Positions 1-40,725 of a stretch of 40,725 nucleotides of DNA are shown here, in pieces (the stretch's first letter is position 1; each line of letters opens with the position of its first letter). The notes beneath the pieces were generated by a model that ran no database searches, was not told the DNA's origin, and saw nothing but the letters and a program-made list of their open reading frames with translations. A program made the position numbers and the translations under genes. This stretch comes from a virus (taxonomy: Duplodnaviria > Caudoviricetes), in the IMG/VR virus record IMGVR_UViG_3300040985_002047, positions 1-40,725 of that record. One strand, 5' to 3'.

Positions 1-672
1 AGCTGCTACTTTAATATCATACGTACCAATCCTTGTTGCATCTGTAATTGTACTAAATCCACTTATAACAGAAGCAGAAGATCTTGTTTGAGCATCTGTT
101 TCAAGTCTAAATGTTGTTCTAACTGTATTTGCCGTATTCGCTGCTTGTGTGTTTTGTAAATAAATCAACTCAGCTTCTCCTGCTGTTGCTTGAGAAATAT
201 GAAGCTTCTTTGAAGGAGATGTTTCTCCTATTCCAAACCCTGTTGCATTCATATATAAAGTCTGACTGCCATTTATATCAACTGTAAATACTCCAGCATT
301 CCCAGGAGCTTTAAATTCTAAATTTGTATTATCTGCACTCCCAACTCTGAAATACCCAACTACCGCTGCAGCATCTCCTTCAATATCAATTCCTGCACCA
401 GTGGTTCCTGCAGTTGTTCCTCCTTCATTTATTAATATATTCTTATCTGCAACTGTTACAGTTGTAGAATTAATTGTTGTTGTCGTTCCACTTACTGTTA
501 AATTACCAGCAACAATCATATTATCAGAATCATCAATCGTACATCCTGAATTCTGAATCAAGTTTCCTGTCGCTCCATCCCATCTTACAATCGCATTATC
601 AGTTGTTGATCCACTTAAAAGTGAAACTCCTGCAGTTGAAGAACCCATTACCGAAGATAATTGTAAAGCCAT
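1..672 (-). CDS. Tail fibre protein, N-terminal part (continues across the circular join into 40625..39423; about 624 aa in total)
   Basis: ATG at 672 (MALQLSSVMG...), open to base 1 and in frame with the ORF ending at 39423; 'GNLTVSGTTTTINSTTVTVADKNI' and 'GFGIGETSPSKKLHI' are fibre-type repeats; missed by the ORF track. Confidence 0.85.
   Translation of the reverse strand, partial: MALQLSSVMGSSTAGVSLLSGSTTDNAIVRWDGATGNLIQNSGCTIDDSDNMIVAGNLTVSGTTTTINSTTVTVADKNILINEGGTTAGTTGAGIDIEGDAAAVVGYFRVGSADNTNLEFKAPGNAGVFTVDINGSQTLYMNATGFGIGETSPSKKLHISQATAGEAELIYLQNTQAANTANTVRTTFRLETDAQTRSSASVISGFSTITDATRIGTYDIKVAA
3..100. repeat. Terminal direct repeat (circular assembly overlap), copy 1
   Basis: 3-100 is identical to 40628-40725 (98 bp); position 2 (g) differs from 40627 (t). 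Confidence 0.97.
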
Positions 673-673
673 T

Positions 674-892
674 TTAAGATAAAGTTAATTTACAAGTCCC
701 TTTATGCGGTTCGTCAAATGACAAAAGAACAATATTATTAGTTCTCGAATCTGTATAAGTTAAATCATTTCCTTCTAAATCCTTTACTTCATCTATAGTT
801 AAAACTCCTGCATCATTACGAACATCTACCGCCCACGTTTTTTCAGCAGTTCCACTATTAAAATCAACAGTATAAGGAAGTTCGTATTGCAT
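674..892 (-). CDS. Small virion/hypothetical protein
   Basis: 72-aa ORF tightly packed in the structural operon. Confidence 0.6.
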   Translation of the reverse strand: MQYELPYTVDFNSGTAEKTWAVDVRNDAGVLTIDEVKDLEGNDLTYTDSRTNNIVLLSFDEPHKGTCKLTLS

Positions 893-901
893 ATATAATA
901 A

Positions 902-1243
902 TTAAACTAATACAAATCTAAAATTTAAAGCTACATCAGTCGCTGCGTTTCTTAATAAATAAAGAGTATCTATATTAGAACATCCTATAACCTCCGCAGT
1001 ATTAGCTTTAATAACATAATATCTATCAGCTGCTGTAGCCTCTTCTGAAAGACGACAATCTTGATCCACACTTACAACCATTTCTGCAGCATCCGTTGGG
1101 ATAGCAATAGTTATTACTGAACTCGAAACTGTTAATGGAGACTTTTGAGGAGTCCCTGTAGCATCTTGAGTTTCAAACCCTGTTCCTGTAGGAATAGTTA
1201 CACGATTATCATCACGTTTGAAGAAATTGTAATCTTTAGCCAT
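902..1243 (-). CDS. Virion structural protein (beta-rich)
   Basis: 113-aa ORF in the structural operon; N-terminal 'KRDDNRVT' resembles the motif starting other tail proteins here. Confidence 0.65.
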   Translation of the reverse strand: MAKDYNFFKRDDNRVTIPTGTGFETQDATGTPQKSPLTVSSSVITIAIPTDAAEMVVSVDQDCRLSEEATAADRYYVIKANTAEVIGCSNIDTLYLLRNAATDVALNFRFVLV

Positions 1244-1245
1244 AA

Positions 1246-1770
1246 TTATTTATTTTTAAGTTCTGCTAATATTTCTAACCTGTTTTTACCTGCAGTTGTT
1301 ATCCCTTTTAGTTTAGCAGTATTTCTCAATGTATTCCATTCTAATGACTCATAATCAATCTTTTCTTTAACTTCTTCTTGTACAGGTTCTGGTTCAGGGG
1401 GGAAAACAACCTCTGTTTGAGCAGGTTTGTATTCTGAAAGAACTTCTGCTTTTATTACTTCAGCCTCTTGAGGATAAGAAATAATCTCTTCAAATATCGG
1501 TTGCCATCGAGGTCTAAACACTCCTTTCCATTGACTTCTATCTGTACATCTTTCATAAGAAATATCTTTAGCCATCTGAATTGCCATTCCTCTTGCTACA
1601 ACTTTAGCAATAGAAATAACAGATTGTGCTTTTACAACATAAGGAGTTAAACTTCCATCTTCATTTTGATGGTTGTAACTATAATCCTTATCAGAAGGAT
1701 TTGTAATAACTAAAACTTTATATTCATCTTTCTGCACAGCCGTGTCCAATAATTCTGTAACGATATTCAT
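1246..1770 (-). CDS. Hypothetical protein with C-terminal Rho-N/HeH-like helical domain
   Basis: C-terminal 'YESLEWNTLRNTAKLKGITTAGKNRLEILAEL' resembles Rho-N/HeH domains commonly found downstream of capsid genes. Confidence 0.6.
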   Translation of the reverse strand: MNIVTELLDTAVQKDEYKVLVITNPSDKDYSYNHQNEDGSLTPYVVKAQSVISIAKVVARGMAIQMAKDISYERCTDRSQWKGVFRPRWQPIFEEIISYPQEAEVIKAEVLSEYKPAQTEVVFPPEPEPVQEEVKEKIDYESLEWNTLRNTAKLKGITTAGKNRLEILAELKNK

Positions 1771-1800
1771 AATGCGGATTTTTAATTAATATATTAATCC

Positions 1801-1821
1801 CACCCTCTAAAAGAGGGTAGA
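1801..1821 (-). terminator. Hairpin downstream of the capsid/decoration genes (possible terminator or RNA stabiliser)
   Basis: accctct-aaa-agagggt inverted repeat; no strong U-tract. Confidence 0.45.
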
Positions 1822-1833
1822 GAAATAAATCAA

Positions 1834-2337
1834 TTAAGCAGAGATTGTTAGAAGCGTAGCAACTGTATCATCAGCGTTTACGTCATCAGCAACAGCAAAT
1901 CCTAAAATAGCATTTGTTGGAGCAGTACCAGCAGCAACGCTGTCAACTACACCATCAGCAGCACCATAAATAATTGCATCGTTTGCAGAAATATCATCAT
2001 CAGCGTTAGTAATAACAGCTGAATGATATCCTTTTAATTGAATCCATCCGTAAGATGAAGCAGCAATAGCTCCAACTCCAACTCCAGCAACATTATTTGT
2101 ATTTGCATCTGTAAGATCCAAAGTAACAATAGTTCTGTTTGTTGTAGCCGTTACGTATAAAAGTGGAGTTCCGTTTGCAACAGTTGTATCTGCAGCAGCT
2201 TGAACGTACTTATATACTTTGTATCCTCCGTCTGTAGCAGAGTCATTCTCAGTTCTGATAATACCAAGCTCTTCTTGAGCTACAGTATTTGAATCAGTTA
2301 GCTGAGTTTTAAAGGTTAAACCTTGTGGGTTACTCAT
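1834..2337 (-). CDS. Capsid decoration/cement protein
   Basis: 167 aa, Ala/Thr/Gly-rich; 'YKYVQAAA...GVGVGAIAASSYGWIQLKG' typical of head-decoration proteins; downstream of the capsid gene. Confidence 0.7.
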   Translation of the reverse strand: MSNPQGLTFKTQLTDSNTVAQEELGIIRTENDSATDGGYKVYKYVQAAADTTVANGTPLLYVTATTNRTIVTLDLTDANTNNVAGVGVGAIAASSYGWIQLKGYHSAVITNADDDISANDAIIYGAADGVVDSVAAGTAPTNAILGFAVADDVNADDTVATLLTISA

Positions 2338-2363
2338 AATAAAAGAATTAGTTTATAAAGAAA

Positions 2364-2909
2364 TTAAGACAGTCTGTAAGCTACAAAAGTATTTGCAGCC
2401 GTTTTTCGACATCTGAATTGAGCTGAACTTTGAAATTCAGAATCAGCATGAGCCGATTCGACAACAGCCTCTCCTACGATTGTGAATCCTGTTCCTGCAG
2501 TTACTGTAACAGTATCAGCCAAAGCAGCGCTAAGATTGATTATTACAATATCAAAAGATTCATCTGCTCCAAAACCCGTAGGCATTGCAGCATCCATAAG
2601 AGTTCCTGTTGGAAGAGTATAAGCAGCAGTTGCTCCTGCAGTATGTGTTGCTGTTATAATTCCAGTAAGAAGTTCAGCAGCTGTAAGAGTTACAGCTGTT
2701 GTTTTTGCAGAAGGAGTCCCTTGCGTTCGTCCTATTACTCCGATGTTTCGTACAACAGCAGAAGTAAATACACAAGTATCTGTACTTGCATTCCCGATAG
2801 TAGTATTCCCATCACACTGTAAATCAGTTGCTGTTTTGATTGATCCTGAGATATCAACTTCAGCTCCCATTTTCAATGCAGGAATATAGTTTGCTAGGTT
2901 TAAAGCCAT
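2364..2909 (-). CDS. Head decoration/minor structural protein
   Basis: 181 aa; 'TLTAAELLTGII...YTLPT...TVTAGTGFTIVG'; immediately after the capsid gene. Confidence 0.7.
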   Translation of the reverse strand: MALNLANYIPALKMGAEVDISGSIKTATDLQCDGNTTIGNASTDTCVFTSAVVRNIGVIGRTQGTPSAKTTAVTLTAAELLTGIITATHTAGATAAYTLPTGTLMDAAMPTGFGADESFDIVIINLSAALADTVTVTAGTGFTIVGEAVVESAHADSEFQSSAQFRCRKTAANTFVAYRLS

Positions 2910-2927
2910 AATAGAAAAAGTTAATAA

Positions 2928-4028
2928 TTAAGCAGTAATAGCAGAGAAACCTCCAGATCTTCGAGGATCTGTATTAATCAATTCTCCTGAAAGAACGATT
3001 TGAGATTGAACTGCGGCTTGATTTGTAGGCTCTTTGAATCCTGACCATGCAAAACCAGTTTTATGTCCTGATTCAACATTTTGAGCGTATTGTCCTTGAA
3101 CAACATCAGGTCGGAAAGAAACATCTTTCCATCCGTTATCAACTCCTTTCATTTGACCAAAGCTTTCAACTCTGTAGAAGTTAAGGAATTTCATGTTAAG
3201 GAAATACATTTTATCAGCTGGACATTTTTCGTCTCGTACTACAGGAATCCCGTCGTACATAAGAGCATCGAATCCAACAGCTCCTCCTAGAGCACCCTTG
3301 TTTTGAGCAAGTCCGTCTCGAGTAACTTGATGAAATCCTCCAATATCCATTCGTTGCATTGGTTGAAGAAGTGCTTCAAAGAATCCAAAGATAGCTGGAG
3401 TTGTAACAATTAAATCAGGTTTAATAGCTCCTGATGAAAGTGCGTTAGAAATAGTTCTCATTGCAGCTAATGTAAGAGTTGTAGTTGAACTATCAAATCC
3501 ACTATTAGAAGTATCTCCAGATTGAAGAACTGTGTTTGTTGTACGAGAAACTCCTCCATAAGAAGATGTAGCTCCTACGATATGAGCAAGTCCTGAGAAA
3601 TCTTTAGAAGAATCTGTAGCAGATCCGTAGAACATTGTTCCAACATTATCTAAAAGATTAGAAAAACTAAATTCAGTTTCTCGAGCCACGATATCTACAA
3701 CTTCTTCTGCTCCTGTATTAAGAGAAAGATCTGTGTAAACAAGGTTTAATGGTTCGTAAACATATTTAGGGTTAAACGCTCCTTGAACAACTTCGTTATC
3801 AATAGATGTAACGAAAGTATCTGTTCCTCGGAAAGATCCTCCTTGTGCAGAAGATGCAGTTCCTGAACCAACTCTCCAAGTTTGTTTGATTTGTTCTCCT
3901 CTGAATTTTTTAGAATTACCTAGAAGTTTAGAAGTAAGAACGTTATCGTCCAATACTGAATCTATAACTTTAGGCATTATGTAATCCTGCGTTGCTGTTG
4001 TTACATAACTATCAAATATTGATGCCAT
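2928..4028 (-). CDS. Major capsid protein (HK97 fold inferred)
   Basis: 366 aa after portal and scaffold; 'KDFSGLAHIV', 'PDLIVTTP', 'GFDALMYDGIPVVRDEKCP...MYFLN' capsid-type motifs. Confidence 0.9.
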   Translation of the reverse strand: MASIFDSYVTTATQDYIMPKVIDSVLDDNVLTSKLLGNSKKFRGEQIKQTWRVGSGTASSAQGGSFRGTDTFVTSIDNEVVQGAFNPKYVYEPLNLVYTDLSLNTGAEEVVDIVARETEFSFSNLLDNVGTMFYGSATDSSKDFSGLAHIVGATSSYGGVSRTTNTVLQSGDTSNSGFDSSTTTLTLAAMRTISNALSSGAIKPDLIVTTPAIFGFFEALLQPMQRMDIGGFHQVTRDGLAQNKGALGGAVGFDALMYDGIPVVRDEKCPADKMYFLNMKFLNFYRVESFGQMKGVDNGWKDVSFRPDVVQGQYAQNVESGHKTGFAWSGFKEPTNQAAVQSQIVLSGELINTDPRRSGGFSAITA

Positions 4029-4052
4029 GGTATTAAAATTAATATATAATTA

Positions 4053-4727
4053 TTACTTCTGTCTATTCGAAAGCCATGCTGACAAATTATCTATAGACAT
4101 TCCTTTCAATTCTTTCTGTCCTATATCTCCAAGAGAAGTAGGAGCATTAGAATTATTCCCTGAGGGGATCATACTCCCTCGTTGTAAAGATTTCATTGCG
4201 TTGCTTACTCCTTCTTCTTTTGCTCCACTCATGCTAGACATAAGTTTGTGCGCATTAATAAGGTTAAAGTTCCCGTTATCATCTTTAATGTTGTATTCTA
4301 AAGCAAAATCTGCGATTGCGTCCTCATTAATTTCTTTATGAGACTCCCTGATTTTATTAAACTGATCAGAAATATCTTTTTCAAGCTCTTGCTTTTTAGA
4401 GAACTCTGATTGTTGCTCAGTTTTAATCCTATTATATGCACGATCCTCCATGTATTTAGCATACGATTCAGGATCATCATAAGGATCAGGAATTTCAGAC
4501 TTTACTTCGGGTTCAGAGGGTTTGTTTATTCCTTCTACAAGTTCACGAAGTTCTTGCATTTCGGACTTTGTGTCCTTTAACTGATCGTTTACCTCTTTGA
4601 AACGCTCATATGGGACGTTTTGTTGTGATTGCGAATCATCATTTACGCTGTTTTGAGTTGACGAATCTCCAGTTACGTCGGGGTTTGGAGCTGACGAGTC
4701 TCCAGTTACGTCTGTGTTTTGCGACAT
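4053..4727 (-). CDS. Capsid scaffolding protein
   Basis: Acidic and helical; 'VPYERFKEVN', 'PDPYDDPESY'; between portal and capsid; N-terminal DVTGDSS duplicated. Confidence 0.85.
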   Translation of the reverse strand: MSQNTDVTGDSSAPNPDVTGDSSTQNSVNDDSQSQQNVPYERFKEVNDQLKDTKSEMQELRELVEGINKPSEPEVKSEIPDPYDDPESYAKYMEDRAYNRIKTEQQSEFSKKQELEKDISDQFNKIRESHKEINEDAIADFALEYNIKDDNGNFNLINAHKLMSSMSGAKEEGVSNAMKSLQRGSMIPSGNNSNAPTSLGDIGQKELKGMSIDNLSAWLSNRQK

Positions 4728-4759
4728 GTATATGCGGTTAAATCGTAATAATGATAAAT

Positions 4760-4882
4760 CTATAAAGAAGCCAGCACAAGTCTTTTTATAGGACTATGTT
4801 TTTTCTTTGGTATTTTAGCACCCTTCTTCTTTGCAGCGCCAAGAGACATCACGCCTTCTTCTATAAGTTTCTTTAATGACAT
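4760..4882 (-). CDS. Small basic protein (40 aa)
   Basis: MSLKKLIEEGVMSLGAAKKKGAKIPKKKHSPIKRLVLASL; fills the portal-scaffold gap on the operon strand. Confidence 0.5.
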   Translation of the reverse strand: MSLKKLIEEGVMSLGAAKKKGAKIPKKKHSPIKRLVLASL

Positions 4883-4892
4883 AAGTTAGAAA

Positions 4893-6674
4893 TTAAATTG
4901 TATTATTAGATCTTTCCTCAACAATCTTCACCTCAGCTTGCATATGATCTATAAATAATTGTTTCACTTCAGGACTTAATTCGTTCTGACTTATAAATTG
5001 TTCATGTACTGCTAAATGATTTGCATCAGCTCCTTCAAATGGAGGCTGAGGTTCTCCTGCCGCCATTCTCTTATTCTCATCTTCAGCTTTTAAAATCTGG
5101 TTCTCAACATCTCCCTCTCCTGCAGGTTGCCCGAATCCAGGAATAAGTTCTTGGAAATTGCCTTGCTGCTGCAATACCCAACGTTTTGCCATCTCAGATG
5201 GAGACTTGAATCCCATCTCTCTGTATAAATCTACAATAGAAATCATTTGTGCATTCGCAAGAGTTAAAGCCGCTTGCTGCCTAGAAACAGAATCTTTAGG
5301 TAAAAGAGTTCCTGGAATAATCTCTATATCCATTCCTGAATCAATTGATTTCTGATCAAATATAATCCGTTCTTTAATCTTTGATTCCTGTACAAAAGAA
5401 ATAACTTTCTTCCCCGTGAAATAAACTTTAATAATTTGTGTCCAACCTTTAAATAAAAGTTCTACAACCTCTTCTAAACGTCTTGAAAATATATCTATAC
5501 GCCCTCTATCAGCCTGAGAAAGAATACTTCGTCCTGTTGCAGTCTCTCGACCTTCGCGTTCTCCTCGAGTTGTGCTATGTGTTCCCATTAAATTATCAAT
5601 CTGATTCCTGGAATCATGCATATCGTTCTCTACAAATACCGGTAAAGGACTTCCAGAAACACGAATGATATCTCCTACTTCTCCTTCTGACATAAATATC
5701 CCTTCTCCTGGATTTGTCCAATCAATTTCTGAAAACTCTTGTTTAGATAACCCGTTTGCACCAGTTCCTACAACTTTACCATTCACAATCTGCGCGTTCT
5801 TATCAATCTGACTCTTCCTCTTATTTAAAGTATCCTGCAAAGGAATCGATTGCTCTATAAGACTCGTTGCCCCAGAAATAGTTTCTCCCATATCAAACAT
5901 ATTCACAGGTAAATACGGAATCTTTGGCTTATCAAAGTAATTTCCTTTCTCATTCTTGTAATCAAAATTAGGATTCTTCTGTTTAGCTAAAAGAATATTC
6001 TTTACTTTTGCTATCTGTAACTCATCCGTCCATATTTCCTCATAAGTAAGAACTGTTCCCATCTTATTCTGAACAAAAGCCTTAATTTCTTTCTCCTTTT
6101 TAGGAAACCTCTTCACCAACTCCTCCGCATCAACTGTAATCTTCTCAGCAAACCAGTTAAAACCATCATCTATATTCCTGTCATTATCAAAAATACAACG
6201 ATCAGGATGGATCACACTCGTTTCTACATCAAAGGTTTCAGGATTAAACCTGTATTTAAATACTACAAAGTTCGCAATATTCAAATACCTCAAAGCTTTC
6301 TCCATCTTCTTCTGAATCTTTTGTCTCCGATAAACCGATTGTAAAACTTTCTCCCACATCGTCGCACGATCTAAAGCCTCAGTCTTCTCACTCGCTGCTA
6401 AGATATTAGGAACAGGAACACCTGAAGTCGCTATAGGAATAATCGTTTCTATCGATTGATGAATCTTATTATCTATAACTTGTCTTTGATTTTCTTGTAA
6501 ATCTGTACCATGTAAATAATAAGATTTACTCTTATTAGAATTCTTTCTTACGGATTGCAAAGATGCATTCCCTTTATCAAGCCATTTATTCGTTATCTGA
6601 ACAAGGTCTTCATCAGGAATATCTATCGATAACTCTTTCATTAACTCATCTATCCCATCTTGATGCTTCATCAT
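4893..6674 (-). CDS. Portal protein (P22-like podoviral type inferred)
   Basis: 593 aa after TerL; 'IDNKIHQSIETIIP', 'IPLQDTLNKRKSQI', 'RETATGRSILSQA', 'DIEIIPGTLLPKD', C-terminal 'HLAVH'. Confidence 0.88.
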   Translation of the reverse strand: MMKHQDGIDELMKELSIDIPDEDLVQITNKWLDKGNASLQSVRKNSNKSKSYYLHGTDLQENQRQVIDNKIHQSIETIIPIATSGVPVPNILAASEKTEALDRATMWEKVLQSVYRRQKIQKKMEKALRYLNIANFVVFKYRFNPETFDVETSVIHPDRCIFDNDRNIDDGFNWFAEKITVDAEELVKRFPKKEKEIKAFVQNKMGTVLTYEEIWTDELQIAKVKNILLAKQKNPNFDYKNEKGNYFDKPKIPYLPVNMFDMGETISGATSLIEQSIPLQDTLNKRKSQIDKNAQIVNGKVVGTGANGLSKQEFSEIDWTNPGEGIFMSEGEVGDIIRVSGSPLPVFVENDMHDSRNQIDNLMGTHSTTRGEREGRETATGRSILSQADRGRIDIFSRRLEEVVELLFKGWTQIIKVYFTGKKVISFVQESKIKERIIFDQKSIDSGMDIEIIPGTLLPKDSVSRQQAALTLANAQMISIVDLYREMGFKSPSEMAKRWVLQQQGNFQELIPGFGQPAGEGDVENQILKAEDENKRMAAGEPQPPFEGADANHLAVHEQFISQNELSPEVKQLFIDHMQAEVKIVEERSNNTI

Positions 6675-6746
6675 AATATTAGAATTATTTTGTAAATTGA
6701 ATAAATAAAATCTACTTTTTACTAAAGTATATTTATCTTTCCCGTT

Positions 6747-8273
6747 TTATGCAAGCCTCCAGTCCGTTACCGTGGTTTTCTGAAACACCACATCTTTTAC
6801 AGGAATCATTCCACTCGCATCCAGCTCGTAACTTCGAGTCGATTCTATAAAATCTTTCTTATTATTCGTTATAGAATAATTCTCCTTACTTAAACTCCTA
6901 ACCCCCTGCCAAGCTATAGCTAAACTTGTTACACAATCATCATTTAAGCCCGCAGGAGCATTCATCTTATCATTATCATCATACTGATATGCAATTAACT
7001 CAGAAACAGTTTTCTGATCTAAGAGTTTTATCTCCCTATTAATAAGCGCCAAATTCAAATCTGTTATCATTATCTCCTTCGTCTTCACATTCGTGTTCCA
7101 CCCCAACTTCGGAGTCTTCCTCGTTGTCTTCTTATGGAACTTCCTCTCGTAATATAAGTTCTTATACGACTTAATCTCCTTCATAAACGCCAATCCATAC
7201 CCCGAATTATTCTCAAATATCAATAAAGCGTAATTATATTCCTCACACTTCGCCTCTACCTTCTTTGAAAATACATCTATAGGATCCTGAGACCTCATCG
7301 TGTGAATCTGTAATCCCGTTTCTACACAAATAAACTGAGCAACATGATAATCCTTAGAAGATCCACTCGCTAAATCAACCCCACATACAAAATGATTCGT
7401 GTATTGTTCTGATTGTGTCTTGATTTCTTCATCCTTCGTTATAAATAAATCCTTCAGAGAAAATACAGGACGCCCAGATTGTAGGAAATCCCCATTAAAT
7501 TCCTGCGCCCACCCATCTGGCGTCATATTATGCATCATCTTCTCAGCCCACGGACTCGTGTACTCCCCGTAAATAGTACTCGTTTCTAACTTCTTTATAT
7601 TCCTCCCAAAATTAGGATGCCTATGCCATAATACCTTGTACTTCTTAAATCCATTCTGCCCAGCCCATAACTGGTAAAACTTATTTCCAATCCCTTTAGG
7701 AGTAGATTGTACGATAATTTTTCCTCCTGTTGAGAGCGTCGGTAAAATAGAATTCCACACGTCTTCCCCAGCTATCCTGTCCTTCGCACTCGGAAACGCT
7801 GAAAACTCATCCATTATTATAAGAGATGCTGATTTACCCGCACCAGCACGCTCTGTAGCAGGAAGAGACATTATCCTATTCTTATTCTCAAACTCTATCG
7901 TCGTCTGATTCGAACTCTTTATCGGAAGCTTCAATTGCTCAGGTAAATTATCATGCATTATCTTTGTCTTACGCAATATATCAATAGCATCATCCTCTTT
8001 TTTACTGAGAAACAAAACGTTATTACCACGATCTGCCATCGTCCATAACGCATATGCAGCCGCTAATGTCGTAAATCCTAACTGTCTTGATTTTAAAATA
8101 AACGTATGCGTATTCTCTAAGTAACACTTCAACGCCTGCTTCTGATACATGTATAAATGGAAAGGAACAAGACCTTTTCCTGTTGCCTCAATCTTACAGT
8201 AATTTAATATAAACTCCACGGGATTCGTTATCGCCTTGATTATATCCGATTCCGTTAATATTGTTTTTTGCAT
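6747..8273 (-). CDS. terL: Terminase large subunit
   Basis: Walker A 'LKSRQLGFTT', Walker B 'LIIMDEF', 'STPKG', nuclease 'GVDLASG' and 'DDCVTSLAIA'. Confidence 0.96.
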   Translation of the reverse strand: MQKTILTESDIIKAITNPVEFILNYCKIEATGKGLVPFHLYMYQKQALKCYLENTHTFILKSRQLGFTTLAAAYALWTMADRGNNVLFLSKKEDDAIDILRKTKIMHDNLPEQLKLPIKSSNQTTIEFENKNRIMSLPATERAGAGKSASLIIMDEFSAFPSAKDRIAGEDVWNSILPTLSTGGKIIVQSTPKGIGNKFYQLWAGQNGFKKYKVLWHRHPNFGRNIKKLETSTIYGEYTSPWAEKMMHNMTPDGWAQEFNGDFLQSGRPVFSLKDLFITKDEEIKTQSEQYTNHFVCGVDLASGSSKDYHVAQFICVETGLQIHTMRSQDPIDVFSKKVEAKCEEYNYALLIFENNSGYGLAFMKEIKSYKNLYYERKFHKKTTRKTPKLGWNTNVKTKEIMITDLNLALINREIKLLDQKTVSELIAYQYDDNDKMNAPAGLNDDCVTSLAIAWQGVRSLSKENYSITNNKKDFIESTRSYELDASGMIPVKDVVFQKTTVTDWRLA

Positions 8274-8331
8274 AATGTGCGGTTATGTTTTATTATTCAT
8301 ATATGTAATACATTATATAAATTTTTATATT

Positions 8332-8487
8332 ATGACAAATCTTGTATTTCTAATCATTGGAATTATCATAGGCCTTATTCTAGATTATAAGAAAATATCA
8401 TCATACCAGGATCGAGCTGAAAAAGCTTTTAAAGAAACCGTTTCTAAAATTAAAAGGAATAAAATATCTGTAATATCTTTTAAATAA
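8332..8487 (+). CDS. Small membrane-anchored protein
   Basis: Start revised to the ATG at 8332 (MTNLVFLIIGIIIGLIL...); one N-terminal TM segment. Confidence 0.6.
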   Translation: MTNLVFLIIGIIIGLILDYKKISSYQDRAEKAFKETVSKIKRNKISVISFK

Positions 8488-8498
8488 ATAAATAAATT

Positions 8499-8819
8499 AT
8501 GTCAAAACGCTGCACACGTCTAGGTCACGACTTTAAAGACCAAAGAACTTCAGGTAATAGAATTATCGTTACCTGCATAGAATGCGGGTCTCGTAAGGAT
8601 TTCCACGTGGATGATAAACAATCTGCTCTTAAATTATTACGAAGATCTATCATACAACCCTCAGATAAAGAAAAATGGACAGAACTACACGGCTCCTCAT
8701 ACTACAAAGAAAAAGAAATCGAAGATGAAAGAAAAAGAAAAAGGGGAACCAAAGAAGAAATAAAAAAAGAAATGGTCGATATGGTTAAATCTGAAATGGA
8801 ACAAAAACTTATTATATAA
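8499..8819 (+). CDS. Hypothetical protein with putative Zn-binding motif
   Basis: C-x4-H...C-x2-C at the N-terminus; 106 aa. Confidence 0.7.
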   Translation: MSKRCTRLGHDFKDQRTSGNRIIVTCIECGSRKDFHVDDKQSALKLLRRSIIQPSDKEKWTELHGSSYYKEKEIEDERKRKRGTKEEIKKEMVDMVKSEMEQKLII

Positions 8820-8823
8820 AACA

Positions 8824-8861
8824 GGTCCAAATATGCACTGCTTTTTTGGACCCGCTTTTTT
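8824..8861 (+). terminator. Putative intrinsic terminator
   Basis: ggtccaaa...tttggacc inverted repeat followed by gctttttt just after the stop codon. Confidence 0.5.
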
Positions 8862-8879
8862 GGAACTAAATATATATAC

Positions 8880-8939
8880 ATCCCCACAACTATTCCTTAA
8901 AAAGAATTAAGTATATCCCCACAACTATTCCTTAAAAAG
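8880..8939. repeat. 25-bp direct repeat x2
   Basis: atccccacaactattccttaaaaag at 8880-8904 and 8915-8939. Confidence 0.95.
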
Positions 8940-9270
8940 TAAAGGGGGTTCCTTTTTTTAAAATCGGTGGGTGGGGGTATTATATAATATATATAAGACC
9001 CCGCCAGGGGTGCATGTACCCCCGTGGTCAGATGTATTTAATCCTCCACAATATGTATTGTGCATGATTAAACAGCTATAATCACACATCTCCGCTCTAT
9101 CACACACTATACAGGGGTTTAGATAATCCTACACGTGGTATACTGTGCATAGAATCACCTCTGTATACTAGCTCTATCACAGGCTATCCTATTTAAATGC
9201 GTTGTAAGCGACGCAATAACTCTCGAGGTAATAGTTGTCATGAAATTATACAGAAGCTCTTAGATCAAGA

Positions 9271-9735
9271 CTATAAATCCTCAAGGGGGCTTTCCTCGCT
9301 TAAAGAGTCAACTTCCACGCCTGCTGTTTTTAGATTATCCTTAGTCGCATAAGTTTTATCTATATAATTTGTTATATTCGTGATGTTTAATGTCTGTACT
9401 TTCTTCTCTTCTTCCGGATTCTTGTATAACTGAGCCATTTCTCCAAGATTTCGTAGGTTTTTGTCCTGGGAATTCTCAGATCGCTTGCTATCAGTGGCTC
9501 TGCGGGCGTGTAGCTTCTTGATCCAGCTAGCGGTAATGCCCTCGCCTTCAGTGATTGACATAATCTCATTTTGCATCTTAGCCTTTCTGAGCTGCCGTGC
9601 TCCTTCCACTGCTGCTGCGTTTTCCGAGCTATTTTTATAAACTTGTAATGCGCTTTTAGTTGCATTTCCTTCATTCTCAACATATGTTTTCGCAAACTCT
9701 TTTTGCTTCCACGTCAAACGAGTATCTTCTTTCAT
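9271..9735 (-). CDS. terS: Terminase small subunit
   Basis: 'LTWKQKEFAKTYVENEGNATKSALQVY...AAAVEGARQLRK' is the typical TerS N-terminal HTH. Confidence 0.9.
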   Translation of the reverse strand: MKEDTRLTWKQKEFAKTYVENEGNATKSALQVYKNSSENAAAVEGARQLRKAKMQNEIMSITEGEGITASWIKKLHARRATDSKRSENSQDKNLRNLGEMAQLYKNPEEEKKVQTLNITNITNYIDKTYATKDNLKTAGVEVDSLSEESPLEDL

Positions 9736-9821
9736 AAACGTGCGATTTAAAAAATTTTATATAGACAAAGAATAAAATATATGAATGCATAAAGCAATTA
9801 AAAGAAATTAATACAATACTC

Positions 9822-9850
9822 TTGACAGTCTCAAAATAGAAGAGTAAGAT
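9822..9850 (+). promoter_or_regulatory. Sigma70-type promoter
   Basis: TTGACA-17 nt-TAAGAT. Confidence 0.8.
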
Positions 9851-9886
9851 TTAATTACACCAATTATATTACTTAACTTTTTTCTT

Positions 9887-9982
9887 ATGGAAACTATTTT
9901 ATTCACACTCCGAATGTTGGCGTATGCTTTTTGGGCGTATGTTTTAGCGATGGTATATATAAACATATTATATATCATTTAA
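9887..9982 (+). CDS. Hydrophobic 31-aa peptide
   Basis: METILFTLRMLAYAFWAYVLAMVYINILYII; first ORF after the promoter. Confidence 0.55.
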   Translation: METILFTLRMLAYAFWAYVLAMVYINILYII

Positions 9983-10005
9983 TTTATTACTTAACTAAAA
10001 ACACC

Positions 10006-10170
10006 ATGATTACAAATCAAAACATCCTAGAACATTCAAAGCCAATCATTGTTAAAGCTGTATCCGGCCTTGCCTATAAAACCATAAGACAAGAACTCAT
10101 CACTTCTTATGGAGAGACAGACGCAAGAAAGATCTTAGATTTCGTCTGTAAAACCTTTCAGAGCTTATAG
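10006..10170 (+). CDS. Hypothetical early protein (54 aa)
   Basis: Start revised to the ATG at 10006 with an A-rich leader (aactaaaaacaccATG). Confidence 0.65.
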   Translation: MITNQNILEHSKPIIVKAVSGLAYKTIRQELITSYGETDARKILDFVCKTFQSL

Positions 10171-10196
10171 GCCTTGAGCTTTCTTAAGTTTTATTT

Positions 10197-10229
10197 AAAA
10201 GAGTCTCAACGAATTTGAGGCTCTTTTTT
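10197..10229 (+). terminator. Intrinsic terminator
   Basis: aaaagagtctcaa-cgaat-ttgaggctctttttt. Confidence 0.8.
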
Positions 10230-10429
10230 ATCAATTAACATAAAACCACATTTAAATCCCCCTTACTCAACCTTAACATATAAAACGTATACAAAGACCA
10301 AATATACATTAAAATCCAGCTACCACACCTTTAAATCCTATTTTTACACCCCTAAACAAACATCGCGCACACCATCCTTACACTTTGTTCTTTTTAAAAC
10401 TACTAGTTAAAGAGTGTGATTAAAAACAT

Positions 10430-10735
10430 ATTAAAATAGCTTTCCCCACTTTGCCCGTATCAACCCAGTTAAAACCCAAACAAAATGGGACAGTTTGTTT
10501 TGTGTTAGTACTGCTATTATATTATAATATTATATATATATTACCCATATATATATAGTATATATTATCTCTCTCTCTCTCTTTTTTTTTTTAAATAAAT
10601 ATATATATACTAAGAAACACTGGGTTTTGGGTAAAGTCTAAGAAATCCGCAGTACTAAAGCATAATCTTCAACCCACTACCTCGGGCAAGAAGAGGGTTA
10701 AAGCATGAAAATCTAACAATTTCATGCTTTTTAGC
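10430..10735. other. Putative replication origin
   Basis: Non-coding; AT-rich low-complexity core ((TA)n, (CT)n, poly-T) flanked by AACCCA/TGGGTT-type repeats in both orientations; upstream of the replication genes. Confidence 0.6.
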
Positions 10736-10811
10736 TTTACTTTTATATATCTATAACTTATTATATATGTATAATCTGTACTATAAAATACTATATAATA
10801 TTACATTTATC

Positions 10812-10970
10812 ATGAGCCAATCAAAAGCTGCTATCGTTATTGTTTTAGATCTTGATACGAGAGAAATTATAGAGGATTTAAGAGGCTTAGTGCCTCTTTC
10901 CACCTTTATCAGAGAAGAAATAATTAAGCCTTATATAAAAAAGAAGAAATCCACCCCTTTTGATTCATAA
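10812..10970 (+). CDS. Ribbon-helix-helix (CopG-like) regulator
   Basis: 'AIVIVLDLDTREIIEDLRGLVPLSTFIREEII' beta-helix-helix pattern; start revised to 10812. Confidence 0.6.
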   Translation: MSQSKAAIVIVLDLDTREIIEDLRGLVPLSTFIREEIIKPYIKKKKSTPFDS

Positions 10971-11017
10971 CCCAATTTGTTAGTAGTATTTTTTATCACC
11001 TAACAATACAATCTATT

Positions 11018-12430
11018 ATGGATCTTCCTAAAAATATACAAGGGATTATTGACGGTTATTTGAAGCCTTCTAATCCGCACACGCCTGATGAATCTTTATT
11101 TCTAGCAGTCCTTTCTCAGATAAGTCAAATTATGTGTTTTAATAATATAAAAATAGTATCTAAAGAGCTTAATTACAATACAGCTCCTAATGTTTACATA
11201 TTAAATTTCATGGAAAGCGGAGAAGGAAAAGATAAACCAATAAAGAATATAAAAGATTGTCTTTTAGATTTTGAGGATCAGAAGAGACAGCTCTGTAATT
11301 TATATATGCAGAATAAGAGAGAGGAAAACACTTTGCATATTGAGCAGACAGAGATGAAATCAGCTGATGCTAGAGAGTACAGAAAAGCAAACGCTCCATT
11401 ATATCTAAGATACGAGGCAAGTGATGGAACAGTTGAAGGATTCTTAAAAGCTCGTGAGACGCTTAATGATGCTAACTTTGGTTCTTTGCATTTTGGTAAC
11501 TCTGAGTTTGTAGATTACATAGACACTAAAAGCGAATCAAGAAAGTACATGATGACCTATTTGATAGAAACATTTGATAATGGGAATTTCAGTCCTAAGA
11601 TTATTAAAGGCGATAACTTTGAAGAAAAGCGGTATTCTGTTCCTCAAACATTTTTTGCACATTCCAGTATAGAGTTCTTAATAGAGAATGAACTTGCGAA
11701 TAATACTCTTAATAGGTTTTTGCAGTCTGGGTTGGCTAGGCGTGCTATTATTTCGTATCCTGAAAAACAAGTAATGAAGAAAAGCACGAAAGAAGAAAGA
11801 TTAGAAAGAACGAAAAGTGCGATAGAAGGGAAGAAGCAAACGATTGATTACTTTAATCAATTCTTAGATAAAGTGGCTTTTTATAAGAAAGAATATCTTT
11901 ACGGCCTTGAGCCAGAGATAAAACTCGCAGGGCATAAAGAGATAACAATTCATCCAGATCTTGTAGATATAATAGAAGAATACAAAGAAGATATTAAATT
12001 ATCCTCAGAGAAAGAAACTATTACAGCGGTGAAGTTAGAGATGAAAAACCGGGAATGGCGGACAATAAAGCTAGCTGGTTGTATAACAGCTTTTACTTCT
12101 AGCGGATTTGAGATACAGAAACAGCATTGGGAAGAAGCTTTAAGAATAACAGAGTATTTTGCTAAACAGTTCAAGAGATTCTTTGTAGAAAAGATCAACA
12201 ACAGTATGAGTGATGAAAAGGTTTACGATTACATAAAGAGTAATCCAGGATGTACTAAGACAGATTTAAGAAGAAATGCGGTACAAAGGAAGAACCGTGA
12301 TAACTTACAATTCTTTGAAGCTTTAATATCAAACACTAGCCAGAGGTGTGCTGATAATGAAGAAGAATTAAGGATTGAGCAAATTACGAATAAGACACTT
12401 TATTTTATAATCTCCAAGCAAGATGATTAA
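11018..12430 (+). CDS. DUF3987-like P-loop ATPase (primase-associated helicase type)
   Basis: 'PNVYILNFMESGEGKD' Walker A, 'SDGTVEG', 'SGLARR', C-terminal winged-helix-like segment. Confidence 0.75.
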   Translation: MDLPKNIQGIIDGYLKPSNPHTPDESLFLAVLSQISQIMCFNNIKIVSKELNYNTAPNVYILNFMESGEGKDKPIKNIKDCLLDFEDQKRQLCNLYMQNKREENTLHIEQTEMKSADAREYRKANAPLYLRYEASDGTVEGFLKARETLNDANFGSLHFGNSEFVDYIDTKSESRKYMMTYLIETFDNGNFSPKIIKGDNFEEKRYSVPQTFFAHSSIEFLIENELANNTLNRFLQSGLARRAIISYPEKQVMKKSTKEERLERTKSAIEGKKQTIDYFNQFLDKVAFYKKEYLYGLEPEIKLAGHKEITIHPDLVDIIEEYKEDIKLSSEKETITAVKLEMKNREWRTIKLAGCITAFTSSGFEIQKQHWEEALRITEYFAKQFKRFFVEKINNSMSDEKVYDYIKSNPGCTKTDLRRNAVQRKNRDNLQFFEALISNTSQRCADNEEELRIEQITNKTLYFIISKQDD

Positions 12431-12947
12431 TAAAATCAAATCTCGCAGCATCATTGATATTGAAGACATAATCCCAGAACAAATAGCGGATGTATTTAAT
12501 CAAGAAAAGAATTTCAATCGGTACGTATCACAGATAGAACAGAAACGTAAGAAGTTCACCCAGTATAATATGATACAAGCTTTTAAAGGACCTGATTTAG
12601 TGAATCATTGTTATGAAATGATGAAATCTAGACGTCATAAGCCTATATATGAAAACATATTAAACATGTTACGAACTGATAACTCAAATATCTTCACTGA
12701 ACAAATCCAGAAAGCCAAAGCTGTTCCTTTATCAGAGATTTTCAGTAATCATGGTTTAATAGAAACAAAGAAGTGGTATGTATGCCCATTCCATGATGAT
12801 ACAAAACCATCAATGACAATCCAGAGATCTAAAGCAGGATACGAATACTTTAAGTGCTATGTATGTCAGGAATGGGGGTCAGGAATAGATTTTATAATGA
12901 AGAATAATTGTGTTTCTTTTAAAGAAGCTGTAAGGATTCTTAGTTAA
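12423..12947 (+). CDS. CHC2 zinc-finger protein (primase zinc-binding domain, no TOPRIM domain)
   Basis: 'CPFHDDTKPS...FKCYVC...GIDFIM...SFKEAVRIL'. Confidence 0.88.
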   Translation: MINKIKSRSIIDIEDIIPEQIADVFNQEKNFNRYVSQIEQKRKKFTQYNMIQAFKGPDLVNHCYEMMKSRRHKPIYENILNMLRTDNSNIFTEQIQKAKAVPLSEIFSNHGLIETKKWYVCPFHDDTKPSMTIQRSKAGYEYFKCYVCQEWGSGIDFIMKNNCVSFKEAVRILS

Positions 12948-12981
12948 TTAATTAGTATTTTATATTTTAATTTTATATATT

Positions 12982-13317
12982 ATGTTGAAACAAATTTATC
13001 GATGGCAGGGAGACCCAAAATGTAATTTTACTCTCGATTCAAATGGGAAGAAAGGTGAAGATTCTGAGACTAGAATTGGGATTAATTTTAATAGTGAATG
13101 TATTACTGAACTTGATATATGTAATGACAACGGATGCTCTATGTACAGCGATCAACAAGCTATTAATATTACTATAAAAGGAGAATTGGAATTCTTACAA
13201 ATAATAGAAGCTTTCAAGAATTTTAAAAAAAGAACTCCAACATTAAAAGATCGGTTTATGTACTTTATAACAGGAGATATGAGGTATATAGATACAGATT
13301 TATTTTCATCTCAATGA
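12982..13317 (+). CDS. Hypothetical protein
   Basis: 111-aa ORF in operon. Confidence 0.65.
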   Translation: MLKQIYRWQGDPKCNFTLDSNGKKGEDSETRIGINFNSECITELDICNDNGCSMYSDQQAINITIKGELEFLQIIEAFKNFKKRTPTLKDRFMYFITGDMRYIDTDLFSSQ

Positions 13318-13326
13318 TAAAAACTC

Positions 13327-13355
13327 TTGACAAGAGCCTTACAATTCCTTAAGAT
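13327..13355 (+). promoter_or_regulatory. Sigma70-type promoter
   Basis: TTGACA-17 nt-TAAGAT. Confidence 0.82.
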
Positions 13356-13361
13356 AAAAGC

Positions 13362-13468
13362 AGGGCTTGTGGTGGGCTTTATATCGTAAGGAGGTTCAAG
13401 TAAGCCTCCTTTACGATTGGAAAAGCCGTTGAGGCGAAGCCGAAAGGCGTTCTTGGCCACCATCCCCA
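13362..13468 (+). ncRNA. Structured 5' leader of the SSB-like gene
   Basis: Nested stems TGGTGG/CCACCA, GGCTTT/AAAGCC, ATCGTAA/TTACGAT, AGGAGGTT/AGCCTCCT, beginning at the predicted transcription start. Confidence 0.6.
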
Positions 13469-13498
13469 AACACGCTATATTATTTAACACGCTATACT

Positions 13499-14236
13499 AT
13501 GACATTTTTAAATCCATCAACTTCGGAGAAACCTATTAATCCTACGACAAAGTTTCTTGAGTGGAAAAGCTCAAAGAAGTGTTTTCAGTATTATAATAAG
13601 GAAAAGAAAGAAAACATTGAGGTAAAACTCCCTATAAGTTTCATTCCTATAAAGAATGTATCGAGTGTTACGGGATATTCAGATCAGTTAAATTCTGGAA
13701 TATGGAGTAATGAGGTAGAACAAACAGGAAAAGAATCTCTTACTATATTTGCAGCGAAGTACAGTAAAGCTGAAGACAAGAAGAAATCTTGTGTTATTGC
13801 TCAAGGGTTTTACAAGGATATCAAAGGAGATATTAATTCTCAAGGAGGTAAATTTACCGCAGTGCTTTACTCTATATTAAACAAGGAGCTTATAAAGTTT
13901 GAGTTTTCTGGGTGCTCGTTAAGTGCTTGGATAGAACAGGGTCAAGCTTTATCACAGAGTCCTAATCTTTTAAGTGTAGAAACATTTGAGGAAAAGAAGA
14001 AAGGATCTAATAAGTATTTTGTTCCTGTATTTACTTCAGGTAAAAAACTGGATGAGAAGCAATACGCTGAAGCTGTTATAGCTGGGGATTCTGTAGGAAG
14101 TTACTTTAAAGATATGAAGAAATACCAGGCTCAGTATACTGAGGCTCAAGAAGAAACAAGCCCTGAGCAAGAATTAGCTACAGAAGTATTTTCTGAGGAC
14201 GCTGAAGACGAAGCTAAAGGGAATTTACCATTTTAG
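13499..14236 (+). CDS. Single-stranded DNA-binding/annealing-type protein
   Basis: 'NPTTKFLEWKS...GIWSNEV' beta-rich body; acidic tail ending EDEAKGNLPF. Confidence 0.65.
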   Translation: MTFLNPSTSEKPINPTTKFLEWKSSKKCFQYYNKEKKENIEVKLPISFIPIKNVSSVTGYSDQLNSGIWSNEVEQTGKESLTIFAAKYSKAEDKKKSCVIAQGFYKDIKGDINSQGGKFTAVLYSILNKELIKFEFSGCSLSAWIEQGQALSQSPNLLSVETFEEKKKGSNKYFVPVFTSGKKLDEKQYAEAVIAGDSVGSYFKDMKKYQAQYTEAQEETSPEQELATEVFSEDAEDEAKGNLPF

Positions 14237-14257
14237 CCGTATTAATAAACTTCAACA

Positions 14258-14827
14258 ATGAATAACAAGATACAAAGACATTTCGAGAAAGTGAGAGGGA
14301 GTACAACATTGATTTACTCTCTCTCTTTCCTTTCGGATATTATTAAAGGAGACTCGAGGCTTGATTGTTATATAGTAGATAATCTTCTTTGTGGAACGAC
14401 TTACAAAGAGAACGGCTGTAGTAATTGCAAGGATCTTTTAGTGGAGATAAAACAAACAGAGTATCCTGAGTTACAGTTTATGGCGTTAAAGTCTGAGTTT
14501 AGAGGTACAGGACAACAGCAACACCCTATATGTCAGGAATTCTTCTTAAAGGATGACGAGTATTTCAAGTGTTACGAGCTTCCTGTATACAGTAATGAGG
14601 ATGATCGCAGTGGGTTTATAGATATCGTAAGGTTTAAGAATAACGTTATAGAGATCTGTGATGTGAAGCCTGAAATAATGGATAAACCTTTAACTCCAAG
14701 TATGAATAGAAAGATAGCTTCTCAGTTATTCCATTACAAGAGAATGCTTAAAGAAAGAATAGGAGATGATTATCCTATTAAGTGTTACGCTTTTTCTGAA
14801 CAAGGAGTTTATGAGTTAGTGGAGTAA
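14258..14827 (+). CDS. PD-(D/E)XK nuclease family protein
   Basis: 'ELPVY...GFIDIV...ICDVKP...SQLFHY'. Confidence 0.75.
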   Translation: MNNKIQRHFEKVRGSTTLIYSLSFLSDIIKGDSRLDCYIVDNLLCGTTYKENGCSNCKDLLVEIKQTEYPELQFMALKSEFRGTGQQQHPICQEFFLKDDEYFKCYELPVYSNEDDRSGFIDIVRFKNNVIEICDVKPEIMDKPLTPSMNRKIASQLFHYKRMLKERIGDDYPIKCYAFSEQGVYELVE

Positions 14828-14857
14828 ATTATTAAGAGATAGATTTAAACAACTACT

Positions 14858-15061
14858 ATGAAAATAACAATCAGAACAGTATCGAACGGATATATTTTAG
14901 AAACAGAAGATAATGCAATAGTATTTGATACAGATGAAAATCATTATGAATCAATTCATACAATGCTTTATACCTTACTTGAACAAATTGGAGAATACGG
15001 ATCAAAGCACGATGAAAAAAGAATAAACATTAAGATTGAGGAGAAAGGGAAAGATTATTAA
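14858..15061 (+). CDS. Hypothetical protein
   Basis: 67 aa, 'MKITIRTVSNGYIL'. Confidence 0.7.
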   Translation: MKITIRTVSNGYILETEDNAIVFDTDENHYESIHTMLYTLLEQIGEYGSKHDEKRINIKIEEKGKDY

Positions 15062-15100
15062 TCTTTACATTTCGGAATAATATTAATTAATAATCTTATT

Positions 15101-15628
15101 ATGGAATTACAGACTACAATAAAAAAGATAAAAGCTGATGCCTCTGTCTTTGTTAAGGATAATTTAGAATTAAGAGTTACAAGCGATGACTCCTTCACTT
15201 ACGCTGGAGAAGTTCTTATACTTACAAAGAAACGCTTGAAAAGGATAGAGTTATTAAGAAAAGAGCTGACAACTCCTATAAATCTTTCTCTTAAAAAGAT
15301 TAATTCTATGTTCAAACAAGAAAGTGCTCCTTTCAGTATTCTTGAGAATACTCTTAAATCTGAGATGTCTCAGTATAATACTAAGAGAGAGGAAGAGCTC
15401 AAACAACACACAGAAGTCCAGGAGGCTCCTATTTCTAAAACAAGGACGGAGGAAGGGTCTACCAGTATCAGGAAAGTATGGAAATTTGACGTACGTAAAC
15501 TTGAAGAGGTTCCTAGAGAATTTCTAACAATAGACCATGTAAAAGTTAATTCAGCTATAAGATCAGGGAATACTGATATAGCAGGACTCAATGTTTACCA
15601 AGAACAATCTATATCAGTAAGAACTTAA
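15101..15628 (+). CDS. Coiled-coil phage protein (Gp157-like C-terminus)
   Basis: 'RKELTTPI...INSMFK', 'VPREFLTIDHVKVNSAIRSGNTDIAGL'. Confidence 0.65.
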   Translation: MELQTTIKKIKADASVFVKDNLELRVTSDDSFTYAGEVLILTKKRLKRIELLRKELTTPINLSLKKINSMFKQESAPFSILENTLKSEMSQYNTKREEELKQHTEVQEAPISKTRTEEGSTSIRKVWKFDVRKLEEVPREFLTIDHVKVNSAIRSGNTDIAGLNVYQEQSISVRT

Positions 15629-15641
15629 ATTAAACAAACCT

Positions 15642-15950
15642 ATGAACCCATACCAACAAGAAAGATTTGAAATAATCCAAGAAGCTTTAGCGGTTCTAGC
15701 AGAAGCGGCATTAGATTTTGATAGTAGTACGCAGGAAATACCTATTGTCCCTCCGAAGTTTAGTAAAGAGGATATTGTTAATTGTGCAATAATATGTAAC
15801 ACAATATTTTCTAATTCTTCTGTTCATAAGATGCAGGAAGACAAGATCTCTTTAGAAGATGGAAAAGAACTATCTTATAAACTAGGAAACGATTTTCGTA
15901 TGTATATGAGATCTACAACGGGTATTGATATGCATGATTTATATAATTAA
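15642..15950 (+). CDS. Hypothetical protein
   Basis: 102-aa ORF in operon. Confidence 0.7.
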   Translation: MNPYQQERFEIIQEALAVLAEAALDFDSSTQEIPIVPPKFSKEDIVNCAIICNTIFSNSSVHKMQEDKISLEDGKELSYKLGNDFRMYMRSTTGIDMHDLYN

Positions 15951-15959
15951 ACTTTTAAA

Positions 15960-16415
15960 ATGAGTTATAAAGAAACATCTTTTCAAACGGAGGTACTTCA
16001 TAGTCTTAACGAACTAGAAGGAATGATGCATTACTTTAAAATTCCTGATGATAGTTTGGGGTATAAGCCTTACGATGCTTATCTTGTACACAATGGAAAG
16101 TTTTATGCTTTTGAGTATAAAGTTTCAAGACTTAAGACAAAGCTTAATTTTAAGGCGATGTTTTCTAATAGAGAACATCAGATAACAGCCATGGAACGTG
16201 TAGAAAAATCAGGAGGAGAAAGTTTCTGTATTATAGCTGTGGCTTATAAGCAATCTAATGGCAGATATCATTATTCTGGATATATGTTGCCATATTATTT
16301 CTTAAAGCCTCTTTACGAGAAAGGGACGTGTACTTTTGAGGAAGTTGAAGACTACAAGATAGAAAGATTTAAGAAGGATTACAGGTATATTTGGGATATT
16401 TTCAGATATTTATAA
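15960..16415 (+). CDS. Holliday junction resolvase, RecU-like
   Basis: 'KIPD...KPYDAY...FYAFEYK...HQITAM...SGG'. Confidence 0.8.
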   Translation: MSYKETSFQTEVLHSLNELEGMMHYFKIPDDSLGYKPYDAYLVHNGKFYAFEYKVSRLKTKLNFKAMFSNREHQITAMERVEKSGGESFCIIAVAYKQSNGRYHYSGYMLPYYFLKPLYEKGTCTFEEVEDYKIERFKKDYRYIWDIFRYL

Positions 16416-16444
16416 AAGCATTTTACTTTAAATAATAAATTTAT

Positions 16445-16609
16445 ATGATCAACTGGAAAAAACAAGCATGGCTTAAAGCGATGAAGGAAAAATCCGAAGA
16501 AGAAGAGAAAATCAAGGAATGGGTAAAAACAGGAGAACCTGATAAAATAATAAAAGCAATACATGAGAAGAACAAAAACAGGATCAAAGCGGAAGATCTC
16601 CCTTTTTAA
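16445..16609 (+). CDS. 54-aa protein ending in EDLPF
   Basis: MINWKKQAWLKAMKEK...KAEDLPF; below the ORF-track cutoff. Confidence 0.65.
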   Translation: MINWKKQAWLKAMKEKSEEEEKIKEWVKTGEPDKIIKAIHEKNKNRIKAEDLPF

Positions 16610-16737
16610 GAATACTTGTAAGGGATGTCGAATACCGAATACTACAAATGAAATATATTGTAGTTCTTACTGTGAGAAATGGGATAATATAGATTATGAC
16701 CTAAGTCGTTGAGCGAAGCGAAAGACTGTTGATACTC

Positions 16738-16944
16738 TTACATAAGTTCTCTAATATCGTAGACTTCTAAAGCTAACATTATTTTACAAGCACTAGAAAA
16801 AGAAGGTTCAACTATACCTCTTTCTATATGACTAATAGTTTGGTTTGATACACCTGAAATCTGTGCAAGTTGTCTTTGGCTACGTATTTTTCTAGATAAT
16901 CTTAAATCAAGTATTTTTTCAGGATCGATTTTGTATTGTTGCAT
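16738..16944 (-). CDS. XRE/Cro-C1 HTH transcriptional regulator
   Basis: 'SQRQLAQISGVSNQTISHIERGIVEPS'. Confidence 0.9.
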   Translation of the reverse strand: MQQYKIDPEKILDLRLSRKIRSQRQLAQISGVSNQTISHIERGIVEPSFSSACKIMLALEVYDIRELM

Positions 16945-16972
16945 ATTATAAAAATTAAGTTATTTCTTCTAC

Positions 16973-17057
16973 ATCGTACCATTTATGAAACATAAGTGTC
17001 AATATAATAACTTATTTGTAAGATATTCTTGACATTCTAATTTATTTCAATTAAGCT
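16973..17057. promoter_or_regulatory. Divergent promoter pair
   Basis: Minus strand TTGACA(17002-16997)-18-TACGAT; plus strand TTGACA(17029-34)-17-TAAGCT; palindrome TTATG-AAA-CATAA in the minus-strand spacer. Confidence 0.7.
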
Positions 17058-17089
17058 TAGATCACACCTATTTTTTAACTTACACCATT

Positions 17090-17227
17090 ATGAACGATAT
17101 TTTTATTCAAATGAAAAAAGACCAGGAGAAGTTTTTTAGTTGTATAGATGCTCTTTCTACTGATCAGAGATTGAAACATATGAATCAGGATGAGAAAGAT
17201 GATTTCTATGAGATGCAGGCTGAGTAG
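17090..17227 (+). CDS. Small acidic early protein (45 aa)
   Basis: MNDIFIQMKKDQEK...YEMQAE; conserved leader ttaacttacaccattATG. Confidence 0.65.
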   Translation: MNDIFIQMKKDQEKFFSCIDALSTDQRLKHMNQDEKDDFYEMQAE

Positions 17228-17258
17228 CCGGCGTACGTTATTATTTAATTTAAACATC

Positions 17259-17411
17259 ATGACATTACTACAAGATTTCGCAAACAATGGTTTTACAGGA
17301 GAGTATTCAGTTCAGCTGAAGTACTTGTACAAACAAATGATTGAAAGAGATGAAGGAAAGACAATGCAAGATTTATCTAATTACATTACCAATAACATCC
17401 TAATAAAATAG
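17259..17411 (+). CDS. Small early protein (50 aa)
   Basis: Start revised to 17259 (MTLLQDFANN...). Confidence 0.6.
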   Translation: MTLLQDFANNGFTGEYSVQLKYLYKQMIERDEGKTMQDLSNYITNNILIK

Positions 17412-17416
17412 ACATT

Positions 17417-17767
17417 ATGATTTACGCTTATATTAAAAAAAGTCGTGCTTGTTATTATGACACACAACTATGGGGGAAAAATGGTAATGGGACATGGTGC
17501 TGCGATGATAGTAGTTACGATATATACTTTACAAAAGAAGAGGTAACTGATGACATAAAGAAGGCTTTGTTGGTTATAAAAAAACGACATCAGATTCCTA
17601 TTAATTCATATATTTATAAATCTTTTTCAATAAGAATAAATGAATGTCCTAAGAAGTCTCATATGGGAGATGGTTGCAAAAAAGGGTTCCCCAAACCAAT
17701 TGCATTAGAAATTCTTTCAAATCTAAACTATACACCCGTTGGAAATGACTTATTTTATAAATCATAA
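17417..17767 (+). CDS. Hypothetical early protein
   Basis: 116-aa ORF with acattATG leader. Confidence 0.7.
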   Translation: MIYAYIKKSRACYYDTQLWGKNGNGTWCCDDSSYDIYFTKEEVTDDIKKALLVIKKRHQIPINSYIYKSFSIRINECPKKSHMGDGCKKGFPKPIALEILSNLNYTPVGNDLFYKS

Positions 17768-17785
17768 AAATTAACATAAAACATT

Positions 17786-17935
17786 ATGACTACTCCTAAA
17801 AAATACAACCAAGACCCCGTAAGCTTTAATGAGTTTACAAAGAAGGAAGATGATATAAACCCTAGGTTCTTTAATCCTCCCTCAGCACAGATAGAGAAAC
17901 TTAAAAAAGAAGGTAAATGGATATGGACAAAATAA
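17786..17935 (+). CDS. Small early protein (49 aa)
   Basis: MTTPKKYNQDP...KWIWTK; leader aattaacataaaacattATG. Confidence 0.65.
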   Translation: MTTPKKYNQDPVSFNEFTKKEDDINPRFFNPPSAQIEKLKKEGKWIWTK

Positions 17936-17959
17936 CTTTATTTATTAACTTACAATACC

Positions 17960-18196
17960 ATGGATGAATCTTTAGTTGACCCAATTGATATAAACTACTG
18001 GGCAGTTGAACAACTATCTCATTTATTTAGACTAAGATGTTCTCCTAGTCACATGAGTGAAAAAATAGTATTAAATGATGACGTTATACGTAAGCTAGAA
18101 GAAGATCTCGTCCGCGACAAAAACCCCAAAGAAGATATTGAAAAATCAAAAAAAATAATGATAAGAGAAATAAGAAAACTTATATTAAAAAGATAA
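17960..18196 (+). CDS. Hypothetical early protein
   Basis: 78 aa; 23-nt repeated leader. Confidence 0.7.
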   Translation: MDESLVDPIDINYWAVEQLSHLFRLRCSPSHMSEKIVLNDDVIRKLEEDLVRDKNPKEDIEKSKKIMIREIRKLILKR

Positions 18197-18224
18197 ATAT
18201 TAATATTTATTAACTTACAATACC

Positions 18225-18380
18225 ATGAATTACAAACAAAAGGACCAACTCATCAAGACCCTTGCTCAGTCAAACGAAGAGCTATCGAAACAGATTGATT
18301 CACTTTCAAACGCAACATGGATGGCATTACTACTTATGTTCCTTATTGGAGCAATGGCTACACTTCTTAATTTTATTTAA
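18225..18380 (+). CDS. Small coiled-coil protein with C-terminal TM segment (51 aa)
   Basis: MNYKQKDQLIK...WMALLLMFLIGAMATLLNFI; same 23-nt leader as 17960. Confidence 0.7.
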   Translation: MNYKQKDQLIKTLAQSNEELSKQIDSLSNATWMALLLMFLIGAMATLLNFI

Positions 18381-18381
18381 G

Positions 18382-18513
18382 ATGATTAAATATAAAACAG
18401 GTAAGAACAGTCATGTATACATAAAAGATATCACTGTAGATGAGTTAATAAAGCTTATGATTACAGAAGATATTAAACCTATCAAACATAAAACTTATAA
18501 ATTAAACAAATAA
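18382..18513 (+). CDS. Small early protein (43 aa)
   Basis: Start revised to the ATG at 18382. Confidence 0.5.
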   Translation: MIKYKTGKNSHVYIKDITVDELIKLMITEDIKPIKHKTYKLNK

Positions 18514-18517
18514 CATT

Positions 18518-18688
18518 ATGAACACAGTACTAATCAATGTCGGCGTTATGGTAGCACTTGCCTTACTCTTAGGATTCTTCCATATCTTTAGATCGCAGAA
18601 AGAAGAAAAAGGATGGATGATCTTTGTAGTAGCTATGATGATTGCTATGGCAATCCTTTACATGCAATTACTAAGAGTTTGGTTATAA
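18518..18688 (+). CDS. Two-TM membrane protein (56 aa)
   Basis: MNTVLINVGVMVALALLLGFF...WMIFVVAMMIAMAILYMQLL. Confidence 0.7.
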   Translation: MNTVLINVGVMVALALLLGFFHIFRSQKEEKGWMIFVVAMMIAMAILYMQLLRVWL

Positions 18689-18711
18689 TTATCAATTAAA
18701 TAAACAACACT

Positions 18712-18948
18712 ATGAACATGTCACTAGGTCAGATTTTAAATTGTACAGAAGACAAGAAAATGGATGAAAGAATGAAACCTATATTCATGTTTCTTGATAC
18801 AATAAAGAGAAAACACGTCAAAAGAACTATGTTAATAACTCACGTATATCATAACAAGGAAAAGATAGAGTTCGCTTTCACTCCACCAGAAAAAGCAAAG
18901 GATACTGAGATAGGGGTTAAATGCATAGATATAAAAAGAATAGTTTAG
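18712..18948 (+). CDS. Hypothetical early protein
   Basis: 78 aa; conserved ATCAATTAA leader. Confidence 0.65.
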   Translation: MNMSLGQILNCTEDKKMDERMKPIFMFLDTIKRKHVKRTMLITHVYHNKEKIEFAFTPPEKAKDTEIGVKCIDIKRIV

Positions 18949-19180
18949 GAGCCTTTCGCTTAACAGCTCAACGGCTAGTTGTATACACCCCCTCGCTCGA
19001 TTTTTCTTAACCTTATCAAGCAATTTTTCCCTCTGTTGTTTTTGTAGTTCAACGCCTCGTGTGATAGGGCTTGATGGGGAGAGTACAGTTTCGAGCGAGT
19101 TAAATGATGTATAAGCTGTACTTATTTTTGTTTTCCTATCACACGAGTGAGGGAGTGTATACAACAAGTCCTAAACAATT
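18939..19180 (+). ncRNA. Candidate multi-pseudoknotted structured RNA/ssDNA element
   Basis: Six complementary segment pairs of 8-17 bp in an intergenic gap; most wobble pairs are G-U on the + strand. Confidence 0.7.
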
Positions 19181-19200
19181 ATCAATTAACAAATAATATT

Positions 19201-19653
19201 ATGAGACAATTTATGTTTAGAATCTGGTTGATAAAAACAGAAGAAATGATTCGGGAACCTGTTTTTGCATACAATAAATGGTTTCGAAGTCCTGAGTATT
19301 TAGAAAAGTACGATATGTGCTTAAATGAAACCGAAGGAGGCAAGTATGAAGTCATGCAATACACAGGACTCAAAGACAAGGATGACAAGGAAATATATGA
19401 AGGAGATATAGTAAAAGAAGATAATGAATACCTACACTGTGACGGAGGAGGATGTGATTGTGGGAATCCTGATAGATGTAAAGAACTTGATGAAAAAGGA
19501 GAGACTTATAAAGTTCTATGGAATGGCTATTTTGGTGGATATTTTTTATCTAATACCTTAGGAGGTAAATTATTAAAAGGGAAAGACAAAGTTTCTTGTA
19601 TGGCAATCATAGGAAACATACATGAAAATTCAGAATTATTATCAATTAACTAA
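19201..19653 (+). CDS. YopX family protein
   Basis: 'FMFRIW...MQYTGLKDKDDKEIYEGDIV...IIGNIHENSELL'; start revised to 19201. Confidence 0.92.
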   Translation: MRQFMFRIWLIKTEEMIREPVFAYNKWFRSPEYLEKYDMCLNETEGGKYEVMQYTGLKDKDDKEIYEGDIVKEDNEYLHCDGGGCDCGNPDRCKELDEKGETYKVLWNGYFGGYFLSNTLGGKLLKGKDKVSCMAIIGNIHENSELLSIN

Positions 19654-19660
19654 TAACATT

Positions 19661-19810
19661 ATGAACTTCTTAAGTTTATTCCACTGTGTATTAAAAGGGC
19701 ACATACCAAAAATCTCTAAATTCAATCGTGAACGTGGCCAAACAGAAGAGAAACGATGTGAACGATGTAAACTATTATTATCTAGAACAACTAACTTTAA
19801 CAAACTATGA
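19661..19810 (+). CDS. Small Zn-binding protein (49 aa)
   Basis: C-x4-H...CERC; conserved leader; start revised to 19661. Confidence 0.65.
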   Translation: MNFLSLFHCVLKGHIPKISKFNRERGQTEEKRCERCKLLLSRTTNFNKL

Positions 19811-20007
19811 AAAACACAGAGATTTATTTTATTTCGTATAAATACAAAGATGATGGATCTCCTGGAGGCATTGGATATAAATCAACGTTTGTTGAGTATA
19901 AAGGATCACTTAATTCACGTGAGAGCTTTAAATATTTAGAGAACAAAATAAGTATAAAGCAGAAGGCTTCAGATGTTATGATTCTTGGAATTTATAAATT
20001 AGATTAA
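19807..20007 (+). CDS. Hypothetical protein
   Basis: 66 aa; ATGA overlap with the upstream stop. Confidence 0.7.
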   Translation: MKNTEIYFISYKYKDDGSPGGIGYKSTFVEYKGSLNSRESFKYLENKISIKQKASDVMILGIYKLD

Positions 20008-20032
20008 AACTTATTACTAACTTTAACAAACT

Positions 20033-20347
20033 ATGAAAACTCAAACAAAACTAGCCTCAGGAGCTTTACTAACATTCTTACTAACAATTAGTGTCTTTGC
20101 TTTCTCAAACTCTTTAGAGAGTAAAATAAGAGACAATATAAGTCTTACCAAAGGAGAGATGGAAAACTTACAGTACTACAATGATAAATACCGCAGTGAG
20201 CTTTCAATCATAAATCCTAGAGTCGCTGAACTAGAATCTTTAATACAGAACAACAAAGATCAATGGCATGCATTATCAGGACAACTTAGAATATCTGAAA
20301 TGTATCTTCACTCTTTAATGACGGAGGATCAGAGCCTAAAAGACTGA
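20033..20347 (+). CDS. Signal peptide plus coiled-coil protein (N-terminal half of a putative frameshift product)
   Basis: MKTQTKLASGALLTFLLTISVFAFS signal followed by heptad repeats. Confidence 0.75.
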   Translation: MKTQTKLASGALLTFLLTISVFAFSNSLESKIRDNISLTKGEMENLQYYNDKYRSELSIINPRVAELESLIQNNKDQWHALSGQLRISEMYLHSLMTEDQSLKD

Positions 20348-20700
20348 TAAAAGAAAACATCTTATTTACTTCTTATAATCCTGAACGTGGTCAAACAGAT
20401 TCAACCCCTTGCATAGCAGGAGGAACAGGAATAAATTTATGTAAAGGAGCTAAAGAAGGGAATAGATACATAGCCCTATCTCAAGAGATGCTTGAATGGT
20501 CTATGCATACAAGAGGAGAATCATTTGTAGCAGGAGAAAAAGTAGAACTTGTAAGTAATGACTACCCTGATGATCACAGATGTAATGGAGAATTTATAGT
20601 AGCTGATGCATTAAATGCTAGATACACAGATAGAGGAGACCTATTTCAGTTACACAGAAAAGATAATATATCATGTAGAATTAATATCTTTAGATTATGA
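20341..20700 (+). CDS. 3D-domain (DPBB lytic-transglycosylase-like) reading frame lacking its own ATG
   Basis: Frame open 20299-20700: 'TSYNPERGQTDSTPCIAG...IALSQE...GEKV...FIVADALNARYTDRGDLF'; the ORF-track ATG at 20488 lies inside the domain. Confidence 0.75.
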   Translation, partial: RLIKENILFTSYNPERGQTDSTPCIAGGTGINLCKGAKEGNRYIALSQEMLEWSMHTRGESFVAGEKVELVSNDYPDDHRCNGEFIVADALNARYTDRGDLFQLHRKDNISCRINIFRL

Positions 20701-20831
20701 CTAATAAAGACCTACTCCACAAAATCCTCCAAGAGGTGAAGAACGACTATAAGAAATCAATTTGTATAAATCTCGTTTTCTTCATAGCTTTCACAATTTT
20801 AGGAGCTTACCTTTCAGGTCTAGTTAATTGA
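20697..20831 (+). CDS. Small membrane protein (44 aa)
   Basis: MTNKDLLHK...INLVFFIAFTILGAYLSGLVN; ATGA overlap. Confidence 0.6.
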   Translation: MTNKDLLHKILQEVKNDYKKSICINLVFFIAFTILGAYLSGLVN

Positions 20832-20833
20832 TT

Positions 20834-20943
20834 TTACTTTTTCATATAAATAAGTTATAATATTCCTGCACCTTATCCATAGCCTATATAAACTAGTGAA
20901 TAAGTCTTAATATGTTATGTATCAAGGTGCAACTTATTCACTA
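20834..20943 (+). promoter_or_regulatory. Promoter and pseudoknotted leader of the HNH gene
   Basis: TTTACT...TATAAT (20856-61); TGCACCTT/AAGGTGCA stem; 12-bp TAGTGAATAAGT/ACTTATTCACTA crossing stem. Confidence 0.6.
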
Positions 20944-20956
20944 ATTTTTGTATGTT

Positions 20957-21631
20957 ATGAGAGAGGATGTTGTTGGTAATCAATACGGGAGACTAATTGT
21001 CTTGAAAGAAGATGTTGGATTTTATTATTTTTCTGGCAAGTATCAACGAATGAAAAGGCGTGTTAAATGTATTTGTAATTGTGGCAATTATAAAACAATA
21101 TTATTAGAAAACTTAAGGAGTAGTCATACTAAGTCGTGTGGATGTCTTAAATTAGAACAACTCATGGAAAGAACTGCAAAACACAATCTTTCAAGTCATG
21201 TACTTTATGATGTATGGAAAGCTATGAAACAAAGATGCTTTAACCATTTCAACCCAGCTTATAAATATTATGGAGGACGAGGCATAACAGTATGCAAGCA
21301 ATGGAGAGACGATTTTATGAGTTTCTATAATGACATGAATGTAAGTTATAAAAAAGATCTAACAATTGAAAGGATAAATAATAATAAAGAATATTCAAAA
21401 GAAAATTGCAAGTGGGCGACTACAACAGAGCAGTCAAGAAACAAGAGAAATAATAGATTTATAACATACAAAGGGGAATCAAAAATTCTAACAGACTGGG
21501 CTGAATACTTAAATATAAAAAAATCAGTATTAACAAATAGGTTAAATAAGTATAGCTGGTCTATTGAAAAAGCATTTGAAACACCCGCTCGTAAAAAACG
21601 ACTATCTAAATCAAATAATATAATTATCTAA
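20957..21631 (+). CDS. HNH-type homing endonuclease
   Basis: 'GNQYGRLIVL...CICNCG...KSCGC...WKAMKQRC...YGGRGITVC...TIERINNN...NCKWAT'; in-frame ATG at 20957. Confidence 0.9.
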   Translation: MREDVVGNQYGRLIVLKEDVGFYYFSGKYQRMKRRVKCICNCGNYKTILLENLRSSHTKSCGCLKLEQLMERTAKHNLSSHVLYDVWKAMKQRCFNHFNPAYKYYGGRGITVCKQWRDDFMSFYNDMNVSYKKDLTIERINNNKEYSKENCKWATTTEQSRNKRNNRFITYKGESKILTDWAEYLNIKKSVLTNRLNKYSWSIEKAFETPARKKRLSKSNNIII

Positions 21632-21645
21632 ATAACTTAGCTCTT

Positions 21646-21879
21646 ATGAAAAACTTATTTTTTTACACTAACGAGGGGTTTCAAGCAGCAGATGGAAGGA
21701 AATGTTCTGATACCTGCCAAGCTATAGACGCTATAAAGAAAGAATCAGAAGATTTATTCTTAAGTACTTCAGCAAAAACAATTAAGAAAACCATAAACTG
21801 TAAAATTATGGATTGTACTTGCGAGACAAGGCTTATAGATATTTCTTTTGCTAAGCTTAGAAAAACAGGAGCTGTTTAA
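21646..21879 (+). CDS. Hypothetical protein
   Basis: 77-aa ORF. Confidence 0.55.
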   Translation: MKNLFFYTNEGFQAADGRKCSDTCQAIDAIKKESEDLFLSTSAKTIKKTINCKIMDCTCETRLIDISFAKLRKTGAV

Positions 21880-22106
21880 TCAATTAGCTCAGTTATATTA
21901 GACTGTCCACTTAATACTAGCCTTCTTTTCTCTCTTACAGTTTCTAAGATACACTGAATAGAAATCTCACAAGATTCAACGATAGACGTCCTGTCTAATT
22001 GTTTAATATTTCTTGATTTAATATCGTTCATTCTATCATAAGAAAGTAACTCACATTCATTGCCGTATATTTGTATGAGGTGCCGATCATAATCTAGTTT
22101 TGGCAT
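21876..22106 (-). CDS. Hypothetical protein
   Basis: 76 aa; start overlaps the holin stop. Confidence 0.6.
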   Translation of the reverse strand: MPKLDYDRHLIQIYGNECELLSYDRMNDIKSRNIKQLDRTSIVESCEISIQCILETVREKRRLVLSGQSNITELID

Positions 22107-22354
22107 TATACTCTGTATAAATTCTGATGCCTGTTTAATAAAGGAAGAACGTAAGAAGAGACTGCAAATTGAGCTATACTTGCGAAAGCTCCAAGTCCTT
22201 GAGTGTATTCTGCAAAAGAATCACCACTTAAATAAGTATATAATCCTGCACTTACTGATGTAAGCAATACGTTCACAAGATTAACTGCCATATCACGGAA
22301 GTTCTTCTTGTGTTCCTTTGTTGTTAGCTTTCCTTTAGCTGATATATTATTCAT
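22106..22354 (-). CDS. Putative holin
   Basis: Start revised to 22354 (MNNISAKGKL...); two hydrophobic segments; downstream of the endolysin. Confidence 0.6.
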   Translation of the reverse strand: MNNISAKGKLTTKEHKKNFRDMAVNLVNVLLTSVSAGLYTYLSGDSFAEYTQGLGAFASIAQFAVSSYVLPLLNRHQNLYRV

Positions 22355-22364
22355 AGTATGTAAA

Positions 22365-22505
22365 TTAATTGATACGAACCTTGTATTCTCCTGTGGTCTT
22401 TCTGTTATCCCATACAACAGTATTCTGCATATCGTACAACATAGTCCAGAGAAACAATACAAATAAAATAACTCCTATAATAGAAAGCATTACTTTGTTC
22501 TTCAT
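22365..22505 (-). CDS. Single-TM lysis-module protein (46 aa)
   Basis: MKNKVMLSIIGVILFVLFLWTML...; fills the endolysin-holin gap. Confidence 0.6.
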   Translation of the reverse strand: MKNKVMLSIIGVILFVLFLWTMLYDMQNTVVWDNRKTTGEYKVRIN

Positions 22506-22507
22506 AA

Positions 22508-23062
22508 TTAGTCCTTAAAAGATAATAGCTCTTTCTTTATTTCACTTATACGATCTTGTTCTTTCTTTGTATTAGCGAAGTTCCATAAAGCACTTAGAGA
22601 GCTTCCTATAGAATCTAATAGTTTATTCTGTACAGCGGTTTGGAATTTTAAGTCCATGGTATATTTTATTAATTTATTAGGATCAGGTATAGCTGGGACA
22701 ACTTCCTGAAAATGAGGTTTATCTGCTTTCCATAAGTCATATCCCCAGTTAATCCCGTGCATTCTAGCATATCCAGCAACAGCATGCCAGATATTTAAAT
22801 CTCTAGGATAAAGTTCAGGTCCTTGAAATGCTATATCTATAGCGTTTCCTGTTAGATGAACACTGTTAAGAGTCCAAGTAACTATAGGTCCTTTACGAGT
22901 ACGACCAGAAGCATATAAATACTCTTGTCTCTTCTTAGTTCTAACCGCTTCTGTTATAAAGATATCTAAATCATTCTCCCAACAATCAGCAAGAAAAGCT
23001 CTTACCTTGGTTTGAAACGGTTCTGATAACTTCGTAATGTCTCTATTAGCTCTTATGTACAT
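22508..23062 (-). CDS. Endolysin, peptidase M15 family (CwlK-like L-Ala-D-Glu peptidase)
   Basis: 'TEAVRT..RQEYLYASGRT', 'SVHLTGNAID', 'DKPHFQ' zinc-ligand motifs. Confidence 0.9.
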   Translation of the reverse strand: MYIRANRDITKLSEPFQTKVRAFLADCWENDLDIFITEAVRTKKRQEYLYASGRTRKGPIVTWTLNSVHLTGNAIDIAFQGPELYPRDLNIWHAVAGYARMHGINWGYDLWKADKPHFQEVVPAIPDPNKLIKYTMDLKFQTAVQNKLLDSIGSSLSALWNFANTKKEQDRISEIKKELLSFKD

Positions 23063-23129
23063 AAGAAAATAGTTATGTTGTTCTTAGAGTATACTTTGTT
23101 TGGAGTTATTGCAAGTTATGTGCGAGTAT

Positions 23130-23241
23130 GTGTGAGCAGTAAGCCATTTAACTGTAGAGAACTTTATTCTCTACCTGTGCGAGATTAGCGCTAGAAAGTG
23201 TGAGCAGTAAGCCATTTAACTGTAGAGAACTTTATTCTCTA
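23130..23241. repeat. 44-bp direct repeat x2 (period 68)
   Basis: gtgtgagcagtaagccatttaactgtagagaactttattctcta at 23130-23173 and 23198-23241. Confidence 0.95.
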
Positions 23242-23453
23242 TATGTGTGAGAAAGTGAGTCACTTTTGGTAAACACTTGTTACTGGTTACCAATTGTTAC
23301 CTTATATATATGTTCACATTATTTTTTGTGAAGATTTTTGTGAACTTACTTCCAAAGATAAATGGCTTTATAAATACGTCTTACCAAATTCTTGGAAGTA
23401 AATCTTTGAAGTGAGTCACAGTGAGTCACTTTGTGAGTAGGTATAATATATTG

Positions 23454-23482
23454 TTGACTTTATATTTTATAGTGTATAAAAT
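23454..23482 (+). promoter_or_regulatory. Sigma70-type promoter for the Rha gene
   Basis: TTGACT-17 nt-TAAAAT. Confidence 0.65.
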
Positions 23483-23508
23483 ATGCAGGTGTTTTTATTA
23501 TTTAAATT

Positions 23509-24246
23509 ATGTATATGAAAAACCTATATGTTTACACTCAGAAAGAAAATGTTTTTACATCATCAGAGATTCTTGCAAAAGAATTAGAAATTACTCATAA
23601 AGATCTTATGGTAAAAATAAAAAAGACTATAGCACAAAAAGAGAAGCTTGAAAAGGGAGGTGTGCACCCCCCTGTTTTTCCTCAAGTATTTAAAGAAGTT
23701 ATTCTTAAAAACAAAATGGGAAGAGAGTATAATGGATATGCAATGAACAGATCTGCTTTTATTAAATTAGTAATGCAATTATCAAAATATGATAAAGCAT
23801 GGGAAGTTCAGGATAAAGTCATAGAAGCATTCTTTTGCATGGAAACCGCTTTAAAGAATAATGAAGAAGCTTCATGGTTACAAACAAGAGAAGGAGGAAT
23901 AGAAACAAGGAAAGATCTTATGTCTACAGTTCAAAAATATATTAAATACTGTGAAGACAATGGGAGTAAGAACGCAAATCGATATAACAGCCTTATCACA
24001 AATATGACGTATAAGTGTTTAGAGCTAATAAATGGGAATAGAACAACCCCTATACGAGACCAGTTAAACTCTCATGAGCTATGGACTCTAAAGGTAGCAG
24101 AAGCTAAAGCTGATGAAATGTTTCAGTATTGTATAGATAATAATATTGAATACCATGAAGGCTTTCAATTAGCTAAACAATCTGTTCTTGAACTATTTAA
24201 GTCACTTCCAAACTCTTTGAAAAAACCTACTCAATCAATTAACTAA
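23509..24246 (+). CDS. rha: Rha family phage regulatory protein
   Basis: 'TSSEILAKELEITHKDLMVKI...NKMGREY..YAMNRSAFIKLVMQLS...IEAFFCME'. Confidence 0.85.
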   Translation: MYMKNLYVYTQKENVFTSSEILAKELEITHKDLMVKIKKTIAQKEKLEKGGVHPPVFPQVFKEVILKNKMGREYNGYAMNRSAFIKLVMQLSKYDKAWEVQDKVIEAFFCMETALKNNEEASWLQTREGGIETRKDLMSTVQKYIKYCEDNGSKNANRYNSLITNMTYKCLELINGNRTTPIRDQLNSHELWTLKVAEAKADEMFQYCIDNNIEYHEGFQLAKQSVLELFKSLPNSLKKPTQSIN

Positions 24247-24253
24247 CAACATT

Positions 24254-24349
24254 ATGGCTCCCTTCATCCTATTTATATTACTGGCTTTATATAATCCAGG
24301 ACTTGCTATTATTGTTTTTCTTTTTTACGTTGCGTCTTCTTCTCATTAA
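24254..24349 (+). CDS. Hydrophobic 31-aa peptide
   Basis: MAPFILFILLALYNPGLAIIVFLFYVASSSH; preceded by the conserved ATCAATTAACtaacaacattATG leader. Confidence 0.5.
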   Translation: MAPFILFILLALYNPGLAIIVFLFYVASSSH

Positions 24350-27300
24350 ATTTCTTGACTCCGATGTCATGCATTAATTTATTTAAATCTTTTTTCTGAC
24401 CAGCCTTTATTTCTACAACCTTTTGTTCTCCTTTTGATCTAAATTTAGGAATCTCTTTAAAGGGGAATCCTAAAAACTTCATCACCTCTATCCCTCTATT
24501 TATCTCAGTTGGCTTTAATGTCTTCTTATCAATCTTTATTTCCCCTGTTGCTGTATGTCTTTTAACAGGATCCATCAAAGTCCTTACAAGTTTTGCTTGT
24601 GGACTTACAGAGATAAGAGATTCTTTTATAGTTGGTAAGGGTCGATCATCTACAGGAGAAAAGAATACATCTGCATTAGTTGGGAGCTCAGGGGTTGTAA
24701 AAAACTGTCCTGTAAAAGAATCTTTTCCAGTAGAGTACTTCATTGTTAAATCTATCAAAGGAGCTAATGAAGAGATTAAGCTGAAATCAGTTAAAGAATT
24801 CCATACATTAAACGATCTTGTATCAAAATCCACAGGAGTTCCAAATAATTTTAGATTTGTTTGGAACCTATCTCTTAAGTAATCAGGTCTTCCTGTTTCT
24901 TCAAATTCTTTTGCAGTCTCTCTTCCCATAATTTCTCCCAGTCTTTCCCTTACTATCGCCGTAGGAGTAAAAGAAAGCTTCATTCCAGTGCTTGCCATAA
25001 ATCTTATCCATGAATAAAAAGGAATCAATTGTCTTACAAACCCTCTTTCAAATGGGGATAACACCTGGAATCCAGGGAGTGTATTTTTAACAGCATCAAA
25101 CGCTTTCATTTTGATATCGGGATTATCCATCTGTATTAATATATTTTCATTTGTAGGTTTCTCTCCCCTTTTTTTAACCATTGCCTTTGCCTCATCAAAT
25201 GCAACATTTATATACCTTGCCTCTCTAAAGAAATTATTAACACCCCCGTTTGCTTTCCACATTGATTGTATAAAAGCCTTAGGAGCTTTTGCTAAAACCT
25301 TTGCAGCAGGGATAGGGTTTCCTTTTTTAGCAGCAGCCAATACATCATTGAAGTACGTAGGTACTTTCACGTCATTAATGCTATCTATTGCTCCGTAGAT
25401 ATCTCCAAGCTTAACTTGTTCAGGGATCTTCCTTCTTATATCTGGTCTTGATATAACTTTAATATAATCCTTCATCCCTACCCCCGCTAAGAGATTTAAT
25501 CCAAAAGATCCAACAGCATCGTTAATTGTCCAAGCAGGACGTAATGCAAGAACCATTGTTTTAAAAGCCCCTGTTGGCTTATCGAAAAACCATGTTTTCA
25601 TAAACTCAGCATTGGCAGGAAGAGCGGTTCTAAAGAATCCTAGTTCTTTTAATACATCTTTTCTGATCTTATAAACTTTATTACTCCCAGTTTTCGGAGA
25701 GGTTGACTGATATCCATCCATTAAATCAGATAATACCTTTTCTGGAGTAGACGACATTAAAACATCCTTCTCTAAATTCAACTTGCTAATCTCTCGTTGT
25801 AAAACAGATGGAGTAAAGTAAGTAAACCGAGGATCAGGTTTTTCATTTGGGATAACATCATCAGCGTGTTTTATTAACACCCCTAGCTTTTGATCTATAA
25901 CCTTTAATTTTACGAACTGATCAATTGTTAAAAACGTTTGTTCTAAAAAATCCTCAGGAGTTATAGCCTTACCTGTTCTTGTTTTTAAAATACCTGGAAT
26001 ATACTTAGAAGTTCTTACTCCGCTAACACTTAACCCAGGGCTAAAATCAGCAGGATCACTAATCTTTGTAAGGAATGCCACCGTTTTACTATCTTTAAAC
26101 TTTGTTTTTATAAAATCGAATATCTCCCTTGCTGGGTTTTTCTTTCGTTGAAACGTTATGTACTTAGCATTTGGAAAATCTGTTACAGCTTTTGCAACTT
26201 TATTTGCAATATTAACCTGATTCATCTCTCCTCGTATTTGGTTTACAATATCTTTCACTTCTGGTTTTATATCAACTTGCTTATTCCTTATAAACTCTTT
26301 TGCTCTTTGTTTTAAAGTAGAAACTCTTGGCTTTGTTTTAATATTGCTATTTTTTATTACTGATCGTAATGCATCATCACTTGCTTCTATAATATTTTTC
26401 GCTGTTGTAAACCCTGATTTTTTTAGATTATTAATTAATTGCCCTCCTACCTTTAAAACCTTAGGAGATATATCAAAATCAGATACTTTGATCTTTCTCT
26501 TTGCGAACCTTTTAAAGTCTTGTAAAACCTTCTCCGTTCCTTGAGGGATTATATCACCTGATTTCACTCCTGCTATAATCTTAGCAGCATTATTTTTAGT
26601 TATTTGATCTGCCCTAATAAAAGCTTTCCTTATATTTTTATTAGTTGTCCTTCCTACTATCTCTATTCCAAGGCTTTTCAATAAAGGCTGATAAGCCATC
26701 GCTTCTGCTGTTGATTTATTCAATCTTTTTGTTTTTATAAGAAAACTCTCTATAGGCTTTTGTATAACCTCCGAGTAAACCCTTACAGCCTGATCCATTT
26801 TTTTACTTAAAGGCTTTCCTAATCCTGTAATAACTTTAACGAGATTATTTCTCTCAATTTTGTTTAACCCTTTAACAGACCCAACTAAAACTTCTTTTAA
26901 TTTTATTTTTTCTAAGGTGGCAGAGCTCGCAATATCTTCAAATAAAGATTCTAATTTCTTTATTTTTTTATTATTAACTATCTTAGAAAGTACTTGCCCT
27001 GTAGCTCTAGCACCTTTCCCTGCAGACGTTTGTAGTACATCAGCAATATGACTAACAGTTGTAGCAGTTCCTGACTTTAAGGTTTTAAGCTTATTTGATA
27101 TATTTGTTTGCACTCTCCCAGGAACAACTTTAGCAGTTACGTTTTTTGTTAACCCTCCTACTAATAAAGCATTTGAAATAGTTTCTATTGGTCTATCAAC
27201 AAAAGACTGCTTTGGAAAAGCTGCCGTCTCTGCGAATGATGCAGCTGTAGCTACTCCAAAAGTCCCTATAAACTTAGCAAGACCTGAAACATCTCTCTGC

Positions 27301-27944
27301 TTCTGAACATCAGAAGTTATGCTTCTTATCTCATCTCTTACATCTGCATATTCAAATTGCTTTAATTTTCTAAAGTCATCAATCACTTTCCCTGGACTTG
27401 TAATAACATCCTTTAATGAATCAAGAGCAGGGGTAACTCCTTTTTTTCCAAACTGGAAAGTATCAATTGCTTGTTGTACAGCACTATCACTTAATTCTTG
27501 ATCTGCAATATCATTAATTATATTGGTTCTAACATCTGGTCTCATATTAGGATCAAGCACAGATAGCAATGTAACAGCCCTTGTTACAGGTTTTACTACT
27601 AGGAAATCTCCTAAGTTTGTAGCAGTGGTTCCTAATAAAGAAGCAAGCCCTTTAAATGTATCAACAACCTCTCTTTTAACAGATTTCTTAACAACCTTAG
27701 CACCTTCCTTGCTTATAATTTTCTTAGGGAATTCTTGCCCTGCAAGAGTTTTTCCAGAAGAAATCGCAGAAGCCTTAGAAGCGCCGCCTCTACTCCCCCT
27801 TAATTGATTTAATTGAGATACGTCTATAGAAGACTCGCTTCCCCCTAAAGGTTTAGATAAAACCCTTGGAGATGCTGAATCTTTTTGAGTACTCCCCGAA
27901 CGCTGAGATCTTAACTCTTCTAATTTTTTTATATCAATAGGCAT
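24309..27944 (-). CDS. Large internal virion (ejection-type) protein
   Basis: 1211 aa, last gene of the structural operon; 'RQLIPFYSWIR' and 'RPDYLRDR' resemble C-terminal motifs of podoviral ejection proteins. Confidence 0.7.
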   Translation of the reverse strand: MPIDIKKLEELRSQRSGSTQKDSASPRVLSKPLGGSESSIDVSQLNQLRGSRGGASKASAISSGKTLAGQEFPKKIISKEGAKVVKKSVKREVVDTFKGLASLLGTTATNLGDFLVVKPVTRAVTLLSVLDPNMRPDVRTNIINDIADQELSDSAVQQAIDTFQFGKKGVTPALDSLKDVITSPGKVIDDFRKLKQFEYADVRDEIRSITSDVQKQRDVSGLAKFIGTFGVATAASFAETAAFPKQSFVDRPIETISNALLVGGLTKNVTAKVVPGRVQTNISNKLKTLKSGTATTVSHIADVLQTSAGKGARATGQVLSKIVNNKKIKKLESLFEDIASSATLEKIKLKEVLVGSVKGLNKIERNNLVKVITGLGKPLSKKMDQAVRVYSEVIQKPIESFLIKTKRLNKSTAEAMAYQPLLKSLGIEIVGRTTNKNIRKAFIRADQITKNNAAKIIAGVKSGDIIPQGTEKVLQDFKRFAKRKIKVSDFDISPKVLKVGGQLINNLKKSGFTTAKNIIEASDDALRSVIKNSNIKTKPRVSTLKQRAKEFIRNKQVDIKPEVKDIVNQIRGEMNQVNIANKVAKAVTDFPNAKYITFQRKKNPAREIFDFIKTKFKDSKTVAFLTKISDPADFSPGLSVSGVRTSKYIPGILKTRTGKAITPEDFLEQTFLTIDQFVKLKVIDQKLGVLIKHADDVIPNEKPDPRFTYFTPSVLQREISKLNLEKDVLMSSTPEKVLSDLMDGYQSTSPKTGSNKVYKIRKDVLKELGFFRTALPANAEFMKTWFFDKPTGAFKTMVLALRPAWTINDAVGSFGLNLLAGVGMKDYIKVISRPDIRRKIPEQVKLGDIYGAIDSINDVKVPTYFNDVLAAAKKGNPIPAAKVLAKAPKAFIQSMWKANGGVNNFFREARYINVAFDEAKAMVKKRGEKPTNENILIQMDNPDIKMKAFDAVKNTLPGFQVLSPFERGFVRQLIPFYSWIRFMASTGMKLSFTPTAIVRERLGEIMGRETAKEFEETGRPDYLRDRFQTNLKLFGTPVDFDTRSFNVWNSLTDFSLISSLAPLIDLTMKYSTGKDSFTGQFFTTPELPTNADVFFSPVDDRPLPTIKESLISVSPQAKLVRTLMDPVKRHTATGEIKIDKKTLKPTEINRGIEVMKFLGFPFKEIPKFRSKGEQKVVEIKAGQKKDLNKLMHDIGVKKFNEKKTQRKKEKQ

Positions 27945-27946
27945 AA

Positions 27947-29863
27947 TTATTCATTAAATGATTCTGCTAGAGCTGCTCCTTGAATAAGATTTACTAAACT
28001 TGATTTTGAAGCTTTTAAAAAGGCTTTTACCTTTGCATCATCTGTTACCTCTGTAACTAATCGCAAAGCCTCCTCTGGATTAACTCCGTCTCTAATCTGA
28101 GCATCTATTTCAGCTTGCAATGTATTTATATCTGAGTTCTGTTCTGCTGTTAATCGTGATCTTGTTAATATCTCAGAGTCGGTTCCTGTGTCAATATTTT
28201 GTTCTGCAAGAAAATCTATATGCTCAGGGGATAAAGCCTCAAATGTTGCTGGGGTATTATCCTTAGTTAATCCAAATGCCTTTCCTATAGAGAGTCTTTC
28301 CTTAACACTTAATTTTTGCCCTTTATCTTTAGCAACTCCCGTCTTCGCAGACTTCTGCAATTTCTGCAACTCAGCCCTTGCCTTAGCTTTCAGAGTAGGA
28401 TTTGAAGCTACTGCAGCCGCTAGTCCTGCCAGTCCTTCTTGAACAGATATCTCTCCACTTTGTACAAGTCCTTCTAACTCAACTACAGATTTCTGAAACT
28501 TAGGAGTAATTACATTGGCATCAGTAACAATTTTTCTTAAAGCATTAATACCTTTATTTAACTCACTCTTATCAGCCTCTTTCTGTTTCGTAACAGCCTT
28601 AGCACTCTCTAATGCAGCTTTAGATTCTGCAGCTATTTGATCTCTTTCTGTATCAGAAAGTCCTGATAATGAAGCAAGTTGTTTTAATCTGCTTAACTTA
28701 TCAGCCTCGTCTTGTTGTCCGAACTTAATAAGCTTCTCAATATTATCATCAACATCTTCTATCTTAAGATTCTGTAATCTGAATGTATCATTTAAAGTTT
28801 GAAGCTGCTCTGTTAAAGGAGCACGTTCTTTAGCTTCAATTCTTCTAGCTCCTGCTTGTAGTAATCCTACATCCTGTCCTCCTGTAACAACATCTTTCTG
28901 GAGATTCCGTAAAAGATTATTAACACGAGTTATTTGTCCAAGTGTTTCTTGTCTTCCTTGTATTAACTGAGGTCTCCCTGCAGCTTCTTGAGCTTTCTTG
29001 AATCGCTCTAATGAAGAAACAGCTGGTTGCTGAAGAGCTTCTTTGAAATCTTTCTGTGCTCCTTTCTCAAAATCTATAGCTTCTTGAACTCGTCCGTCTC
29101 TTTGAGGTGTAGTGGGTTCAACTTGACCCTGAACACCTGGCTGAGGCTGTTGAACAGGAGTTGTAGTTGGAGCTGGAGCCGTTGGAGCAATTGGTGCAGG
29201 AGTTTGATCTGCAAGTCTTCTTTGTTGAGTCTTCGCTTGTCCTGCATCCAGTAATTTCTGAGCAGCTGAAGAAGTTGTTTTACCTCTTCTCGCTTGTTCA
29301 AAAAAACTCTTCTGTTTTTCTGTTTTAACCCCAGCCTTAATATCTCTTTGTTGTTGCAACTTAGATTTAAAAGCATCAAGTGATCCCTTCTTCGGATCTG
29401 TAGTTAATCCAGATTTAATATCTCTTTGTTGTTGTAACTTAGATTTAAAAGCATCAAGCCCAGTTTTTTTCTTAGCAGCCTCTTTAAATACATTTGCATC
29501 TACATTCCCAGATTCTCTTGCAGCTTTAGCATCAAGAACATTCTTCCTTAATTGAGGAGAATCAAATCCTGCCTGGTTACCTTTTTCTTCTTGTTTCCCT
29601 AAAGGATCCTTGAATAATTCAGGGACAACGTCTTTACCAAGAATCTTTTTAACTTCATTCTCAAAACCTTTCTCATCAAAGAATCCAGAACTTCTAGCGT
29701 CAGCTGCGCTCTGAAGCATGTCATTCTTAGAAAGACTTAATCCTGGAATGAATCCAAAAGTACTAAAATTTCTTTTTCCTTTGGAAATCTCACTAAAAAG
29801 CTTAGACCCTTTCTTGACTCCGCTTTTAGCTAAACTCTTTAATATATCATCAATTTGTGCCAT
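27947..29863 (-). CDS. Internal virion (ejection-type) protein
   Basis: 638 aa, helical and Gln/Ala/Lys-rich; internal repeat LDAFKSKLQQQRDIK x2. Confidence 0.65.
   Translation of the reverse strand: MAQIDDILKSLAKSGVKKGSKLFSEISKGKRNFSTFGFIPGLSLSKNDMLQSAADARSSGFFDEKGFENEVKKILGKDVVPELFKDPLGKQEEKGNQAGFDSPQLRKNVLDAKAARESGNVDANVFKEAAKKKTGLDAFKSKLQQQRDIKSGLTTDPKKGSLDAFKSKLQQQRDIKAGVKTEKQKSFFEQARRGKTTSSAAQKLLDAGQAKTQQRRLADQTPAPIAPTAPAPTTTPVQQPQPGVQGQVEPTTPQRDGRVQEAIDFEKGAQKDFKEALQQPAVSSLERFKKAQEAAGRPQLIQGRQETLGQITRVNNLLRNLQKDVVTGGQDVGLLQAGARRIEAKERAPLTEQLQTLNDTFRLQNLKIEDVDDNIEKLIKFGQQDEADKLSRLKQLASLSGLSDTERDQIAAESKAALESAKAVTKQKEADKSELNKGINALRKIVTDANVITPKFQKSVVELEGLVQSGEISVQEGLAGLAAAVASNPTLKAKARAELQKLQKSAKTGVAKDKGQKLSVKERLSIGKAFGLTKDNTPATFEALSPEHIDFLAEQNIDTGTDSEILTRSRLTAEQNSDINTLQAEIDAQIRDGVNPEEALRLVTEVTDDAKVKAFLKASKSSLVNLIQGAALAESFNE
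29337..29458. repeat. 44-bp intragenic duplication (period 78)
   Basis: 29337-29380 vs 29415-29458, 1 mismatch. Confidence 0.9.
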
Positions 29864-29867
29864 AATA

Positions 29868-30956
29868 TTATGATTTAGTTATAAGACGGTCTTTAGAAGA
29901 ATCAAGATTTATAATTCTGTCTGACCTAAAATTAACAGTAATTCCTGTAGTTTTACTTGATCCGTATTTACTTAATTCTAGTATTGCTTTATTCCATAAT
30001 GAACTATACTCCCTTGCCAAATCAAGCTCCTCTCTTCTTCTGTATAAAAATGCTATGGCATTATACGTAAGCTCAGGCTGTAAATGCTCAGGTATTAATG
30101 GAAGTTCTCCTATAGTAAACGCGCCTCCAGCACTTCCGTCTTCCTGAAAAGCTTTCTCAAGGATAACAACCGTTGTACTCGTGAAACTCTTTATTCTGTA
30201 CCAAAACCCTGAGGTTGTAACCTGAATAGATCTTCCTACCATTGCAGCCGTAAACGTTGTTGCTGATCCTGTAACAGTTGTAGATCCCTTAACCACCGTA
30301 ACTGTTCCCGTTGTGTAATCATCAGCAGTCATATCTGGAACTCGTTTTACATAAGTGAAAACAAGTAAATGATTCGAATCATTAGGAGTAGGATAAAGCT
30401 CTATCTTATTATTCTTAATGAAATAATTAGTTATTACATCAGAGGTGTAATCAACAGATGGACGTTTTAAAATATTCCAATCAGTCTCTGAATTAACTTC
30501 TTCTGTAACATAAGCTGTTCCATCTCCTATTTGATACCCTTCTCCTGAAGCAAATATATCGTCTTCAACTGATAATGTAGTAGCTGAATCAACAGCAGTA
30601 ATTCTTGTAAACGTGTTATCTGTAGTGTTTCCTACAATATCTCCAACAAGAGCTGATCCAAAAGCAGCAGAAGAATCGACAAGCTTGTTCGCCGTTGTCG
30701 AAGTTGTTGTTCCACTCGTATCTGTCTCTATTAACTGGAAACTTTGAAGCTTTCTGTAATCATTCGGTAAATCATAAGTATCCTCATTCGCTACTGAAAA
30801 CCTGTAATAAACTCCTTGATCCTCTATACTTCCTACAATAAGAGCTTTTTTATAAGACTCGTTTACTAAAGACTTTGCTAAAGTTACCGTCGCAGCAGTT
30901 GTATCACTAAATAATGTTGTAACTCTTGTATGTAAATCGTTGAAAGTAAGTGCCAT
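29868..30956 (-). CDS. Head-tail adaptor/tail tubular protein with inserted beta-domains
   Basis: 'LTFNDLHTRV', 'YDLPNDY', 'IELYPTP', 'PLIPEHLQ' adaptor motifs; two Thr-rich inserts. Confidence 0.7.
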   Translation of the reverse strand: MALTFNDLHTRVTTLFSDTTAATVTLAKSLVNESYKKALIVGSIEDQGVYYRFSVANEDTYDLPNDYRKLQSFQLIETDTSGTTTSTTANKLVDSSAAFGSALVGDIVGNTTDNTFTRITAVDSATTLSVEDDIFASGEGYQIGDGTAYVTEEVNSETDWNILKRPSVDYTSDVITNYFIKNNKIELYPTPNDSNHLLVFTYVKRVPDMTADDYTTGTVTVVKGSTTVTGSATTFTAAMVGRSIQVTTSGFWYRIKSFTSTTVVILEKAFQEDGSAGGAFTIGELPLIPEHLQPELTYNAIAFLYRRREELDLAREYSSLWNKAILELSKYGSSKTTGITVNFRSDRIINLDSSKDRLITKS

Positions 30957-31549
30957 TATATTGTAATTAAGTTATTAGATTTTTTAAGATTTTCTATTGC
31001 TGGTATTATCCTTAAATTATCTTCATGATGTAATCCACTAATATACTTTCCATTCAATGGAACAATATGATCAACATGATAACTAATACCTTCCTCTTCA
31101 CTTTTTTTAGCACATTCTATGTAAATTTTTTCTATTTTTTTTATATTTGCCCACTTAGGAATTCTTTTCTTTAAACTTGTATATCTTTTCATATTAGCGG
31201 CATTTTTTTTGCCCTTATTTCTTTTAGCCCAATCTACAGATTGTTTACATCTATCTTTTTTAACTTTCTGATAATAGTCTCTTCTTAATTTTAATAATTC
31301 ATCCTTATTACACTTATGCCTTTCTTTAATTTGCTGTAAAATAAATTGTTTATTTTCCTTATAATATTCCCTAGACTTCAAATTGTCTTCCTTTTTATTC
31401 TTTTCATACCATAATCTATGAGACTTATTACATTTTTCTTTATTTTTTCTGTAATACTCTTTTGCTCTCTCCGACGAACAAGGCTTGCAATATGAAGCCT
31501 TATAAGAAAAATCATTTACGCTTTTACATTTGAAACATTCTTTTCTCAT
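30956..31549 (-). CDS. HNH homing endonuclease
   Basis: 'CFKC...CKPC', 'PKWAN', 'YHVDHIVPLNGKYISGLHHEDNLRII...ENLKKSN'. Confidence 0.93.
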   Translation of the reverse strand: MRKECFKCKSVNDFSYKASYCKPCSSERAKEYYRKNKEKCNKSHRLWYEKNKKEDNLKSREYYKENKQFILQQIKERHKCNKDELLKLRRDYYQKVKKDRCKQSVDWAKRNKGKKNAANMKRYTSLKKRIPKWANIKKIEKIYIECAKKSEEEGISYHVDHIVPLNGKYISGLHHEDNLRIIPAIENLKKSNNLITI

Positions 31550-31609
31550 AGTATAAAAGTTTTGTTAAATCAATATAAAAATACAGGAATTCCTAGGAAT
31601 AGTAAAACA

Positions 31610-33472
31610 TTAAGCAAACATATTATTAATATTTATAATCGAATGCGTGGCATTCGTAGAACTAGCAGCTCCTCCAGCTCCTCCCGTTGCAGCAGATCCT
31701 GAATCAGTCCCAGCTCCGCCACCTCCTCCTCCTGCAGCTCCAGCTCCAGCTCCTGCACTTCCTGCTGTTCCGTTTCCAGATAAAGCTCCAGCTCCACCAG
31801 CTCCACCAGCTCCACCAAAACTTGATCCTCCAGATCCTCCTCCTCCAGCTCCGTATCCAGGAGTCCCCGCAGAAACACTGTCTCCGCCTGCTCCGCCTGC
31901 TCCACCAGTTGCCGTAACAGTCCCTGAATTTGCCGTAAGAGAATTATACAACATTATAAATGTTCCAGCTCCTCCGCCTCCTCCAGCTCCTGATCCTGAA
32001 GCATCGGTTCCAGTTCCTGCCCCTCCTACACTTCCAGTATCTCCATCAACTTTTACAGTTCCTGAAAAATTCAAAGCTCCTAAACTTTCAATATACAATC
32101 CTCCTCCTCCTCGGCCTCCAGCTCCTCCATCGGCAGTGTCTGAACCTCCTGAGTTTTCGTATCCTCCTCCTCCTCCTCCTCCTCCTGATCCACAAAATAA
32201 TCTTATTCTTTTTTCAAATAATTTCAGATCTGTATTAGGAAAAAATGTCGCTGAAGTAACAATAGAACTAGCAGCTCCTCCTGATCCAGCAGATCCACTA
32301 GCTCCTTTCAACCCTTTTAATCCATTTGTCCCTGTATCTACTATATTACTTCCTGAATTTGCATCATCTCCATCTTCAGGAGTCGTTGTATTAGCAGGCC
32401 CTCCAACTCCTCCTTTAGCCCCCATTCCCGAAGCATCGATCGTAGCAGAAATAACAACAGTTCCTTGAGACTTCAAAGCTATAACTGTTCCATCATCATG
32501 AGGATTGCTGAAAGTTAAATTATTCGTTGCAATATTTATAGTTGTGTAATTCTTAACTACAAGTTGTTCTTGTCCTAAATCTATATCTACAGTTCCGCCT
32601 GAAGTATCTAAAGCTCCATCTGACCCATCTCCTCCAAATGTTCCAATACTTGCAAGTAAAACTCCTGAAATAGTTGCACTCGTCATTACAACATCTCCTT
32701 GCTGATTAACTGTAAAAGGAGCAGATGCTCTATTAGCATGCGTGTCTCCAGCCCAAAAAGCTATATCAGTCCCTGCATTACCTGAATTCATCCCAGCAAG
32801 ATTACTTCCTGTTCCTACTGCTATATTTGCAGCATTTGCAGCCCCTGACGTTAAAGTTAAATTCGTTGCAGATACAGTCGTTGAAGCAATTGTAAATCCT
32901 CCTATGTCTCCACTTGTTGCAGTAATAGATCCTGTAATTGTAGCACTTGTAGCTGTTAAAGCTCCTTCCTTAGTAACTCTAAATGGAGCAGATGCGTAAG
33001 TTGCGTTTCCTATTGCAAGTCTATACGTAGCATCCGCCGCATCTAAGGCAACTATATCGTTTCCAGTTCCTAAAGTAATCTTAGTATTCCCTGCATCTAA
33101 TGTAACATCTCCTGCAGATAATGTTGTAGAATTAATTGTCCATCCTCCAATACTTCCAGAAGTTGCAGTTATAGATCCTGTAATGGTAGCAGAAGAAGCT
33201 GTTAAAGCTCCTGCCAACGTAACTCTAAAAGGAGCAGATCCAAATACAGAATTCCCTATCCAGAACCCTTTTCCTGATTCTGTCGACTGCCTGATAACAT
33301 TATCCCCTGTTCCTATACCTGTTTCTGCAGATGTTTGAGATTTCTGTATAAGCTTCTGTTGAGGCAAAGCTTGACCACCAGAAAGTCCTGTAAGAGATAC
33401 AGGATTTTTTATTGGCTGAGTTACAATAGGCTGTAACCCAAACTTCGTCGATGTGCCTCGTCGTACAGCCAT
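31610..33472 (-). CDS. Glycine-rich tail/fibre protein
   Basis: Three 'SAPFRVT..GALTA.SATI.G' repeats; long Gly-rich C-terminus. Confidence 0.8.
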   Translation of the reverse strand: MAVRRGTSTKFGLQPIVTQPIKNPVSLTGLSGGQALPQQKLIQKSQTSAETGIGTGDNVIRQSTESGKGFWIGNSVFGSAPFRVTLAGALTASSATITGSITATSGSIGGWTINSTTLSAGDVTLDAGNTKITLGTGNDIVALDAADATYRLAIGNATYASAPFRVTKEGALTATSATITGSITATSGDIGGFTIASTTVSATNLTLTSGAANAANIAVGTGSNLAGMNSGNAGTDIAFWAGDTHANRASAPFTVNQQGDVVMTSATISGVLLASIGTFGGDGSDGALDTSGGTVDIDLGQEQLVVKNYTTINIATNNLTFSNPHDDGTVIALKSQGTVVISATIDASGMGAKGGVGGPANTTTPEDGDDANSGSNIVDTGTNGLKGLKGASGSAGSGGAASSIVTSATFFPNTDLKLFEKRIRLFCGSGGGGGGGGYENSGGSDTADGGAGGRGGGGLYIESLGALNFSGTVKVDGDTGSVGGAGTGTDASGSGAGGGGGAGTFIMLYNSLTANSGTVTATGGAGGAGGDSVSAGTPGYGAGGGGSGGSSFGGAGGAGGAGALSGNGTAGSAGAGAGAAGGGGGGAGTDSGSAATGGAGGAASSTNATHSIININNMFA

Positions 33473-33474
33473 AT

Positions 33475-34911
33475 TTAATAAAGACTTATTTTATATATTT
33501 CAGGTCTATTAACACCATTAGAAGTCATTTCAATTCTTAATTCTATAATATCTGCTCTTTGCTGGATCCCCCATAATATATCATTCTGATTTGCACTTGT
33601 TATTGTTCCTAATGTCGAGAAAGCCGCACCATCTAAAGCGTATTTTACCACTACCGTGGTACTTGCAGGCATTGGCTTAGCAAATATCTTTACTCCTTTA
33701 ACTAATGTAGGATCCTCATCATTTGTTAATTCGTAAACCTGTGATTCAATATAAGCCGCAGAACTCGCAACGGTTGTTGATAAAGCATCAATCCTAAAAG
33801 TTGATCCTGTTTTATTAGCAACAAAATACTGGTCTCCAAAAACAAATATAGATCCTATAGTAACATCACTTTGTTCATCATCACTTGTTAAATTATCAAG
33901 AACAAGAGATCGAGGAAAATCCCTATTAGCCCTTCCCCACTTCCAAACTCCATGATTTTGATTTGTCCCACCAGAAACCCTTGTTGTTCCTACAAGTAAA
34001 TTATTATTGTAATTCGCTACAGCATTAGGATACATCCTACAAGAATCCGTATCTCCTGGAGCATTAGGAATAGTTTTTAAAAGATCAAAATCTGATCCAT
34101 TATAAAAATATATATCTATTCCTGCAGGCTGCGGAGGAGCTACGTTTCTTGTGAATAAATACAGAATATTATCTATATTCTTAATCGACTGGATTCCTCC
34201 AATTGCATCAACTTCTACTCTACTCTCTGGCAAGGCAGAAGTTCCATCCCAGAAAAATACAGTCGATTTACTTGAATCTCCAGCAGTTGCTGAGTCTCCT
34301 CCACAAGCTATAGCAAGCCTGTCTCCTATAACTTCCATATCTCTTATTCTAAATCCTAAAGGCAATGTTAAAGCTTTTTGTGTAAATACAGGAGCTGTTG
34401 AAATTGAAGAAACAAATCTCCCATCTCCTATAAATAATGAGTCTAAAAAAGATTTCATAGGTTTCCATGCCGCATCTTGTGCAGGTAAAGTTCCTGAAAG
34501 AACTGTTGTTAAATAATCATCATCGTAAGTTGTTCCTGTAAGTCTTCCTACATCATTCTTTGTTGCGTAATAAATAGCATCGTTCCATTTAACCATTGTA
34601 GGTGTATCTGTAAGAGCTGTAGTTCCTGATAAAGTTCTATCCGTAGCCCATGTTGTTCCTGTTCTTTGGTAAATTAAAGATCCATCAAATCCGTAAAGCT
34701 TATCTGTACCATCTCCATCAAAACTATCTATAGCTGTTACTAAAGCTGTTGTTGTTGATTCTTGAGCTAATGTGAAACTAGGACGTAAAATTCCTACCCT
34801 GTCATGAATATCTACTTCTACCCCAGCCTGAAAAGCATTACTCGCTTGAGCAGTTTCATCTGTGGATATTCCTCCACTAAAATCGTTGATGGTGAGAAGA
34901 GCTGTTGTCAT
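33475..34911 (-). CDS. Tail nozzle/DNA-stabilisation protein (beta-propeller inferred)
   Basis: 'INDFSGGI' N-terminus; all-beta composition; position in the tail module. Confidence 0.7.
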   Translation of the reverse strand: MTTALLTINDFSGGISTDETAQASNAFQAGVEVDIHDRVGILRPSFTLAQESTTTALVTAIDSFDGDGTDKLYGFDGSLIYQRTGTTWATDRTLSGTTALTDTPTMVKWNDAIYYATKNDVGRLTGTTYDDDYLTTVLSGTLPAQDAAWKPMKSFLDSLFIGDGRFVSSISTAPVFTQKALTLPLGFRIRDMEVIGDRLAIACGGDSATAGDSSKSTVFFWDGTSALPESRVEVDAIGGIQSIKNIDNILYLFTRNVAPPQPAGIDIYFYNGSDFDLLKTIPNAPGDTDSCRMYPNAVANYNNNLLVGTTRVSGGTNQNHGVWKWGRANRDFPRSLVLDNLTSDDEQSDVTIGSIFVFGDQYFVANKTGSTFRIDALSTTVASSAAYIESQVYELTNDEDPTLVKGVKIFAKPMPASTTVVVKYALDGAAFSTLGTITSANQNDILWGIQQRADIIELRIEMTSNGVNRPEIYKISLY

Positions 34912-34924
34912 ATTGGCTTATTAA

Positions 34925-36589
34925 TTATAATTTATCTATCCAAGTAAGTGAAACATTAAAGTCTGTCGTAGCCGAATTAGCAGCTGCAGATACTGTTAAA
35001 GTATCTCCTGGTAGAAACGTGGAAGGGAAGTTTGTAATATCTAATATTATTGAATCAGTTTTTCCTAAAGAAAAAGCAGATAAAACACTCCCCCCACTAA
35101 CAGTGGTCCCAGCTGTATCGATTTCAACAGTACTAGTATTCGTATTGATATCTGAATAACTTGGAGTCCCTCCTAATTGAGCATTAATTGTAAATAATAT
35201 AGATCCTGTTTTAGAACCATCTGAACTTATAGATACCAATATTAACTCTATTGGAGATCGATTTGTTAATCCTTGATAAGCAACTTTGTTTCTTATCGTA
35301 AGAATATTTGTCTGAGTTGTGCCAACTGAAGTTTTTGTGTTGTTTGCAGACTTCACTATCCCCATTCCATTGATCTTCCCCTCAATAAAGGCCCCTACAC
35401 TTGAACTTTTTATAACAATAGGAGTATTATTTGTTGTATTTTTAACCAATGCGCAAAACGGCAGTGATGGGTTTAATATCGAAGGAACTGTATTATCATT
35501 AGCGTATGCAATTCTATGCACTATGTGCAAGTCTCCATTAACAGGATTCTCAATAGAAAACTCTATTGCTCCATATCCAAGCCATTGATACCTAATCTCA
35601 TAAACATTTCCTTTAGTGGGGTCTAGGGTTGTTCCTGATATACCAGTTCCATCAAATTTATCCTGGTTCCAGCTCGTCTGAGGAGTCCATACATCAGTCG
35701 CAGCAACTCCTGTTATAGTCTCGGCAAATGCCCCAACCACTCCTGTAGTGTCAGTATCTACTAACGAATAAGTACCCGTCTTATCTCCAGATGTGGATGA
35801 AAGAAACTCGACAGCCTCATCTCTAATAAAAACACTAAATCCTTCTCCCACTGCAGAAAAATCAGTTAACCCAATCTTATTAGCAACCGCCTGAGTGGAA
35901 TCACCACTTGTAACCGCAACCAAAACAGCATTACCATCAACGTTTACAGTGATATTCCCAGTAGCTGTAACTGCTCCAGTTGTAATAGACAAAGTTTGCA
36001 GTTCTTTTTGACCTGCCCTTCTTACCAATACTCCAAAGGCTGCTTCATTATATCCAAAAAAGAACCCATCTTCAGCATTGCCAACGCCTATCTCTTGATG
36101 AGACCCAGAAACCCCTGTTGTGAAAAGTGCTGTAAATCGCATTAAAGCTCCTTGCCCAGGGTGATATGTTAAAAACTCTCTTGAAACAATAGACGCCGCA
36201 GAACTTGTTGCTGCTGTAGTGTTTATCTGTGCCATACTATCTGCCTGAATAACAGTCCCAGACCCTTGAGTGGTTGTCTGTACCACATCAGTATTAATAT
36301 TGTAATTAAAAGACAATTGGAAAACAGCTGTCGGCTGTATGGTTTTTAATTCCCCAAAAGCAGAAATTCTTTCTTCAAGATCTACCTTTGCAGAACTATG
36401 CTCAGTCAAAACTAAGGAATTCGTTCCGTCAGTTATCTTAACAGAACCAATAGTTTCTGTCCCAGCTGCTACAGCTACATTCAATTCCCCTGTATCTTGA
36501 GCATTAAGAACAACAACATTCCCAGCAGTTGCATCTGATTCTGCAATCAGAGAAGTATTATAATTCGCGTCGTGTATAGCATTACCCAT
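34925..36589 (-). CDS. Virion structural protein (lectin-like beta-sandwich inferred)
   Basis: 554 aa; 'YHPGQG', 'DGFFFGY', 'YQWLGYGAI'. Confidence 0.7.
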   Translation of the reverse strand: MGNAIHDANYNTSLIAESDATAGNVVVLNAQDTGELNVAVAAGTETIGSVKITDGTNSLVLTEHSSAKVDLEERISAFGELKTIQPTAVFQLSFNYNINTDVVQTTTQGSGTVIQADSMAQINTTAATSSAASIVSREFLTYHPGQGALMRFTALFTTGVSGSHQEIGVGNAEDGFFFGYNEAAFGVLVRRAGQKELQTLSITTGAVTATGNITVNVDGNAVLVAVTSGDSTQAVANKIGLTDFSAVGEGFSVFIRDEAVEFLSSTSGDKTGTYSLVDTDTTGVVGAFAETITGVAATDVWTPQTSWNQDKFDGTGISGTTLDPTKGNVYEIRYQWLGYGAIEFSIENPVNGDLHIVHRIAYANDNTVPSILNPSLPFCALVKNTTNNTPIVIKSSSVGAFIEGKINGMGIVKSANNTKTSVGTTQTNILTIRNKVAYQGLTNRSPIELILVSISSDGSKTGSILFTINAQLGGTPSYSDINTNTSTVEIDTAGTTVSGGSVLSAFSLGKTDSIILDITNFPSTFLPGDTLTVSAAANSATTDFNVSLTWIDKL

Positions 36590-36595
36590 AAATAA

Positions 36596-36967
36596 CTATT
36601 TAATTTCTAAAACTTTTTCTAAGTTAATCAAGTCTCCTACTGCTAACTCTATCTCTAAATCTTTTGATATTTCTATCTTTTCGAAATCATATTCTTCTTC
36701 TATATTTAAAAGTTCGTCAAACTCTTTTAGGAAAACCTCCATATTTTCTTTTGTAACATTAATACCTCCATCTTTTTCTTCTCCGTACTTCTTAATAATA
36801 GAATTTTTTGCTTCTTGGAAAACAACTGATTTTGTCTCAACTTCTTTTACAAGTTTTGTTAAAGCATAACTCGTTTTTAAAGGAAGGTCCTTTGAAACAA
36901 TTTTTGTTAAAGAAGGAATAAATCCTTTTTCTCCAACTGTGTGAAAAATAGCGTTTTGTAATTTCAT
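36596..36967 (-). CDS. Conserved phage protein (possible fibre chaperone)
   Basis: 'LPLKTSYALTKL...KNSIIKKYG...FLKEFDELLNIE'. Confidence 0.65.
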   Translation of the reverse strand: MKLQNAIFHTVGEKGFIPSLTKIVSKDLPLKTSYALTKLVKEVETKSVVFQEAKNSIIKKYGEEKDGGINVTKENMEVFLKEFDELLNIEEEYDFEKIEISKDLEIELAVGDLINLEKVLEIK

Positions 36968-36970
36968 AAT

Positions 36971-37043
36971 GTGCGGGTTTAAATAATAAATATGTGCGAT
37001 GTTTTGAAATATATCCCCTTACACACCGCACGAGGTAAGGGGA
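36971..37043 (-). promoter_or_regulatory. H-type pseudoknot in the leader of the 36967 gene
   Basis: S1 TCCCCTTAC/GTAAGGGGA; loop GTGCGGTGT pairs with downstream ACATCGCAC. Confidence 0.65.
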
Positions 37044-37048
37044 ATCTC

Positions 37049-38029
37049 TTAATAATAAGGAATATAAACAATAGAACCTCCTACATCTATCGCTATTCTA
37101 CCATTCGCCGCTCCTCCTCCTCCTGTTGGATCTGTAGCATCTGCTACAAATTTAAACTTAACATCTCCTCCTCCCATATTACTAAAGTCTATTCCTCCAC
37201 CTATTCCTGCTCCAGCGTTATCTGAATCAATACTCACTGCCCATATCGTAGAAGCAGAACTACTATTCTGATCTACAACTAAAGCATTCGCAGGAGCTCC
37301 TTGCGTTATTTTTAAACACTTAGTTCCAGCTGCTGCAGCCTGACCATTTGTAATTTGAATTAAGTCTCTTGAACTTCCATCTGTTGAATTAGACTCAAAT
37401 AAAGCCATTCTACCAGTAGTCAAAGCGTTACTGTCTGCCATCCGTAATATCGTTCCAGTTGTAGTTGCATTTGCGATGCTTAAGACATTCGCTGTTGTGG
37501 ATTCTGAATCTATATTAATAGAGGAACCATTTCCATCTTGATCAATAAAAATAGCGTCTGCTGTTGATGCTTGCAATATATGCAAAGCAGTTGCCCCTGT
37601 AGCAAGTGCATTCGCATTATCTATTCTCACAAGTTGTCTTGTCCCCGTATCTGCTGAATTAGAATGGAAATATGCCATTCGACCAGTTGTAAGACTATTG
37701 CAATTCTGAAAAGAAAAAATTGTTCCTGTTGTTGTAGTTGCAGCATGACATCTTAAAACTTCCGTAGTTGTTGATTCTGCATCTATTTCTAATGCAATAC
37801 CATTCCCATCTTGATTTAAAAATAAACTTCTCCCTGTCCCTGTATTGTTAATTGTAAACCCATCTCCAGAAGATCCTGTAACCGAATCTCCGAAAGAAGC
37901 TCCTAAACCATCCACCTTCATAGCATTAGTAACAGGATTTACCTTTATAGGTACAACTGTTGTTCCATCAGAAGACGAAACTCCAAGTAAAGTTGTATTG
38001 CGATTATTATCTCTTGCTGCATCTGCCAT
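37049..38029 (-). CDS. Tail fibre/spike protein with internal repeats
   Basis: Repeated unit 'QDGNG...IDxESTTxxVL...ATTTGTI...NxLTTGRMA'. Confidence 0.75.
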   Translation of the reverse strand: MADAARDNNRNTTLLGVSSSDGTTVVPIKVNPVTNAMKVDGLGASFGDSVTGSSGDGFTINNTGTGRSLFLNQDGNGIALEIDAESTTTEVLRCHAATTTTGTIFSFQNCNSLTTGRMAYFHSNSADTGTRQLVRIDNANALATGATALHILQASTADAIFIDQDGNGSSINIDSESTTANVLSIANATTTGTILRMADSNALTTGRMALFESNSTDGSSRDLIQITNGQAAAAGTKCLKITQGAPANALVVDQNSSSASTIWAVSIDSDNAGAGIGGGIDFSNMGGGDVKFKFVADATDPTGGGGAANGRIAIDVGGSIVYIPYY

Positions 38030-38039
38030 AATAAAAAAA

Positions 38040-38165
38040 TTAAGATTCTAGTTTTACTGCTCCTGTAGTAGGATCTACATATATATCAATAGGAGTTACC
38101 CCATCAACAGAAGATACTCCTTGTATTGTTGTAACACGATTACTGTCTTTCTTTGCGTCTGCCAT
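38040..38165 (-). CDS. 41-aa stand-alone copy of the fibre N-terminal module
   Basis: MADAKKDSNRVTTIQGVSSVDGVTPIDIYVDPTTGAVKLES aligns with the N-terminus of the 38029 ORF. Confidence 0.8.
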   Translation of the reverse strand: MADAKKDSNRVTTIQGVSSVDGVTPIDIYVDPTTGAVKLES

Positions 38166-38877
38166 TTAAGAATTCTTTAGATTGTAATAATGTTTTCATT
38201 TCAGATCTAGCTCTTTCTTCTGCTTGTAATGCTTGTTCTAATCTATTATTAATCAATTCTTCTCTTTTGTCTAATTCGTTCTGTCTTAACTTTAAAGATT
38301 TTCTTTGTTTAATTAAAGCCGATTTTATTTCCTGTTCCCATTCTTGAGTCTCTTCTTTAAGATTTTTTATTTCTTTTAAAATCTTTTCTTTCTCATTTAA
38401 CCGTTTCTCTATCTTGTTTTTTCCAGAAATAACCTCTTCAACAAGGGATTCATAAGAAGACAGTAATTTCATTGCACGCCCTTCTTTTTCATCAAATTCA
38501 TAAAATCTTTTCTGTAAATCTTTCTCGTTTTCTTTATTTATACATTCATCCAACTTTATAGAAATCTCTTTTTTCTTGAGGTTTTCTTGTAATTCCTCCA
38601 ACTCTTCCTGTCTTATACTTAAAACTTCTTCCTTTTTAGAATACTTTTTATCTATATCATTAAAAGATTTATTCCGCTCTTCAGTTAATCTTAAAGAATC
38701 TTCGGTGTAATTCTTCTCCTGTTTCTCTACTTCCTTTTGAATCCTAATCAAATAATCTTTCTTCTTATTAATCTCATGAGTTAAAGAAGTAAGATGTTTG
38801 TTATGTTCAGTAACCTGAATCTTTACGGAATTCAATTGTTGAGTTAATGCTCGTAAATATTCTTCCTGTCTTTGCAT
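38140..38877 (-). CDS. Coiled-coil protein
   Basis: 245 aa, E/K-rich heptads. Confidence 0.75.
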   Translation of the reverse strand: MQRQEEYLRALTQQLNSVKIQVTEHNKHLTSLTHEINKKKDYLIRIQKEVEKQEKNYTEDSLRLTEERNKSFNDIDKKYSKKEEVLSIRQEELEELQENLKKKEISIKLDECINKENEKDLQKRFYEFDEKEGRAMKLLSSYESLVEEVISGKNKIEKRLNEKEKILKEIKNLKEETQEWEQEIKSALIKQRKSLKLRQNELDKREELINNRLEQALQAEERARSEMKTLLQSKEFLNGRRKERQ

Positions 38878-38886
38878 GTCCTAATA

Positions 38887-39027
38887 TTAAGCAATCATAT
38901 TACCATTAGACTTTCTTCGTATTCTCATTAATTTCTTTTTCTTTTCTTTCCGCTCTTCTATTATTTCTTTTAAAAGCCTCGCTTTTCGCTTAGCCTTAGC
39001 TCCGAGTTTGATTTTTAATCTTGGCAT
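38887..39027 (-). CDS. Highly basic 46-aa protein
   Basis: MPRLKIKLGAKAKRKARLLKEII...; fills the gap in the operon. Confidence 0.6.
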   Translation of the reverse strand: MPRLKIKLGAKAKRKARLLKEIIEERKEKKKKLMRIRRKSNGNMIA

Positions 39028-39029
39028 AA

Positions 39030-39395
39030 TTAATTAGTTATATCTGATAATTGTAATGTAGTTTTTATAATACTTATTGATTCGTTTATAGATAAAAGCT
39101 TTATGAAGAAAAATGCGAAGATACTAGATGCCAATGCTACTATGTACCAAAATATTCTACCTTTAACACTTGCTTGTTCTATATGTCTTAACTTCTTATT
39201 TATATTCTCTTGTATCTTCTCATCACTATGTAAATGATTATCTAAAATCTTCTTCTCATTCTTAATAAGAGTCTCCAAATTCTCTAATCTAACACCATTC
39301 TTAGTGGTCATAATTTCTATACTCTGTACTTTAGAAACGATTCCATCAATCTTTATTTCCATCTTAGTAATTGCATTAGATAGCTCCTGTCCCAT
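39030..39395 (-). CDS. Coiled-coil protein with C-terminal TM segment (holin/XhlA-like architecture)
   Basis: Heptads followed by 'IFWYIVALASSIFAFFFI'. Confidence 0.65.
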   Translation of the reverse strand: MGQELSNAITKMEIKIDGIVSKVQSIEIMTTKNGVRLENLETLIKNEKKILDNHLHSDEKIQENINKKLRHIEQASVKGRIFWYIVALASSIFAFFFIKLLSINESISIIKTTLQLSDITN

Positions 39396-39422
39396 TATTT
39401 GTTGTAGATTAGTTATTAATTA

Positions 39423-40725
39423 TTAAACTCTATAAAATCCAAAGGCACGCATGCTCCATGTATTATTTGTTAAATCAGTCCCGACATATAAAGCCCCAGT
39501 TCCTGGAACATAACCAAATATTTGGTCTGAAGAATTAGGGATTGTAAAACTTGGGACACATGAATTAACAAGACCAACATCATTGCTTTGAACTAAAGTC
39601 ATTCCTTCTCCCTGATTATCTCCAGATGCTGTAAATGGAAGTCCTCCAAATTTTAACTGAGATCCATTAAGAGTCCCTCCAGTTGTTTCTATAAACATAG
39701 TTACATAAACAGTGTTCCCAACCTTTGTATAATGACCAAACTGAGAAGCATATGTTGGAGAAGTTACTCCAGAATCAACCGTTGGCGTCCATGTTCCTTC
39801 TTCGTAATCATCTAATACATTAACATCCGCCGATCCAAGATTATCAAGTTTTATTCCAACTGAAGGAATAACTACTCCAGTATTATCTATAGTCAATCTT
39901 GTAGCCGACGCATCTGCATCTGAAATAATAAAAGCATCTGTGCCACCATCATTAAATAAACGCCACTTATTAGTCCCTGCTTCTGCGAAGTAAAGAGAAG
40001 AACTGTTCCCAGCAGAATCTGTATCAACTGTAATAGCTCCTCCTGCTGATTTAACATGAAGATCTGTAGCTGGAGTGTTTATACCTATTCCAACTGTTCC
40101 ATCACTTTGGATAATTAATCCTGTAACAGCATCTGTCGTATTATAAAATTGAAGCTTCCCAGTACCTGCCCCCGCCCCTGTACCTGTAGATAAAATCTGC
40201 CATTCTTTCCCTGCTGCAGAAGAGTTTCTTAACTGTAATGACGCTTCTGATCCCGAGCTATCCAGGATTACTCCTTGGGTGTTATTCGCCGCACCAAGAT
40301 TAACGTGTAATTTATTCGTAGGAGCATCCGTCGATATTCCTACATTTCCTGAAGAATCAATAGTTAATCTTGTTGTATCTTCCACTGTCGCACCTTCACT
40401 AATCTTAAACTTATCTGCATCACTATTATCAATTCCCATTGTCCAGTTCTGCCCAGCTGTTAATAAAAAGTTTATTGCTGCATCTCCGGTCCCGTCTTGC
40501 TCTACAGAGAATTGAGGAGTTGTACTGGTGGTATTCTCGTATAAATTCAAAAAAGTTGAAGGAGTTATTGTCCCTATTCCTACATTACTTCCCCTGATGC
40601 TTAATCTTTCAGAAAAATCAGAACCATCTGCTACTTTAATATCATACGTACCAATCCTTGTTGCATCTGTAATTGTACTAAATCCACTTATAACAGAAGC
40701 AGAAGATCTTGTTTGAGCATCTGTT
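39423..40725 (-). CDS. Tail fibre protein, C-terminal part
   Basis: Open frame from the window end; 'GNVGI.T..P...LHV' repeats; C-terminal 'LDDYEEGTWTP...GHYTKVGNTV...GLPF'. Confidence 0.88.
   Translation of the reverse strand, partial: TDAQTRSSASVISGFSTITDATRIGTYDIKVADGSDFSERLSIRGSNVGIGTITPSTFLNLYENTTSTTPQFSVEQDGTGDAAINFLLTAGQNWTMGIDNSDADKFKISEGATVEDTTRLTIDSSGNVGISTDAPTNKLHVNLGAANNTQGVILDSSGSEASLQLRNSSAAGKEWQILSTGTGAGAGTGKLQFYNTTDAVTGLIIQSDGTVGIGINTPATDLHVKSAGGAITVDTDSAGNSSSLYFAEAGTNKWRLFNDGGTDAFIISDADASATRLTIDNTGVVIPSVGIKLDNLGSADVNVLDDYEEGTWTPTVDSGVTSPTYASQFGHYTKVGNTVYVTMFIETTGGTLNGSQLKFGGLPFTASGDNQGEGMTLVQSNDVGLVNSCVPSFTIPNSSDQIFGYVPGTGALYVGTDLTNNTWSMRAFGFYRV
40628..40725. repeat. Terminal direct repeat, copy 2
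   Basis: Identical to 3-100. Confidence 0.97.

Follow-up and report, generated by a model that had tools for sequence, protein, structure and literature searches.

The window analysed here, the whole stretch of 40,725 nucleotides of IMG/VR record IMGVR_UViG_3300040985_002047, is a whole virus genome. About 100 bases are repeated at its two ends (window 1-100 and 40626-40725), and the repeated ends indicate that the genome is circularly assembled and complete. Comparison with PHROGs and Pfam identified genes for terminases, portal, capsid, primase, a RecU-like resolvase, endolysin and tail, with both the small and the large terminase matched in PHROGs. No tRNA or tmRNA gene was found in the genome. 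Gene leaders are AT-rich and without Shine-Dalgarno sites, and TAA ends 40 of the 48 ORFs. The genome was detected in 18 sequencing runs, all of DNA and all from seawater or marine samples, and five of them contained at least half of the sampled words. The host is likely a member of Patescibacteria, because TGA encodes glycine, at conserved glycine positions, in L234, a relative with 61% capsid identity (translation table 25; L234:1-21080), and among named capsid matches a TM7 phage ranks best (29%). The use of TGA for glycine in table 25 is the code of Gracilibacteria and Absconditabacteria. The window and another relative, L233 (capsid identity 70%), use table 11, and the capsid clade of these three viruses seems to span hosts of both genetic codes.

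The element of interest sits within a run of small genes on the + strand, with an orphan gene for 78 amino acids on one side and a YopX-family gene on the other. It had been described in the original prediction as filling a gene-sized slot between a stop codon and the next conserved leader, and this is what we found: the TAG stop of the upstream gene falls inside the outermost helix, and the TATCAATTAA leader stands at 19180. The features of the locus are as follows.

18712-18948, + strand: upstream early ORF of 78 amino acids; its TAG stop (18946-18948) lies inside helix O
18943-19176, + strand: the whole element, 234 nt, a predicted structured non-coding RNA
18943-18950, + strand: 5' strand of O, the outer closing stem; pairs with 19169-19176 (8 of 8)
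18950-18976, + strand: hp1, a small hairpin between O and A (18950-18953 with 18973-18976 and 18958-18960 with 18965-18967, UAAC loop), present in the MFE and centroid structures
18978-18994, + strand: 5' strand of A; pairs with 19149-19165 (16 of 17), the outer 11 bp perfect; contains an 8-nt palindrome
18992-19000, + strand: 5' strand of B, a crossing helix; pairs with 19091-19099 (9 of 9)
19001-19010, + strand: linker alpha, 10 nt, starting with U5; crosses E (10 bp plus A19080)
19011-19021, + strand: 5' strand of C, a crossing helix; pairs with 19069-19079 (11 bp, two G-U)
19022-19033, + strand: linker gamma, 12 nt, U/C-rich with a U5; crosses D (13 bp)
19034-19054, + strand: H, a hairpin of 5 bp (19034-19038 with 19050-19054) with an 11-nt U-rich loop, adjoining the start of D
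19056-19099, + strand: central strand D-C'-A-E-B' (13+11+1+10+9 = 44 nt, four A-form turns), whose partners alternate between downstream and upstream
19100-19113, + strand: loop L3, 14 nt, A-rich; crosses B
19114-19123, + strand: E'; pairs with 19081-19090 (10 bp, two G-U)
19124-19134, + strand: linker beta, 11 nt, starting with A-U5; crosses C (11 bp)
19135-19147, + strand: D'; pairs with 19056-19068 (13 of 13)
19149-19165, + strand: A'; its inner 6 nt are common to A and a rival helix, G
19169-19176, + strand: O'; pairs with O
19179-19200, + strand: AT-rich leader, repeated ahead of other early genes and unpaired in the predicted fold
19201-19653, + strand: downstream gene of the YopX family (PF09643, E 1.5e-16)

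All six helices that had been proposed, O and A to E, were reproduced with the pairing listed above, the one mismatch in A being a C.A at 18989/19154. The central strand is paired over its whole length save for A19080, and the two linkers that had been said to bridge helices, alpha and beta, have the lengths given for them, 10 and 11 nt. To this picture we add hp1, H, the rival helix G and an extension of A into the 5' strand of B. When H is formed, the long loop after C is reduced to a linker of 12-13 nt across D, and the linkers of 10, 11 and 12-13 nt match the crossed helices of 10-11, 11 and 13 bp. Each of three A-U5 runs comes directly after a helix end, and the 86 unpaired bases include 42 U and 8 G, as expected for spacers that are kept from pairing. 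The U5 tracts do not lie opposite homopurine strands, and regular U.A-U triples are not evident. The inner junctions of the central strand are about 11 nt apart, a spacing that would place the bends in one plane.

The pairing exceeds what shuffled sequences produce. The MFE of the element has a z-score of -6.1, and none of 200 shuffles folded as low. In the pseudoknot-aware comparison with dinucleotide shuffles, the best compatible helix set reached -127.8 kcal/mol of stacking energy, beyond the minimum of -112.8 among 1000 shuffles. With O, A, D and E held fixed and the rest shuffled, one helix of the strength of B appeared in 13 of 2000 trials and two as strong as B and C in none of the 2000; B and C at their own positions never appeared when all free bases were shuffled (0/5000) or when the 5' region alone was (0/5000). 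Thus, the long hairpin does not yield B and C as by-products by chance. The number of crossings is ordinary (5 against a shuffle mean of 4.4), and the energy of the crossing helices (-97.1) was beaten by at least one of 1000 shuffles (minimum -103.6). We also scanned 282 partly redundant, overlapping sequences for four tiled alternating helices, irrespective of sequence, with a pattern taken from the element itself (helices of at least 8 bp, linkers of 4-18 nt): below 45% GC, this site was the only one in 1.51 Mb of strand-bases, and the GC-richer DNA (1.30 Mb) had one. Looser limits gave 6 and 21 sites, respectively. Two matches of the relaxed scan, L207 (843-1262) and L252 (7742-8204), were rejected as low-complexity sequence rich in short palindromes and conserved in related marine phages. 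A structure at the level of RNA is highly probable, and the chance that all four core helices are formed together appears slightly better than even.

The original prediction had not recognised a known family, and neither do the covariance models of Rfam 15, which include ROOL, GOLLD, ARRPOF, raiA, ribozymes, tmRNA, RNase P and 6S: no match in the window passed the gathering threshold. When the cutoff was relaxed to E of 10 for 18800-19300, three chance-level matches appeared (E 0.47-2.1), all far below gathering and none of them a ribozyme. A natural RNA of the four-helix tiled layout was not found in the literature searched, which consisted largely of papers outside subscription journals. In a survey of structured viral RNAs (PMC10690425), short motifs of the element were unmatched in the four supplementary files searched.

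Homologues were sought in several ways. Contigs from four runs were compared; those of three cover the whole element with no difference, and the fourth covers it up to 19081, though these runs may belong to one campaign. The element is not an assembly artefact, because contigs of three other runs contain it unchanged. Blastn against INPHARED phages gave only six chance matches of 25-30 nt to the element, and for the wider region the matches listed (15 of 134 records) concerned YopX only. There was no match to the element among plasmids. Pattern scans of IMG/VR yielded 16, 119, 36, 2 and 23 loci, the second of these from 24 of 64 parts, and nhmmer E-values among them were never below 0.4; one pattern scan of GTDB genomes gave no match. 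A DNA search of 20 virus records related by capsid or terminase found the element in none, and the genome itself holds no second copy. The clade with capsids 45-70% identical comprises 15 proteins, several of them on contigs of 30-42 kb. A search by capsid alignment returned 54 viral loci at 38% identity or less over the full length, five metagenome loci and none in GTDB, a search by terminase returned four loci at 26-27%, and a search for the primase locus returned none, though a primase protein with 80% identity exists. For L233 and L234, the sequence covered reached 10 kb from the capsid gene and ended short of the early array. Since no homologue was found, covariation is available for none of the helices, and we counted this against the explanation preferred below. 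The structured element is real, non-random and unfamiliar in layout, and it is known from one sequence.

The upstream ORF of 78 amino acids has no PHROG or Pfam family, and besides its own copy it had only two weak matches among 1.84 billion representatives; its Atlas scores reached 0.80 at most. The 10-mer TATCAATTAA has five exact copies in the genome, at 10229, 18690, 19180 and 19640 on the + strand and at 22365 on the minus strand, and four of them stand shortly before a start codon. A search for promoter-like sites inside the element and immediately upstream gave none, and likewise no terminator was found within or behind it. Because it has neither of its own, the element is probably part of a + strand early transcript. 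An ORF of 30 codons inside the element (19104-19196) and another of 111 codons on the minus strand were set aside, both being without a leader of the usual kind. No partner protein was evident among the neighbour genes in the comparisons with PHROGs, Pfam, representative proteins and the Atlas. The four G-U pairs on the + strand against one on the minus strand had been taken to favour a + strand RNA. That count is correct but says little about the strand (6/32 = 0.19 for a coin-toss null), and the nested fold of the minus strand is just as strong (z -7.2). A better argument for the + strand comes from the + strand neighbours and from the mismatches on the minus strand, where C and E have two each.

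Nested folding of growing transcripts predicts that C and then B form first, with pair probabilities of 0.89-1.0 in every prefix holding them up to 19135. From the prefix ending at 19147, their probability is 0.0, and D and E take their place. This swap arises because the nested model cannot hold both helix sets; such energy models cannot score pseudoknots, and the loss of B and C at 19147 counts against the interlocked fold without deciding whether they coexist with D and E. In the B/C state, E and D are single-stranded, so that E' and D' can be added without displacement. Some helices do compete. A can extend to 18999/19144 for a total of 22 bp, at the cost of B plus the distal 4 bp of D. 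As it extends, a helix of 4 bp (19056-19059/19092-19095) forms where A, B and D meet, in exact four-way register (pair sums 38143+38151 = 38091+38203), and this meeting point is a register-perfect mobile junction located at the ring closure. The rival helix G joins 19028-19033, the 3' half of gamma, to 19149-19154 and is perfect where A has its mismatch. G and the extended A compete with A and B, and for G to form together with C, the G/H/D junction must fold back (6 nt, at most 45 Å, against 56 Å when coaxial). The leader of the next gene is free of every predicted helix.

The original prediction had stated that the fold must close into a ring or multimerise if all helices form, and we agree, because the B and D ends of the stack are both attached to A with a slack of 0-1 nt. 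It had also raised a topological knot. We modelled this with coarse coaxial A-form geometry and Alexander polynomials, taking 16 routings of the four displaced strands, each in a groove or straight outside; the model is purely geometric and ignores junction sterics and the bend imposed by A. Seven routings gave unknots, six gave trefoils (3_1), two gave 5_2 and one gave 5_1, identically for four sets of helix lengths, and 5_1 is the result when all linkers are straight. The routes in the grooves need 40 of 66-71 Å, 47 of 84-91 Å and 60 of 90-97 Å available, and the linker across C, by the minor groove, needs 76 Å of an available 72-78 Å and fits narrowly. A knot is therefore possible, nine routings being knotted, but it is not implied, since the other seven are unknotted and no linker is too short for the groove route. 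In this model, an unknotted braid would need no threading and would suit a tethered nascent RNA. A knot forced by G together with C and D was considered and rejected; unknotted routings remain.

The reading that we prefer, with a probability of about 0.35, is a self-contained gene for a phage non-coding RNA that is transcribed early and folds into four interlocked helices, serving in trans as a stable, nuclease-resistant decoy or scaffold. Should all four core helices be formed together, the odds would lean towards such a decoy or scaffold. A released, trans-acting RNA is suggested by the closing stems of its own, the long A stalk and the place among small early genes. The + strand early transcript would contain the element, and on it C and then B are predicted to form before E' and D' join the free E and D. 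The displaced strands may then follow the grooves, with alpha and gamma crossing E and D and with L3 and beta crossing B and C, as an unknotted braid in the modelled geometry; a division of crossing strands between the major and minor grooves is usual in H-type pseudoknots. A would draw the ends of the 44-nt stack into a ring or a U, where the mobile junction could relieve strain, or the A of one molecule may pair with the A' of a second to give dimers instead. The last step is the weakest: an RNase III-like enzyme might cut the long A/O stalk, or the sequence next to it, and so free a stable RNA that might bind or titrate a host RNA-binding or defence protein, for instance via the U5 tracts. 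A long stalk is typical of RNase III processing, as in T7 early RNA and rRNA.

The exact swap in the nested models, with B and C near 1.0 to prefix 19135 and 0.0 from 19147, can also be read as a folding-order switch, in which B and C are transient, giving way to a nested rod O-A(-G-H)-D-E, and the lag sets the moment of an event such as RNase III cleavage or early mRNA decay. The extension of A over the 5' strand of B, the capture of the inner A' strand by G and the mobile junction of A, B and D are consistent with such a switch. On the other hand, switch helices normally have a strand in common, whereas B/C and D/E occupy different nucleotides. Moreover, the switch would have no visible output, with no terminator in or after the element and a leader outside all helices that leaves no start site to control, and the matching of linker lengths to the crossed helices makes sense only with both sets formed. 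We regard it as unlikely, if still a serious competitor of the interlocked RNA acting in trans.

The interlocked fold might instead act in cis, as a roadblock to exonucleases within the polycistronic early mRNA, where it would determine how stable the message is for the genes on one side; the knot-like xrRNAs of flaviviruses stall exonucleases. The place within a run of + strand genes without promoter or terminator, the span from the upstream stop to just before the leader and the very high predicted stability would all suit this role. However, a simple hairpin would suffice for it, both ends of the element run into the plain duplex O and not into a threaded ring, and the genome has a single such element, so we hold this role in cis to be distinctly improbable.

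A true knot (3_1, 5_2 or 5_1) would need linkers that run straight outside the helices and ends that thread while the processed RNA refolds, after which A and O would lock it. In its favour are the nine knotted routings among 16, with 5_1 when all are straight, and the resemblance of helices of 9-13 bp with U-rich spacers to synthetic designs (PMC4829277; cf. PMC13725558). The review PMC4829277 gives about 10 bp or more per helix as the design criterion and describes U-rich spacers in synthetic designs; the interleaved helices here, in the knot-competent X-Y-X'-Y' order, have 13, 11, 10 and 9 bp. A DNA design with 12-bp helices and poly-T is described as knotting on slow cooling (PMC13725558). 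The review PMC4829277 refers to a survey of more than 7,000 chains that reported no knot, and the knot candidates that it gives have two helices. Against a knot, unknotted routes exist here and are sterically allowed, and the nascent RNA is tethered at both ends. RydC is a small Hfq sRNA with a single pseudoknot. It is also the one reported natural RNA trefoil, a pseudoknotted bacterial RNA whose backbone is knotted in the solved structure (cited in PMC11218946), and one natural RNA knot, a trefoil, is all that is on record in the accounts given (PMC13725558, PMC11218946). The element differs from RydC in having no Rfam match, and if knotted, it would give deeper knots. That it is knotted seems to us very unlikely.

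The internal repeats invite a further reading, in which the element belongs to the DNA level or is a relic, such as an old inverted duplication, a miniature mobile element or a pair of operators, and B and C are by-products of the repeats. A 12-nt inverted repeat stands at the termini, the 8-nt palindrome occurs twice, and there are five two-copy families of 8-19 nt and no array. C and D' have a motif in common, likewise C' and D, with flanks that differ so that each helix still pairs. The resemblance hints that C and D may be diverged paralogues, from a duplication and then selection on both. The element also folds as single-stranded DNA (z -5.0), and there is no strong strand bias. These points are opposed by its single copy in the genome, by the halves that differ yet keep each helix paired, by the significance of B and C in the shuffle of the 5' region alone and by the U-rich, G-poor unpaired positions, and we would put little weight on a DNA-level or relic origin. 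A ribozyme of a new kind, self-cleaving or self-circularising, would fit the helix order D-C'-E-E'-D' and a 9-nt motif (repeat family D2) repeated just ahead of A and of D, but it is the least likely, given that Rfam models of ribozymes and introns remain unmatched up to E of 10, that 34 nt stand where a P4-P6 is needed, that no gene is interrupted and that the helices exceed catalytic cores in length and regularity.

Several known classes were rejected. Group I introns have the helix order P7-P3'-P8-P7', and the order of the element fits their P3/P7 arrangement, but this order is generic; no model matched, 34 nt lie between C and D at the site of P4-P6, and the flanking genes have a stop or leader of their own. 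A retron msr-msd or another RNA of a defence reverse transcriptase was rejected on finding no reverse transcriptase family in 48 ORFs (PHROGs) or 37 (Pfam), among which many ORFs are without any family. A type III antitoxin or pseudo-ToxI lacks support because there are no tandem pseudoknot repeats. A phi29-type prohead RNA has no Rfam match here; such RNAs belong to phages with no small terminase in their motor, and this genome has matches to a small and a large terminase. A miniature inverted-repeat mobile element would agree with the 12-nt terminal repeat, but the several copies usual for such elements are missing, since this one occurs once in the genome and was not found elsewhere.

The interlocked RNA can also be set beside structures that it resembles. 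C/D and B/E each have the order of an H-type pseudoknot without a central loop, with U/C-rich loops after the first stem and an A-rich L3, and a U/C-rich loop after the first stem with an A-rich later loop is the usual pattern of H-type pseudoknots. It departs from them in that two are interlocked on a common strand, with stems of 9-13 bp, and are closed by A and O. A precedent for a decoy role is found in phage pseudo-ToxI RNAs, pseudoknot decoys made of tandem short-pseudoknot repeats that act in trans on a host defence protein of the type III toxin-antitoxin kind; the element differs in its two-copy repeats of 8-19 nt, which form no tandem array.

Nearest in kind are the ornate RNAs ROOL, GOLLD, ARRPOF and the raiA motif, which are described as large, abundant non-coding RNAs with several pseudoknots and no established function (PMC12286853, PMC12990946). 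According to the same reports, ROOL and GOLLD are phage-borne and form multimers, and ARRPOF, of a size similar to the element, has 255 nt, four pseudoknots and a domain-swapped dimer. ROOL and GOLLD exceed about 500 nt and are often described beside tRNA arrays, whereas the element has 234 nt in a genome without tRNA or tmRNA. Moreover, its pseudoknot helices are full turns tiled on one strand, in contrast to the short kissing pairs described for the ornate RNAs. Synthetic X-Y-X'-Y' knots of the Seeman design, as they are presented in PMC4829277, PMC13725558, PMC13505510 and PMC11218946, are alike in their interleaved helices of about one turn and U/T-rich spacers. Unlike them, the element is natural, has four helices rather than two, a central strand without spacers and closing stems of its own, and has an unknotted route available.

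The natural use of knotted RNA is stated as an open question in the review PMC4829277. With four helices of 9-13 bp on one strand, the element is short enough for in vitro transcription, and the knot question becomes directly testable. There is a small chance that it is a natural RNA like a designed knot, with four one-turn helices tiled on a 44-nt strand, which folds knotted after release from the early transcript. If so, it would be a deep trefoil or a five-crossing knot that exonucleases could not unwind, and the first of a new class of phage RNAs protected by their topology. Without a knot, a ring made of four staggered pseudoknot helices, each of one turn, would still be a fold that is in no Rfam family and was not met in the literature searched. 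It would likewise count as a rare example of a structured RNA in a phage clade whose hosts are likely Patescibacteria.

Other regions of the genome also drew attention. At 11018-12947, a primase-like gene is followed by a separate CHC2 zinc-finger gene; the counterpart of this pair in L233 is one ORF of 760 amino acids (25% identity over the first part), and the window may have the split form. The intergenic segment 13330-13470, after a sigma-70-like promoter, has nested inverted repeats and a GC-rich hairpin and may be a second structured RNA or a leader, and a hairpin motif related to it lies near 16710. Upstream of a Rha-like regulator gene, a sequence of about 45 bases is directly repeated (two copies) at 23130-23240, together with several GTGAGTCAC-like motifs, and the segment is a possible operator region or origin. 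The non-coding segments 8815-9275 and 10480-10770, beside the small terminase, have a 20-nt direct repeat, G/C runs and long TA/TC tracts and are likely a packaging or replication origin. Finally, two unrelated virus records, L275 and L276, have near-perfect long inverted repeats with predicted energies of -141 and -129 kcal/mol over about 250 nt.
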